NCBI GenBank assembly: GCA_001783065.1
Contig: MFQN01000007.1
Span: forward strand, 1 to 53,676
DNA from: Candidatus Magasanikbacteria bacterium RIFCSPLOWO2_12_FULL_43_12
GTDB taxonomy: Bacteria > Patescibacteriota > Patescibacteriia > Magasanikbacterales > UBA922
Reading direction: 5' to 3'
Length of the DNA stretch: 53,676 nucleotides
Below are positions 1-53,676 of the stretch, piece after piece. The notes beneath the pieces are model-generated. The model searched no databases. It worked only from the letters and a program-made list of their open reading frames with translations, and was not told the DNA's origin. Position 1 is the stretch's first letter; each line of letters begins with the position of its first letter. Both the position numbers and the translations under genes were made by a program.

Positions 1-241
1 CGCGCAGTTCTTTAAAATTGTAAATCTCGCCATTGAATACAACCGCTATTTTATGTTCCGCGTCCCACATCGGCTGACGACCGCGCGGAGACAGATCAAT
101 AATTGCCAAACGATCATGCCCTAAAGAAAAACCCTCGCCAACCCAAATATCACTATCATCCGGACCACGGTGAGAAATTACCCGGTTCATCTTGGTTATC
201 AGCTCTGGATTTTTAAAATTGAAGCCGTTAATGCCGCACAT
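1..241 (-). CDS. asnB: asparagine synthase (glutamine-hydrolysing), N-terminal fragment; the gene runs off the window start
   Basis: Not in the ORF track because it is truncated. My minus-strand translation from the ATG at 241-239 reads MCGINGFNFKNPELITKMNRVISHRGPDDSDIWVGEGFSLGHDRLAIIDLSPRGRQPMWDAEHKIAVVFNGEIYNFKELR. The Met-Cys-Gly start and RLAIIDLS are typical of the class-II glutamine amidotransferase domain of AsnB. Confidence 0.75.
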   Translation of the reverse strand, partial: MCGINGFNFKNPELITKMNRVISHRGPDDSDIWVGEGFSLGHDRLAIIDLSPRGRQPMWDAEHKIAVVFNGEIYNFKELR

Positions 242-267
242 ACTTGGAAATTTACAATTTTCAATTT

Positions 268-1416
268 TCAATTTACAATTTTCAAAAAATTTATAATTTC
301 TTCCGCTCGTTTATCCCAGGTATAGTTCTGCGCCTTTAAATACGCTGTTTCGGCTTTTTTAGCGGCCACAGCCGGATTATCAAACGAGGATTTAATGCCT
401 TCGGCTAATGATTGTGAATCGTCTGGTTTGAAAAAAATCGCGATTTCTTCAGTCAAAATCTCCCGCAATGAGGGTAAATCCGAAGCGATAATCGGCCTGC
501 GGCTGGCCATATATTCAAAAAGCTTCAAGGGCGATGTGTAACGAGCGGATATTGTTGATTTGGCGCTGTTTGGCAAAACCAGTACGTCTGCCGCGCAGAG
601 GTATGCTGGTATTTCTCCAGCTGGACGATGACCAACAATCAATCCATTCTCCGCCTGATTGCTTTGCGCTTTCTTTCTAAAATTAGCAACGTCAACGTTT
701 GTCCCGCCCACAAATATCAACAAACACTCTGGCAACAATTTAGCCGCGCCCAACAAAGTATCGGCGCCCTTCCAATCATAGAGATGACCGGCGTATAAAA
801 CAATTCTCCTATTCAATGGCAGATTTAATCGCTTACGGCAGTAGATTTTAGAATCGCTAATGCTAAACACTTTTAAATCAACCGCGTCCGGCGCGACTAA
901 AATCCGTTCAGCGGAAAATCCCAAAGCGATAAAATCGTCTTTGAGACCACGCGTGATTACTGCTAAATTGTTAATTTTTTTCAACCAATGCCGGTAAAGC
1001 GCGTTCGGTCTTTTCGGCAAATTATGCGCCTCATACGTTATTCTATTATTTGGACCTAAAAAGGCGATATTGCCTAACTCGCGAGTATAAATTGATCCGG
1101 AAAAATCTTTCAAATGTTTTTTTACTGACCACGCAAAACTTAACGCTTCCACCCAATAAGCGATTCGTCCAAGCCATGCCGCGCGGCTGATTAAATCAAT
1201 GCAAGGTAACTTATTTAAAATAAAATTTTTCTTGATCCCGTAATAATTAAAAATATCGTCTTTTATTGAATTAAGACGGTTGGGCGCCATCAGCTCCACT
1301 TCTAAACCTTGTTCTGCCAAAGCTTCGCACATTTTTGCGACCTGAATACCATGCGCTTTTTCCGTCGGCAAGCGAATATTGGCAAGATAAATTATTTTCT
1401 CTCTAATCACGCTCAT
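268..1416 (-). CDS. glycosyltransferase, GT4-like (GT-B fold)
   Basis: 382-aa ORF. The C-terminal half has GHLYDWKGADTLL and SPLKLFEYMASRRPIIASD (an E-x7-E-type motif), typical of group-1 glycosyltransferases. It ends in TGA. Confidence 0.8.
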   Translation of the reverse strand: MSVIREKIIYLANIRLPTEKAHGIQVAKMCEALAEQGLEVELMAPNRLNSIKDDIFNYYGIKKNFILNKLPCIDLISRAAWLGRIAYWVEALSFAWSVKKHLKDFSGSIYTRELGNIAFLGPNNRITYEAHNLPKRPNALYRHWLKKINNLAVITRGLKDDFIALGFSAERILVAPDAVDLKVFSISDSKIYCRKRLNLPLNRRIVLYAGHLYDWKGADTLLGAAKLLPECLLIFVGGTNVDVANFRKKAQSNQAENGLIVGHRPAGEIPAYLCAADVLVLPNSAKSTISARYTSPLKLFEYMASRRPIIASDLPSLREILTEEIAIFFKPDDSQSLAEGIKSSFDNPAVAAKKAETAYLKAQNYTWDKRAEEIINFLKIVN

Positions 1417-1417
1417 A

Positions 1418-2767
1418 TCAAAAAAACGACTTAAGCCTCATGATTATCTTATCCACGCTCATAAAAACATCAATCAGACTGATAAATAGCAAGCTGGCCG
1501 CGGGAAATAAAAAGACCTTTTCTTTCCACCAATTTCTCTTATTCAGCCAATAGATAATTGCGTAAGCGCCAAATATGGCCAAAAACGGATAAACTTGGAA
1601 ACGATAACGCGATTGCACGACCGTAATTAACAGCGGCAGAGGCGCGGTGATTGCCAAAATTATTAAATAATAATACAACGGCTTTTTCTGGCGCGCCGCC
1701 AAAAATACGCCGCTCCAACCGCTAATGAACAATAGAGCGATAAAAATTCCGGAAAGCCCGCTAAAAAACGCCTGCGACAGACCGGTTTGATAAAACCAAA
1801 AACCCATCGGGCGAATCAAACTAAAATAGCGTGTAAAACGAATTAAAGTAAGTTTTATGAAATTAATCGGATGTTGAAAAACAAAATTTTTAAATTCCTG
1901 ATTGGCTTTTTCTTTCACTTCGGAAAATCCGCGTTCCGCGGCAAAATCATTCCAGGGATTATAATTGCCAACCCATTGTCCACCGTCGGAAGTGGCGGTA
2001 TTGCCAAGCCAAATGTTATACTGGCCGATAAGCGTGGTCGGGATAAATTGATTGTATATCTTCCAATTGCGCCAGGTCCATGGAGTCATGAGGACAATCA
2101 TTACCAGCAAGCAGACAGACAATGCCAAATAATTTTTCCTGATTAAATAAAACCCAAAAATTACCGGGACAAATAAAACCACGGTTGGGCGGCTATAAAT
2201 GGATAACGCCAGCGCGGCGGCTAGAAAAAAAGCCAAAAACAGCGAACTGCTTTTTTCAAATACCAGCAAAAAGATATAAAAAACCAAAGTAATGGTAAAT
2301 AAATAAAGCGTCTCGGTCATCAGCATGGCGGAAATTTCTATTAAATCCGGATGTAAACCGAAAATTAATGCGGCAACCAAACCAATACTTCGTCCTGATT
2401 CCAAAAAAACTTTTTGACAGATTTTAAAAATCAACCACGCAGTCAAAACGTGTAACAACGCCTGGATTACCCAAACCGCTTCATAATGATGGCCAAAAAC
2501 CGCGTAAATTCCCGCTAATAAATATTCGTAAGCCGGCCCGGCGCGTTGAATAGCGCGATCAAACAAAATCGGCGTGTCACTTCCCTGCTCTTTAAACCCG
2601 CTACCAGCTAAAATATTCAAAGCAATGCTATTATATGCTTTGGCATCTGCAACCAGTTCAATCTTGTAATAGAACGAATAAAAAATTGAAGCTAAAAAAA
2701 TTATTGCCATGGCAATCGGCACAATACATTTTTTATCAGCCAAATTATTCAATTTATCTAAAACCAT
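1418..2767 (-). CDS. polytopic membrane glycosyltransferase, ArnT/PMT-like (GT-C)
   Basis: 449-aa ORF that is almost entirely hydrophobic spans and sits among GT genes. The family assignment rests on architecture only. Confidence 0.55.
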   Translation of the reverse strand: MVLDKLNNLADKKCIVPIAMAIIFLASIFYSFYYKIELVADAKAYNSIALNILAGSGFKEQGSDTPILFDRAIQRAGPAYEYLLAGIYAVFGHHYEAVWVIQALLHVLTAWLIFKICQKVFLESGRSIGLVAALIFGLHPDLIEISAMLMTETLYLFTITLVFYIFLLVFEKSSSLFLAFFLAAALALSIYSRPTVVLFVPVIFGFYLIRKNYLALSVCLLVMIVLMTPWTWRNWKIYNQFIPTTLIGQYNIWLGNTATSDGGQWVGNYNPWNDFAAERGFSEVKEKANQEFKNFVFQHPINFIKLTLIRFTRYFSLIRPMGFWFYQTGLSQAFFSGLSGIFIALLFISGWSGVFLAARQKKPLYYYLIILAITAPLPLLITVVQSRYRFQVYPFLAIFGAYAIIYWLNKRNWWKEKVFLFPAASLLFISLIDVFMSVDKIIMRLKSFF

Positions 2768-2775
2768 AAAAAATG

Positions 2776-3969
2776 TTATTCCGAAAGTAATTTTGACAAC
2801 ACCGAAACAATTTTTTCCTCGCTGAATTCTTTTTGCGCGAAATTACAAGCGTTATTGGATAATTCTGTCCTGACTTTAACATCTGCCAACCGCAAGATCT
2901 TTTCCGTGAAAGACTCCGCGGTATCAGCCAACAACACCTCTTTACCGTCTCGTAAATCATACCCACCCAAACAATTGCTCGGAATTACCATTGGAAAGGC
3001 CCTGGCTAACGTTTCAAACACTTTGCCTTTCATGGTTTTACCAGTCATTACCGGAAAAACTCCCGCATCCATATTTTGCATAAAACTTTCTAAATCCGGC
3101 ACATAACCTTCATAAATTAGGCCATTCCGGCAACGTTGCGCCAAGTCCGTCGGCAATTTAGAGCCGCAGATATGAAACTTAAATTTCCCCGGAGAGCGCG
3201 CTAAAACCCGCGGAGCGATTTCGCCAATCAGCCGCTCTGCGCCGCGCCGATGGAAAATGACATTATAACTCGCGCCAAGATAAAATAAATCCAAACATTC
3301 TTTATTGCTGTGAATATTTGGCTGGCGCAGTGATTCCGGTAAAAAAAGCAAAGTAAGAATTTCCACGCCGGATGCTTTCCATTTTTTATAAATATTTACT
3401 TGTTCAAAAGGCAGAGCGCCAACTTTATCGGCATTTTTTATCGCTAAATATTCCCCGCGATATTTACATAACACCCTTAACCAATTCAGCGGATTAAGTT
3501 TCTGGTTTAAATTCAATGACTCCCAAAAAAAACTGGATTCAAAATTATGCGACCGAAAAACACTTTTTATGCCGTTCTGACGAGCGCATTTCAATACCGG
3601 CCAAGAATACGAGCAGAAACTAAAGATAAAATCTGGATGATAACTGCGCAGATATTTCAAAAAAACATTATCACGACAAAGCTGGTCAAAGACATACGCC
3701 GCGCCGTCAAGCAAAGAAGGTTCTAATAATACCCGTTTAAAACGCCGCCAATTATTTTTAAGGGGCAAAAAGGTCCGCAAATCTATTCCATAATCACTCG
3801 CGACTGATTTTAAAACCAATAAATCTTGCGCGCGGCTGCCAATCGTATATAACGCAACTTTGTAATTCATTTTTTGAAAAATAGCGATGCTTGCATAAAT
3901 ATCGCGCTGGGCGGCGCCGGCATTTTTGAAATGACAGGCGGGCGTGATAATAAGAATTTTTTTAGGCAT
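2776..3969 (-). CDS. glycosyltransferase, GT-B type
   Basis: 397-aa ORF. N-terminal KILIITPACHFKNAGAAQRD and C-terminal GVFPVMTGKTMKGKVFETLARAFPMVI resemble group-1 GTs. Confidence 0.6.
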   Translation of the reverse strand: MPKKILIITPACHFKNAGAAQRDIYASIAIFQKMNYKVALYTIGSRAQDLLVLKSVASDYGIDLRTFLPLKNNWRRFKRVLLEPSLLDGAAYVFDQLCRDNVFLKYLRSYHPDFIFSFCSYSWPVLKCARQNGIKSVFRSHNFESSFFWESLNLNQKLNPLNWLRVLCKYRGEYLAIKNADKVGALPFEQVNIYKKWKASGVEILTLLFLPESLRQPNIHSNKECLDLFYLGASYNVIFHRRGAERLIGEIAPRVLARSPGKFKFHICGSKLPTDLAQRCRNGLIYEGYVPDLESFMQNMDAGVFPVMTGKTMKGKVFETLARAFPMVIPSNCLGGYDLRDGKEVLLADTAESFTEKILRLADVKVRTELSNNACNFAQKEFSEEKIVSVLSKLLSE

Positions 3970-3974
3970 GCAAA

Positions 3975-5657
3975 TTAAAACAATTTTATTATCTTAATCT
4001 CCGGACCCAAACTGGACGAATAAAAAAGCTCTTTCAACCCGTCGCCAAAACCGTCTGGAATGCGCTCATTTCCAATAACACCGTTTTCCGACCCTGCAAA
4101 AGTCAATGCCTCCTCACCCGGAGCGCCGACCAAAGATAGCGCGCCCTTGGCAATGGCAAAAGCCGGACTATAGATTAGATATTGATAATTATTTCGCGAA
4201 AGATACTCGGACAAACCGCTAAAAAAAATTTTATCTCCAACCGTATAAAGATTTAGGGCATTAAATTTTTGTTCAAGTTGTTTTCCCAATTTAGCTTCAG
4301 CGCGGTCAACATTGCGTAAAGATGCCGAATCAATATTTTCTTGCTCTTGCAGATTTTCCGGCGTGGTTGGCAGGCGCATCAGAGGCGTCAAAACCGCAAC
4401 TTTGGCGTCAGCCGATACATTTGCCACAGCCCAATTTATCGCCTGCTCCCGCGTATCATTTTTAATTAATAAATAATTAAATCGTAAAATGGGAATAGCC
4501 AACAAAACGCAAACAACCACCACGATTGTCAAACGCAACGGCCTAACCGATATTCGATCCGCAACTTGAGCCAAACCATAACCGGAGCTAACCGCCAAGA
4601 ACGGATAGAGTGGTAGAATAAAACGGTCAACGTAGCCAAAAAATAAATAAAAAATGGCAAGATAAAAAAAGAAAAAACTCGCAAATACCAGAGCCTTGCG
4701 CCGCTCAACCAAAAACATAGATAACAAACCCACAGTGGCAAAAAGCAAAAATAATGGCTCAATGCGAATTAAATTTGCAATGTAAAAACCAAAAAAATCA
4801 ACTAAACCAATCAAATCTTTGGTGGCGCCGGCTGAAGTGATATTTCCCACACTAAGCAAGTAACCATAACCGCGCGGCCAAAGAACAAAAGCAAATCCAA
4901 AAAGTGAGAAAAATATTCCGCCTGCCTGCCAAAACCATTTTTGCCGTAATAATTTTACAATCGGTTGATAATCAAAAATAAAAAACCAAAGTATAACCAA
5001 TACCCCAAAAATCATCATTTGGACATTCATCCCTACGCCGATGCCCATTAGCAAAGCAACCCATAAATAACGTTTTGAAACGGTCAGGCCGCGATTAGCC
5101 AAAATATAAATACCGAGCGTGTAAAAAAAAGTCACTGCCGTCCAATGCCTGGCCCAATGCGAATAACTAACGGGCAAAAAACTTAAAGCCAAAAACAGAG
5201 CGGACAACAGGGCAATTCTTTTTTTCTGGAACATCTGCCGGGCGGCGGCGTAAACGAAATAAACGGTTGCTAAACCAAAAACAGCGCTTATGACGCGGGC
5301 GGTAATAAAAAAAACAGACGGATCGGCGATTAAATAATTTTTAAACTGTTCAAATGTTCCGGAGAAAAATAAAAATTTAATTCCTGCCACCAAGATAAAA
5401 GGCAAGATATACAGATAAGAAAGATAAGGCGTGTAATGGAACGTGCCAACAAACTCATCAGCGTGAAGTACTGGCAAAAGTGTTTTTAACTCTATCATTT
5501 TTAACGCTCCGAATATATGCGACGGCTCATCCCCCACCAACCATAGAGGCAAACCGTAATCAAGACCGACAAAACGGACAATCGCGGCAAAAGCTAAAAT
5601 AATAATTAAATAAAAATGCTCTTTCCATTGCGGAACTAACAATTTGGGATTGAACAT
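3975..5657 (-). CDS. membrane glycosyltransferase, family 39/83-like (ArnT/PMT)
   Basis: 560-aa ORF. It has a multi-span N-terminal region with an acidic first-loop motif (LWLVGDEPSH) and a soluble C-terminal domain, which is the GT-C layout. Confidence 0.6.
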   Translation of the reverse strand: MFNPKLLVPQWKEHFYLIIILAFAAIVRFVGLDYGLPLWLVGDEPSHIFGALKMIELKTLLPVLHADEFVGTFHYTPYLSYLYILPFILVAGIKFLFFSGTFEQFKNYLIADPSVFFITARVISAVFGLATVYFVYAAARQMFQKKRIALLSALFLALSFLPVSYSHWARHWTAVTFFYTLGIYILANRGLTVSKRYLWVALLMGIGVGMNVQMMIFGVLVILWFFIFDYQPIVKLLRQKWFWQAGGIFFSLFGFAFVLWPRGYGYLLSVGNITSAGATKDLIGLVDFFGFYIANLIRIEPLFLLFATVGLLSMFLVERRKALVFASFFFFYLAIFYLFFGYVDRFILPLYPFLAVSSGYGLAQVADRISVRPLRLTIVVVVCVLLAIPILRFNYLLIKNDTREQAINWAVANVSADAKVAVLTPLMRLPTTPENLQEQENIDSASLRNVDRAEAKLGKQLEQKFNALNLYTVGDKIFFSGLSEYLSRNNYQYLIYSPAFAIAKGALSLVGAPGEEALTFAGSENGVIGNERIPDGFGDGLKELFYSSSLGPEIKIIKLF

Positions 5658-5661
5658 AAAA

Positions 5662-6219
5662 TCAAAAAATATCCGATTCCGGCGTTTTTAGCCATTCCGC
5701 CAAAACGCGCGCGCTTTTGTCGCGAGCAGAAAGAATAGGATCTTTTATCGGCCAATCAATGCCAACCGCCGGGTCGTTCCAAATGATGTTAGACTCTCCG
5801 GTTGGATTATATAAAGCCGTGTAAAGATATTCTACTTCGGCCACTTCTCCAGTCACCACGAAACCGCAAGCAAACCCTGCCGGCGCGTAAAGCGACTTCT
5901 TGTTTTCAGCGCTTAATTCCAAACTGAACCATCTACCCAAGGTGGTTGATTTTTTTCTAATATCAACCGCGACCATAAAAGCCTTTCCGTTGATAACTCT
6001 GATTAATTTCCCCAATGGCTTATCCCATTGAAAATGCAAACCTCTGACAACACCCTGCCGCGAAAAACTCTGATTCTGTTGGACGAATTTGCCAACGGTT
6101 ATGCCGACCGCGGCAAACGCATCTTCACGATACGCTTCCATCAAAAAACCCCGCTCATCTCCTTTCACTTCGGGGCTAACGACATAAAGGCCGGAAATGG
6201 CCGTTGGTTCTATATTCAT
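5662..6219 (-). CDS. rfbC: dTDP-4-dehydrorhamnose 3,5-epimerase
   Basis: 185 aa. GDERGFLMEAY, VRGLHFQ and the overall cupin pattern are typical of RmlC. Confidence 0.9.
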   Translation of the reverse strand: MNIEPTAISGLYVVSPEVKGDERGFLMEAYREDAFAAVGITVGKFVQQNQSFSRQGVVRGLHFQWDKPLGKLIRVINGKAFMVAVDIRKKSTTLGRWFSLELSAENKKSLYAPAGFACGFVVTGEVAEVEYLYTALYNPTGESNIIWNDPAVGIDWPIKDPILSARDKSARVLAEWLKTPESDIF

Positions 6220-6231
6220 ACCTTTTTATTA

Positions 6232-7275
6232 CTAATACCACTGCGCCTTTGATTGCTTTTCGTAATGGTCATGATATTCCCTGCGTTCTTTGATTTTCTT
6301 CCACCACGTTTGATTTTCCATGTACCACTTTACCACATTGCTCAAGTCATTTTCTACGCTATGAACCGGCCGCCAGCCTAATTTGCTTTTTAATTTATCA
6401 GCGCTGACTGCGTATCTGGTGTCAGCGCCCGGACGGTCGCCAACGTGCTCGCTGTGTTCCTTCAAATCAACTCCGAGATGACCGGCGATCATCCGTAAAA
6501 TTTCTAAATTAGTTTTTTCTTCGCCGGAAATATTGTAAATTTCAAAATCCGGAGCTTGGTGTATAACCAAATCTAAAGCGCGGCAAAAATCAATAACATG
6601 CAACCAACTGCGGATATGCTCGCCATGACCGTGGATTGGAATTCTTCTTCCTTCCAAGATATTGCTAATGGCCAATGGAATAAGTTTTTCCGGATATTGA
6701 AAAGAGCCGTAATTGTTTGAACCGCGGACAATCAGCGCCGGCACCTTATGAGTGCGAATAAATGATTGGACAATCAAATCCGCGGCTGATTTGGAAGAAG
6801 AATACGGATTGGATGGTCGAAGCGGCGAGTCTTCATCCGAATATCCGCTGTCCACCGAACCATAAATTTCATCGGTAGAGATGTGAACCAAACGCGGCAC
6901 ACTGTATGTCCGCACCGCCTCGATTAGCGCGCGTGCTCCGCCGATATTAGTATGAATAAAATCCGTCATGCTAATAATTGATCTGTCAACATGAGTCTCG
7001 GCGGCAAAATTCACCACCAAATGGAAATTATGCCGTTGAAAAATCATATTCAAAAGCCGGTCATCAGCGATATCGCCATAAATAAACTGATAACGGCGGT
7101 CGGCGGTTTTTAAATTAGCTTCTGATTCTTCAATATCGGAAAGATTATCTAGATTCCCGGCGTAAGTCAGCAAATCAAGATTGAAGATGCGATATTCCGG
7201 ATATTTCTGATATAAATATCTGACAAAATTTGAACCCATAAAACCATAGCCTCCGGTAATCAGAATATTTTTCAT
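6232..7275 (-). CDS. rfbB: dTDP-glucose 4,6-dehydratase
   Basis: 347 aa. It has ITGGYGFMGSNF (a Rossmann motif), STDEIYGS and YSSSKSAAD (YxxxK), with RmlB-like length and order. Confidence 0.9.
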   Translation of the reverse strand: MKNILITGGYGFMGSNFVRYLYQKYPEYRIFNLDLLTYAGNLDNLSDIEESEANLKTADRRYQFIYGDIADDRLLNMIFQRHNFHLVVNFAAETHVDRSIISMTDFIHTNIGGARALIEAVRTYSVPRLVHISTDEIYGSVDSGYSDEDSPLRPSNPYSSSKSAADLIVQSFIRTHKVPALIVRGSNNYGSFQYPEKLIPLAISNILEGRRIPIHGHGEHIRSWLHVIDFCRALDLVIHQAPDFEIYNISGEEKTNLEILRMIAGHLGVDLKEHSEHVGDRPGADTRYAVSADKLKSKLGWRPVHSVENDLSNVVKWYMENQTWWKKIKERREYHDHYEKQSKAQWY

Positions 7276-7284
7276 ATTGAATGT

Positions 7285-8226
7285 TTATTTAGCAAATTTT
7301 TTGAACCAATCAATGGTTTCGATTAGTCCGGACGATAATGTGTGGGTCGGACGCCAGGCAAAATTCGCGCAGGTCTTGCTCAAATCAGCCTGCCAAAACT
7401 CATTGTCGTAAGCCACGCTCTTAAACGCGCCCCAGTTAATTCTACTCTTGGATCCGGTAATTTTCAATACCTCGTTAACTACAGATTCCAGAGTGATCGC
7501 TTGGCCGCTGCCAGCGTTAAAAATTTCTCCTTGATAATTTTTTGCCTTATCTTTCGCCTCTAACAGCAACTCTATCAAATCCTCCACAAAAATAAAATCA
7601 CGAGCAACCTTTGGTTGAGTCAAACTAATTTCTTCGTTGCGCAGAGCGCGAGTAATTACCTCGTAAATCAATCGCCCCGGCTGAACCGCCGGCCCGTACG
7701 GAGTAAATAGACGAAACGTTATGATTGGCTTGTTATCGCGCCGAGCGACAGCTTGCCCATACAAGGTCGCCGCGAGTTTAGTGATACTGTAAAGTTCTGG
7801 CGGCGCGCAAAGCTCGCTCTCTTTGATCGGACCAGACTTCGGTCCATATTCTAAAAAACTGCCCAGATTGATAAAAAAATCGTAATTTATCCCGCCCAAC
7901 GCCTGCAACAAATTCCGTGTGCCTAAAATATTTGTCTCTGCTACTTCGCTATCTTCCGCGGTTACTCCGCTCTGGATGTTGGAAGCCGCCAAATGAAAGA
8001 CTCCTTGCGGTCTGATTTCTTCCAGCTCGCGCTTAAGACCGTCAAAATCAAGTAAATCCGCGCGGCAACAAGTGATTTTCGGCAGTAATTCCTGTATTCT
8101 CGCCAGATTGGTAGAGGGTTTAACCAAAACGCAAACTTGGCGTCCATCCGCCACCAGCCTCTTTACTAAATTAGACCCGATGAAACCCGCCGCTCCGGTA
8201 ACTAAAATAGCGTTTAACTTCTCCAT
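7285..8226 (-). CDS. NAD-dependent sugar epimerase/reductase (extended SDR)
   Basis: 313 aa. It has VTGAAGFIGSNLV and YSITKLAAT (YxxxK). Substrate is unknown; it could serve as the 4-reductase partner of rfbB/rfbC. Confidence 0.75.
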   Translation of the reverse strand: MEKLNAILVTGAAGFIGSNLVKRLVADGRQVCVLVKPSTNLARIQELLPKITCCRADLLDFDGLKRELEEIRPQGVFHLAASNIQSGVTAEDSEVAETNILGTRNLLQALGGINYDFFINLGSFLEYGPKSGPIKESELCAPPELYSITKLAATLYGQAVARRDNKPIITFRLFTPYGPAVQPGRLIYEVITRALRNEEISLTQPKVARDFIFVEDLIELLLEAKDKAKNYQGEIFNAGSGQAITLESVVNEVLKITGSKSRINWGAFKSVAYDNEFWQADLSKTCANFAWRPTHTLSSGLIETIDWFKKFAK

Positions 8227-8230
8227 AGCC

Positions 8231-9004
8231 TTAATTATTCTCCGTTTTTTCTTTAATTCTAAATTGCGGATAAGATTTTATTCCGGACTTGTGCAACAAA
8301 AACCGCCAAATTACTTGGAGGGTCATTAATCCATATTCAACGCTCTTGTAAAAATTCGGCGACTGCGAATCAGCGGAATAGCGAGTTGGAATGGGAATTT
8401 CCGCCACGCGAAAATGCCCCAAATTAATTTCCGCGAACATTTCCGTGTCAAAAACATAATTGTCGGAATTATGCGCAAATGGTATGCGCGCCAGCAACTC
8501 GCGGCCATAAGCTCGGTAACCGGTGTGATACTCGGTCAAACCAAGCTTGAAAAAAGCGCCTTCCAACAGAGTCAGAGCTTTATTGGCAGCAAACCGCCAC
8601 CACGGCATTCCACCCCGGCGCGCGTCACCGGGATTGTGCATTCTGGAACCAAAACAAACATCGGCCTCGCCATTGGCAACTTTTTCCGCCATGGGCTTGA
8701 CCAAAGTCGGATCATATTGAAAATCCGAATGCACCATCACCACCACATCCGCGCCCATCTCCAACGCGGCCTGATATCCGGTTTTTTGCGCCGCGCCATA
8801 ACCGCGATTATGCGGATGCTGTATCAAATGTAAATTATTTCTTCTGACAATCTCCGCTGTCTTATCTTTACAGCCGTCATCCACCACAATTATTTCATCA
8901 ACCGCGTCCCGCGGAATGGCGTCAATCGTCTTTTGAATCGTCCTCTCGGTATTATAGGCCGGGATGAAAACTGCGATCTTTTTGTTGTTAATCATACCTT
9001 GCAA
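8231..9004 (-). CDS. glycosyltransferase family 2
   Basis: 257 aa. VFIPAYNTERTI and VVDDGCKDKT (a DxD region) are typical of GT2. Confidence 0.8.
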   Translation of the reverse strand: MQGMINNKKIAVFIPAYNTERTIQKTIDAIPRDAVDEIIVVDDGCKDKTAEIVRRNNLHLIQHPHNRGYGAAQKTGYQAALEMGADVVVMVHSDFQYDPTLVKPMAEKVANGEADVCFGSRMHNPGDARRGGMPWWRFAANKALTLLEGAFFKLGLTEYHTGYRAYGRELLARIPFAHNSDNYVFDTEMFAEINLGHFRVAEIPIPTRYSADSQSPNFYKSVEYGLMTLQVIWRFLLHKSGIKSYPQFRIKEKTENN

Positions 9005-9012
9005 AATAAAAA

Positions 9013-9711
9013 TTAAACGAACAAATTATATTTAACTATCGCATAAAGCGCGCTAAAACCGTCTTTCCAGCCAATCTTTTTGCCTTCCTCGTAGGTGCGG
9101 CCGCTGTAAGAAATTCCCACTTCATAAATACGCAATTTCTTCTGCGCTATCCGAGCGGTTATTTCCGGTTCAATGGTAAAACGGTTGGACTTAAGGGTGG
9201 GAAGAATTTTTCGCAAAGCTTCTTTGGTAAAAGCCTTATAGCAAGTTTCCATGTCGGTCAAATTTATTCCGGTAAACATGTTGGATAATATAGTCAACAA
9301 TCTATTACCGACAAAATGCCAAAAAAACAATACCCGATGCGGACGGTCGCCGATAAACCGCGAGCCATAAACCACGTCTGCCATGCCGTCAATCAACGGC
9401 TGTAATAAATATTTGTATTCGCGGGGGTTATACTCTAAATCCGCATCTTGAATAATTATAAAATCGCCGCTTGTTTCGGCAAAACCGCGCCTAATCGCGG
9501 CTCCTTTACCTTGGTTGATTGGCTGTAAATAAACTTTAAAATCTTCGGATGATAAATTCTTTAAAACATCGCGAGTGCCGTCGGTTGACCCATCATCAAC
9601 CACGATAAGCTCTTTTTCTAAACTGCCGACATCAGCCAATTTCACCACATTTAACAAATCAGCCACGGTTTTGGCTTCATTATACACGGGGATGACTACT
9701 GATAATTTCAT
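9013..9711 (-). CDS. glycosyltransferase family 2 (polyprenyl-phosphate sugar transferase-like)
   Basis: 232 aa. It has VVIPVYNEAKTV, VVDDGSTDGT and IIQDADLEY, with DPM1/GtrB-like size. Confidence 0.8.
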   Translation of the reverse strand: MKLSVVIPVYNEAKTVADLLNVVKLADVGSLEKELIVVDDGSTDGTRDVLKNLSSEDFKVYLQPINQGKGAAIRRGFAETSGDFIIIQDADLEYNPREYKYLLQPLIDGMADVVYGSRFIGDRPHRVLFFWHFVGNRLLTILSNMFTGINLTDMETCYKAFTKEALRKILPTLKSNRFTIEPEITARIAQKKLRIYEVGISYSGRTYEEGKKIGWKDGFSALYAIVKYNLFV

Positions 9712-10835
9712 AATTGGGAGCTAAAATAAGCCAATATTTTGCTTACCAAAGCATCTAAATCGTGATTCTGCCGCACATACTCAATCGCGGCCTGGTTGGG
9801 AATCTGTTTGATTATACCAGAATTGAAAATTTCTTCAATAGTTTTAGCCAATTCTAAATGATTACCCGCCGGAAAAGCATAAACCAAGCCCTTTTTTGCC
9901 AAATCCGCGTATGCTTCGCTGGAAGTAACCACGATTCTCCCGGCGGCCATCGCCTCCAACACAACTTTGTCCATACTGCCGGTGCGGCTGGTGTGGAGAA
10001 AGATATGGTGCTTTTGATATAAACGCGGCATTTCATTGTAGACAATCTTCTGATGAATAAAACCAGCTCCGGATTCCTTATTATTGATATTAAATTCGAC
10101 ACTCATCTTCTCAATTTTTTTATAATATTCCATATCTGGTCTAGTTATTGGTTCCCCAACAACAGACAAATGAACTGGCTGTGTTACCGTCTTTTTTAAA
10201 TTAGCAATAGCACAAATAGCTACTTCTGGATCTTTCGATAAAGTTACTCGCCCAATCCATAATAATGCGATTTCTCCAGGTTGTGGAGATGGCGACACAT
10301 TGTGGGGCGTCCATTGTTGTTTCGAAAACAAACCAACATCAATTCCATGTCCCACAGCCTCAACTTTTTTACTTCTTAAACGGAAACTTTCCTTTGAGGC
10401 GGTAAAAACTTTGTTCGCGAATAATACGCCTAAGCGCAAGCGTAAATTCACTGTCTTATGCGTGTACCAAAGTAAAACTTTTTTATGCCACAATCGCCAA
10501 AACACTCCGCCTAAAATACAATACTCCGGATTCATGTGAACGAAAACAGCATCATACTCTTTTCTGAATTTCCAAATATATTTATAGAAACGAAACAAAT
10601 ATTTTAATTGGCAAATAAATTTGATATTTGATATTTGATATTTGATATTTTTTCCCAAAGACAACACTTGCACATTATCTGGTAAATTATATTCTCCTTT
10701 CTCCAAACAAATGATAGTCAATTTTTCCACCTGGCCGGCCAAACGCAAAAGCCACTCGTGAAAAAATCCGAGATTAGAATCATTTTTATTTACTTTTTGG
10801 GTGATTACCAATAACTTCATATTTATTTCACACAA
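9708..10835 (-). CDS. glycosyltransferase, GT4-like
   Basis: 375 aa. It has C-terminal GSMDKVVLEAMAAGRIVVTS and contains an in-frame GATATTT x4 array (IKYQISNIKF). Confidence 0.7.
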   Translation of the reverse strand: MCEINMKLLVITQKVNKNDSNLGFFHEWLLRLAGQVEKLTIICLEKGEYNLPDNVQVLSLGKNIKYQISNIKFICQLKYLFRFYKYIWKFRKEYDAVFVHMNPEYCILGGVFWRLWHKKVLLWYTHKTVNLRLRLGVLFANKVFTASKESFRLRSKKVEAVGHGIDVGLFSKQQWTPHNVSPSPQPGEIALLWIGRVTLSKDPEVAICAIANLKKTVTQPVHLSVVGEPITRPDMEYYKKIEKMSVEFNINNKESGAGFIHQKIVYNEMPRLYQKHHIFLHTSRTGSMDKVVLEAMAAGRIVVTSSEAYADLAKKGLVYAFPAGNHLELAKTIEEIFNSGIIKQIPNQAAIEYVRQNHDLDALVSKILAYFSSQL

Positions 10836-11434
10836 AACACATCATAACCGCTGGTTTGATTGCTATCTTGCTTATGAAAAATCCTATCTAACCTGTCAAA
10901 AACACCAGTACGTTTGGAAAAAAACGGCAATAAATTCAGCACTGTCGCGATAGCTCCACGGACATTCTGTAATTCCACACTGCTAAAATCTTTGGTCATG
11001 TATTCCAAACCGTCGCGGGTAAAACGATAAAAATCTTTATAATATCCGCCCAAAGGATGGTAATAATACAAAAACGGCGCGTAAATAAAACAATACCCGC
11101 CGGGCTTAAGAACGCGATGCATTTCCCGCAATGCCTGCCCTGGTTCTTCCACATGTTCCAATACTGCTATGCAAATGAAAGCATCAACGCTGTTGTCCGG
11201 CAAATTTAAATTTTGCACGTCGCCAATAATATCCGGATGATAATCCGCCACCTTATCTAAAATCTTGAAATCAATTTTATCCGCGTACTTCCGCAACCAA
11301 ACATTTCTCCTATCAAAACGGTTAGATTTATTTTTATCTATACGCAAACCTCCGCCGATATCAATCACTATTTTCTTTTCAGTGAAAATTTTAACCATTT
11401 TTTCTTCAAAAAATGAATCCCATTGGTTTTTCAT
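10823..11434 (-). CDS. class I SAM-dependent methyltransferase
   Basis: 203 aa. VIDIGGG (motif I) and DAFICIAVLEHVEEP match Methyltransf_11-type enzymes. Confidence 0.75.
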   Translation of the reverse strand: MKNQWDSFFEEKMVKIFTEKKIVIDIGGGLRIDKNKSNRFDRRNVWLRKYADKIDFKILDKVADYHPDIIGDVQNLNLPDNSVDAFICIAVLEHVEEPGQALREMHRVLKPGGYCFIYAPFLYYYHPLGGYYKDFYRFTRDGLEYMTKDFSSVELQNVRGAIATVLNLLPFFSKRTGVFDRLDRIFHKQDSNQTSGYDVFCVK

Positions 11435-12390
11435 ACATCTAACATCGCTTTAATCCACGCCTCTCTATCGCTGACGGGAATAATTTTTACTCTCTCGCTC
11501 GGCTTCAATTCATAATTCGCCACGCCGACGTCGTTCATAATCACTGGACATCCGGCCGCGTTCGCTTCCATCGCGACGAGACCATAACCTTCGCTTAAAC
11601 TTGGAAATAACAGACAGTCGGCGGTTTTAAGATAGCTGATTGGATCAGTTGTCCAAGGCTCTAATTGGATATTGGATATTGGATATTGGATATTAATTTC
11701 ATCTCTGCCACCGCCCACAATCAGCAACAAATAATTTTTTTGTTTAGTCACTTCTTTAAAAATTTCCACCAACCACTCAATATTTTTAACTGGATCAGGC
11801 CGGCCTAAAACCAAAAAGATTTTTGCATAACCCGGATATTTCTGGTGTAAATCAATCTTTGGCAGGTAATCCTTTATCTTTTCTGTATCAACCGCAATCG
11901 GCTTAACAAAAATTTTATCTTCTCTCACACCCAATTTGACCAAACTCTTTTTTATCCGCTCCCCCGCCACTCTTATCACCTCCGCGCGTCTAATAATAAA
12001 TTTAGCCAGACTTAATCTTATCCACTGCTTCTTATAATAATCGCCCAAAAAATCGCCATGCATCTGCACTTCCAATTTAATTTTAAACTTCCTTTTCAAA
12101 CACCAGCCTGCCAGACCGGTAAAAAACGGGTCTTGTGTCGTGATTAATTCAATTCCATCATACTCCTTTACTATTTTACTTCCTAATTTTATTAAACGAA
12201 AAAGCCGTTGTATTTTGTACCCGCCGGTTGATTGAACGTGGACGGTCAGACTCAAATCAAAAATGTTTTTTTCTTTATCCGGTATAATAATAAACAGCTC
12301 GTCTTTTTTCCCATACTCAACCATGCGTCTGGCGACGATAGAATCTGTATTCAAAATGTTTTTGTCAAGACTGATCATCAGCTGTGGCAT
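11431..12390 (-). CDS. glycosyltransferase, GT4-like
   Basis: 319 aa. It has PSLSEGYGLVAMEANAAGCPVI and contains an in-frame ATTGGAT x4 array (IQYPISNIQL). Confidence 0.7.
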   Translation of the reverse strand: MPQLMISLDKNILNTDSIVARRMVEYGKKDELFIIIPDKEKNIFDLSLTVHVQSTGGYKIQRLFRLIKLGSKIVKEYDGIELITTQDPFFTGLAGWCLKRKFKIKLEVQMHGDFLGDYYKKQWIRLSLAKFIIRRAEVIRVAGERIKKSLVKLGVREDKIFVKPIAVDTEKIKDYLPKIDLHQKYPGYAKIFLVLGRPDPVKNIEWLVEIFKEVTKQKNYLLLIVGGGRDEINIQYPISNIQLEPWTTDPISYLKTADCLLFPSLSEGYGLVAMEANAAGCPVIMNDVGVANYELKPSERVKIIPVSDREAWIKAMLDV

Positions 12391-13481
12391 ACTTTCTCTA
12401 ATAACTCTTTAGTTCGGAAAATCATATTATCCATCTTAAATCTATCAAAAAAATCTATCCGCCCATTTTGACTTAACATCTCATTATTGGTAATTCCCGT
12501 CTTAAAAAGCGAACTGATTTTATTTTTGATCTCCTCTCTGTCATTATATTCAAACAAATCGCCGGTTTTACTTGAAACAACTATCTCCGAATTGCCGCCG
12601 CTCCGACTAGCCAAAACCGGTCGGCCAAAACTCAAAGCTTCCAAAATCACATGCGACAATCCTTCGTAGCCGCTATTTAAGATAAAAATATCAGCGGAGT
12701 GGATAAAAGATAGTGTTTTTTCATGCGAAAGCTCTCCGCCCATCTCCACACTATTCCCCAAATCGTAATTCCTAATTTCTAATTCCAACTTATCCCTTTC
12801 CGGACCGCCGCCAACAATCTTTAGCTTTAAATCTGGAAATTCTTTCAATAAATCCGGCATTATTTCAATTAGAGCATCAAAGCCTTTCCACGGCACCAAA
12901 CGACCAACCGACACCAACCACCTCTCGTTGTCGTGTTTAATTGGAGCCGCTGTTTTAAATTCCACTTCGTTATAAACCACCTCTATTTTCTTCTCGTCCA
13001 CTCCCCATTTCATCACAACTTTCCTTAAATATTCACTTGGAGTAATAATTTTATCCGCTTCTTCGGCAACTAGTTTTTCCGTCCAACGCAATAATTTAAC
13101 TTGCCAAGGATAATCTTTCTTCAATAAAAAAATGTCCAACAATTCTTTTATTCCGAACCTCTGAACCCCTTGTTCCCACGCGTAATCGCCGACAATTTTT
13201 AAAACAAATTTTTTACGTAAAATTTTTGCGGCCAGCATTGACGGCAAACCGACACTTATCGGATCCTGCGCGAATATCACCTCCGCTTTTCTACCCAATT
13301 TTAAAACTTTAAAAAAATAAACTAAATGGCGAATAAATCTAGGCAGTTTTCTTACTAAACCAAAACTCAACACTGCAACTCGCACGCCGCGTATGGACAA
13401 CTCTTCCGCCAATATTTTACTGTATGTCGCCGGCCCGCCAATATCAGGCGGAAACAATCCGGTCGTAATGAGGAGTTTCAT
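12378..13481 (-). CDS. glycosyltransferase, GT4
   Basis: 367 aa. It has GGPATYSKILAEEL, VGRLVPWKGFD and SGYEGLSHVILEALSFGRPVL. Confidence 0.8.
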   Translation of the reverse strand: MKLLITTGLFPPDIGGPATYSKILAEELSIRGVRVAVLSFGLVRKLPRFIRHLVYFFKVLKLGRKAEVIFAQDPISVGLPSMLAAKILRKKFVLKIVGDYAWEQGVQRFGIKELLDIFLLKKDYPWQVKLLRWTEKLVAEEADKIITPSEYLRKVVMKWGVDEKKIEVVYNEVEFKTAAPIKHDNERWLVSVGRLVPWKGFDALIEIMPDLLKEFPDLKLKIVGGGPERDKLELEIRNYDLGNSVEMGGELSHEKTLSFIHSADIFILNSGYEGLSHVILEALSFGRPVLASRSGGNSEIVVSSKTGDLFEYNDREEIKNKISSLFKTGITNNEMLSQNGRIDFFDRFKMDNMIFRTKELLEKVCHS

Positions 13482-14611
13482 AAACTTTCAAAAATATCTC
13501 GCATTTTACCAGCAATCAAATCCCAACTGTATTTTTCTTTAACCAATCTTCTGCCATTCGCAATCAATTTCTCTCTCAAATTTATATCTGTCAATATTTT
13601 TTTAATATTTTCGCTAATATTTTTTGGATTCCCGACGTCGCAAAACAATCCGGTCTCATTATTTTTCAAAAAATCAGGAATCCCGCCGACTCTCGTCCCG
13701 ACAATCGGCAAACCAGCCGCCATCGCTTCCAAAAATACATTGCCCAAACCTTCACTCAAACTTGGCCGGCAGAAGACATCGCTCGCCTGTAAATATGGCA
13801 ATAGCTCGTCATGATTTAAATGACCTAAAAAATGCACTCTGCCCGCTAATCCAATGTTGTTCACTAATAAAACTAATTTGTCCTTCAAAACTCCATCGCC
13901 GGCAATCAAAAGATGCGCGTTGCCGTCTAAATATTTCATCGCTTTTACCAAATCCCACACCCCGTTCTTCTTCACCAACCGTGATACTGTAATTACAATT
14001 TTATCATCTTTCTTAATACTCAGATTCTTTCTAACATTATCTCCTATCTCATATCTCTTATCTCCGATATCTTTAAACTTATCCACATCAACTCCATTAG
14101 GAATTACTTCAATATTATTTTTCGCACCCAAATCTCTCGCCCAATCCGCCAAATAACTGCTAATCGCCTGTATTTTATCCGCCTTTTTAAAAATCTGTTT
14201 AAAATACGGCCAGCACCACCAAACATGTTTGTAGATCTGCCACCGGCTGTCCCCCTCTTGCAGTGTGAGTAAAAACGGCATATTCATATTCTGCTTTTTA
14301 AAGCGCAATGCCGCGAAACCAGCATAACTCGCCATAATACCCCAAATCGCGTCAAAATGGCCTAATTTGGAGCTATAACGACCTCCCGGCGCTATCAGCC
14401 GATATTTATCCCAATGATTGCCGTTTCCCAAACGATGCACTTCAATATTACCGACTTTCTCCACATCAAGCAGATCCGAACGCAGCTTCGCGGTTATCAT
14501 TACAAACTCATAATCCGGCAATCTATCGGTTATCTCTTTCACTGCCACTTCCGCGCCGCCGACGAACGGAAAATACGCGGTGGAAAAAATCAAGATTCTT
14601 TTTTTTGGCAT
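13478..14611 (-). CDS. glycosyltransferase, GT4
   Basis: 377 aa. It has GGAEVAVKEI, VSRLVKKNGV and PSLSEGLGNVFLEAMAAGLPIVGT. Confidence 0.8.
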   Translation of the reverse strand: MPKKRILIFSTAYFPFVGGAEVAVKEITDRLPDYEFVMITAKLRSDLLDVEKVGNIEVHRLGNGNHWDKYRLIAPGGRYSSKLGHFDAIWGIMASYAGFAALRFKKQNMNMPFLLTLQEGDSRWQIYKHVWWCWPYFKQIFKKADKIQAISSYLADWARDLGAKNNIEVIPNGVDVDKFKDIGDKRYEIGDNVRKNLSIKKDDKIVITVSRLVKKNGVWDLVKAMKYLDGNAHLLIAGDGVLKDKLVLLVNNIGLAGRVHFLGHLNHDELLPYLQASDVFCRPSLSEGLGNVFLEAMAAGLPIVGTRVGGIPDFLKNNETGLFCDVGNPKNISENIKKILTDINLREKLIANGRRLVKEKYSWDLIAGKMRDIFESL

Positions 14612-14617
14612 AAAAAA

Positions 14618-15052
14618 CTACTTTCCGGTGTTGTTATGCCGGTATATCTTATACCACCCTGCCGCGCCTCCCCCTGCCAACCCAAAAAACATGTCGCCAA
14701 CCACATCCGCGGATCCGAACTGCCATTCAGTATGGAAAAAATAATCTGACGCAAACTCATAAAATTCCCAAACAATCGCCGTGAAACTTACAATTCCAAT
14801 AATCCACAAGAGAGAGAAAATTTTGTTTATCTTCGCGGTTTTTAAACTGCCACATTTATACCGCCACCATAATACCGCGCTTACGGCGATACTGGCTCCG
14901 CCAATGAAATGCATTGGGATGTCCAACAATGGAAACATTTTATACAAATCAAAGGGGATATTGATAAGTTTATCAAGTGTAAAGACAACAATCGGAAAAC
15001 GCAGGATAAAAAATAATTTTTTAAACTCGCTATAACTCATATTAATCCGCAT
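14618..15052 (-). CDS. small integral membrane protein, function unknown
   Basis: 144-aa ORF with about four hydrophobic spans. I recognise no motif. Confidence 0.45.
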
Positions 15053-16028
15053 AATTCATCCTAATCTTAAAATCTTCTATTGTTTTTCTTAACCCGCTAT
15101 CTAAATTAATTTTCGGACTCCAATCTAACTTCTTCCCCGCTTTGGCAATATCCGGACAACGTTGTTTTGGGTCATCCTCCGGCAAATTTCTATAAACCAT
15201 CTTTGACTTACTGCCGGTTATTACTAAAATTTCCTCTGCCAGCTCTTTGATAGTAAATTCTTTGGGATTGCCGAGGTTTATTGGACCCGTTATGTTTTTG
15301 TCAGAATCCATCAACTTAACCAGACCAATGATCAAATCATCAACATAACAAAAACTCCGCGTCTGACTGCCGTCTCCATAAATAGTAATATCCTCGCCTT
15401 TCAGCGCCTGCACGATAAAATTTGAAACAACCCTGCCGTCAACGAATGACATTCTCGGACCATAAGTATTGAAAATCCGCGCCACTTTTATTTCCATGCC
15501 ATGCATGCGATGATAATCAAAAAACAAAGTCTCCGCGCAACGCTTCCCTTCATCATAACAAGCCCGCGGACCGATCGGATTAACATTGCCGCGATACTCT
15601 TCGGTTTGCGGATGAACTTCGGGGTCGCCATAGACTTCAGATGTGGATGCTTGCAAAATCCGCGCTCCATGTTTTCGCGCTAATCCCAACATATTTATCA
15701 CCCCGACAGTGTTGGCTTTGATGGTATGAACCGCGTTGTGTTGATAGTGAATCGGCGAAGCCGGACAGGCTAAATTGTAAACCTGGTCTATTTTACTGGA
15801 TTCCCGCGTCCGCGGGAATGACAAAACAGTATCATCCAAAAATAACGGTTCAACTATGTCATGCTTGATAAATTTGAAATTAGCATTACCAAATAAATGT
15901 TTTATATTGTCCTCCGAACCAGTAAATAAGTCATCCACACAGACGACGCGATTACCCTTTTTCAACAAGTAATCGCACAAATGAGAACCGATAAATCCGG
16001 CCCCGCCAGTAATTAAAATTTTTTTCAT
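15042..16028 (-). CDS. UDP-glucuronate decarboxylase (UDP-xylose synthase-type SDR)
   Basis: 328 aa. It has [35 protein letters not shown] and [10 protein letters not shown]. It carries a short in-frame hairpin insertion (SFPRTRESS). Confidence 0.85.
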
Positions 16029-16114
16029 ACACGAAAATTAAGCTATGAAAAGCCATTTTCTCATTAAAAACTAAAACCATTATCTCAACAATTAACAAAA
16101 AAGTCAAATCAACA

Positions 16115-16146
16115 AAATCCTCCCCGATGTACATCGGGGAGGATTT
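16115..16146 (-). terminator. rho-independent terminator downstream of 16173-17573
   Basis: Perfect 14-bp stem AAATCCTCCCCGAT / ATCGGGGAGGATTT around loop GTAC. On the minus strand it is followed by TTTTGTTGATTT. Confidence 0.75.
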
Positions 16147-16172
16147 AATTTTACTACTGTTAGCAGATCTCT

Positions 16173-17573
16173 TTAGTTTTCAAGTTTCGCGCCTTCCGTA
16201 TAAACTTCCGTATCCTTAACTATCACTATCCTATCCCAGCGGAAATTCAGTTTATTGAATGCTTTTTCATCCGGTATCCAACGTCTTACCTGCTTGGTGG
16301 AATCGGTTGGATTGGGCTCAAGACGATAGACCTTTGGGGAACCGGCGTATTTCACCAAAGTATAATTTGGATGATGGTCTTTGTAGCCAATTTCACTGCC
16401 TATCGTGTATTTATCAAGCAAAGCTTTGTCTATATCTTCTATCCAGTTCCATGAATAACCCAAACCTTCAAATACATCTTCCGCGGTTATCCAATACCTT
16501 TCCGTGCCAAGCAATAGATACACTTTCGGGTCCGTAACTATTTTCACTAACGCGCCGTATTTGGGATCGTATTTCGGTCCCCATGGCATGAATCCCAGAG
16601 TGTCTTTCGCAAGACTGTCAATGGTTGCTTTACTTGCTGTCTTTACATCTTTCCAAGAATCAAAGTAGGTAAAAAATACATTTGACTTGCTAAACGGCCG
16701 TTTGGCGCAGTCAGAAGTAATATAATAAACTGCCGGACTATTCGCAATCTTATAAGCTCCGCCCTTTTCCAGGGCGCAACTCACCTTTACCGCTGTTCCA
16801 GTCGTCGGAGTAGCAGTTCCAGCTTTTATTTCAGTTGTTGGAGTTGTTGGAGTCGTCGGCGTAGTTTGAGTACCTGTGGTCGTGAACGTTTTGTCAGTAT
16901 AAGAACTAACATTCCCGGTAGCATCCTTGGACTTCACCTGATAATGGTAGGTGGTTCCCGAAGTCAAACCAGTGAAAGTTACGGAGTGAGCAGTTGCATA
17001 CGCTGTCGTCTTCTTTTCTGAACCATACGCAGAGGTTGTGCCATATAACAGCCAAGTAAGCGAAGCTTCGTTCGTACTCCACGAAATGGTCGCTTGGGTG
17101 TCGGTAACCGTGGCCGCGACACCACTAATAGCTGGCGCGATCAAATCAGCGCCTCCACCACCTCCACCACCTCCACCAGTATCGCCGCTAACACCGCTGC
17201 CGCAGAGAATTGTGCTTACGCTAATGCTTGGCGTGCCGCTAATGCCAGAACAATTAAGGCTTACGTAAGACTCGCTGGAATTACATTCAACATTGGTTTC
17301 AGTACAATTATGAGAACTAGCAACAAACTTTATTTTGCCAGCATAAGAGAGTTTCAACGAAGAGCCATCACCGACCACGAAATCAACTGACCCAACGCCC
17401 ACAGTGTAAGATTCTACTTCTGAAGTTGAAGCTAATGTGTAACTGTGTTCCCTATCAGCAATATATATTAACACGTCGCTGGAGTGAGTGACGGTGTTAT
17501 AAGCCGCAAGCGCTATTGCCGGCACAAACACCGCCAGAGCCAACAATACCAGAAAATATTTCAGCTTATACAT
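16173..17573 (-). CDS. secreted protein with an FN3 domain, a poly-Gly/Thr-Pro linker and a C-terminal triple xVYY module
   Basis: The ORF track gives 16173-17615. The likely start is MYKLKYFLVLLALAVFVPAIALAA (signal peptide, ATG at 17573). An FN3-like segment reads ISWSTNEASLTWLLYGTTSAYG...YHYQVKSKDATGN, and the GGGGGGGG and TPTTPTTPTT stretches are linkers. Confidence 0.7.
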   Translation of the reverse strand: MYKLKYFLVLLALAVFVPAIALAAYNTVTHSSDVLIYIADREHSYTLASTSEVESYTVGVGSVDFVVGDGSSLKLSYAGKIKFVASSHNCTETNVECNSSESYVSLNCSGISGTPSISVSTILCGSGVSGDTGGGGGGGGGADLIAPAISGVAATVTDTQATISWSTNEASLTWLLYGTTSAYGSEKKTTAYATAHSVTFTGLTSGTTYHYQVKSKDATGNVSSYTDKTFTTTGTQTTPTTPTTPTTEIKAGTATPTTGTAVKVSCALEKGGAYKIANSPAVYYITSDCAKRPFSKSNVFFTYFDSWKDVKTASKATIDSLAKDTLGFMPWGPKYDPKYGALVKIVTDPKVYLLLGTERYWITAEDVFEGLGYSWNWIEDIDKALLDKYTIGSEIGYKDHHPNYTLVKYAGSPKVYRLEPNPTDSTKQVRRWIPDEKAFNKLNFRWDRIVIVKDTEVYTEGAKLEN

Positions 17574-17605
17574 AAAATTCTTGTAATAAATCCTGTGGAA
17601 TAAAA

Positions 17606-18679
17606 CTAGAAACAAGACACTGTCGACGTGGCAAACGGCTGATTGTTTGGCTGGTTAGCCGCCAAAACCACATAAACCCCGATGCCGTTTTCCTGAACAG
17701 CATACATACAGAACTTGCCGACTGAAATGGTTGAGGAAGTGGACAAACCACCTGCTCCGACTGACAGTTGTCCGTAAGGCGTTGAAGACACAACGCCAAC
17801 TTTATTCGTGGTAGCATTTACGACCAAACTATCAGTGTCTATCGTAACTGTCCCAAAAACAGTCAAAGTGCCGGTTGCTGAAACATTTCCCGAAGAATCA
17901 ACACTGAAGTAGCCGGAATCATAGGTGTTTAAAACCTTATTAAGGTTGAAAGCGGTCCTGGAAAGTGTTGAGGTTGAATCAATGCCATTGGAGACTGTCA
18001 ATGTTCCCAATCTTCCTGTTACCGTAATATCATCATTCACCGCGTTGCCGAGAGTGACTGCGCCGTCTAGAGTGGTGGCGCCAACAGCCTTTAATGTGCC
18101 GGAAGCATTGACATTTCCCGAAGAATCAACACTGAAGTAGCCGGAATCATAGGTGTTAAGTACCTGATTAACATTAAGAGCAGTCCTGGAAAGTGTTGAG
18201 GTTGAATCAATGCCATTGGAGATTGTCAATGTTCCCAATCTTCCTGTTACCGTAATGTTATCATTCACCGCGTTGCCGAGTGTGACTGCGCCGTCTAGAG
18301 TGGTGGCGCCAACAGCCTTTAATGTGCCGGAAGCATTGACATTTCCCGAAGAATCAACACTGAAGTAACCGGAGTCATAAGTGTTAAGAACCTTATTAAG
18401 GTTGAAAGCAGTCCTGGAAAGTGTTGAGGTTGAATCAATGCCATTGGAGATTGTTAATGCTCCCAGTCTTCCACTAACAGTTATGTCATCATTCACCGCG
18501 TTGCCGAGTGTGACTGCGCCGTCTAAAGTGGTGGCGCCGGTAACGCCTAATGTTCCCCCGACTGATGTATTGTTGCCAACGCTGGTAGCGCCAAATACTA
18601 AAGCTGGCGCTAACACCAACCCTGCCACCACCAACAAGAGGCAAAACATTCTTCTTCTGTTGTACATAAAGTTGTACAT
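17606..18679 (-). CDS. secreted tandem-repeat protein (3 x 76 aa)
   Basis: 357 aa. It has a signal peptide (MFCLLLVVAGLVLAPALVFG) and three near-identical units: GATTLDGAVTLGNAVNDDITV(S/T)GRLG(A/T)LT(I/V)SNGIDSTSTLSRTA(F/L)N(L/V)N(K/Q)VLNTYDSGYFSVDSSGNV. Confidence 0.7.
   Translation of the reverse strand: MYNFMYNRRRMFCLLLVVAGLVLAPALVFGATSVGNNTSVGGTLGVTGATTLDGAVTLGNAVNDDITVSGRLGALTISNGIDSTSTLSRTAFNLNKVLNTYDSGYFSVDSSGNVNASGTLKAVGATTLDGAVTLGNAVNDNITVTGRLGTLTISNGIDSTSTLSRTALNVNQVLNTYDSGYFSVDSSGNVNASGTLKAVGATTLDGAVTLGNAVNDDITVTGRLGTLTVSNGIDSTSTLSRTAFNLNKVLNTYDSGYFSVDSSGNVSATGTLTVFGTVTIDTDSLVVNATTNKVGVVSSTPYGQLSVGAGGLSTSSTISVGKFCMYAVQENGIGVYVVLAANQPNNQPFATSTVSCF
17870..18560. repeat. tandem DNA repeat, about 228 bp x 3 (approximate bounds), inside CDS 17606-18679
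   Basis: The string GACATTTCCCGAAGAATCAACACTGAAGTA(G/A)CCGGA recurs near 18111 and 18339, and a close variant (AACATTTCCCGAAGAATCAACACTGAAGTAGCCGGA) near 17883. The spacing is 228 bp. Confidence 0.8.
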
Positions 18680-18746
18680 ATTAAAAATGAAGCTTAATTA
18701 ATAAATTAAAAAATTTTCGTCTTAGTTAAAAATAAATTCTGTTAAT

Positions 18747-18755
18747 AGTATAGCA
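18747..18755 (-). promoter_or_regulatory. extended -10 promoter element (TGCTATACT on the minus strand) for 17606-18679
   Basis: The plus strand reads AGTATAGCA. The same 9-mer lies upstream of the sigma gene at 29186-29194, and TGCTATAAT lies upstream of lemA. Confidence 0.5.
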
Positions 18756-18910
18756 TAAATCGCGCAAGCAATCCAAAGTGAGAGGGTGTGGATAACTTTT
18801 TTTCTCTTTCCCCTATTTGCCAAAATGCGTTTTTATTACTATACTGGACATATTACTTGTAAGATTTAATAGCGTTGTATACAGTTTCACAACTGTTAAA
18901 CGGCTAATCT

Positions 18911-19006
18911 GTCATTGCGAGGAGCTCGCGCGACGAAGCAATCCAGCAATCGCATTAGAACGCGATAACGGTGTGGATTGCTTCGCCTGCGAAGGCTCGC
19001 AATGAC
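18911..19006. repeat. nested-palindrome element, copy A (GTCATTGCGAG...CTCGCAATGAC family)
   Basis: Outer inverted repeat GTCATTGCGAG / CTCGCAATGAC; inner inverted repeat GAAGCAATCC / GGATTGCTTC. It is intergenic, just upstream of the GT start at 19059. Confidence 0.85.
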
Positions 19007-19058
19007 TTACGAAAGTGTAAATAACGCTGGCGATTCTTACATATTGCTGAATAAAAAT

Positions 19059-20261
19059 ATGCGTAAAATATTATATGTAATTACTCAAGGCGAGTGGGGT
19101 GGAGCGCAGAGATATGTTTTTGATTTGGCTACGAATTTAGGCCAAAATTTTGATATTACTATAGCTGTCGGAGAGCCGGCTGGACGGTTAGATTTGCAAA
19201 ATAAACTACAATCATGGGACATGAAACGTGAAACAAATAACATTTCGATTGTGCCACTAAAATACCTTATCAGATCGATTTCGCCCTTTCATGATACTAA
19301 GGCTGTATTTGAACTAGCCAAACTATACAAAAAAATCAAACCAGATATTATCCACCTCAACAGCTCCAAAGCCGGCCTTCTCGGCTCGCTCGCAAAATTG
19401 TTAATTATCAATTATTCGTCTTTAATTATTTACACAGTTCATGGTTGGGTCTTTAATGAACCCACGCGTAAGATTGGAAAAATTTTCTATCGCTTTTTGG
19501 AAAAACTCACAGCGCGATGGAAAGATAAAATTATTGTTTTGTCGCCGCAAGATTTACTTACCGGCAAACAGATAGGAATACCAGAGAAAAAACTTGTTGA
19601 AATTCCGCTGGGAATTGAAGTGCCAAAATTTTTAATTAAAGAAGAGGCGCGACGATTCCTGGATCCCCGCCTTCGCGGGGATGACATTATGGTAGGGACA
19701 ATCGCTAATCTTTATCTGACAAAAGGGTTGGATATCTTAATTGAGGCAGTCAACTTATTAAAAAGGGATCCTTCGGCTCATCCGCCTGCGGGCGGATTTT
19801 CTCGGAATGACGACGTGAAATTTGTTGTTATTGGCGAGGGGAAAGAAAGAGGTAGATTAGAAAATTTGATCAAAAAATACAAACTTGAAAATACCGTATT
19901 TTTAATCGGCGCGCTTGATGACGCCGCGCAATATCTGCCGGCATTTGATCTGTTCATCCTGCCGTCGCGCAAAGAAGGCCTTCCATACACACTCCTGGAA
20001 GCAATGGCGCGCGGAACTCCAATAATCGCCACAAATATCGGCGGCGTGCCATCTTTAATAAATGATGGGGAAAGTGGACTGTTGGTTGAGTCGGAAAATT
20101 CTCAACAACTGGCAGACGCGATCCTCTGGGCGATAAACAATCGCGAAGAAACAAAAAAACGCGCTGTGCGCGCTTCTGAAATAGTAAAACTGCTGACTTT
20201 AGAAAAAATGATTAACCTGACCAAAACTACTTACTTTTCTCATCCGCCTGAAGAATCATAG
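19059..20261 (+). CDS. glycosyltransferase, GT4
   Basis: The ORF track starts at 18978, but the first 27 codons are read from repeat element A. The plausible start is MRKILYVITQGEWGGAQRY at 19059. The C-terminal motif is PSRKEGLPYTLLEAMARGTPIIAT. There are two short in-frame hairpin insertions (DPRLRGDD and DPSAHPPAGGFSRND). Confidence 0.75.
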   Translation: MRKILYVITQGEWGGAQRYVFDLATNLGQNFDITIAVGEPAGRLDLQNKLQSWDMKRETNNISIVPLKYLIRSISPFHDTKAVFELAKLYKKIKPDIIHLNSSKAGLLGSLAKLLIINYSSLIIYTVHGWVFNEPTRKIGKIFYRFLEKLTARWKDKIIVLSPQDLLTGKQIGIPEKKLVEIPLGIEVPKFLIKEEARRFLDPRLRGDDIMVGTIANLYLTKGLDILIEAVNLLKRDPSAHPPAGGFSRNDDVKFVVIGEGKERGRLENLIKKYKLENTVFLIGALDDAAQYLPAFDLFILPSRKEGLPYTLLEAMARGTPIIATNIGGVPSLINDGESGLLVESENSQQLADAILWAINNREETKKRAVRASEIVKLLTLEKMINLTKTTYFSHPPEES

Positions 20262-22245
20262 AAACAACGCTATTCCCTTGGGCGTCAAACACAATACCCT
20301 TATCTTGCGCTGTCTTTATGATTTCTCTGGCTTTATCATTGTCGCCGGTTTGCGCGTAAACCAACGCCAACCGCCACCAACCCTCTCCTATCCTGTCATC
20401 ATCATCTATGGCAGATTGCAACAAAATTACGGCTTCATCCGGCTTGCCGATCAACAACTCAAGCATGGCCAATTGATAAATAATCTGCTGGCGTTTCAGC
20501 GACTTAACAAGAGCATCCTTCAAAACTGTCTCGGCTTCAAGCAGAGATTGCGGCGGTTCTTTCAACTCCATTACTCCTTGCTGAATCAATTGCGCGAATT
20601 GCAAGTGTGTGCGGATATCCAACGGATGCAAAACCAAATTCTTTTTTGATTCATCATAGCCCAGCTGATACAACTCTTTTGCCTTATCAGTAAAACTGGC
20701 TTTGTTATATTGCGGAATAATCATAATTAAACTCCGCACAAAATCACTGCGAATATCATCAATGTGCGGCGAAGACATCTCCACCGCTTTTTGATATGTC
20801 TCCGCCACCAGCTGTCCGGTCTGCATCGCTCCCAAAACCCGCAGACTGGTCATATTCGCGCGAGCGACATTGATATTGGTTGAGTAAATTAAAAATAACA
20901 CCACAACTAACATTGCCATCGTCAAAGCCGGTGAAACCGTCTTTTCTTTTTTTTCTTTTTCCTCAACACCGAAGGTTTGCCTGTTGACAAAAGCGAGAAA
21001 AAAGAAAAAATAAAGATAAGAAGTCGGATTTTCAAACACTACGGCATTATGAATAAAATGCCCGACCAAAAACGCGGCGCCGATGCCCAACAAATGCGCG
21101 TCAATAACTTTCTTTTTATAACCAAACCACAATTGAACAATCGCGATAGCGAACAAACCAACATATAAAAACAAACCGACAATCCCCTGCACCGCCAGAG
21201 CGTTAAAAATCGCGCTGTGAGCGGCGTCAAACCAGGTCTCCCCCCACCCGCGTTCCAGAGACTCCGGCTGATAATACTTGTTAAAAGCGTAATAAAAATT
21301 ATTCGGACCCCAGCCGAATACCGGCTTTTCTTCCCACGCCGCGACCGCTATTTTCCAAGCCATAATCCGGGTCGCTCCGGTACTGGAAGCAAAAGAAACA
21401 CTAAACAATCTGCCAACAGCTGGGATTCGCTGGACAAAATTAGTTTGTCTGAACGCGAACAACAAACTAAAAACTATTATGCCGGCCGCGATCACCGCGC
21501 CAATCGTCTGTCTCATTTTTTTATGCTCTTTCAGCGTGAAAAAATAACTCACCATTAAAATACCAACACTCGCAATCAAACCTAAAAGCGTGCCGCGCGT
21601 CCCGCCCAAAAATACTCCCATAAAACCGAGCGCTCCGCCAATAATCGCGAAATATTTCCATTCCTTCACAGACTCTTTCCAAAAAAGAATCAAGCCGATA
21701 TAAAACAAAAACAACCCGTAACCGCTGTAATAAATCGGGTTGCCTAAAGTCGCTGACACGCGGCTGCTGCCGTCATTCAAAAGCAACAACGGATTTATTT
21801 TTTGCAACAAGCCAATGAACATCGCTATGCCGCCAGCCAACAAAAAAAGACGCAATAACCATCGCCAATCGTTTTTTTCTTTGATCACCGATGTGGCGAT
21901 GAAATAATAAACCACATAATGAAAAATCGTAAACAGGCCCAACATCCTCTCGTGGTTATCCCAAAAACTCCTATACCAATCAACGCCAACAAATGTGGAA
22001 ACAAAAAAACTGAAAAAGAAAGCGACAACGGCGATATTAATCAGTGTTACTCTCGGTCTATACCTCGCGTAATCGCTTACCAAAAGAACCACATACGCGC
22101 CCAGCATCAAAAGCGTCAGGCTGCGGAAAATCAAAATCTTCGGCACGATGAAAGGAAAGATGAATTTTGAAGATATCAATACCAAGGGGACGAAAAAAGT
22201 CGCGGCCACGGATAATTTTATAAATTGCTCCAAATATCTTCTCAT
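20227..22245 (-). CDS. O-antigen ligase/polymerase-like membrane protein with a C-terminal TPR domain
   Basis: 672 aa. About 12 hydrophobic spans include a Wzy_C-like loop (GGTRGTLLGLIA...). The C-terminal 200 aa are TPR-like (LALVYAQTGDNDKAREI). Confidence 0.65.
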   Translation of the reverse strand: MRRYLEQFIKLSVAATFFVPLVLISSKFIFPFIVPKILIFRSLTLLMLGAYVVLLVSDYARYRPRVTLINIAVVAFFFSFFVSTFVGVDWYRSFWDNHERMLGLFTIFHYVVYYFIATSVIKEKNDWRWLLRLFLLAGGIAMFIGLLQKINPLLLLNDGSSRVSATLGNPIYYSGYGLFLFYIGLILFWKESVKEWKYFAIIGGALGFMGVFLGGTRGTLLGLIASVGILMVSYFFTLKEHKKMRQTIGAVIAAGIIVFSLLFAFRQTNFVQRIPAVGRLFSVSFASSTGATRIMAWKIAVAAWEEKPVFGWGPNNFYYAFNKYYQPESLERGWGETWFDAAHSAIFNALAVQGIVGLFLYVGLFAIAIVQLWFGYKKKVIDAHLLGIGAAFLVGHFIHNAVVFENPTSYLYFFFFLAFVNRQTFGVEEKEKKEKTVSPALTMAMLVVVLFLIYSTNINVARANMTSLRVLGAMQTGQLVAETYQKAVEMSSPHIDDIRSDFVRSLIMIIPQYNKASFTDKAKELYQLGYDESKKNLVLHPLDIRTHLQFAQLIQQGVMELKEPPQSLLEAETVLKDALVKSLKRQQIIYQLAMLELLIGKPDEAVILLQSAIDDDDRIGEGWWRLALVYAQTGDNDKAREIIKTAQDKGIVFDAQGNSVVSMILQADEKSK

Positions 22246-22250
22246 AAATA

Positions 22251-22931
22251 TTATTTGGCTAAGTCGCCAAAATCTTTCTTATAACTCGTGTCATCGGGGT
22301 ACAAAGCCAATAATTTTCTCGCGTACTCCCCAGCCTTGGCGGCGCTATTTGTTCTCTGATAAAACGTAATCAGGCCGACTAAAAGATCGGGGTTATTTTC
22401 TAAATTTTGCAATCCCTGTAAATACGTTGCTTCGGATTTATCCGGCTGATTGAGCCGAAATTCATACAATTTAGCCAGAGTAATATAAATATCCGGCTTG
22501 GTATAATCTATCGCGATCGCCTTTTTGTAGTATTCTTCCGCCAAAGAATAATCTTTCTTTTGCCTTTCATAAATATCAGCCAGACTCAAAACCGCGGTAA
22601 TGGTATTTTTGTTTAATTCTAACGACTTCTCATACGCGAGTATGGCCCGGTCATAATCCCTGACAAACTCATACGCATTCCCCAACACCACCCACGTCCA
22701 GTTATAGTTTTTATCTTTTTCATACAATGCCCGAGCTTCCGCCAGTTTCTCGGCCAGCCGCTCTTTTTTATTATCGTCAAAATCAGCCGGAATGGCCACG
22801 TTAAAAAGTTGTTCCGAGTTATTCAAACCAACATCTTCACCGCCGTTCTTTTTTGCCAACAACAACCACGCGAAAATTATAACTACCAACAACAAAGCGC
22901 TAAAAAATAAAATATTTTTCTTTGACAACAT
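22251..22931 (-). CDS. membrane-anchored TPR-repeat protein
   Basis: 226 aa. It has an N-terminal TM segment (ILFFSALLLVVIIFAWLLLA) and repeated A..Y.KAL/AI...P motifs. Confidence 0.7.
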   Translation of the reverse strand: MLSKKNILFFSALLLVVIIFAWLLLAKKNGGEDVGLNNSEQLFNVAIPADFDDNKKERLAEKLAEARALYEKDKNYNWTWVVLGNAYEFVRDYDRAILAYEKSLELNKNTITAVLSLADIYERQKKDYSLAEEYYKKAIAIDYTKPDIYITLAKLYEFRLNQPDKSEATYLQGLQNLENNPDLLVGLITFYQRTNSAAKAGEYARKLLALYPDDTSYKKDFGDLAK

Positions 22932-23004
22932 AAATTAAAATGTAAAAATTTAAAATGTGATGATAACAATATAACACGATTATAATTTTTTAACAATAGC
23001 AAAA

Positions 23005-23023
23005 CTCCGCCAAGAAGGCGGAG
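23005..23023 (-). terminator. rho-independent terminator downstream of the giant gene
   Basis: Stem CTCCGCC / GGCGGAG with loop AAGAA. On the minus strand it is followed by TTTTGCTATTGTT. Confidence 0.65.
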
Positions 23024-23054
23024 TGTTTGCTTTCGCTTTACTAAATCAAAATGA

Positions 23055-26000
23055 TTAGTAAGCAACGGTTTCCACAGTACTGGTTGTTGAAGACAAGCCA
23101 GATACCAAGTAGCCGTTTGTCCAGTCAGCAGTAGTGCTTGAGTGTCCGGAAGCGTTCTTATCACTCCAGATAAAGTCATTATTGCTTGACTGTTTGTGAG
23201 CACCGGCTTGAGCCAACATCAATGTCGCGCCATTGTTCAAGAACGCGGCATCGCCAGCCATACTCACACTCATTGAGGCGCCCGTGGTTGAACCGGTAAT
23301 ATTGCCTCTTAAGATGAATGTCCTCGGTGTTCCCAGAGCTACCGTGATTTCACCGGACGAATAATTTGTACTCCAGTCCGTGCTGGTGGTGTTCCACACC
23401 GCGCCAGAGCCGGTAAAGTTGTAAGCGCCGCTCTGGGTCGGACCGCTGCCATTGTCATTAATTTGCACTTCAGTGGATTCAGTCACGTCGTACAAATATA
23501 GTGAGCTTGCGGCCAGTGTGGCAGTAGTCGTGGAAATATCAAAGGTAAAACCGGCGAGAGCAATATCTCCGTTCACCGCAGTAACCTTAAATTTGAACAG
23601 ATCCTTGGTGCCGTTTGTAAGCTTGTTAGAGCTTACTGATTCCTTTGCAAATACCGGATACGTCTTGTAGACATAGTGGGTATTTCCGGTCGGAGCATTG
23701 CTGGGAGAAATATATTCGGTAGAACCAGTGCCGCTCAAATCGCCTTTCGCCACTATATCGCCAGAGGCATTCACTTTGTAGCCAAGATAATGGCCGGATG
23801 TGCCATTATAGCTGCTGCCGATAGCGGCAACTTTGGCTTTCAGATACAAGTTCTTCCCGCTTGAGTCAGTGGTTTTAACCACAAGCGCATTTTCAGTGAA
23901 ATCAATATACGGCTTAGTGCTTGTCGGAGACATTCTGGTGCCGCTGATTTCAACACCGGCAGAATCCTCAAACCAGATTTCATCGTAATCCTTGTATGAT
24001 GTGGAAGCGGCTAGTGTAGACAACTGGGTCAAATACATGAAATCCATTTCCACATCTTCAGTGGTGGTCGCGAGGAAGTTGAAGACAGCCAATGTGACTG
24101 TCGTGCCGCCAGCAAACAATTTAGCCGATGGGTTGCTGGAAGACAACGCGACTTCCACTTGGCCGCCGGCTGTGCCGACAGTAACCGCGCTAGCAGTCGC
24201 GCTGCTGATTACTTCAGTCACCTGATTCTTGGTTGTTTGACCAGTGCCGGTAACCCAATCAGCTGTGGCGATTGAAATGGTATGAGAACCGACTGTCGCG
24301 CCGCCAGCAATATTAGCATGGATTTCCAAGGTCAATTTCTTGCCAGCTTTGATAATAAACTGGTCATCGCCGCTCAAATTCCAGGTAAATGTCTCATCGG
24401 CGGCAGTGGTGGTTGACCCGGCGACCACTTCGGTCAAAGCGACCGGAGTCCCAGCGCCATTATTGCTATCGCCATCCTTATCCACCCATAGACTGATATT
24501 CTGCAGGTCTAACGGTATGCCGGAAGATATAACATCTGTGGCTTTTACCTGCGAAATCTTGATATCTTCAGTGGAAGCGGAAGCGTCAAACGATACTTTA
24601 GCGAATAAGATATCGTTGGTTCCCGGGGCATATGTCCTGGCCGCCGGAGACGACAGAGTGGTTACTGTCAGAGCGGATGTCTGCACTGTCTTGGTATTGG
24701 CAGTTACCAACGAGTTAGGCGTGGCGTAAGGAGTGCCAGTGCCTAACGTGATATCCAATGAACTATTAACACCTCTCGCGATAAAGTTCGTGGTGTTAGT
24801 CATATCAATGCCAATCTGGAAAGTATCAGCCGCCGCAGGGTTGTTATCAACCGTGCCCTTCAATGTCAAGACGTTGTCGCCAGCCTGTAAGGTGAAAGTG
24901 TCTGTGGTGGTCGCAAAACCGGCTGTAGCCGCTGAAGCGCCAACACCATCAACTCCGCCAATTAAGGCTTTGCCATCTTTATCATAAAGGATCAAAGCAT
25001 CCAACATCTCCGCTTTGCCTGTGCCGGTTGGGATAATCTTGAAAGCCAAAGTACGGATGTCAATCGGCTCGCCGACAACATTAAAATTCCAAGAAGCCAA
25101 TTCAACTTTAGTCGCGTTCTTTGGAATATTTCCGGCCGGCACATTGTTCACTTTGGTAACATTTAATTTACCTTGTGAAACAGTGACGGTGTTAGTCATG
25201 CCGGTAGCGCTATCGGTAGGGGTGATATATACGCCATTCGTAACATCTTTGACAGCGGCATGCGTGGCATACTGCAAATCAAGATTTATAGTGCGGCCGG
25301 AACCAGCTGTCAAGTTAGCATAAACATCAAAGGTGCGGTCATAGCCCTTGTCAAGAATACAATCGTCTCCGCACGCGGCAAAATCAAAGTTAACATATTT
25401 GCCAACCATTGGCGCGCTCGCGAGCGTAACATTATTGTATTTTAAGCTAAAACTTGTGATATCAGCATCTGCCACTGTGCCTGAACTGTAAAAAGTCAGT
25501 TTTTCCATCTGAATCTTTTTAGCATCAGAACCAGTGGTGCCATTAGTAAGTTTGATGCTGGCAACCAAAACATTGTTAGTGCCAACTTGTTTGGTAACTG
25601 TGCCGACAGCTGAACCTTCAGCGAATGTGGCGCTGGCCAATGTCAAGCTGTCGTTAGTCGTCAATTTATTACCTTCAACCGGCAAACCGCTAACCGTACC
25701 TGTGCCAACTAAGGTGACAGAGGTAACAGCCAATGAAGGCACATTGCCACCGACCATTGTCGCGGCCGCGGCCATATTGCCTACCAAGGTGTAGGTCTTG
25801 CTGGTGTTTGCTGGAACAGAAATATTCTCGGTAAAGGTTACTTCATGGTCAGAGTTCAATGTCTTGCCGGAATCATTCAACAAACCACCTTCCGGTGTAA
25901 CCACATTGAGCGTGGCGAAATCGGCATCAGTTGCCGGAGAACTCCCGCGCTTTACCTTGAATGAATCAATAGTAACATCCGCATCGCCTGCCTTGAACAC

Positions 26001-26867
26001 AACTTTGGTAAATGACAAACGAGAAGCGCTGGCTAACGCGTAACCGCCTGTTGGGGTATCGGCAGCCAAGCTTACGGTCAAATTACCACCAACTGTAGTT
26101 GTGGTTTCTGTAGTTGTGGTTTCTGTAGTGGTGGTAGTAGTGGTTTCGGTTGCCTCCATTTGACTGGCATCTTCAGTTACGCTTGCGGCAGTAACTGTAG
26201 TATCAGCCACTTCCAAAGCATCAACCACGGTTGCGGCTGGAGATTGGACATACTTTGCCACAAAAGCCGGCAAAGAGCCGTCAACCTCGTGCAAAGCGCC
26301 GCCTTCAACTTTGTAAGTAACAGTACCCTTTTTCACCAACATGCCGTCATGTGGTTTGGTGCCATCCACTTCTCCGCTTACTTCATCATAGGTGTCATAA
26401 TAGACATCCGGAAGATCGCGAACTGATTTTGCCCAGTTATCGCCATATAATGCCTTAGCCGCGGCCTCGCTGGCGATTTTCTTTATATCGCCGTTAGGCA
26501 ACACAGCAAAGACATTCGGGGAGATAACAGTTTTTATCAACACTGAACCAGGTAAATAGCTCGCGCCACCGCCTGATGGATAAGCGCCTACGCAGGTTTG
26601 ATCAATCGTTACAACTCCGGAAAAGTCTTCATACCAAGTATGATAAACTTCGGAGTTAAAGAAATACACCCTTTCCATGTCCGCGTTGACATAATAAACG
26701 GCGGAGTTGTCGGGAACCTTAAACAGGTCGCCGGTTTCCAATTCCGGACACTCAACTGCGACAGCGACGAGCGGTACCAAAGCGGACACGCCCACGCTCC
26801 ACAGGATTGTCATGACAACAACAGACACGGTAAAGACTTTTTTTCCTAATTTTAATAAGTCTGTCAT
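23055..26867 (-). CDS. giant secreted/surface protein (1270 aa), beta-rich and Thr/Ser/Ala/Gly/Val-rich
   Basis: N-terminal signal/anchor (VFTVSVVVMTILWSVGVSALVPLVAVA). An N-terminal triple xVYY module is shared with 16173-17573, followed by a poly-Thr linker (TTTTTTTETTTTETTTT) and about 1000 aa of Ig-like repeat-style sequence. Confidence 0.7.
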   Translation of the reverse strand: MTDLLKLGKKVFTVSVVVMTILWSVGVSALVPLVAVAVECPELETGDLFKVPDNSAVYYVNADMERVYFFNSEVYHTWYEDFSGVVTIDQTCVGAYPSGGGASYLPGSVLIKTVISPNVFAVLPNGDIKKIASEAAAKALYGDNWAKSVRDLPDVYYDTYDEVSGEVDGTKPHDGMLVKKGTVTYKVEGGALHEVDGSLPAFVAKYVQSPAATVVDALEVADTTVTAASVTEDASQMEATETTTTTTTETTTTETTTTVGGNLTVSLAADTPTGGYALASASRLSFTKVVFKAGDADVTIDSFKVKRGSSPATDADFATLNVVTPEGGLLNDSGKTLNSDHEVTFTENISVPANTSKTYTLVGNMAAAATMVGGNVPSLAVTSVTLVGTGTVSGLPVEGNKLTTNDSLTLASATFAEGSAVGTVTKQVGTNNVLVASIKLTNGTTGSDAKKIQMEKLTFYSSGTVADADITSFSLKYNNVTLASAPMVGKYVNFDFAACGDDCILDKGYDRTFDVYANLTAGSGRTINLDLQYATHAAVKDVTNGVYITPTDSATGMTNTVTVSQGKLNVTKVNNVPAGNIPKNATKVELASWNFNVVGEPIDIRTLAFKIIPTGTGKAEMLDALILYDKDGKALIGGVDGVGASAATAGFATTTDTFTLQAGDNVLTLKGTVDNNPAAADTFQIGIDMTNTTNFIARGVNSSLDITLGTGTPYATPNSLVTANTKTVQTSALTVTTLSSPAARTYAPGTNDILFAKVSFDASASTEDIKISQVKATDVISSGIPLDLQNISLWVDKDGDSNNGAGTPVALTEVVAGSTTTAADETFTWNLSGDDQFIIKAGKKLTLEIHANIAGGATVGSHTISIATADWVTGTGQTTKNQVTEVISSATASAVTVGTAGGQVEVALSSSNPSAKLFAGGTTVTLAVFNFLATTTEDVEMDFMYLTQLSTLAASTSYKDYDEIWFEDSAGVEISGTRMSPTSTKPYIDFTENALVVKTTDSSGKNLYLKAKVAAIGSSYNGTSGHYLGYKVNASGDIVAKGDLSGTGSTEYISPSNAPTGNTHYVYKTYPVFAKESVSSNKLTNGTKDLFKFKVTAVNGDIALAGFTFDISTTTATLAASSLYLYDVTESTEVQINDNGSGPTQSGAYNFTGSGAVWNTTSTDWSTNYSSGEITVALGTPRTFILRGNITGSTTGASMSVSMAGDAAFLNNGATLMLAQAGAHKQSSNNDFIWSDKNASGHSSTTADWTNGYLVSGLSSTTSTVETVAY

Positions 26868-27126
26868 AATGAATTAATTCACTTATTCCGAGGCGTTCCG
26901 ACTAAGTCGGAATCAACGAGATAAGCAATTTGGTTAAATGTATCAAACGACTCTTGCGAGCCTCGACCGATTTGTTTGATACTGCCCTTTTCCCGATTTT
27001 CATCGGGACCAACTGTATGGCTAAATAATTTTCCCCTCGCGGGGGATTAACAACTTTAATTTTTTCAAGTCATTAACCCCTCGCGAGGATTGCCGCATCA
27101 GTTTTTTAAAGGACGTTATTAATAAT

Positions 27127-28371
27127 TTATTTCTTAACCTCTGTTATAATCGCCGTTGTTGTGGAAACAGGCTGACTATTCAAAACACCACTGCTTACCG
27201 CGTCCACGGCTTTTTTAACCTCAACCACTGTTCTCTCCGCTTCTTCCGCGGCTTGAGTCGCATCTTTTACTTTGCCCATGGCTTCCAATAAATGATTGCC
27301 GTCAACCAAAACCTTGGCCTCTTCTAATGTTTTCTGACTTTCCTGCCCTTGCGCGATTGCTTGTCTGTTAACATCGCCTAATACATTTTTAATTGTAGAT
27401 GTCGGCAATATGATTGGTGTTGTGGAATTGACAAAAACTTGAATAGAAGAATTGGAAATCAAAATCGTGGAAGAAACGGTAACCACCACGTCCGAAGGCA
27501 AGTTGTTAGAAGTAATAGGAGCCGCTTCCAACACTTTTACCGCGTCTTCCGCTCTGCTTTTCATATCACCGGTATCCTGCATTGCCACGTCAATTTGTGT
27601 TTGAACCATTGTTTTAGCGTCTTCATCGGAAATAATATTTTTGCCATCGCCTTCATTTTTTTGCACTATTGTTTTTACAATATCCAGACTACTGTCTTTG
27701 ACTGCCTGTTTAGTTCCAGCCACATCCACTTCTGATCCGCCTTGCTCCGCGGCAACAGTCAATGTTTGATTGATATCTTTCGCGGTCTCTTGCATGCCTT
27801 TTACCACTTCAACAATTTTTTCCGGTTCTTCTTCCACAACCGCTTTAATCGCTTCGTTTGCGGTTTGAATAGATTTTTCTAATTTTACCATTGCCTCGGC
27901 CGCTCTCTGCGGAGCGTCAACCGCTTTGTTTTCAACCACTTTCTTAACTTCTTTAGCCCGACGGGTAGCGAACTCCAGATGCATCTGCGCTTGCTGACCT
28001 TTAGCGCCAGCGACCGATGTTACCAATTCTTGAGTCTTCTCTGCCGCCAATTTTACTCCATAACAAATCTCGCCAGGCAGACAATTCTGCGTCGCGCCCA
28101 CGCTGGCAATCCAACCGCTGGTCGCTACCGCGCCAACTAAAACAAAAACCGCCATTGGACGAACCACGGTGTAGGCCAAACGACCCGGCACAAAAATATT
28201 AATCGCCTGCCAAACATAATCAAACCTAAAACGCGGCTTGTCTTTAGAAACCGTGTTATTGATTTGTGACATTAGCTTCGCGCGATTTTGCGCGACCCAA
28301 GATTGATCTGGATTTAACCGATCATTTTGTTTTTTGGCTGTTTTTAATTGTGTCTTGAGAAGATCAGACAT
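27127..28371 (-). CDS. membrane-anchored coiled-coil protein, putative anti-sigma / sigma-associated (DUF5667-like)
   Basis: The track starts at 28413 inside repeat element B. The likely start is MSDLLKTQLK (ATG at 28371). There is one TM segment (VRPMAVFVLVGAVATSGWIASV), then a long Ala/Lys/Glu/Val-rich helical region. It lies directly downstream of the ECF sigma gene. Confidence 0.5.
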   Translation of the reverse strand: MSDLLKTQLKTAKKQNDRLNPDQSWVAQNRAKLMSQINNTVSKDKPRFRFDYVWQAINIFVPGRLAYTVVRPMAVFVLVGAVATSGWIASVGATQNCLPGEICYGVKLAAEKTQELVTSVAGAKGQQAQMHLEFATRRAKEVKKVVENKAVDAPQRAAEAMVKLEKSIQTANEAIKAVVEEEPEKIVEVVKGMQETAKDINQTLTVAAEQGGSEVDVAGTKQAVKDSSLDIVKTIVQKNEGDGKNIISDEDAKTMVQTQIDVAMQDTGDMKSRAEDAVKVLEAAPITSNNLPSDVVVTVSSTILISNSSIQVFVNSTTPIILPTSTIKNVLGDVNRQAIAQGQESQKTLEEAKVLVDGNHLLEAMGKVKDATQAAEEAERTVVEVKKAVDAVSSGVLNSQPVSTTTAIITEVKK

Positions 28372-28384
28372 AACCGCAGTTTCT

Positions 28385-28475
28385 GTCATTGCGAGCCTTC
28401 GCAGATGAAGCAATCCACACTCGTTAACCGTTGGCGACTGGATTGCTTCGTCGTCTGCAGACTCCTCGCAATGAC
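28385..28475. repeat. nested-palindrome element, copy B
   Basis: GTCATTGCGAG...GAAGCAATCC...GGATTGCTTCG...CTCGCAATGAC, lying between the sigma and anti-sigma-like genes. Confidence 0.85.
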
Positions 28476-28476
28476 A

Positions 28477-29037
28477 CTATTTTTTTTCTAAAAGTTCTTT
28501 TAATTTTTTCAGCGCGCGATGCAAAGTTACTCTGACGCTTATTTGACTTTTCCCTAAAATCCGCGCCACCTCCCCGGCTGACAATTCTTCTATATAATGT
28601 AATAGCACCGCCTCTTGATACTCTAACTTCATCTTCTTTAACACTTTCATTATTTCATCAATTTCTCCATCAACTTCCAACCGCTGTTCCTCGCCAGCGC
28701 CCGCCGCCGCCACTATTTCAATAACCGCTTCCAACGGCAATTCTGACGATCGCCGCGCTTTCTCGCGATAAAAGTCCACCACAAGATTTCTCGCTATCCG
28801 ATAAATAAAGCTTGCGAAACTTCTGATCTCTTGTTCACTATTCTCCACCAGATAATTCCAAGCCTTCAAAAACACCTCGCTGGTCAAATCCTCTGCTTCC
28901 TCGCGACTGCTGATTTTAAAGAAAACAAAACGATAAATCTTTTTGACGTATAAATCGTAAAGCAGACCATATGCTTCCGGATCTCTTTTAATTCTTACCT
29001 TATATAACAGCAACTTCTCGTTTATTAGGTCTTTCAT
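28477..29037 (-). CDS. RNA polymerase sigma-70 family factor, ECF-type
   Basis: The track extends to 29214. The plausible start is MKDLINEKLLLYK (ATG at 29037). Region 2 reads YDLYVKKIYRFVFFKISSREEAEDLTSEVFLKAW, and region 4 reads EYQEAVLLHYIEELSAGEVARILGKSQISVRVTLHRALKKLK. Confidence 0.8.
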   Translation of the reverse strand: MKDLINEKLLLYKVRIKRDPEAYGLLYDLYVKKIYRFVFFKISSREEAEDLTSEVFLKAWNYLVENSEQEIRSFASFIYRIARNLVVDFYREKARRSSELPLEAVIEIVAAAGAGEEQRLEVDGEIDEIMKVLKKMKLEYQEAVLLHYIEELSAGEVARILGKSQISVRVTLHRALKKLKELLEKK

Positions 29038-29185
29038 AATATAAGACGCAGATAAAACAAAAATGTTACACCCCTTTTTCACTGCATCACTTGACCACAG
29101 CATCACTACATCACTTTTTTTTCCACAGCCAGATATATAACAAAAACTATCCCCCCGCGGGGAAGCCCTATACTGTGTGAAAATA

Positions 29186-29194
29186 AGTATAGCA
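29186..29194 (-). promoter_or_regulatory. extended -10 element (TGCTATACT on the minus strand) upstream of the sigma gene
   Basis: The plus strand reads AGTATAGCA, the same 9-mer as at 18747-18755. Confidence 0.45.
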
Positions 29195-29412
29195 TAAACG
29201 AGGAAAAAAGGCAAAAAAAAGATACTAATATACGGATAGAGTACTAATTATACTAATGAATACAAATAAGTGTTGGAGTTAATTAAATGTGGTTTACAAG
29301 TACTTAGTATACATTAGTATCATTGGTACCATTCGCATATTAGTATTTGTATACAACACTCTATACTTTCATAAAATATGGTTAGTTTTTTAGCTAATCT
29401 AAAACATAAAAA

Positions 29413-29434
29413 TAGTATACACAAGTCTATACTA
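29413..29434. promoter_or_regulatory. palindromic operator-like site 1 (TAGTATA-N8-TATACTA)
   Basis: Perfect 7-bp inverted half-sites. It is a near-identical copy of the site at 29508-29528. Confidence 0.55.
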
Positions 29435-29479
29435 TTTTTTTAATCTGACTTAACCATCACCTCACGAACTCTTTTATAC

Positions 29480-29508
29480 TTGACAAGTTTCCACCTTTTG
29501 ACTACAAT
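29480..29508 (+). promoter_or_regulatory. sigma-70-type promoter of the HTH gene
   Basis: TTGACA (29480-29485), a 17-nt spacer, then TACAAT (29503-29508), 24 nt upstream of the ATG at 29532. Confidence 0.7.
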
Positions 29509-29528
29509 AGTATACACTAGTCTATACT
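29508..29528. promoter_or_regulatory. palindromic operator-like site 2 (TAGTATA-N8-TATACT), abutting the -10
   Basis: TAGTATACACTAGTCTATACT begins at the last base of the -10 hexamer and ends 3 nt before the ATG. Confidence 0.55.
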
Positions 29529-29531
29529 CTT

Positions 29532-29864
29532 ATGGCAGAACAACAATCAAAAAACAGTCAAAAACAGGTAGTTAGGGTGTCTATTTCAGAGGCCGCGAAG
29601 CTGTTTGGCTTAAATCAGCAGACAATCCGCCGCGCTATTGCCAACCAAGAGCTAACCTATATTGTTGTTGGCGGACGCTATAAAATCAACTTTGAAAGTT
29701 TAGTGCGTTGGTCCCAGGCAAAGACCGCGCTGAAAAATAAACTTGAAAAGCAGGGAATTGGCCAATATGTGGATAAGTGGAAAATTAAAAACACCTTATA
29801 CTCCCCCAGCCCGAAAGTGATCCCGAAAACAGATACCGAGACCAATATAAATAATTCCGTCTGA
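29532..29864 (+). CDS. helix-turn-helix DNA-binding protein (excisionase/MerR-superfamily HTH)
   Basis: 110 aa. SISEAAKLFGLNQQTIRRAIANQEL...GGRYKINFESLVRW is the typical HTH_17/excisionase-family pattern. Confidence 0.7.
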   Translation: MAEQQSKNSQKQVVRVSISEAAKLFGLNQQTIRRAIANQELTYIVVGGRYKINFESLVRWSQAKTALKNKLEKQGIGQYVDKWKIKNTLYSPSPKVIPKTDTETNINNSV

Positions 29865-29887
29865 TAAGGACGGATTTGTTTTCTTTG
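29856..29887 (+). terminator. rho-independent terminator of the HTH gene
   Basis: Stem TCCGTC / GACGGA encloses the TGA stop and is followed by TTTGTTTTCTTTG. Confidence 0.6.
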
Positions 29888-29892
29888 CGTCT

Positions 29893-29996
29893 GTCATTGC
29901 GAGAAGGCCAACATTCATTGGCCGACGAAGCAATCTACGGCAATCGCTTGTGGTTATGATGGATTGCTTCGTCGTCTGCGGACTCCTCGCAATGAC
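29893..29996. repeat. nested-palindrome element, copy C
   Basis: GTCATTGCGAG...CGACGAAGCAATC...GGATTGCTTCGTCG...CTCGCAATGAC. It is intergenic. Confidence 0.85.
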
Positions 29997-30061
29997 TTCT
30001 GCCTCACTTTCATCTGCCAACTTGTCCATCAACTCTTAACAGGATATAATACTAACTGCCT

Positions 30062-31915
30062 ATGCGCTTCGTCCAAGAACATTTTACCACCCGCCACTTA
30101 TTCCACAAACCCCACAAATGGTTTCTGGCTTTTTTGCTGTCACCGATTCATTTTCTTGAACTGCATTATAAAAACAAATACCACCTTAATTTTCAACACG
30201 CCAAAAAACTTTTTGTGTTTGACATGGTTTTGCTGTTTACCGCTAGCCTGCTTTTTGCCGCAACAATTTTTTGGTTCACCTACAACCCGACTATCACGAA
30301 CCTGATTTTCTTGTCCATAGACACATCTTCTTCTGACACAAAAATTATCAGTGGCGATTTCATCACCTACACTATCGCCTATCAAAACAAAAGCAATATT
30401 AAAATCGTTTCTCCGTCATTAACAATCCGTCTACCCATAGGTTTCGTTATTGAGGCTATCGCGCCGAAAGAATCTTTCAACTCCGCGGAACGTAAATTCA
30501 CTCTTGCTGACTTGCATCCTCAACAACACGGCCAAGCGACTGTCAGTGGCTGGTTTTACGGCACGCCGGATGTTGAAAACAAAATTACCGCTATTTTAGA
30601 ATACACGCAGGAGGGCAAAGCCAGCAAAGAAGTCAAATCTACTCCCTTATTTCAATTCCATCGCGGATCGGTTTTAAAAATTGGAATTAACGCCCCGGAA
30701 AAATTTATCGCCACCGGCTCTGTTCCAATTAAAATAACCCTGACGAACACCGGCAAAAGAACGCTTAACGCGATTAACCTGCCGCTAACACTGTCCGCTG
30801 GTCTTTCTTTTGCAGATCCAAAAGTAGATAAAGGCGAGATCAAAAACAACCAATGGCAAATTACTGAACTCGGAATAAGTGAAAAAACTAATCTTTCGGC
30901 GATACTAAAGACTGTTTTACCGGAACAAATTAAAACCGCTGTATTAAAACTCACTCCATCATTAGAAATAAACGAAACAAAAATCGCCCAAAATACTGTT
31001 GAAAAAAACTTTCCGGTTTTACATCCGCAAGTTTCTATCCAATCATACTGGACAGATCAACTAACAAAAATCCAATCTGGGCAAACACTTGAGCTCAACT
31101 TATCCCTCGTCAACAATGGCGATATTGATTTAAATAATTTAGAAATAACTCTACCGATCCAAAATGAAATTATTAACACTGACAAGCTGATAAATTTAAA
31201 CACTGGCAGTTATAAAAATAAAATTTTGACTATCCATTCCAAACATGACGCCGGACTATTAACTTTGGCGAAAAACCAAACAAAAAATTTGAAGATAAAA
31301 ATTCCGATTCTTGAATCGCCGAATGTTGGCGCTGATTTGGTTCTAAAAATTAAGCCTGAATTAAAAGCTGACATCAGCGACTTGACCGGTGTCGTTTACA
31401 AAACCGAAACTTCCGCTCCGGAAATCAAAATCGGCACGCGATTGGATTTAACCGGCGAGGTTCGTTATTACACTGTTGACGGCGACCAGCTTGGCCGCGG
31501 CCCGCTCCCGCCTCAAGTCGGTAAAGAAACAAAATATTGGACGTTGTTAAAAATTACCAACACCACGAGTAAAGTAACTGACTTAATATTAACCGGCGAG
31601 CTTCCTGATCATGTCGCTTGGACCGGCAAAAACAGTGTGAGCCGTGGTAGTAGTGTTATATTTAACGAAAAAACAAAAATGATTTCGTGGTCACTCAACT
31701 CCCTATCACCACAACAAACTGTTGGCATCTATTTTGAATTAGCCCTTACACCAACCGCCGAACAAACCGGAACCGCGCCGATTATTTTACAAAATGTTCA
31801 GCTCCGAGCGACGGATGATTTTATTAAAGAAAAAATCACTGACACTCTGCCGGATTTTGATGTGTCTTTGGTGAAAGATAAGATTGGGAGGGAGAAGGGG
31901 GTGGAAGTAGAGTGA
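30062..31915 (+). CDS. membrane-anchored protein with DUF11-like beta-sandwich repeats
   Basis: 617 aa. It has a TM segment (MVLLFTASLLFAATIFWF) and repeated modules of the type GD.ITYTI.Y.N.S...V....L...LP.G. The true start may lie downstream. Confidence 0.55.
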   Translation: MRFVQEHFTTRHLFHKPHKWFLAFLLSPIHFLELHYKNKYHLNFQHAKKLFVFDMVLLFTASLLFAATIFWFTYNPTITNLIFLSIDTSSSDTKIISGDFITYTIAYQNKSNIKIVSPSLTIRLPIGFVIEAIAPKESFNSAERKFTLADLHPQQHGQATVSGWFYGTPDVENKITAILEYTQEGKASKEVKSTPLFQFHRGSVLKIGINAPEKFIATGSVPIKITLTNTGKRTLNAINLPLTLSAGLSFADPKVDKGEIKNNQWQITELGISEKTNLSAILKTVLPEQIKTAVLKLTPSLEINETKIAQNTVEKNFPVLHPQVSIQSYWTDQLTKIQSGQTLELNLSLVNNGDIDLNNLEITLPIQNEIINTDKLINLNTGSYKNKILTIHSKHDAGLLTLAKNQTKNLKIKIPILESPNVGADLVLKIKPELKADISDLTGVVYKTETSAPEIKIGTRLDLTGEVRYYTVDGDQLGRGPLPPQVGKETKYWTLLKITNTTSKVTDLILTGELPDHVAWTGKNSVSRGSSVIFNEKTKMISWSLNSLSPQQTVGIYFELALTPTAEQTGTAPIILQNVQLRATDDFIKEKITDTLPDFDVSLVKDKIGREKGVEVE

Positions 31916-32021
31916 AGAGATAGGAGATAAGAGATAAGAGATAAAAATATTTAACATCAGAGGATATTAGTATCCCTTAGTATTATTAGTAAATTAGTAT
32001 ATTGGTATGTTTAACTACCCC

Positions 32022-32050
32022 TTGACAAGAGGGCTTTTTTGTGGTATAAT
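32022..32050 (+). promoter_or_regulatory. strong sigma-70-type promoter upstream of the Cys-rich gene
   Basis: TTGACA (32022-32027), a 17-nt spacer, then TGgTATAAT (extended -10; TATAAT at 32045-32050). It leaves a leader of roughly 165 nt before the ATG at 32222. Confidence 0.7.
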
Positions 32051-32221
32051 TATATGTCAATTTATGCCTAAATCAGGTATATTGGCAAGAGGAAGGAAAG
32101 CCCTGCACCGACCCGAAGGGTCTGGTGCTGGGGGACGCGCTCTTTACAATAGAATTAGATTTGCCATGTTGGCGAGTCTTGAGGTTTTCGTAATTCAATA
32201 TCAAGAAAGGCAAGGTGTGCG

Positions 32222-34957
32222 ATGGAGACCACGAAGAAGGCCGCAGTGGCCACGGTTCTGGTTCTGTTCTCGGTTCTGTGCGGGTGCTCAAACGTGACCA
32301 TGCAGTGCGAGACGGACTCGGACTGCGACGACGACAATCTGTGCACCAAAGATTCTTGCGGTGCGGGCATCTGCCACTTCGCGAAAATCAAGAAGTGCGA
32401 CAGCCAGCAGATGTGCGATGATGACGCTTGTGGCAACTCCGACGACGGCGAGTCCAACGAGGACTCGTCCCCGCCACCTGACGAACAGCCAGACGGTGAT
32501 GTATCACCAGACACTGACAGCCCACCGACCGAGCCCGGTCCGGACACTACCGACACATCCGACGCAACGTTGGACAGTTCTGACAGCACTGACGCTGGAG
32601 ACGAAGCTGATGACACTGACATCAGTCAGTCGGACCAGCCAGACACGCCTGTCGGAGACGACGGTGCGACTGGCGGCGATGACGGAACTGGTACGGACAC
32701 GAACGACAGCGAAGTTGCTGGAGACGTAAGTGTGGACGACGATGTCGGCCAGGACGCGGAAACGGTGGAAGAGACAACTCCTCTGCCTTGTATCTGCATC
32801 TCTGACGACAACCTCTGCACGGACGATTACTGCAACGACGCAGACGAATGCGTCCACGAGCCGGTTGTCGGTTGTGGTGGCGTTGATGTTGAAACGCCGA
32901 ATGCCGACGGTAGCGATACTGTTGACAACGGAGTTGACGCGTCAACCACCAACCCTGAACCAAGTCCGGACACAGCAGAAACCGACGCAACGTCTGACGG
33001 TTCTGACAGCGCGGACGGAGACAGTGGAACAATCGTTCCGCCGCCACAAGATACTGTCGTCGGAACCGATGCACCGACTACCACTCCAGACACCAGTCCG
33101 GATACCGCGGACACTGTTGACAGTGAGACTGGAGACGGTGGAACGGATGCAATCAACAATACGGACGTGACCAACGGAAATGCAGAAGTTGAAAATACTG
33201 ACGACGATGTCGGCCAGGATGCGGAAACGGTGGAAGAGACAACTCCTCTACCTTGTATCTGCATCTCTGACGACAACCTCTGTACTGACGACTTCTGCAA
33301 CGACGCAGACGAATGCGTCCATGAACCGATTGTTGACTGTTGCAACGAAGACACCGGGTGCGACGACGGAGACATTTGCAACGGAGTGGAAGCCTGCGAC
33401 GCGAACAAGTGCGTCGGTGGTGAACCACTCGTTTGCGACGACAAGAACGTCTGCACCGACGACTCATGCCACCCAACCGAGGAGTGTATCTTCACTCCCA
33501 ACTCCAACCTCTGCGACGATGGCAACGCCTGTACGATGGGCGATGTCTGTTCACAGGGCAAATGTGCATACACGGAAACGTGTGAATGCACAATGGACAC
33601 CGAGTGCGACGATGGAAGCAAGTGCACCACTGAATCGTGCGTTAGCAACAACTGCAAGTACGAAAAAGTGGAATGCAACGACTCCGACGCCTGCACCACC
33701 GACACCTGCGAACCGACAACCGGCTGTGTGTTCGCGCAGATCGTCGTTGACGACTCCAACGCCTGCACGGACGACAGTTGCGACATGGAGACAGGCGTGA
33801 TACACGTTCAAATTGCGTGCGAAGACAACGATGTCTGCACAAAAAACCTCTGTGTTGCAACAGAAGGGTGCATCTATCTGCCCATCGCCGACTGCTGCCA
33901 CGATGACGCCGAGTGCGACGACGGAGACGTTTGCAACGGAGTTGAGACCTGCGGCGACAACAAATGCGTCGCGGGGCAAAAACTCATCTGTAACGACTTC
34001 AGTGTCTGCACTACGGACTCGTGCGACCCGAGCAAAGGTTGTGTGTTTGAACCAATCAGCGGATGTTGCAAGACAGATGTTGATTGCAACGACTTCAACC
34101 AGTGTACCGGCGATGCCTGTGTCAAATCCACCGGCGAGTGCGTGCACTTCGGCATCCCAGGCGACTGCAACGATGGTGACGAGTGCACCACGAACGACGC
34201 GTGCAAGAACAGCGAGTGCGTCGGCGGTCCGGCTCTGGATTGCAACGACAGCAGTGTCTGTACCGCGGATTCGTGCGACACGGCTACCGGCTGTCAGCAT
34301 TCGGCTGTCCCAGATGGTGAGCCGTGTACTGACAATACTGTTTGCAATGGCGCAGAAATGTGCCAGAGCGGACAGTGCAAGTCCGGTGTGGCGCTCAACT
34401 GCGACGATGTGGACATCTGTACCGCAGACTCGTGCGACACGGCGGACGGCTGCAAGCATTCAGCCGAACCGGATAACGACAGCGATGGTCCATGCGACCT
34501 CGCTGACAACTGTCAATCGGTTGCGAACGCTGACCAGTCAGACATGGACAAAGACAGCGTCGGCGATGTCTGCGACCCGGACAAAGACGGTGACGGCGTG
34601 GACAACGCCGCTGACAACTGTCCTTCAACCCCAAACCCCGACCAGTCCGATATGGACAAAGACAGCGTCGGCGACGCATGCGACACTGTCAACACCTGCA
34701 ACCTTTCAACCGCTGGACTTCCAGCGTGGTACTACCAAATATCCCCGATGTGCGTCAACGGTTGCTTCGTGGGTGACGAGATGGTATGCATCAAATGCAT
34801 CTCTTCCCACAACAACTGCACGTGGAACAGCGACGGGGACTGGGTAGGACCAATATGCCAGGGCGACTGCAATGATGGTTACTCCGGCATAACAAACGAG
34901 TGTTGGCCGGGAGGGCAAATACCCCCGGTCTGCGCGGATCCATGGACCCCTCAATAA
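32222..34957 (+). CDS. GC-rich secreted/lipoprotein-like cysteine-rich repeat protein (Dictyostelium-CTDC-like repeats plus thrombospondin type-3 repeats)
   Basis: 911 aa. The N-terminus METTKKAAVATVLVLFSVLCGCSN is a signal peptide with a possible lipobox. An acidic D/T/S/P-rich region is followed by more than 20 repeats of the C.D.N.CT.D.C....GC type. Two TSP3-like units read DNCQSVANADQSDMDKDSVGDVCD and DNCPSTPNPDQSDMDKDSVGDACD. An AGGTG RBS sits 4 nt upstream of the ATG. Confidence 0.75.
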   Translation: METTKKAAVATVLVLFSVLCGCSNVTMQCETDSDCDDDNLCTKDSCGAGICHFAKIKKCDSQQMCDDDACGNSDDGESNEDSSPPPDEQPDGDVSPDTDSPPTEPGPDTTDTSDATLDSSDSTDAGDEADDTDISQSDQPDTPVGDDGATGGDDGTGTDTNDSEVAGDVSVDDDVGQDAETVEETTPLPCICISDDNLCTDDYCNDADECVHEPVVGCGGVDVETPNADGSDTVDNGVDASTTNPEPSPDTAETDATSDGSDSADGDSGTIVPPPQDTVVGTDAPTTTPDTSPDTADTVDSETGDGGTDAINNTDVTNGNAEVENTDDDVGQDAETVEETTPLPCICISDDNLCTDDFCNDADECVHEPIVDCCNEDTGCDDGDICNGVEACDANKCVGGEPLVCDDKNVCTDDSCHPTEECIFTPNSNLCDDGNACTMGDVCSQGKCAYTETCECTMDTECDDGSKCTTESCVSNNCKYEKVECNDSDACTTDTCEPTTGCVFAQIVVDDSNACTDDSCDMETGVIHVQIACEDNDVCTKNLCVATEGCIYLPIADCCHDDAECDDGDVCNGVETCGDNKCVAGQKLICNDFSVCTTDSCDPSKGCVFEPISGCCKTDVDCNDFNQCTGDACVKSTGECVHFGIPGDCNDGDECTTNDACKNSECVGGPALDCNDSSVCTADSCDTATGCQHSAVPDGEPCTDNTVCNGAEMCQSGQCKSGVALNCDDVDICTADSCDTADGCKHSAEPDNDSDGPCDLADNCQSVANADQSDMDKDSVGDVCDPDKDGDGVDNAADNCPSTPNPDQSDMDKDSVGDACDTVNTCNLSTAGLPAWYYQISPMCVNGCFVGDEMVCIKCISSHNNCTWNSDGDWVGPICQGDCNDGYSGITNECWPGGQIPPVCADPWTPQ
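32735..32863 (+). repeat. internal direct repeat, copy 1 (129 bp)
   Basis: Near-identical to 33200-33328, 465 bp downstream. It encodes DDDVGQDAETVEETTPLPCICISDDNLCTDDYCNDADECVHEP. Confidence 0.85.
33200..33328 (+). repeat. internal direct repeat, copy 2 (129 bp)
   Basis: See copy 1. There are a few mismatches (GGACGCG/GGATGCG, CTGCCT/CTACCT, TAC/TTC, CAC/CAT, GAG/GAA). Confidence 0.85.
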
Positions 34958-35041
34958 ACCTACCGCTCTTTCATAGCCGAAGCAATCCTTCCCGCTTCGG
35001 CTCCAATCCCTTTTGCTTGTTTTGAAAGTAAGCAGAAGAGA

Positions 35042-35072
35042 ACTCCGCTCCGATGTTACATCGGAGCGGAGT
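35042..35072 (+). terminator. rho-independent terminator of the Cys-rich gene
   Basis: 14-bp perfect stem ACTCCGCTCCGATG / CATCGGAGCGGAGT with loop TTA, followed by TTTTATTTA. Confidence 0.8.
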
Positions 35073-35083
35073 TTTATTTATAC

Positions 35084-35112
35084 TTGACTTATTGATCAAA
35101 TTATTTTATAAT
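35084..35112 (+). promoter_or_regulatory. sigma-70-type promoter for tRNA-Glu (and probably tsaD-prs)
   Basis: TTGACT (35084-35089), a 17-nt spacer, then TATAAT (35107-35112). The tRNA starts at 35129. Confidence 0.7.
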
Positions 35113-35128
35113 TTCCCCAACAAAACAA

Positions 35129-35203
35129 GCCGCCATCGTCTAGTGGTTAGGACACGAGGTTTTCAACCTTGTAACAGGGGTTCGATTCCCCTTGGCGGTA
35201 CCA
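35129..35203 (+). tRNA. tRNA-Glu (anticodon UUC) with encoded CCA
   Basis: Hand-folded cloverleaf. Acceptor GCCGCCA/TGGCGGT, D arm GTCT..GGAC, anticodon stem CGAGG/CCTTG with loop TTTTCAA (anticodon TTC), T arm AGGGG-TTCGATT-CCCCT, discriminator A, then CCA. Confidence 0.9.
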
Positions 35204-35246
35204 GTACAAAACTTTTTGGGTTTTCGTTGTAAAACGATACAACTCT

Positions 35247-36350
35247 ATGCTCATTCTCGGCATTGAATCTTCATGCGATGATACTTCAGTCGCGCTGGTT
35301 GACGCTTCTACGCGCGGCTTTAAAATACTGGCGGAAAAAACCGCCAGCCAAATTGAAATACACAAAAAATACGGCGGGGTGGTGCCGGAAATAGCGGGGA
35401 GAATGCATGCGGAAAAAATCTTACCCCTGATTGAAGAAGCGGCGGCTAAACAACCAAAACCAGATATAATTGCCGTAACATCCGGACCGGGATTGATTAC
35501 CGGGTTGATGGTTGGAGTTGAGGCGGCGAAAACATTGTCTTATTTGTGGAATGTGCCGGTGGTTGGAGTGAATCATATTGAAGGACATATCCATTCCGTA
35601 GAAATTTTCAATTTTCAATTTTCAATTTTCAAAATTAAATATCCTGCGATAGCGTTGATTGCGAGCGGAGGGCATACGGAGTTGATTTTAATTAAAAAAC
35701 GCGGACAATACAAAAAAATCGGCGCGACGCTGGATGACGCGGCCGGGGAGTGTTTTGACAAAGTCGCAAAATTGTTAGGTTTTGATTATCCCGGCGGACC
35801 AAAAATTTCTAAATTCGCGGAAACAGGAAACCCTGATGCTATAAAATTTCCACGACCGATGCTGGATAAAAACAATTTTGATTTTAGTTTCGCTGGACTA
35901 AAAACCTCCGCGCTGTATTGGCTTCGCGACCATACCGTCATTGCGAGGAGGAGCCGAAGCGACGACGAAGCAATCCAATCATCAAATGACACTGGATCGC
36001 CGCGTCGCTACGCTCCTCGCGATGACTTATCCGTCAACGACTTCTGCGCTTCTTTTGAACAAGCCATCATTGATGTCCTCGTCGGTAAAACTCTGAAAGC
36101 TGTTGAAAAATACAAACCCAAAACCATAATATTAGGAGGTGGGGTGGCGGCAAACAAAAAATTGAGGGAGACACTCTCAAGCGCAATCAAACAACGTTCT
36201 CAAATATCCAATCTCAAATATCCAATCTCCAACTACTGTATGGACAACGCCGCCATGATCGCTGTCGCCGGATATTATCACGCAATAAAAAAAGGCTTCA
36301 CGCCGTGGCAGAAATTAAAAGCTGATCCGGAATGGGAGATAGCCCACTAA
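35247..36350 (+). CDS. tsaD: tRNA N6-adenosine threonylcarbamoyltransferase
   Basis: 367 aa. It has MLILGIESSCDDTSVALV, GVNHIEGHI, ASGGHTELI, GGPKISKFA and CMDNAAMIA. Three repeat-derived in-frame insertions are present (see findings). Confidence 0.9.
   Translation: MLILGIESSCDDTSVALVDASTRGFKILAEKTASQIEIHKKYGGVVPEIAGRMHAEKILPLIEEAAAKQPKPDIIAVTSGPGLITGLMVGVEAAKTLSYLWNVPVVGVNHIEGHIHSVEIFNFQFSIFKIKYPAIALIASGGHTELILIKKRGQYKKIGATLDDAAGECFDKVAKLLGFDYPGGPKISKFAETGNPDAIKFPRPMLDKNNFDFSFAGLKTSALYWLRDHTVIARRSRSDDEAIQSSNDTGSPRRYAPRDDLSVNDFCASFEQAIIDVLVGKTLKAVEKYKPKTIILGGGVAANKKLRETLSSAIKQRSQISNLKYPISNYCMDNAAMIAVAGYYHAIKKGFTPWQKLKADPEWEIAH
35603..35636. repeat. AATTTTC x4 heptamer array inside tsaD
   Basis: AATTTTCAATTTTCAATTTTCAATTTTCAAAATT encodes (E)IFNFQFSIFKI between the HxxxH-type metal motif and the SGGHT motif. 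Confidence 0.85.
35937..36026. repeat. nested-palindrome element, copy D (90 bp, in frame inside tsaD; right inner arm degraded)
   Basis: GTCATTGCGAGGAGGAGCCGAAGCGACGACGAAGCAATCC...CTCGCGATGAC is translated as VIARRSRSDDEAIQSSNDTGSPRRYAPRDD. Confidence 0.8.
36199..36230. repeat. CTCAAATATCCAAT x2 (plus a partial unit) array inside tsaD
   Basis: It encodes SQISNLKYPISN just before the conserved CMDNAAMIA. Confidence 0.75.
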
Positions 36351-36379
36351 TTTGACGACCACTAATAGACACTAATACT

Positions 36380-37321
36380 ATGCCGTTAAAAATCATCAGC
36401 GGGTCAAGCCACAGAGAATTTACAAAAAAAATCTGCGCGCATCTTGGTATTGAAAAAACAAAAATAACTTCCAAAATCTTCAGCAACGAAAACAGGTTCG
36501 TGACAATTGACGAAGCGGTGCGCGGCGATGATGTGTTTGTGATTCAAACCCAAGCCACGCCGGTTGATTCCAACATTATAGAATTGCTGATTTTAATCCG
36601 CACATTGCGCGACGCTTCGGCCGGACGAATTACCGCGGTAATGCCCTACTTTCCTTATGCCCGTTCTGATAAAAAAGACCAGCCCAGAGTTTGCATCGCG
36701 GCGCGTTTGCTGGCGGATATGATAGAAAAAGCCGGCGCTGACCGGATTTTAACCATGGAATTGCACTCGCCGCAAATTCAGGGATTTTTCTCCGTTCCTT
36801 GCGACCATCTGCTCGCCGCGCCGGACATTATTAAATTTCTAAAACAAAATTGGGATTTAACAAACTGTGTTTTAGTCGCCGGCGACTCCGGAGCGGTAAA
36901 AATGATAAAACCTTATGTTGATTATTTGAATTTACCCACCGCGATTATGGACAAACGCCGAGAAGGCAATGATGAAACAGTAAGAATAAAAGGCGTTATC
37001 GGCGAGGTAAAAAATAAAAATGTTCTACTGCTGGATGATGAAACAACCAGCGGCGGCACGTTAGTGGAAAACGCCGAATATCTGACCAAACAAGCCGGCG
37101 CGTTGAGAGTTGACGCCTGTTTTATTCATCCGACTTTTAACGACAAAGGCGTGGAAAAATTAAATAATTCGCCAATCCAAAAATTCCTGTTTACCGATAC
37201 CATCCCGCTGAACAGCAAACCGATTAAAAACTACGAAATAATTTCTGTGGCAGAAAGATTCGCGGAAATGATAAAAAGAATTCATGATAACGAAAGCGTT
37301 AAATCATTAAATGATGTCTAA
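36380..37321 (+). CDS. prs: ribose-phosphate pyrophosphokinase
   Basis: 313 aa. It has PYFPYARSDKK and DLHSPQIQGFF-like (MELHSPQIQGFF) motifs, plus the PRPP loop LLLDDETTSGGTL. Confidence 0.9.
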   Translation: MPLKIISGSSHREFTKKICAHLGIEKTKITSKIFSNENRFVTIDEAVRGDDVFVIQTQATPVDSNIIELLILIRTLRDASAGRITAVMPYFPYARSDKKDQPRVCIAARLLADMIEKAGADRILTMELHSPQIQGFFSVPCDHLLAAPDIIKFLKQNWDLTNCVLVAGDSGAVKMIKPYVDYLNLPTAIMDKRREGNDETVRIKGVIGEVKNKNVLLLDDETTSGGTLVENAEYLTKQAGALRVDACFIHPTFNDKGVEKLNNSPIQKFLFTDTIPLNSKPIKNYEIISVAERFAEMIKRIHDNESVKSLNDV

Positions 37322-37412
37322 ATTTATGCCATACGAAAAACAGGAGTACCGCGATCCGCCGCGCGATAGCGCCGTATGAAGATGAGAGGATGAGAGAGAA
37401 TGGAGATGTATA

Positions 37413-38414
37413 TTAGTTCGCTAAAATTTTCTGCTTCAGCGCGAAACAATTACCGTGCTTCACTAATCCTAAATAAGAACGCAAAGTTCCTTCAGTCGGG
37501 TGAATTTTTATTCTCGCAAACATTCTATTTTTTGTTTTTGTACGCAGGACACGGTGGTCATTAAACAATACCCAACCAAGAAAATCCATACCAGAAGCAA
37601 TGGTTTTAATAAATAGTTTGTTTGGATGGAGTACGAGCGAAAGCTCGTCTCGCAAAAAATCTCTAATTTTTGGTATTAATTCTTCCAACCATTGTTTGTT
37701 GTGAGACAAAAACACAAAATCATCCGCATAGCGAATGTAATATCTTGCTTTTAATTTGTGTTTGATAAATTGATCAAGTTTGTTTAAGTAAATATTGGCA
37801 AAGAGTTGAGAGGTTAAATTGCCAAGTGGGAGGCCGTGTCTGTCATTGCGAGGAGTGAGGAACGAGCGACGAAGCAATCCAGTGTCGATTGGCGACTGGA
37901 TTGCTTCGCTCCCGTTGGTCGCTCGCAATGACGGATTGTTGCCTTTGTTTGAATAACTTTCAATCACCTCCTCCAATAATAAAATAATATTTCTGTCCGG
38001 AATATATTGTCTAAGAATATTTTTGAGAATATTATGGTCAATACTATCAAAAAACTTTTTAATATCGCATTTTAGTATCCAACAAGTACGAGTATGATTT
38101 TGACTAACTGCAAAAGCAAAAGAACGAAAATGATTTATTGCTCTATGCGTGCCTTTGTCTATACGGCAAGAATAAGAATCACCAATAAATGTTTTGTCAA
38201 AAAATGGGTAAAGTATTCTATAAACAGCATGGTGTAAAAGACGATCTCTGACCGAGGCCTTGTGAATGTGCCGACGTTTGGGGTCGTTGACGAAAAAACT
38301 TTCGTAACCACCGTGACTATAAGTAAAATTTGCCAAATCTTGATAAAGTGCTACAATGTTATCCATCAAGTCACGGGAGAATAATTGGACATCAGTTTTC
38401 TTTTTCTTGCCCAC
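37413..38414 (-). CDS. DGR-type reverse transcriptase (GTG start as annotated; N-terminus probably truncated; carries a 91-bp repeat insertion in frame)
   Basis: 333 aa. It has DRLLHHAVYRIL (motif 1/2 region), LKCDIKKFFDSIDH (motif 3), GLPLGNLTSQLFANIYLN (the DGR-specific [LIV]GxxxSQ motif 4) and YIRYADDFVF (YxDD). Confidence 0.85.
   Translation of the reverse strand: MGKKKKTDVQLFSRDLMDNIVALYQDLANFTYSHGGYESFFVNDPKRRHIHKASVRDRLLHHAVYRILYPFFDKTFIGDSYSCRIDKGTHRAINHFRSFAFAVSQNHTRTCWILKCDIKKFFDSIDHNILKNILRQYIPDRNIILLLEEVIESYSNKGNNPSLRATNGSEAIQSPIDTGLLRRSFLTPRNDRHGLPLGNLTSQLFANIYLNKLDQFIKHKLKARYYIRYADDFVFLSHNKQWLEELIPKIRDFLRDELSLVLHPNKLFIKTIASGMDFLGWVLFNDHRVLRTKTKNRMFARIKIHPTEGTLRSYLGLVKHGNCFALKQKILAN
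37842..37932. repeat. nested-palindrome element, copy E (in frame inside the RT gene)
   Basis: GTCATTGCGAGGAGTGAGGAACGAGCGACGAAGCAATCCAG...CTGGATTGCTTCGCT...GCTCGCAATGAC. On the minus strand it is translated as SLRATNGSEAIQSPIDTGLLRRSFLTPRND, immediately N-terminal to GLPLGNLTSQ. Confidence 0.85.
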
Positions 38415-38480
38415 AATAAAATCCTCTCAGGCCAATAACAAATTTTCTAAACCAAATTTTTCTGGTGGAGAATGAAAAAA

Positions 38481-38601
38481 CTGGCGGACGACGGCGAACG
38501 AGCAGTGCCCGTTCCAGACGCACTCGGCGGAGTCCAAGTAGAGCTTGCGGACGCCACCATTGCCGTTGACGTAAGGCACGAGACCGCGCCACACAGAACC
38601 G
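38481..38601 (-). repeat. DGR repeat in the template-repeat (TR) position, 66 bp upstream of the RT ORF
   Basis: 103/121 identical to 38965-39085 by hand alignment without gaps. It lies in no credible gene; only a 68-aa GTG-started ORF covers it. Confidence 0.65.
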
Positions 38602-38715
38602 TCACAAAATATACAAAACAGCGCCAATGCCACTGCCCCTAGAATACTCTCGGGGCTGAACCGAATTCGGAGACGTTATCTCCATACTGCTTTGTACCAA
38701 GTATTTTCATTTTTA

Positions 38716-38734
38716 ATCCTGATTAAATCAGGAT
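38716..38734 (-). other. 8-bp hairpin in the VR-TR spacer
   Basis: ATCCTGAT-TAA-ATCAGGAT. Confidence 0.5.
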
Positions 38735-38832
38735 AAAATTCAACCGCCCGAAGCCGTGTTCACTTCTTCAGCAAACAAAACCGCGGACTGTAGCGTTGAC
38801 TATCTACACTCTATTTTATCATAAAAAGAGGA

Positions 38833-38855
38833 ACCGTGCACTTCTGGTGCACGGT
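38833..38855 (-). terminator. hairpin / likely rho-independent terminator downstream of the DGR target gene
   Basis: 9-bp stem ACCGTGCAC / GTGCACGGT with loop TTCTG. On the minus strand it is followed by TTCCTCTTTTTATGAT. Confidence 0.6.
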
Positions 38856-38922
38856 ATCGGGCCGCTCCGTCGTGTGACGGAGGGATGGGAGAGAAAAGAG
38901 CGAAATCAGTGGGATAGGCCGC

Positions 38923-38947
38923 CGGACACCCGAGAACCGAGTGTCCG
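38923..38947 (-). promoter_or_regulatory. GC-rich hairpin 15-39 nt downstream of the target gene's stop codon (VR 3' end)
   Basis: CGGACAC-N11-GTGTCCG. Its position is analogous to the hairpin/cruciform that assists mutagenic homing in the Bordetella phage DGR. Confidence 0.45.
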
Positions 38948-38961
38948 AGCGACCAAGAAAC

Positions 38962-39606
38962 CTACTTGCGGACGACGGCGAACAAGCAGTGCTCGTCCCA
39001 GTCGTTCTCGGCGGAGAGCAGGTCGAGCTCGCGGCGGCCACCATCGCCGAGGACGTAAGGCACGAGAGCGCGCCACACAGAACCGAGGGCGAACACCAGA
39101 CAGTCCTTGTGCTTGTCAGGATTCTTGAGCCACCACCACAGCAACTCAACCAGAGTCGCCGAGCGATAGCCCTGCGAGTCAATGTAATCCTTGACTTCCT
39201 GCGTGGGCATCGTAGACCGGCCGAGCTCACGGAGCTTCTGCTTGATGGAGAGTGTCTCCACATGCTTCTGATCCAGATCGCCGCCATCGTACGGAAAATT
39301 CTTGCTGTTGATGTCCGAATTGCGGAACGAAACAAATCCGCACGCCGAAATCATCATTTCCAAGAACTTGTCCCACCAGTTGGCAGGAGCAGGGGCCGAC
39401 GTCGTCGGCTCCTGTCCAGCGATCAGCGCGGCCATCTTCTTGACCGTTTTGCGTCCATCCGGCTTGACCAGCTGGTGAAGACGCTCGTTGATAGCTTCCT
39501 CGTTGTCGCCGAGCAAATCCTTGAGCTCCTCCAAGAGCGCGCCGATCACAGACACAAGCCACCCGAGAACCTTCACGATCATGAACACGTTCTTCGCCTT
39601 TGGCAT
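38962..39606 (-). CDS. DGR target (variable) protein, membrane-anchored/secreted, with a C-terminal ligand-binding module carrying the VR
   Basis: The track ORF extends to 39642. The likely start is MPKAKNVFMIV (ATG at 39606) with GGAGGT 5 nt upstream. There is a hydrophobic N-terminus, GYRSATLVELLWWW is DUF1566/CLec-like, and the last 40 codons are the VR. Confidence 0.75.
   Translation of the reverse strand: MPKAKNVFMIVKVLGWLVSVIGALLEELKDLLGDNEEAINERLHQLVKPDGRKTVKKMAALIAGQEPTTSAPAPANWWDKFLEMMISACGFVSFRNSDINSKNFPYDGGDLDQKHVETLSIKQKLRELGRSTMPTQEVKDYIDSQGYRSATLVELLWWWLKNPDKHKDCLVFALGSVWRALVPYVLGDGGRRELDLLSAENDWDEHCLFAVVRK
38965..39085 (-). repeat. DGR variable repeat (VR), the last 40 sense codons of the target gene
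   Basis: It pairs with 38481-38601. The 18 mismatches all fall at codon positions 1 or 2. Confidence 0.7.
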
Positions 39607-39841
39607 GACGCACCTCCAACTTTTGGCTTGCCACTCACACAAAACACCATGTTCCGCGCCCCAGGCTTGCCAACCAAGGCCGAGATAACTCCCAGCCTTC
39701 TTTCTAACTTATTGCTAAAATAAGCCAAAAAGAAAGCTGGAAAAAATTATTTTTTTATAAGGAACTAACAAAGTATTGTACTACATTTTTAGAATCTTGT
39801 CAAGATACCTCCTTGTGCGCAATATTATAAAAGAACACCAA

Positions 39842-42800
39842 CTACTCACTCACCTCAACCCTCCCCTCTCCCGCCACTCTCTTCAACTCATCTTCAACAC
39901 CACTACTCCAATCAATCATTGCCTGCGCGCGGATAATATTGTCCGCGACTTTGACGAAAACCTGATACTCTCCCGGGTATTTTATAAATAAATTTTTTAA
40001 TTCTTGCGCCTTGTTTTTCAATTCTTCTTTACTTAAACTGATTGTTATCGCCTTATCCGGCTGATGTTGTTGAATGCTGTCGCTTGAAACACTTCCAATG
40101 GATAATTCGCGGCACACGCGCAAAGCGTTTTCTTTGGTGAGCAATAAAACTTTTTCAACAAACACTTTATTATCGCCTTTCTCTTTCGGCGTTTTGCCAA
40201 CCACGCAGACGATATTCCCCTCTTGCCACAAACCTTGCGTCTGTTCATATGTCTTGGGAAACACTAACAATTCCATCACGCCGGTAGTGTCTTGAATCGT
40301 GGCGAATATCATCACCTCGCCCTTTTTTGTGATTTTTTTCTTGATGGAATCAACAATGCCGCCGATTACCACCCAACTATCGCGCGGTGATTCCTCCACC
40401 TGATTCAATGGCACTAACGCGCGCGCCATCACCTTTTCAAAATATTCAAACGGGTGCGCGGAAACATACAGACCCAATAATTCTTTTTCCCATTTTAATT
40501 TATCGTCCAGACTCGCCGCCGAAGTATCTTTTAATTTAATTTTATTATCCAGCATTATATTTGAACCGGCAAACAAAGAATTCTGCGAAGTATTTTTGTG
40601 TTCGCGCCGTTCCCTGACAAAAGCCAATATATTCTCAACATTAAAAAGCAAAAGACCGCGGTCAAAACCAAAACAGTCCAACGCGCCGGACTTAATCAAA
40701 CTTTCCACTGATTTTTTATTTAAATCTTTATCATCAATCCGTTCCAACAGGTCTTCCAATGTCTTATACGGTCCTTGTTCTTTTCTTTCGCGATAAATCA
40801 CACCGCTGATATGTTCGCCTAAATTTTTAATCGCGTTTAAACCGAAACGGACGCGGCCAGGATCGCCGGGTTTGGATACCATGGCAAAATTACGAAAACT
40901 TTCGTTGACATCCGGCGGCAAAACTTCAATATTCATCCGCCGGCATTCGGCAACAATCTCCGCGACTTTATCGGTATCTCCTGACTCGGCCTGTAAAATC
41001 GCGGTCATATATTGCACCGGATAATGCGCTTTCATGTAAGAAGTTTGATAAGCGACGGTGCCGTAGCTTGCAGCGTGACTTTTGCCAAACCCATATGCCG
41101 CAAACGGTTCAATCATTTCCCACAACCGATTAATTTTTTCTTCCGACAAATTACCATTATCGCGGCAGCCTTGAAAAAATTTAATCTTCTGTTTTTCCAT
41201 TTCCGCGGGAATTTTCTTGCCAATCGCTTTCCTGAATTTATCCGCTTCGGTCCAACTATATCCGGCAAGTTCAATGGCGGTCAAAAGAACATCCTCTTGA
41301 TACACCAAAAGCCCGAAGGACGCTCCCAAATATTTTTCCATGCGCGGATCAAGATATTCAACCACCGCGGGATTGTGTTTACGGCGAATATATTCAGGTA
41401 TTGATTCCATTGGTCCCGGACGATACAAAGCGACCATGGCCATGATATCATCAATCGTCGTCGGTTTAAGTTCTTTCAACCAGCGCGTCATACCGGAACC
41501 ACCAAGTTGAAATGTGCCCATGGTTTCCCCTCGCGCGAGCATTTCAAATGTTTCTTTATCATCAAAAGGCAGTTTATAAATATCAATTTTTTCGCCGGTG
41601 GTTTTTTCCACGAATTCAACCGCTTTTCCCAAAATAGAAAGGTTGCGTATGCCCAAAAAGTCCATCTTTAACAAACCGGCTGCTTCCACCGCGTGCATTT
41701 CATATTGAGTAATTGTTTTTTCACCGCCGGTTTCTTTTTGCACCGGGGTAAAATCAGTTAATCGCGTTGGCGCGATAACCACGCCCGCGGCATGGATGGA
41801 AGTATGGCGCGCGCAACCCTCAACTTTTCTGGCCAAATCCAACAAAATTTTTACTTCCGGTTTTGAACCATAAAGTTTTTTTAAATCCGGCTCTTCAATC
41901 ATAGCGCGATCAATCGTCATGTGAAAACCCTGCGAACCCATCGGAATTAGTTTAGCCACCTGATCGCAAAAACTATAGGAATATCCGAGCGCTCGGCCAA
42001 CATCACGCACGCTCGCCCGCGCCGCCATGGTTCCGAAAGTGATAATCTGCGCCACTTTTTCTTTGCCATATTTATTGGTAACATAATCAATCATCTCATC
42101 GCGGCGATCATCGGCAAAATCCGTATCAATATCCGGCGGACTTGGACGAAACGGATTCAAAAAACGTTCAAACGGCAGTTTAAATCTGATCGGATCAACA
42201 GTTGTGATTCCCATTACGTAGGAAACCAAAGAACCGGCGGCCGAACCTCTGGTGGTTTCCACAATGCCGTGCTCCTTGGCATAATTGACATAGTCAGCCA
42301 CGCAAAGAAAATACGGCGAGTAGCCTTTCTCTCTAATAATTTTTAATTCATACTCCGCGCGGGTTTTAACTTCTTCGGTTATTGGCTGATAATAATCCCC
42401 GATTCTGGCATTAACAATTTCTTCCATCACTTCCGACGCGCTTTTCCCGATTGGTAATTCAACCGGCGCGAAATGCCAAGCGTTTAAATTGATTTCTAAA
42501 TTTATTCTTTCCGCTATTTTGACCGTGTTTTCAATCGCCTCCGGCACATGGCGAAAACGAGAAATAATATCTTTAGCGGAATTTAAAGAACGGTCCACCT
42601 GCCGAAAATCCTCGCGATTCATCTGACCGACTTTCCAGCCCTCGCGGATGCAGGTTAAAATATCTTGCGCTTCCGCGTCATCAGTTTCCAAATAATGAAC
42701 GTCGCGCGTTACTACCATTGGAATGCTGGTATCTTTAGATAATTGAATAATTTTTGTATTCACATCCAGCTGTCCTTCAATCGCCGGATGATCTTGCAGT

Positions 42801-43324
42801 TCTAAATAAAAATTTCCTTGGCCAAAAATTTCATTATATTCCAACGCCGCCTTTTTCGCCTTGGCTAAATTATCCTGTTTTAATAATTGCGGCACTTCCC
42901 CATTGATACAGCCTGACAAAGCGATAATATTTCCGGAATATTTTTTTAGCACTTCTTTGTCAATCCTCGGTTTGCTGTTAAAAAAACCTTCCAAATGCCC
43001 GATCGACGACAAACTCATTAAATTTTTATAACCCTCGTAATTTTCCGCTAACAAAATCAAATGATGCATCTCTTTATCTATTTGCGGATCTTTATCAGTC
43101 AATTTCCGCGGACCAAAATACGCCTCAAACCCAATAATCGGTTTAATGCCTTCCACGCGGCAAGCCTCATAAAACTCAATCGCGCCATACAAAGAACCAC
43201 TGTCAGTTAAAGCCAAAGCTGAAAAACCGCGCTCTTTCGCGGCCTTAACCAAGGGCTTGATCTGCGTCAAACCGTCCAGTAACGAGTAATGTGAGTGAAC
43301 ATGTAGGTGAACAAATTTATCCAT
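39842..43324 (-). CDS. dnaE: DNA polymerase III alpha subunit
   Basis: About 1160 aa. The PHP domain begins FVHLHVHSHYSLLDG, followed by GCARHTSIHAAGVVI and GLLKMDFLGIRNL. The start is taken as MDKFVHLHV (ATG at 43324). Confidence 0.9.
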   Translation of the reverse strand: MDKFVHLHVHSHYSLLDGLTQIKPLVKAAKERGFSALALTDSGSLYGAIEFYEACRVEGIKPIIGFEAYFGPRKLTDKDPQIDKEMHHLILLAENYEGYKNLMSLSSIGHLEGFFNSKPRIDKEVLKKYSGNIIALSGCINGEVPQLLKQDNLAKAKKAALEYNEIFGQGNFYLELQDHPAIEGQLDVNTKIIQLSKDTSIPMVVTRDVHYLETDDAEAQDILTCIREGWKVGQMNREDFRQVDRSLNSAKDIISRFRHVPEAIENTVKIAERINLEINLNAWHFAPVELPIGKSASEVMEEIVNARIGDYYQPITEEVKTRAEYELKIIREKGYSPYFLCVADYVNYAKEHGIVETTRGSAAGSLVSYVMGITTVDPIRFKLPFERFLNPFRPSPPDIDTDFADDRRDEMIDYVTNKYGKEKVAQIITFGTMAARASVRDVGRALGYSYSFCDQVAKLIPMGSQGFHMTIDRAMIEEPDLKKLYGSKPEVKILLDLARKVEGCARHTSIHAAGVVIAPTRLTDFTPVQKETGGEKTITQYEMHAVEAAGLLKMDFLGIRNLSILGKAVEFVEKTTGEKIDIYKLPFDDKETFEMLARGETMGTFQLGGSGMTRWLKELKPTTIDDIMAMVALYRPGPMESIPEYIRRKHNPAVVEYLDPRMEKYLGASFGLLVYQEDVLLTAIELAGYSWTEADKFRKAIGKKIPAEMEKQKIKFFQGCRDNGNLSEEKINRLWEMIEPFAAYGFGKSHAASYGTVAYQTSYMKAHYPVQYMTAILQAESGDTDKVAEIVAECRRMNIEVLPPDVNESFRNFAMVSKPGDPGRVRFGLNAIKNLGEHISGVIYRERKEQGPYKTLEDLLERIDDKDLNKKSVESLIKSGALDCFGFDRGLLLFNVENILAFVRERREHKNTSQNSLFAGSNIMLDNKIKLKDTSAASLDDKLKWEKELLGLYVSAHPFEYFEKVMARALVPLNQVEESPRDSWVVIGGIVDSIKKKITKKGEVMIFATIQDTTGVMELLVFPKTYEQTQGLWQEGNIVCVVGKTPKEKGDNKVFVEKVLLLTKENALRVCRELSIGSVSSDSIQQHQPDKAITISLSKEELKNKAQELKNLFIKYPGEYQVFVKVADNIIRAQAMIDWSSGVEDELKRVAGEGRVEVSE

Positions 43325-43336
43325 AAAACGGCTAAG

Positions 43337-43422
43337 CAAAGAGAATAATCATTTTTGAAGCGAGGACTGTGTGACGAGCTCGCGCGAGGAGTTCCGCAGC
43401 GAAAAAATGATTATTCTCTTTG
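43337..43422. repeat. 86-bp palindromic element with 20-bp arms in the dnaE/mtnP divergent spacer
   Basis: The arms are CAAAGAGAATAATCATTTTT / AAAAATGATTATTCTCTTTG. The core GAAGCGAGGA...CGAGCTCGCGCGAGGAG resembles the interior of the GTCATTGCGAG family. Confidence 0.7.
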
Positions 43423-43585
43423 TGTAAATAGAAAACAGTCAGTGCTATATTATAATATCTGTACTTTTTTGACAATGCCGCTTGTCATAACACAAAACAC
43501 AGATAACAAAACACAAAAAAACGACACGATTGTTGCCAAAAATCAACCGCAATGTTAAAATCAACTTATGCTTAATAGATATGCT

Positions 43586-44335
43586 ATGCCAAAAATCGGC
43601 ATTATCGGCGGGTCCGGATTGGATAGCCCCAACATATTGGAAAAAAGCCAAGAAAAGACCGCGGAGACTAAATACGGCAAACCATCTTCTTCGCTGATTG
43701 AAGGCAAAATCAGCGGCGTTGACGTGGTTCTGCTTGCCAGACATGGCCGCGAACACACCCTACCGCCGACGCAGGTAAATTTCCGCGCTAATATCTTGGC
43801 GCTAAAAAACGAGGGTTGCACTCATATTTTAGCTACCACAGCGGTTGGATCATTGCGCGAAGAAATCGGACGCGGACATTTGGTTATTCTTGACCAATTT
43901 ATTGATTTCACCAAACATCGTTTTTCCACTTTTTACGAAGAATTCGCGCCGCATCAGCCGCAACACACGCCAATGGCCGAACCGTTTTCCGTTGAACTGC
44001 GCGAACTTCTAATTAACGGCTGTAAAAATTTGAATTTAACTTTTCACGATAGAGGCACAGTGGTGACAATTGAGGGACCGCGTTTTTCCACCAAAGCGGA
44101 AAGCAAGATGTTTAGAGCGTGGGGCGCGGATGTAATTAATATGAGCATCGCGCCGGAAGCGACATTGGCGAAAGAGGCCGGCATACCATATGCGGCGATA
44201 GCCATGTCAACAGATTATGATTGCTGGAAAGAAGACGAGGAGCCGGTCAGCTGGGAAGCAGTGCTTAAAATTTTTAAAGAAAATGCGGAAAAAGTAACGA
44301 ACCTTATTCTTCATACCATTCCAAATATAAAATAA
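43586..44335 (+). CDS. mtnP: S-methyl-5'-thioadenosine phosphorylase (PNP family)
   Basis: It has [33 protein letters not shown] and [10 protein letters not shown]. The track ORF begins 18 nt earlier. Confidence 0.8.
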
Positions 44336-44342
44336 AGCTTCT

Positions 44343-44455
44343 GTCATTGCGAGGAGGAGCTCGCGCGATCCCTCTCATTCACTCGGGACAGGCTCCGCAA
44401 TCCAGTCGCCAATTGACGATGGATTGCTTCGCTCCCTTGGGTCGCTCGCAATGAC
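44343..44455. repeat. nested-palindrome element, copy F (longest, 113 bp)
   Basis: CTGTCATTGCGAGGAGGAGCTCGCGCG...GGATTGCTTCGCTCC...GCTCGCAATGACAG. It is intergenic between mtnP and apt. Confidence 0.85.
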
Positions 44456-44481
44456 AGACAGTTTAACTATCCACAAGCTAT

Positions 44482-45015
44482 ATGCCGAACTCGTTAAAAG
44501 AAAAAATCCGCACTATCCCCAACTGGCCGAAACCGGGTATTATGTTCCGCGACATTACCACCCTGCTTCAAGACAGCAAGGGATTTAAACATCTGATTGA
44601 TTTGTTACACGAAAGATACAAAAATTTTTCCATCAGCAAAATAGCCGGAATTGAAGCGCGCGGTTTTATTATCGGATCCGCTTTGGCCGACCGGCTTGGC
44701 ATCGGATTTATCCCGGTGCGAAAAAAAGGCAAACTGCCGGCGGAGACGATTCAAGAAGAATATGAAAAAGAATACGGCCCGGATATTATTGAAATCCACA
44801 AAGACGCGATTAATTCCGGTGAAAAAATTTTACTCATTGACGATTTAATCGCCACCGGCGGCACAGCTCTCGCCGCCTGCAAACTGATTAAAAAAGCCGG
44901 CGGCGACATTGTTGAGTGCGGTTTTGTCGTTGATTTGCCGGAGTTGGGCGGGAGTAAAAAAATTGAAGACGCTGGTTTCAAGACTTTCCATTTGGTGGAA
45001 TTTGAGGGGGAGTAA
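44482..45015 (+). CDS. apt: adenine phosphoribosyltransferase
   Basis: 177 aa. It has IPNWPKPGIMFRDITTLL, GIEARGFI and the PRPP motif ILLIDDLIATGGT. Confidence 0.9.
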   Translation: MPNSLKEKIRTIPNWPKPGIMFRDITTLLQDSKGFKHLIDLLHERYKNFSISKIAGIEARGFIIGSALADRLGIGFIPVRKKGKLPAETIQEEYEKEYGPDIIEIHKDAINSGEKILLIDDLIATGGTALAACKLIKKAGGDIVECGFVVDLPELGGSKKIEDAGFKTFHLVEFEGE

Positions 45016-45076
45016 AAATAAAATCCCCTGTCAAGAGGGACTTTATGACTTTACAAACTTTAAGGACTTTATAGAC

Positions 45077-45403
45077 TCACTTCTTCTTTTTCTTCTCTCC
45101 CCTCTCTTCCAACTTGTTCGCCAATTTATTGACCACGAACTTTTCCACCAAATTCGCCACCATGGTGCTCACCACTCCCATACTGCTGGAAAGGCCGTCA
45201 ACTTTTTTACGGATAAATTCCACCGCGTCGGTAATCAGCTCTAATTTTTGCGTTAAATTTTCTATAATCCGATTGGCATTGCGCAAAACCCGCGCGGCTT
45301 GATACAGCAGCCAACACAAAAATACCGTGAACCACAAAATACTAAACGCGGAAACGATGTATAAAAGATCTGAACTTGTTTCTAACATATTTCCTCCGTT
45401 CAC
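45077..45403 (-). CDS. small membrane-anchored coiled-coil protein, function unknown
   Basis: 108 aa. It has one TM segment (LLYIVSAFSILWFTVFLCWLLY) and a Lys-rich tail. Confidence 0.45.
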   Translation of the reverse strand: MNGGNMLETSSDLLYIVSAFSILWFTVFLCWLLYQAARVLRNANRIIENLTQKLELITDAVEFIRKKVDGLSSSMGVVSTMVANLVEKFVVNKLANKLEERGEKKKKK

Positions 45404-45468
45404 TAACGCCGGCAGGCGGCATTCGTGAGTTAAAAATTTATTTTCTTTGTTTATTCGTCATGTTTATA

Positions 45469-47967
45469 TTATAACACACATCGCACTTCTGCTTCAAACT
45501 TCTTCTTTAACACTTCGCCTACTTTCGCGTGCGCCGCGTCAACTTCCGCGGATTCAAGCGTTCGATCATCCGAACGATAAGTGATGTGATACGCTAAACT
45601 TTTTTTACCCGCCGGTAAATTCTTGCCTTCATAAACATCAAACAATTCCACGCCGACAATTAACCTATCAATTTTTTTAAGCTCAAAAACAATCCGCGCG
45701 TGTTCAATTTTTTTATCAACCATAAAAGCGATGTCGCGGACGACAGACGGATATTGAGATATTTTGTGATATTGGATATTATCGTTAACCAACGAAAGCA
45801 GTTTGTCTAAATCCAATTCGGCAACAGCAACTCGCGAATCCACACCCAAACGTTCGGAAAACGACGGACTAATTTCGGTAATCGCGCCTATGCCTTCGCC
45901 ACTTACTAAAATTTGCGCCTGCCTGCCCCTGTGGATAACTTTGCCCAGCTCATGCGTCGCAGGCTTAAATTCAGCCGCACAGCCCAAACGTTCAAATACA
46001 CCCGCTAAAGCATTGGAAAGCTCATAAAAAGGCGTTAAAACGCCCTTGCCGGCAAAAACCAGACCTAAATACAACGGCTGACCGGGCAGAAGCTCATCGC
46101 TGTTACCGGAAACTCGCAGTCCTGAAATCTCGGAATTAAATACTTTGCCGATTTCAAACATCTTTACCTCGTCAAAACGATGCAAATTCATTTCCGCGTT
46201 TTCCAGCAAGCCCGGCCACAAACTGCGGCGCAAAAACGGACGGTCTTCGGCTACCGGATTATCTAACTCTATTAAACCAGCGGAGTCAATGCCCAATCTC
46301 TCCAATAACTGCGGCGACACGAAAGAATAATTATAAACTTCGCTAAAACCAAATTCCAGCGCCAAAATTTCTTTTATTGTTCTTTCTAATGCCAGTAGCT
46401 CGTTTTTGGACGGAGGGACAATCGGAAACTTTGGCAAAGATGCGGGGATATTGCCATAACCATAAACCCGCGCCACTTCCTCAATTAGATCCTCGGCGAT
46501 GGAAATATCTTTAGTCGCGCGCCAAGTCGGAATTTTAACTAACAGAACGCCCTTCTTTTCTTTAACTTCAAAACCTAAATTGGCTAAAATTTTAATTGCT
46601 TCTTTTTTATCTATTTCCACCCCGATTTTTTTATGTAAAAACTCCAGCGGCAACTCAATCGGCCCTTGCTGAAGATGAAAATCTTTCACATCAACTATTT
46701 TGCTCGCGATTTTGGCTCCCGGACACAGTTCCAGTGTCAGCTCAATCGCTTTTCGCATGGCCAGTTCGCAATTATTAGGATCCAAACTTTTCTCAAACCG
46801 CGCCGAGCTGTCAGTGCGCAAACCAAGCCGAGTTGATGTCTTGCGAATGGACGAGGCATCAAAATTCGCCGATTCATAAATTATGGCTGTTGTCTCATTA
46901 CCAATCCCGCTTTCCAGCCCGCCAATCACCCCGGCTAAGGCAATCGCTTTTTCTTTATTGGCAATCACCAAATTCTCACTTTTCAACTCATACTCAATAC
47001 CATCCAAAGTCGTAAACTTCTCTCCATCCTTCGCTCGCCTCACCGTAATCTCTGACTTTACAGACTTTATGGACTTTAGGACTTTGGACTCATCAAACGC
47101 ATGCATCGGTTGTCCCAAATCCAACATTATATAATTTGTAATATCCACTATATTGTTAATCGGCCGCAGACCAACTGCCAGCAATTTTTTCTGCAGCCAA
47201 TCCGGCGATGACGCGATTTTTATCCCATCAATCGCCACCGCCATATATCGCGGGCACAGCTTTTTATCCTCAACATCAATTTGTAATTTATAATTTTGAA
47301 TTTGTTTGTTTCTTGTATCTTGTTTCTTTGTTTTTTTAATTGGATACGCTATGAGCGCTTTTTTGAACAGCGCGGCAACTTCTCTCGCCATTCCATAATG
47401 CCCCCACAAATCCGGCCTGTTGGACAAACTCTTGTTGTCAATTTCAAAAATGACGTCGTCCATGCCCAGCACCTTCGCCAATTCGTAGCCTAATTTCCAA
47501 TTTCCAATATCCAATATCTCGCTCAGGTCTAATATCTCTTTCTCTTCTTTCAATGGGAACCTGTCGCCCAACCCAATCTCGGTTGACGCGCAAATCATGC
47601 CAAATGATTCCACGCCGCGAATTTTTGCCTTCGCCAATACAACCAATTCGCCTTCCCCATGCCAGCGCACTTTCGCGCCAATTCTGCCAAATGCAACTTT
47701 CATCCCCTCTTTCACATTTGAACCGCCGCAAACCACCTGCCAATCCTGCGCGCCGTCATTAACTGTGCAAACTTTTAATTTATCGGCGTCAGGATGTTTG
47801 ACAACTTTTTTTACCAAACCGACAACGATGCTTTTCAAATCTTTCCCCTGTCGTTCAACTTTTTCTACTTCAACTGTAGACAATTTTAACTTTTCCGCAA
47901 TCTCTTCAGGCGTAGTAGAACTTGGCAAACCAGTATATTGTTTTAACCAGTTGAAAGAAATTAACAT
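45469..47967 (-). CDS. pheT: phenylalanine--tRNA ligase beta subunit
   Basis: 832 aa. It has MLISFNWLKQY, a tRNA-binding domain (VCTVNDGAQDWQVVCGGSNV), and B3/4, B5 and FDX-ACB regions. Several simple-repeat-derived segments are present. Confidence 0.9.
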   Translation of the reverse strand: MLISFNWLKQYTGLPSSTTPEEIAEKLKLSTVEVEKVERQGKDLKSIVVGLVKKVVKHPDADKLKVCTVNDGAQDWQVVCGGSNVKEGMKVAFGRIGAKVRWHGEGELVVLAKAKIRGVESFGMICASTEIGLGDRFPLKEEKEILDLSEILDIGNWKLGYELAKVLGMDDVIFEIDNKSLSNRPDLWGHYGMAREVAALFKKALIAYPIKKTKKQDTRNKQIQNYKLQIDVEDKKLCPRYMAVAIDGIKIASSPDWLQKKLLAVGLRPINNIVDITNYIMLDLGQPMHAFDESKVLKSIKSVKSEITVRRAKDGEKFTTLDGIEYELKSENLVIANKEKAIALAGVIGGLESGIGNETTAIIYESANFDASSIRKTSTRLGLRTDSSARFEKSLDPNNCELAMRKAIELTLELCPGAKIASKIVDVKDFHLQQGPIELPLEFLHKKIGVEIDKKEAIKILANLGFEVKEKKGVLLVKIPTWRATKDISIAEDLIEEVARVYGYGNIPASLPKFPIVPPSKNELLALERTIKEILALEFGFSEVYNYSFVSPQLLERLGIDSAGLIELDNPVAEDRPFLRRSLWPGLLENAEMNLHRFDEVKMFEIGKVFNSEISGLRVSGNSDELLPGQPLYLGLVFAGKGVLTPFYELSNALAGVFERLGCAAEFKPATHELGKVIHRGRQAQILVSGEGIGAITEISPSFSERLGVDSRVAVAELDLDKLLSLVNDNIQYHKISQYPSVVRDIAFMVDKKIEHARIVFELKKIDRLIVGVELFDVYEGKNLPAGKKSLAYHITYRSDDRTLESAEVDAAHAKVGEVLKKKFEAEVRCVL

Positions 47968-48010
47968 ATTTTATCTGTGTAATCTTTTTTTAATCAGTTT
48001 AAATCAATGC

Positions 48011-49072
48011 TTAAAACTGTCTCAAAAATCTCAAATCCCCGCTTTTTAAAATACGAATTTCATCAATGCCATACTTCAGCATCACCAGCCTATCCAGCCC
48101 GAACCCAAACGCAAAACCTTGATACTTTTTTATGTCAATACCACCCTCTCTCAAAACATTCGGATGAATCATGCCCGCGCCAAAAATTTCCAGCCAGCCG
48201 CTTTGTTTGCAAACGCGGCAACCTTTCCCGGCGCACAAAAAACAAGTTACTTCGCCGTTAACGCCGGGTTCAACAAACGGATAAAATTTGGGCCGCAATC
48301 TGATTTCAATTTTATCACCATAAAGATGTTTGGCGACCACATCTAAAACTCCCTTGAGGTGAGAAAAATTTATATTTTCATCAATGACAAAACCCTCCAG
48401 CTGTTGTATCGTGTGTTCATGCCGCGCGTCAGTGGCTTCATTTCTAAACACTCTGCCCGGGACGACCACGCGCAACGGAGCGCCATATTTCTGCATCGCC
48501 CGCGCCTGCATTGGCGAAGTATGGGTGCGCATCACCCAACTGTTAGAGTTTTTTCCGCCCGAAGCGGATCCGCCTTGGGCGGAAATATAAAAAGTATCCT
48601 GCATGTCGCGCGCCGGATGATCGGCCGGGATATTCAGCGCTTCAAAATTATAATACTCGCTTTCCAGCTCCGGCCCATCAAGCGCCATAAAACCCATGGA
48701 AGTAAACAAATCTTCCAAATCATTCTGTACTAAAGTGTTAGGATGCAGATGCCCGCGTTCTTTACCAGGCAATTTTGGTTGAGTAACATCAATTTTTTCT
48801 CTTTCTAAAATATCTCCCATCTCCGATACTTTAATTTCTTCTTTTTTCTTTGCAAACACCTCTTCCAGTTCTCGCTTGACTTCATTCGCCAACTTGCCAA
48901 ACTCTTGCCGCGCCTCACCTGAAAGATCTTTCAAATTTTTCATTATCTGCGTCAACTCGCCGGAACGGCGCGAAAAAAATCTTTGCTCCAGTTCTTCCAA
49001 CTGCAAAGCGTCCTTGACTTCCGTCACAGCATTAAAAAAATCTTTTTTAATTTTTTCTAGTTGATTCTTCAT
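48011..49072 (-). CDS. pheS: phenylalanine--tRNA ligase alpha subunit
   Basis: 353 aa. It has HPARDMQDTFY, MRTHTSPMQ and FGFGLDRLVMLKYGI. Confidence 0.9.
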   Translation of the reverse strand: MKNQLEKIKKDFFNAVTEVKDALQLEELEQRFFSRRSGELTQIMKNLKDLSGEARQEFGKLANEVKRELEEVFAKKKEEIKVSEMGDILEREKIDVTQPKLPGKERGHLHPNTLVQNDLEDLFTSMGFMALDGPELESEYYNFEALNIPADHPARDMQDTFYISAQGGSASGGKNSNSWVMRTHTSPMQARAMQKYGAPLRVVVPGRVFRNEATDARHEHTIQQLEGFVIDENINFSHLKGVLDVVAKHLYGDKIEIRLRPKFYPFVEPGVNGEVTCFLCAGKGCRVCKQSGWLEIFGAGMIHPNVLREGGIDIKKYQGFAFGFGLDRLVMLKYGIDEIRILKSGDLRFLRQF

Positions 49073-49137
49073 AAAGATACTAATTTTTAGGTTGAAAGCT
49101 ATCCTTTGTTTTTACCTTTTTCTTTCGCCCTTTCTCT

Positions 49138-49572
49138 TTAAAAAAAAGCCTGTGCGCTCTCTTTTGTTCTATTTTTTCCATATTTCTCATTAACTGCTCC
49201 AGCAATTCTTCTATAATCAGGCTGACCTTTGTGTGGACCGGCAACAGCGATACGATATTCCGGTAGGCCAATCAAACGTCTTGCGAAATCTCCTTCACTC
49301 ACACCATCAACTATTTTATTTTCCCAACTATCTACACGCGCAGCGTTTGCTCGTGCCGAAACTTCTTTTCGTTCTGCATCTGACAAACTAAATCGTTTCT
49401 TGGCCGCCTTACCGGCTTTAACTTTATTTTCGCGACGATGAACACTGGCTCTTTTTTCCGGTGTCATGCCCCAGAGACCTTTTTTTTCTTCATACACTTC
49501 TTTGCCAACCCTGCTTCTTACTGTGTGTAACCGAGGACCAAACACATCGCGACGTTGTTCTGATGTAAGCAA
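49138..49572 (-). CDS. hypothetical basic protein; possibly the 3' part of a frameshifted gene
   Basis: 144-aa ORF beginning at TTG. It has repeated (L/M)(T/S)xE(Q/K/R)R motifs and lies in a different frame from the overlapping 49518-49799 ORF. Confidence 0.35.
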   Translation of the reverse strand: MLTSEQRRDVFGPRLHTVRSRVGKEVYEEKKGLWGMTPEKRASVHRRENKVKAGKAAKKRFSLSDAERKEVSARANAARVDSWENKIVDGVSEGDFARRLIGLPEYRIAVAGPHKGQPDYRRIAGAVNEKYGKNRTKESAQAFF

Positions 49573-49799
49573 TGTTTGTAGTGCTCTCTTAACAATACTA
49601 GAGCTATTGTCCCCGTCACCCCATAGAGCTCTGAAACACCGTACTTACTAGCAATTTCAACCGCAGACATGTTCTGTGCATCTTCTACGATTTGCGGGTA
49701 TTCTAAAGCAAACTGCGGAGCGCATTCGTTGACCTTTTGTAACGCAAATCTTTCTTTTTCGCTTAGCCTCGATTGTTCTGAAAACCCGCTCTCTGTCAT
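49518..49799 (-). CDS. hypothetical protein with an HTH-like segment; possibly the 5' part of a frameshifted gene
   Basis: MTESGFSEQSRLSEKERFALQKV...MSAVEIASKYGVSELYGV. The track start at 49820 lies in a TTAGTAT array. Confidence 0.35.
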   Translation of the reverse strand: MTESGFSEQSRLSEKERFALQKVNECAPQFALEYPQIVEDAQNMSAVEIASKYGVSELYGVTGTIALVLLREHYKHCLHQNNVAMCLVLGYTQ

Positions 49800-49847
49800 A
49801 TTAGTATCCATTAGTATCATTAGTACTCTATTAGTATATTAGTAATA

Positions 49848-50984
49848 TTATTTGATCAACCCCCAAATATCCCTCCCAGTCACCGCGACAATCAAAATCA
49901 TCAACAAAACAAAACCAATGGTATGGGCAAACTGTTCATATTTCATCGGCAATGGCCGGCGGATGATTTTTTCAATCAAAATAAACAGGATGCGGCCGCC
50001 GTCCAGAGCCGGAATCGGCAAAATATTTATCGCGGCAAGTGATAGCGAAATCATGGCGGTAACATTAATTAAATAACTGATTCCCAACCGCGCGCTTTGG
50101 CCAACCATTACCGCGATTCCGACCGGCCCTGACACTTCAAACATCAATCCTTGTCCTAAAATCAAATTTTTTATCAGTAAATAAAAAGCAATAAAAATAT
50201 TTATTAACCCGATACCAGCGGCAATAAAACCTTTATACAGAGCGATATACCACGGATAGCGCACGATGCCGGCGTCAGCGAGCATTACTCCCAAACGAGG
50301 GCTGCCCTCTCCTGGTTTGACTAAACGGGGTGTCATTTTTAATTCAGTTTGCGTGCCGCCTCTTTCAACTAACAACAACATTTCTTTTTCAAAATTCGCT
50401 TGAACATAGTCAACCATGCCTTCCGAACTCTTGATTTCCTGCCCATCTATCTTCAAAATCCGATCGCCGAATTTAATACCAGCTTCCTCAGCCGGCGAGG
50501 CCTTATCAACTGCTTGCACCATTACCTGCGCTTGTTCAACTATCACAGCATACTTACCAGGATCAACCGACAAGTCGGTCGGCAAACCAATCATAAAACC
50601 AAAAGATAAAAGCGCTCCGGCCAAAACTACATTCATTGTCACGCCGGCGGCCAAAACCACTGCCCGTTTCCAGGCTTTCTGAAAACCAAAACTGTCAGGT
50701 TCATTGGCCTGGCCACCATCTTCGCCTTTAATACGAACAAATCCGCCGAGGGGCAACAGATTTAAAGAATAAACCGTGGTCGGAATTTCTTCTTTCTCCT
50801 TTCCAAATTTCCAAACTAATTTTTTTGTATCCGAATCCCTGTAAACACCCATGACCCGCGGCGGAAAACCAAAGCCAAACTCAAAAACTTTCATACCTGA
50901 TTTGCGGGCAGTGATAAAATGGCCGAATTCATGAACCAGAACCAGTAGACCGAGGATTAAGATAAAGATAATAATTGTTAACAT
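49848..50984 (-). CDS. rseP: RIP (site-2) zinc metalloprotease
   Basis: 378 aa. It has HEFGHF in TM1, a central PDZ-like segment, and C-terminal NILPIPALDGG. Confidence 0.85.
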   Translation of the reverse strand: MLTIIIFILILGLLVLVHEFGHFITARKSGMKVFEFGFGFPPRVMGVYRDSDTKKLVWKFGKEKEEIPTTVYSLNLLPLGGFVRIKGEDGGQANEPDSFGFQKAWKRAVVLAAGVTMNVVLAGALLSFGFMIGLPTDLSVDPGKYAVIVEQAQVMVQAVDKASPAEEAGIKFGDRILKIDGQEIKSSEGMVDYVQANFEKEMLLLVERGGTQTELKMTPRLVKPGEGSPRLGVMLADAGIVRYPWYIALYKGFIAAGIGLINIFIAFYLLIKNLILGQGLMFEVSGPVGIAVMVGQSARLGISYLINVTAMISLSLAAINILPIPALDGGRILFILIEKIIRRPLPMKYEQFAHTIGFVLLMILIVAVTGRDIWGLIK

Positions 50985-51009
50985 AGCCCATGATAGATAT
51001 AGAATCTCA

Positions 51010-51147
51010 TTTTAATTTCTAATTTTCAATTTGTAATTTTTAAACAATTTTTAATGTTTTAATTTTCAATTCTTGACCGTTCGAAAACTGAAAATTGTAG
51101 GATTTAGAAATTGTTTAAAAATTGAAAATTAGAAATTGAAAATTAAA
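51010..51147. repeat. large imperfect nested palindrome built from GAAAATT/AATTTTC heptamers
   Basis: Left arm TTTTAATTTCTAATTTTCAATTTGTAATTTTTAAACAATTT; right arm AAATTGTTTAAAAATTGAAAATTAGAAATTGAAAATTAAA; inner pair AATTTTCA...TGAAAATT around TTCGAA. Confidence 0.75.
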
Positions 51148-51185
51148 CCTCTTTTTATTGAATACCGCTTGCGTCCAAATTTACC

Positions 51186-51214
51186 TTGTGTCTCTTTACA
51201 GTCCATGCTATAAT
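51186..51214 (+). promoter_or_regulatory. extended -10 promoter for lemA-htpX
   Basis: TGCTATAAT spans 51206-51214, with a weak -35 (TTGTGT, 51186-51191) 17 nt upstream. Confidence 0.55.
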
Positions 51215-51279
51215 ATCCTTAAGATTATACTCCAATAGTCTAAATTATTCAAGTCTAATTTTTAATTAACTAAATCTAT

Positions 51280-51843
51280 ATGACACTCACCTATGTCATT
51301 ATAGCTGTTGTGGCAATAGCGGCCATCTGGATCGTCGCCCTATACAACGGCCTCATCCGCCTGCGCAACCGAACTAAGGAAGCGTGGAGCGACATTGACG
51401 TGCAATTAAAACGCCGTCATGATTTAATCCCGAATTTAATCAACAGCGTCAAGGGATACATGCAACATGAACGAGGATTGTTGGAGGACATCACCAAAGC
51501 GCGTTCGCAAGCCATGTCAGCGCAACAGGCTGGCAATACCGCTGAATTGGCCAAAGCCGAAAGCATGCTTGGCGGCATGTTAGGTAAGTTGCAAATCGCG
51601 GTGGAAGCTTATCCGGATCTGAAAGCCAATCAAAATGTCGGCCAGTTGATGGACGAACTTTCCGACACGGAAAACAAAATCCAAGCCTCTCGCAGATTTT
51701 ACAATGGCATGGTGCGTGATTTCAATACGAAAATTGAAGTCTTCCCAAACAACTTCTTCGCCAATACGCTGAAATTCACCAAGTATGAATTCTTTGAGAT
51801 TGAAGACGAGAAAGAGAGGGAGATTGTGGAAGTTAAATTGTAA
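51280..51843 (+). CDS. lemA: LemA family protein
   Basis: 187 aa. An N-terminal TM segment is followed by YNGLIRLRNRTKEAWSDIDVQLKRRHDLIPNL and YPDLKAN, the typical LemA signature. Confidence 0.85.
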   Translation: MTLTYVIIAVVAIAAIWIVALYNGLIRLRNRTKEAWSDIDVQLKRRHDLIPNLINSVKGYMQHERGLLEDITKARSQAMSAQQAGNTAELAKAESMLGGMLGKLQIAVEAYPDLKANQNVGQLMDELSDTENKIQASRRFYNGMVRDFNTKIEVFPNNFFANTLKFTKYEFFEIEDEKEREIVEVKL

Positions 51844-51921
51844 GGGCTTACAAAGCCATAAAAGCTTACAATGCTCACAAGGCCTCGTAAGCCTTGTCAG
51901 CCTTGTCAGCCTCGTAAGCCT
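51844..51921. repeat. 9-mer based tandem array (GCCTCGTAA / GCCTTGTCA units in ABBA order, preceded by GCTTACAA-like units)
   Basis: GCCTCGTAAGCCTTGTCAGCCTTGTCAGCCTCGTAAGCCT lies between lemA and the htpX start. Confidence 0.7.
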
Positions 51922-51927
51922 ATAATT

Positions 51928-52818
51928 ATGTACTCCCAAATCGACTCCAATAAACGCAAAACTATCTTGCTAGTCGCCATCTTCCTCGTTTTTATCATCG
52001 CCCTTGGTTGGTTTATCGGGGTGTATTTGAATTACGGCTACGGTATTTTAGTGTTCGCGGTTGTATTTTCTGTTTTGACATCGCTCGTGAGCTATTACAA
52101 AGGCGACAGCTTTGCTCTATCGTCAACCAAAGCGCGGCTGACAAAGAAAGAAGATAATCCGTATGTTTACCGAATGGTGGAAAATCTTTGCATTACCGCG
52201 GGAACGCCAACGCCGAAAGTATATATTATTGACTCCCCAGCTCTCAACGCTTTTGCCACCGGACGAGACCCGCAACACGCTTCCATCGCTCTGACAACCG
52301 GAATCATCAGCGCTTTAAAAAATGAAGAACTGGAGGGCGTTATCGCGCACGAACTGTCGCATATTAAAAATTACGACATCCGTTTGATGACAATCGTCGT
52401 GGTACTGGTTGGAATGATCGCGTTAATTTCAAATTTTTTCTTCCGCGCCAGATTGTTCGGCGGCAAACGCGATTCTAATAACCGCGGCGGAGGTGGACAG
52501 CTAGGCGGAATAATTATGATAATTGGTTTGGTCTTGCTAATCTTGTCGCCAATAATCGCCGAGTTGATTAAACTCGCAATCTCCCGCAAACGGGAGTATT
52601 TGGCTGACGCGTCAGGCGCGCTATTAACTCGTTATCCTGAAGGTTTGGCGCGCGCGCTGGAAAAAATTTCTCAATCAAACATTCCGCTCGCCACCGCTTC
52701 CTCGGCCACCGCGCATTTATTTATTTCCAATCCGCTTAAGTCTGGCGGTTTCTCCAAATTGTTTTCCACCCATCCGCCGATAGAAGAAAGGATTAGGAAA
52801 TTAAGAGGAACGACGTAA
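51928..52818 (+). CDS. htpX: M48 family zinc metalloprotease
   Basis: It has HELSHIKNYD (HExxH), two TM pairs and C-terminal EYLADASGA. The start is taken as MYSQIDSNKRK, because the track start at 51871 lies in the 9-mer array. Confidence 0.85.
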   Translation: MYSQIDSNKRKTILLVAIFLVFIIALGWFIGVYLNYGYGILVFAVVFSVLTSLVSYYKGDSFALSSTKARLTKKEDNPYVYRMVENLCITAGTPTPKVYIIDSPALNAFATGRDPQHASIALTTGIISALKNEELEGVIAHELSHIKNYDIRLMTIVVVLVGMIALISNFFFRARLFGGKRDSNNRGGGGQLGGIIMIIGLVLLILSPIIAELIKLAISRKREYLADASGALLTRYPEGLARALEKISQSNIPLATASSATAHLFISNPLKSGGFSKLFSTHPPIEERIRKLRGTT

Positions 52819-53069
52819 TAGCCCCGTAGGGGCGCATGATAGTTGCCGGGGCATTTATGCCCTGGAAAATTCATCACTTAAAACACAAGTCCTGTAGGGA
52901 CGGCAGACAGAACTATGTGTCGTCCCTCTGGGACTTTTAGACTATATTAAACATTCTTTACCAGGCACTAAAGTGCCTGGCTACTATCAGATGTCCCTAA
53001 CGGGACATAAAATTACAAAAATCCCAAAAGAAAAGGATGAGAAACAAAAAAATTCTTCAAAAATGATTT

Positions 53070-53093
53070 GCCCTCCGATGTACATCGGAGGGC
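53070..53093 (-). terminator. rho-independent (possibly bidirectional) terminator
   Basis: Stem GCCCTCCGAT / ATCGGAGGGC with loop GTAC. It is flanked by TTTT on the plus side and by AAATCATTTTT (minus-strand reading) on the other. Confidence 0.65.
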
Positions 53094-53111
53094 TTTTGGT
53101 AGGACAGGCCT

Positions 53112-53676
53112 TTACGCGGCCCGTTTGAGAGTGAAGTTGCTGGCAGACTCGACCCCGAGCGCGAAGAAACGTGTCAGTCCCTTGTCTGCTTCAGCGTCAC
53201 CGTTGAAGTCAAGAGCTATTCCTCCCCAACCACCAAGATAGATGTGGATCCTTTCATCATTGTATTGGTAGAAGGAGTTTGTCCGTATCAACCAGCTACC
53301 ACGCGCCTCATTTTGCGGCAGAAAGTACTGGCCAGCCATGCGCTTGTGGTGAAGCAAGAGGAGATACAGAGTCAGACTATCTCCGAAAGACAAGACGTGA
53401 CTTGGTGGCATGGAAAAGTGATCTTGGTGTAATGCATTCATGAAGACACGTTGTTCACTAGCATTGGCATGAAGGTCGCCTGTCACCTTTTGCAAGCAAG
53501 GTACCCAGAACACGAACAATGGGCCACGTTCCACCCACCAGTCAAAGATCTTATTAAGTATCCTTGCATGGCCGTATTCGGCAAAGACATCTTCACGTGT
53601 TACTCCGCCTCTGAAGTACCATACCACCGGTCCCTTGTAACCGAACCATTCGGCCACTTGCCGCCACGCAGCGACG
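53112..53676 (-). CDS. GC-rich hypothetical protein, 5'-partial (open to the window end)
   Basis: The reading frame stays open upstream of the track's GTG start (…VAAWRQVAEWFGYKG…). I recognise no family. Confidence 0.5.
   Translation of the reverse strand, partial: VAAWRQVAEWFGYKGPVVWYFRGGVTREDVFAEYGHARILNKIFDWWVERGPLFVFWVPCLQKVTGDLHANASEQRVFMNALHQDHFSMPPSHVLSFGDSLTLYLLLLHHKRMAGQYFLPQNEARGSWLIRTNSFYQYNDERIHIYLGGWGGIALDFNGDAEADKGLTRFFALGVESASNFTLKRAA

Follow-up and report, generated by a model that had tools for sequence, protein, structure and literature searches.

The closest described systems are the canonical diversity-generating retroelements (DGRs), for which BPP-1 is the prototype and which include a lineage in CPR/Patescibacteria (PMC5758913). 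These encode a DGR-clade reverse transcriptase (RT) with the motifs GLPLGNLTSQ and YADD and carry a pair of template and variable repeats (TR and VR) of ~120 nt. The VR occupies the 3′ end of the target ORF, codon positions 1 and 2 follow an AAC-type design, and the VR is followed by a GC hairpin whose role has been described in BPP-1 (PMC3240598). Homing in BPP-1 depends on Avd (PMC12875486; PMC5703328), and directionality is enforced there by the IMH and a stem-loop (PMC5703328). Non-A-to-N substitutions are reported in 23% of 372 DGRs, with a maximum of 11 in one target; they are frequent in CPR and are attributed to RT infidelity, integration errors or independent mutation (PMC5758913). 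Degenerate DGRs are described in Thiohalocapsa PB-PSB1, where machinery is missing or pseudogenised beside recognisable TR and VR repeats and some targets are invariant, and where VRs match a TR elsewhere at all non-adenine sites, i.e. are templated in trans (PMC10907252).

The locus described here lies within a 53.7-kb stretch of DNA from an uncultured bacterium of the candidate phyla radiation (CPR), the whole of which was analysed and is referred to as the window. It shares with canonical DGRs all of the RT, repeat and hairpin features listed above, and its relatives carry avd and adenine-only mismatches. The C-terminal domain of its target may resemble a C-type lectin, as judged from a structural model. 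Unlike canonical DGRs, it has only six of 18 TR/VR mismatches at TR adenines, an invariant VR, and a TR with non-A bases where those of relatives have A; it lacks avd, the post-TR stem-loop and the RT N-terminus, and has a stop codon in the RT frame. The locus is probably a DGR that belongs to the ordinary, adenine-specific type of CPR and was disabled recently, so that the TR and the neighbouring VR no longer form a template-product pair. On this reading it represents a known system in decay and no novel form of mutagenesis.

Organization of the locus and divergence of the repeat pair

Table 1. Features of the DGR locus, with coordinates in the window.
Feature	Coordinates	Strand	Basis and remarks
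DGR target gene	38962..39606	-	ORF list; 214 aa from ATG at 39606, or 226 aa from TTG at 39642
VR	38965..39085	-	Repeat alignment; last 40 codons of the target gene
GC-rich hairpin/cruciform-forming inverted repeat	38917..38954	-	Starts 7 nt past the target stop codon
Terminator-like hairpin and T-run after the target gene	38833..38855	-	Consensus scan only
Structured RNA element directly 5′ of the TR	38602..38735 (paired core ~38611–38697)	-	Covariation alignment, covariance model
TR, A-eroded	38481..38601	-	Position, flanks and 3′ boundary as in the TRs of L088 and L022
Deletion scar	38430..38480	-	Junction compared with L017, L015 and L016
TGA at the conserved Trp position (LENLLLAW)	38427..38429	-	RT homologue alignment
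DGR-type RT ORF	37413..38414	-	333 aa from an internal GTG; Pfam RVT_1 1.2e-21
In-frame palindromic repeat element within the RT ORF, between ESYS and GLPLGNLTSQ	37842..37932	-	Inverted repeat I1

The target gene has a GC content of 56–62%, against ~42% in the flanks, and its 11 homologues have hypervariable C-termini; orthologous VRs vary at the same codon positions as the window VR (Table 1). An AlphaFold model of the target protein has pLDDT >90 for residues ~100–226 and low-confidence helices in the N-terminal part. The top Foldseek matches of the C-terminal domain in the PDB are nearly all C-type lectin domains, at weak scores (E 0.03–0.9, TM 0.4–0.5). The VR ends in the GC-rich segment TTCGCCGTCGTCCGC, and the inverted repeat that follows has a DNA fold of −15.8 kcal/mol (z = −4.0; equalled by 0/200 shuffles). 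A similar hairpin follows the VR of L017, and DNA folding reveals no equivalent recipient-type hairpin after the window TR. The inverted repeat is a VR recipient element of the canonical type.

The RT-proximal copy (38601..38481) and the target copy (39085..38965) are identical at 103 of 121 positions, with 18 mismatches and no gaps; by repeat search they extend over 122 nt (38480–38601 and 38964–39085) at ~85% identity. In the frame of the target ORF (39642/39606..38962), 11 mismatches fall at codon position 1, seven at position 2 and none at position 3, the probability of the last being (2/3)^18 = 6.8e-4. Fourteen codons are touched, and 13 of these change the amino acid, TTG/CTG alone being silent. 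The mismatch sites are occupied by A6, T5, G5 and C2 in the RT-proximal copy and by C5, G5, A5 and T3 in the target copy. A first-pass annotation of this DNA had already given the identities and mismatches, the empty third position (at a chance of ~7e-4), the single silent codon, the invariant ends of the repeat, and A at six and five of the 18 sites in the two copies; all of these reappear on recomputation. Its reading of the pattern as a DGR footprint and not neutral drift is supported, as is its conclusion that neither copy is a clean template for the other, with 12 TR/VR differences at sites that are non-A in the TR.

The TR and VR agree at all third codon positions and at 85 of 88 scaffold sites. 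The absence of third-position differences was considered as proof of recency, but this argument is weakened by a conservation of 95–98% at scaffold and third positions even against lineages with genes that are 82–86% identical. A third, A-bearing copy, for which the first-pass annotation had proposed a search, is not present in the 53.7-kb window; with both invariant ends as queries and ≤3 mismatches allowed, only the two known copies are found. Pattern scans of a viral contig collection gave no match for the repeat scaffold or for P0132. Scans of genome and metagenome contig collections for the scaffold were likewise empty, but this carries no weight as a negative, since JGI contig Ga0209541_10011344 has the locus and a different contig from its metagenome was retrieved from that collection.

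Loss of adenines from the TR

Loci of this family are organized as target, VR and hairpin, a spacer with a structured RNA, the TR, a stem-loop, avd (on the opposite strand), and RT. Among 15 related TR/VR pairs, 261 of 279 mismatches are at TR adenines (86–100% per pair); L017, with an RT 68% identical to that of the window, has the same 122-nt repeat and the same 484-nt spacing, and 17/17 of its mismatches are at A. Against this background of 93.5%, the six of 18 (33%) in the window have P ~7e-11.

The window TR contains 14 A in total, 11 of them in variable codons, and is non-A at eight positions that are A in the TRs of relatives. At codons 203, 207, 209, 213, 214 and 217, AAC, AAT or some other codon with A stands in the TRs of relatives, and orthologous VRs show hypervariability, whereas the window TR has GTC, TAC, GAC, TGC, GTC and GGG. 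Relative to the inferred ancestor it has changed at 8/22 A sites versus 1/98 non-A sites (Fisher P = 3e-6), ancestral states that rest on more distant TRs (35–43% target identity) and on VR hypervariability because the contigs of the closest lineages (L012, L019 and L018) end before the TR. From this comparison, eight ancestral hypervariable adenines of the TR are now G, T or C, and up to three further adenines may have been eroded. Given the conservation of scaffold and third positions noted above, ordinary mutation cannot supply eight such changes.

The 18 mismatches can be resolved into six normal A-to-N differences, eight eroded TR adenines, two point changes in the VR (GGT>GCT and TCG>TTG), one silent change in the TR (CTG>TTG), and one CAG/AAG boundary difference that is normal for the family. 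The three ordinary point changes and the one TR/VR boundary difference were overlooked in the first-pass annotation. The VR retains A at four of the eight eroded sites, so the adjacent VR was not templated by the present TR. The hypothetical AAC-rich template proposed from the repeat pair alone is a close match to the TRs of relatives, and descent of both copies from such a template, with the RT-proximal copy as an eroded TR, is the form of that proposal that stands; the variant that makes this copy a relic VR from a truncated second target is not supported.

Differences at non-A TR positions in a CPR DGR recall the non-A-to-N cases of the DGR survey (PMC5758913), although the 12 in the window exceed the survey maximum. 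Comparison with relatives places the window's non-A bases where the TR formerly had adenines, so the change is in the TR and not in the mutational spectrum. The locus likewise departs from PB-PSB1 (PMC10907252): owing to changes in the TR itself, the TR differs from the adjacent VR at 12 non-adenine sites.

The derived TR bases are also found elsewhere. A VR-like segment on an unrelated contig from a different sample and genome (L090; phage-like, 40% GC) has seven of the eight, and differs from the window TR mainly at TR adenines. It matches the TR at 7/11 non-A, ancestrally-A sites, compared with 0–4 for ten other VRs (P ~1e-3; ~0.01 corrected), a match that is only modestly significant after correction and subject to selection bias, having come from searching with the TR itself; the search with the TR ORF protein that succeeded was exhaustive HMMER. 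Given this recurrence, an eroded version of the TR probably served as a template at one time. The L090 VR is itself a fossil, because its 3′ end has decayed (GTT ATT AAG AAA, with no stop). At codon 220 it has TTG, as do the window VR and L023, versus TCG in the window TR, and the history is thus not cleanly tree-like. The suggestion that the cognate VR of this TR lies elsewhere in the genome is accordingly met halfway, by a segment that matches the TR but belongs to another sample and genome. Sharing of bases between the window TR and VR at codons 202, 211 and 218 was also considered as a template link and rejected, as 3/11 is within the 0–4 background.

In the explanation that we prefer, the most recent template of the VR would have been an earlier, AAC-rich form of the TR, and the VR would have been frozen since. 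The TR would then have lost adenines through the element's own chemistry, with adenine-mutagenised cDNA written into TR DNA instead of the VR, by self-homing or cDNA-templated repair, probably in at least two steps; an intermediate version would still have templated another family target of the L090 type. The site of the erosion may have been this locus or else a related cassette introduced later by recombination. Because the TR lacks a recipient hairpin and BPP-1 relies on the IMH and stem-loop for directionality, self-homing would be a rare, hairpin-independent event. A BPP-1 TR in which IMH* is replaced by IMH reportedly becomes a recipient of mutagenic homing, a result said to be that of Doulatov et al. 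in 2004. Entry of adenine-mutagenised cDNA into a TR would give the look of the window TR; the BPP-1 construct was engineered, whereas the window TR has no IMH-type hairpin and its self-homing would be a rare natural side reaction. An avd gene, a second DGR or a matching remote target may lie outside the visible 53.7 kb.

More speculatively, and with doubt outweighing confidence, TRs could lose adenines regularly and step by step as DGRs evolve. The element's own mutagenised cDNA, returned to the TR now and then, would hard-wire formerly variable codons, and partly eroded TRs would stay functional and pass fixed residues to targets (cf. the L090 VR), the ratchet ending in an A-poor template beside an outdated VR, with avd and RT lost. 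Were this general, the excess of non-A-to-N differences in CPR DGRs would be explained without a relaxed RT spectrum, and DGRs would have an intrinsic lifespan. In surveys and in detection software, TR/VR mismatches outside adenines are either filtered as noise or taken to indicate a relaxed RT spectrum. The comparative evidence here points to a third cause, in which the TR loses adenines at hypervariable codon positions and the TR and VR become two independent products of one ancestral template; such pairs should not be called 'non-canonical DGRs'. The locus would be a datable intermediate of DGR decay, between the intact cassettes of relatives and orphan targets without a cassette.

A rather unlikely alternative is cassette replacement, in which the erosion took place elsewhere and a related TR(-avd)-RT module whose TR was already A-poor recombined beside a resident VR templated by a different AAC-rich TR; the avd/RT deletion may stem from the same illegitimate event. 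The flanks are conserved as well as prone to recombination, different loci share the spacer RNA element and the RT, and contigs break or vary at 39472–39477. L015 combines a 77%-identical RT and a homologous spacer with a TR of unrelated sequence beside a gene 3′ end of this family. The L018 allele is a mosaic whose identity to the window is 100% downstream of ~39100 and 75–85% upstream. The derived TR bases shared with a VR on the phage-like contig would also fit, as would codon 220, a non-A difference that goes beyond erosion alone. However, the agreement of TR and VR at all third positions and 85/88 scaffold sites, together with the family spacing of 484 nt, means that any donor must have been very close, and no donor locus was found. 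Adenine-specific erosion would still be required in the donor, so that replacement adds a step and leaves the mechanism in place.

Deletion of avd and state of the RT

A strong stem-loop follows the TR in every family locus with sequence beyond that point, and avd (bAvd) is present on the opposite strand in 13/13 loci that extend far enough; in the syntenic L016, whose contig ends 54 nt upstream of the RT, the start of avd is visible. In the window the stem-loop is truncated. The arm that lies downstream of the RT-proximal copy is of the TR type (CATTCTCC), and the scar retains the 5′ arm and loop (~38452–38480) joined at ~38449–38455 to RT codons ~14–20 (LENLLLA, 38430–38450). No Avd is found in the 53.7-kb window by tblastn or with a family HMM (best E = 0.5). 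As shown by alignment of the junction, a single deletion took avd, the 3′ arm of the stem-loop and RT codons 1–13.

All RT homologues begin MKIQL..LENLLLAW, whereas the window has ..FGLENLLLA followed by TGA. This TGA is ~9 codons past the deletion junction, is the same in all fetched contigs, and replaces a Trp conserved in >93% of 47 aligned RT homologues. Long genes elsewhere in the window stay open when translated with table 11, and TGA thus acts as a stop codon in this organism. The RT ORF lacks ~26 conserved N-terminal residues and is otherwise intact, including YADD and GLPLGNLTSQ; translation from the internal GTG start, which is preceded by GAGAGGA, could still yield a shortened RT. 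The RT has >8000 homologues from CPR, with 58–77% identity to thousands of CPR DGR-type RTs, and keeps 133 of 135 highly conserved columns, the two deviations (one being the stop codon) comparing with a homologue mean of 2.06. Insertion of the palindromic element, of which the window has at least six complete copies, was considered as a sign of RT inactivation and rejected; it is evidently tolerated, because this loop is occupied by variable inserts in homologous RTs.

Judged by its gene content and reading frames, the element is disabled, and the disabling is apparently recent, since conservation of the RT core is on a par with that in functional relatives. The first-pass annotation had overlooked both the deletion of avd and the RT 5′ end and the stop at the conserved Trp codon. 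The locus is best classed as a degenerate or remnant DGR, with a recognisable RT and TR/VR, avd deleted, the RT 5′-truncated with a stop, the stem-loop truncated and the VR monomorphic.

It is improbable that the element remains in use, with the A-poor TR, a truncated RT initiated at GTG and Avd supplied from elsewhere diversifying a remote target of the L090 type while the adjacent VR is held constant by selection. DGRs that act in trans on remote targets are known (PMC5758913; PMC10907252), and the intact upstream RNA element and RT core, the 11 adenines left in variable codons of the TR, the GAGAGGA ahead of the GTG and the L090-type match to non-A bases of the TR are all compatible with such activity. 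The destroyed post-TR stem-loop is, however, the proposed Avd binder; 26 conserved RT residues are lost, avd is missing within 53.7 kb, and L090 is a fossil from another sample.

The disabled state agrees with a locus that is frozen across assemblies. Ten loci fetched via the target protein, from at least two assemblers and including a JGI metagenome and the NCBI MAG GCA_001782965.1, have 0 differences in 2230 nt from the target start to the RT end, and the TR and VR are identical in ten loci fetched via the RT; JGI contig Ga0209541_10011344 carries the locus. The two sets overlap and comprise 14 distinct contigs, out of 19 with an identical target protein, and the VR is the same in all 14. 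These assemblies are near-clonal (0–13 SNPs per 13 kb outside the recombinant tsaD end), so the VR is shown to be frozen at shallow depth and at the consensus level only. Mis-assembly of the repeat pair, which had been raised as a possible artefact, is contradicted by the same sequences in distinct contigs from at least two assemblers. P0002, an 88%-identical protein with an identical VR, was considered as evidence of long-term VR conservation and set aside, its contig (L018) being a mosaic of low coverage with 100% identity to the window across the VR and spacer.

The same contigs bear on the first-pass hypothesis of a non-canonical spectrum, according to which the DGR is still active and the present TR templates the present VR through an RT that is not restricted to adenines. 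The RT catalytic core is intact and non-A-to-N differences are found in 23% of DGRs, at ≤11 per target and often several in CPR (PMC5758913), but such activity is very improbable here: the VR is invariant in 14/14 distinct contigs, 15/15 related pairs are 86–100% A-specific, the RT deviates at only 2/135 conserved columns with one of these the stop codon, and avd, the post-TR stem-loop and the RT N-terminus are missing. The non-A mismatches, moreover, are situated exactly where the TRs of relatives have A.

The RNA element upstream of the RT-proximal copy

The RT-proximal copy is identified as the true TR from three features: the TR-specific RNA element upstream, 5′ flanks of the TR type, and a 3′ boundary with CAG in the TR versus AAG in the VR, as in L088 and L022. 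The least probable of the explanations, that this copy is the VR of a truncated second target whose real TR was deleted with avd, draws on an open 68-aa frame around the copy and on the tandem targets of L026, which differ in a similar way (A13/G8/T6/C3 vs T9/G9/A7/C5), but it is opposed by an upstream structured RNA of the kind that goes with TRs and does not follow orphan targets, a 5′ flank that is not target-gene sequence, the CAG boundary and TR-type stem-loop arm downstream, the lack of a recipient hairpin, and a spacing from the VR equal to the VR–TR spacing of L017.

The core of the upstream RNA has a 12-bp closing stem around two hairpins and is intact in the window. In an alignment of 13 loci (A2) with 25 pairs, 94.4% of cells are paired, versus 37–55% with the partners slid, and there are compensatory changes at 17 pairs; the observed values were reached by 0/500 shuffles. 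An Rfam scan of 37300–39900 returned only a chance miRNA match, and none for the upstream RNA. The covariance model has a single match in the window (126 bits), and its match adjoins the TR in all TR-bearing loci, including four that were outside model building. At the orphan-target loci examined (L011, L013, L014 and L090) it has no match. Two matches occur without a detected TR repeat, in L051 (76 bits), where the contig ends ~110 nt past the match, and in L063, where the match is weak (31.7 bits). This strongly covarying RNA 5′ of the TR is a by-product of the analysis, and in this family of CPR DGRs it is a candidate for the upstream segment needed in DGR reverse transcription.

The repeat pair and related DGRs

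The two repeat copies, one proximal to the RT gene (38601..38481) and the other forming the end of the target gene (39085..38965), both on the minus strand, align without gaps with 103/121 identities; a repeat search of the window gives a length of 122 nt and a start-to-start spacing of 484 nt. The 18 mismatches include 11 at codon position 1, seven at position 2 and none at position 3 (probability of zero third-position mismatches 6.8e-4), and A is present at 6/18 of these sites in the RT-proximal copy and 5/18 in the target copy. The recomputed identities, A counts and lack of third-position mismatches agree with the first-pass annotation, and a search of the window found no third copy. Two pattern scans of whole sequence collections also gave no match, but are unreliable as negatives.

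Thirteen contigs carry the RT protein and 19 the target protein; they derive from MEGAHIT and other assemblers and include JGI 3300025317 and the NCBI MAG GCA_001782965.1. TR and VR show no difference across 10 loci fetched via the RT, and neither does the 2230-nt stretch between the target start and the RT end across 10 loci fetched via the target protein; these sets overlap and together comprise 14 distinct contigs. Because the locus is identical across contigs from different assemblers, the repeat sequences are not an assembly error, which disposes of the mis-assembly alternative raised earlier. All of the contigs are near-clonal, and the VR can therefore be called 'frozen' only at the consensus level and over shallow time.

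RT homologues number in the thousands at 58–77% identity in Patescibacteria (Magasanikbacteria, Falkowbacteria and others). The related locus L017 (RT 68% identical) likewise has a 122 nt repeat and a 484 nt spacing, with 17/17 mismatches at TR adenines and a bAvd gene between TR and RT on the opposite strand. With the target alignment as query, 70 related loci were found in metagenomes and genomes; in the 15 scorable TR/VR pairs (L017 included) 261/279 mismatches are at TR adenines (93.5%, minimum 86%), a background against which the window's 6/18 has P ~7e-11. The TRs of relatives can be aligned with the window repeat codon by codon (L022, GSVWRELVPYVNGNGSNRKLNLNTVANTWNRNYTFAAVSQ; L088, GSVWAGQTPYVNGNGDNRNLNLNTLANDWDSNYAFAAVRQ), and the family is one of ordinary adenine-specific DGRs. 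Our verdict is that the TR/VR divergence in the window reflects erosion of template adenines together with a stale VR, not a new mutagenesis spectrum, and that the locus belongs to a known system and is disabled. As a naturally occurring case of TR erosion it has moderate interest, and it calls for caution in DGR surveys such as PMC5758913, in which non-A-to-N differences, up to 11 in one target, are ascribed to RT infidelity.

The closest RT relative (L015:1-460, 77% identical) has a homologous spacer, avd and RT. Its AAC-rich TR (VDGNRLIAGNFDDDGANCDNWNGNANDNVGFF) is unrelated in sequence to that of the window and follows a gene whose 3′ end resembles the window's target family; from this locus, TR modules seem exchangeable inside a conserved cassette.

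Features of the locus and of related loci (window coordinates unless a locus is named)
Feature	Coordinates	Strand	Remarks
Target ORF	39606/39642..38962	-	214/226 aa; last 40 codons = target copy of repeat
RT ORF	38414..37413	-	333 aa; Pfam RVT_1 match at 1.2e-21
Structured RNA	38602-38735	-	~134 nt, immediately 5′ of TR
Structured RNA in relatives	L017:1621-1754, L076:4597-4731, L088:4859-5036, L015:189-321		also in 14 other loci
GC hairpin after VR	38917-38954		z = -4.0
Deletion junction	~38449-38455	-	loop of post-TR stem-loop joined to RT codon ~14
TGA replacing conserved Trp codon of RT	38427-38429	-
Palindromic elements	18911-19006, 28385-28475, 29893-29996, 35937-36026, 37842-37932, 44343-44455		fourth inside tsaD, fifth inside RT

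Identity of the RT-proximal copy

The RT-proximal copy is, on the evidence of its sequence context, the TR. Directly 5′ of it is a structured RNA with two hairpins inside a 12-bp closing stem, in which 17 of 25 pairs have compensatory changes; paired cells make up 94.4%, versus 37–55% in slid controls. In each locus with a TR, including four that were not used for training, a covariance model match adjoins it. The model also matches L051 (76 bits, with the contig end just beyond) and, weakly, L063, both loci where no TR repeat was detected; the orphan-target loci examined, namely L011, L013, L014 and L090, are without a match. The RNA has no Rfam match; it may be the upstream RNA segment that DGR reverse transcription requires, and is a separate lead worth following.

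The 5′ flank of the copy is not target-gene sequence, its 3′ boundary is CAG and that of the VR AAG (likewise in L088 and L022), and it is directly followed by an arm (CATTCTCC...) of the family's post-TR stem-loop. A GC hairpin after the VR marks recipients (PMC3240598), and none of this type follows the RT-proximal copy. The upstream RNA, the flank, the boundary, the stem-loop arm and the missing recipient hairpin together lead us to reject the earlier suggestion that this copy is the VR relic of a truncated second target. For comparison, a VR-versus-VR control (tandem targets, L026) has an equally non-A-specific mismatch pattern. The tandem paralogous target genes (L026:1090-1803 and 2114-2728) have VRs differing at non-adenine-specific sites, and there is no TR on this 4-kb contig.

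Erosion of template adenines

At codons 203, 207, 209, 213, 214 and 217 the relatives' TRs have AAC/AAT or another A-containing codon and, in the closest lineages (L019, L012, L011 and L013), the orthologous VRs are hypervariable; the window TR reads GTC, TAC, GAC, TGC, GTC and GGG. The 18 mismatches comprise six canonical A-to-N differences at TR adenines, eight at former TR adenines since replaced by G, T or C (at four of them A is retained in the VR), two VR point changes in scaffold codons (GGT>GCT, codon 192; TCG>TTG, codon 220), one silent TR change (CTG>TTG, codon 208) and the normal CAG/AAG boundary. Relative to an ancestor inferred from relatives' TRs, none of them a close orthologue, the window TR has changed at 8/22 A sites and 1/98 other sites (Fisher P = 3e-6), in keeping with the eroded-TR form of the first-pass reading.

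Scaffold and third-position sites of the repeat are 95–98% conserved against lineages whose genes are only 82–86% identical, so ordinary mutation could not supply the eight changes, and an adenine-specific process is needed. The obvious source would be mutagenised cDNA of the element itself that ended up in the TR rather than the VR, with loss of adenines. Homing directionality is normally enforced by the IMH and stem-loop (PMC5703328), and low-frequency homing independent of the hairpin occurs in BPP-1 (PMC3240598; PMC12875486). At 12 non-A sites of the present TR the VR has a different base, so that it cannot have been templated by this TR.

With the 68-aa TR frame as query, exhaustive HMMER searching matched canonical N-rich TR frames (P0133, P0135, P0136 and others). 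The top match (P0132), which belongs to the target family only distantly, is on L090, a 6-kb, 40%-GC, phage-like contig from another sample. The VR-like segment of L090 has 83.8% DNA identity to the window TR versus 76% to the window VR, has the TR's derived bases at 7/8 eroded sites (GTC 203, GAC 209, TGC 213, GTC 214, GGG 217), and has most of its differences from the TR at TR adenines (AAT>TGT, AAG>TGG, AAC>CTC and others). Eleven TR sites are non-A where the ancestor had A; L090 agrees with the TR at seven of these and ten other VRs at 0–4, after hand correction of the L023 count for a 1-nt register error (P ~1e-3, or ~0.01 allowing for the 10–15 VRs examined, with selection bias remaining). 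Since L090 carries these derived bases, the erosion is probably not a private accident of the window genome, and a partly eroded TR seems once to have templated another target. The proposal of a cognate VR elsewhere is thus partly supported by the derived bases, L090 being from another sample.

The TR may have eroded stepwise in a lineage serving several targets, or an eroded cassette may have been imported by recombination, which is evident at the locus from the mosaic L018, the contig breaks at 39472-39477 and the unrelated L015 TR in the same context. Either reading needs only canonical adenine mutagenesis, and with the related pairs adenine-specific the non-canonical spectrum proposed in the first pass is not supported.

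Orphan or fossil VRs are present at L011:4800-5240, L013:2236-2706, L014:1864-1985, L023 and L090; several orphan genes of the target family still have the hairpin and terminator that follow the VR, with TR, avd and RT not nearby. In L090 the VR has lost both its stop codon and the GC-rich 3′ end (GTT ATT AAG AAA). Codon 220 is TTG in three stale VRs (window, L090 and L023) and TCG in TRs and active-looking VRs, and TTG may be a post-DGR adaptive change.

Disabled cassette and variation around it

Comparison with relatives indicates that the element is disabled, and recently so. In 13/13 related loci extending past the TR, a strong GC stem-loop is followed directly by bAvd, encoded on the opposite strand, and in the syntenic L016 the avd and RT starts overlap head-to-head. 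In the window the TR is only 66 nt upstream of the RT ORF, with a deletion junction between them, and Avd was not found within the 53.7 kb by tblastn or family HMM. Avd is essential in BPP-1 (PMC12875486; PMC5703328), and for DGRs, including those of CPR, the proposed Avd-binding element is a stem-loop shortly 3′ of the TR (bioRxiv 10.1101/2023.10.23.563531). All RT homologues have the N-terminus MKIQLxHxYxDIIxLENLLLAW, and that of the window reads ...FGLENLLLA*EDFIVGKKKK. In the remainder of the RT 2/135 highly conserved columns deviate, no more than in functional relatives (mean 2.06), and the damage is therefore recent. Because L011, L013 and L014 retain the target gene with hairpin and terminator but without any cassette, the window seems to show cassette loss at an intermediate stage.

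Where relatives have an intact cassette (L017:2290-2315, L016:40-75), avd (minus) and RT (plus) are divergent, their 5′ coding ends overlapping antisense by ~20 nt or more. Following the deletion, the window TR frame (38427-38633, minus strand) continues in frame into the RT remnant (...FAVVRQFFHSPPEKFGLENLLLA*), such that the TGA is all that keeps the TR frame and the RT from forming one fusion ORF, and GAGAGGA precedes the RT's internal GTG start; both are probably coincidence.

The N-terminal half of the target gene is a hotspot of assembly breaks and variation (39472-39477 and 39100-39642), with a SNP at 39472 (Q>H) in L001, an N run at 39477 in L007 and a contig end at 39477 in L010. The mosaic L018 allele is 75–85% identical to the window upstream of ~39100 and 100% downstream; together these suggest co-existing, recombining target alleles with one common VR. 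The target gene (38962-39642) is 56–62% GC and the gene for a 911-aa Cys/Asp-rich repeat protein (32222-34957) 55–61%, against a background of ~40–45% and only 30–40% in the RT; the high GC of these two genes could reflect foreign origin or special compositional constraints. The palindromic elements form a family of ~80–115 nt with termini GTCATTGCGAG...CTCGCAATGAC, and the two within protein-coding genes are in frame. RT homologues also carry variable inserts in the loop that holds the RT copy, and the peptide motifs of some are similar (SLRA...LLRRS).
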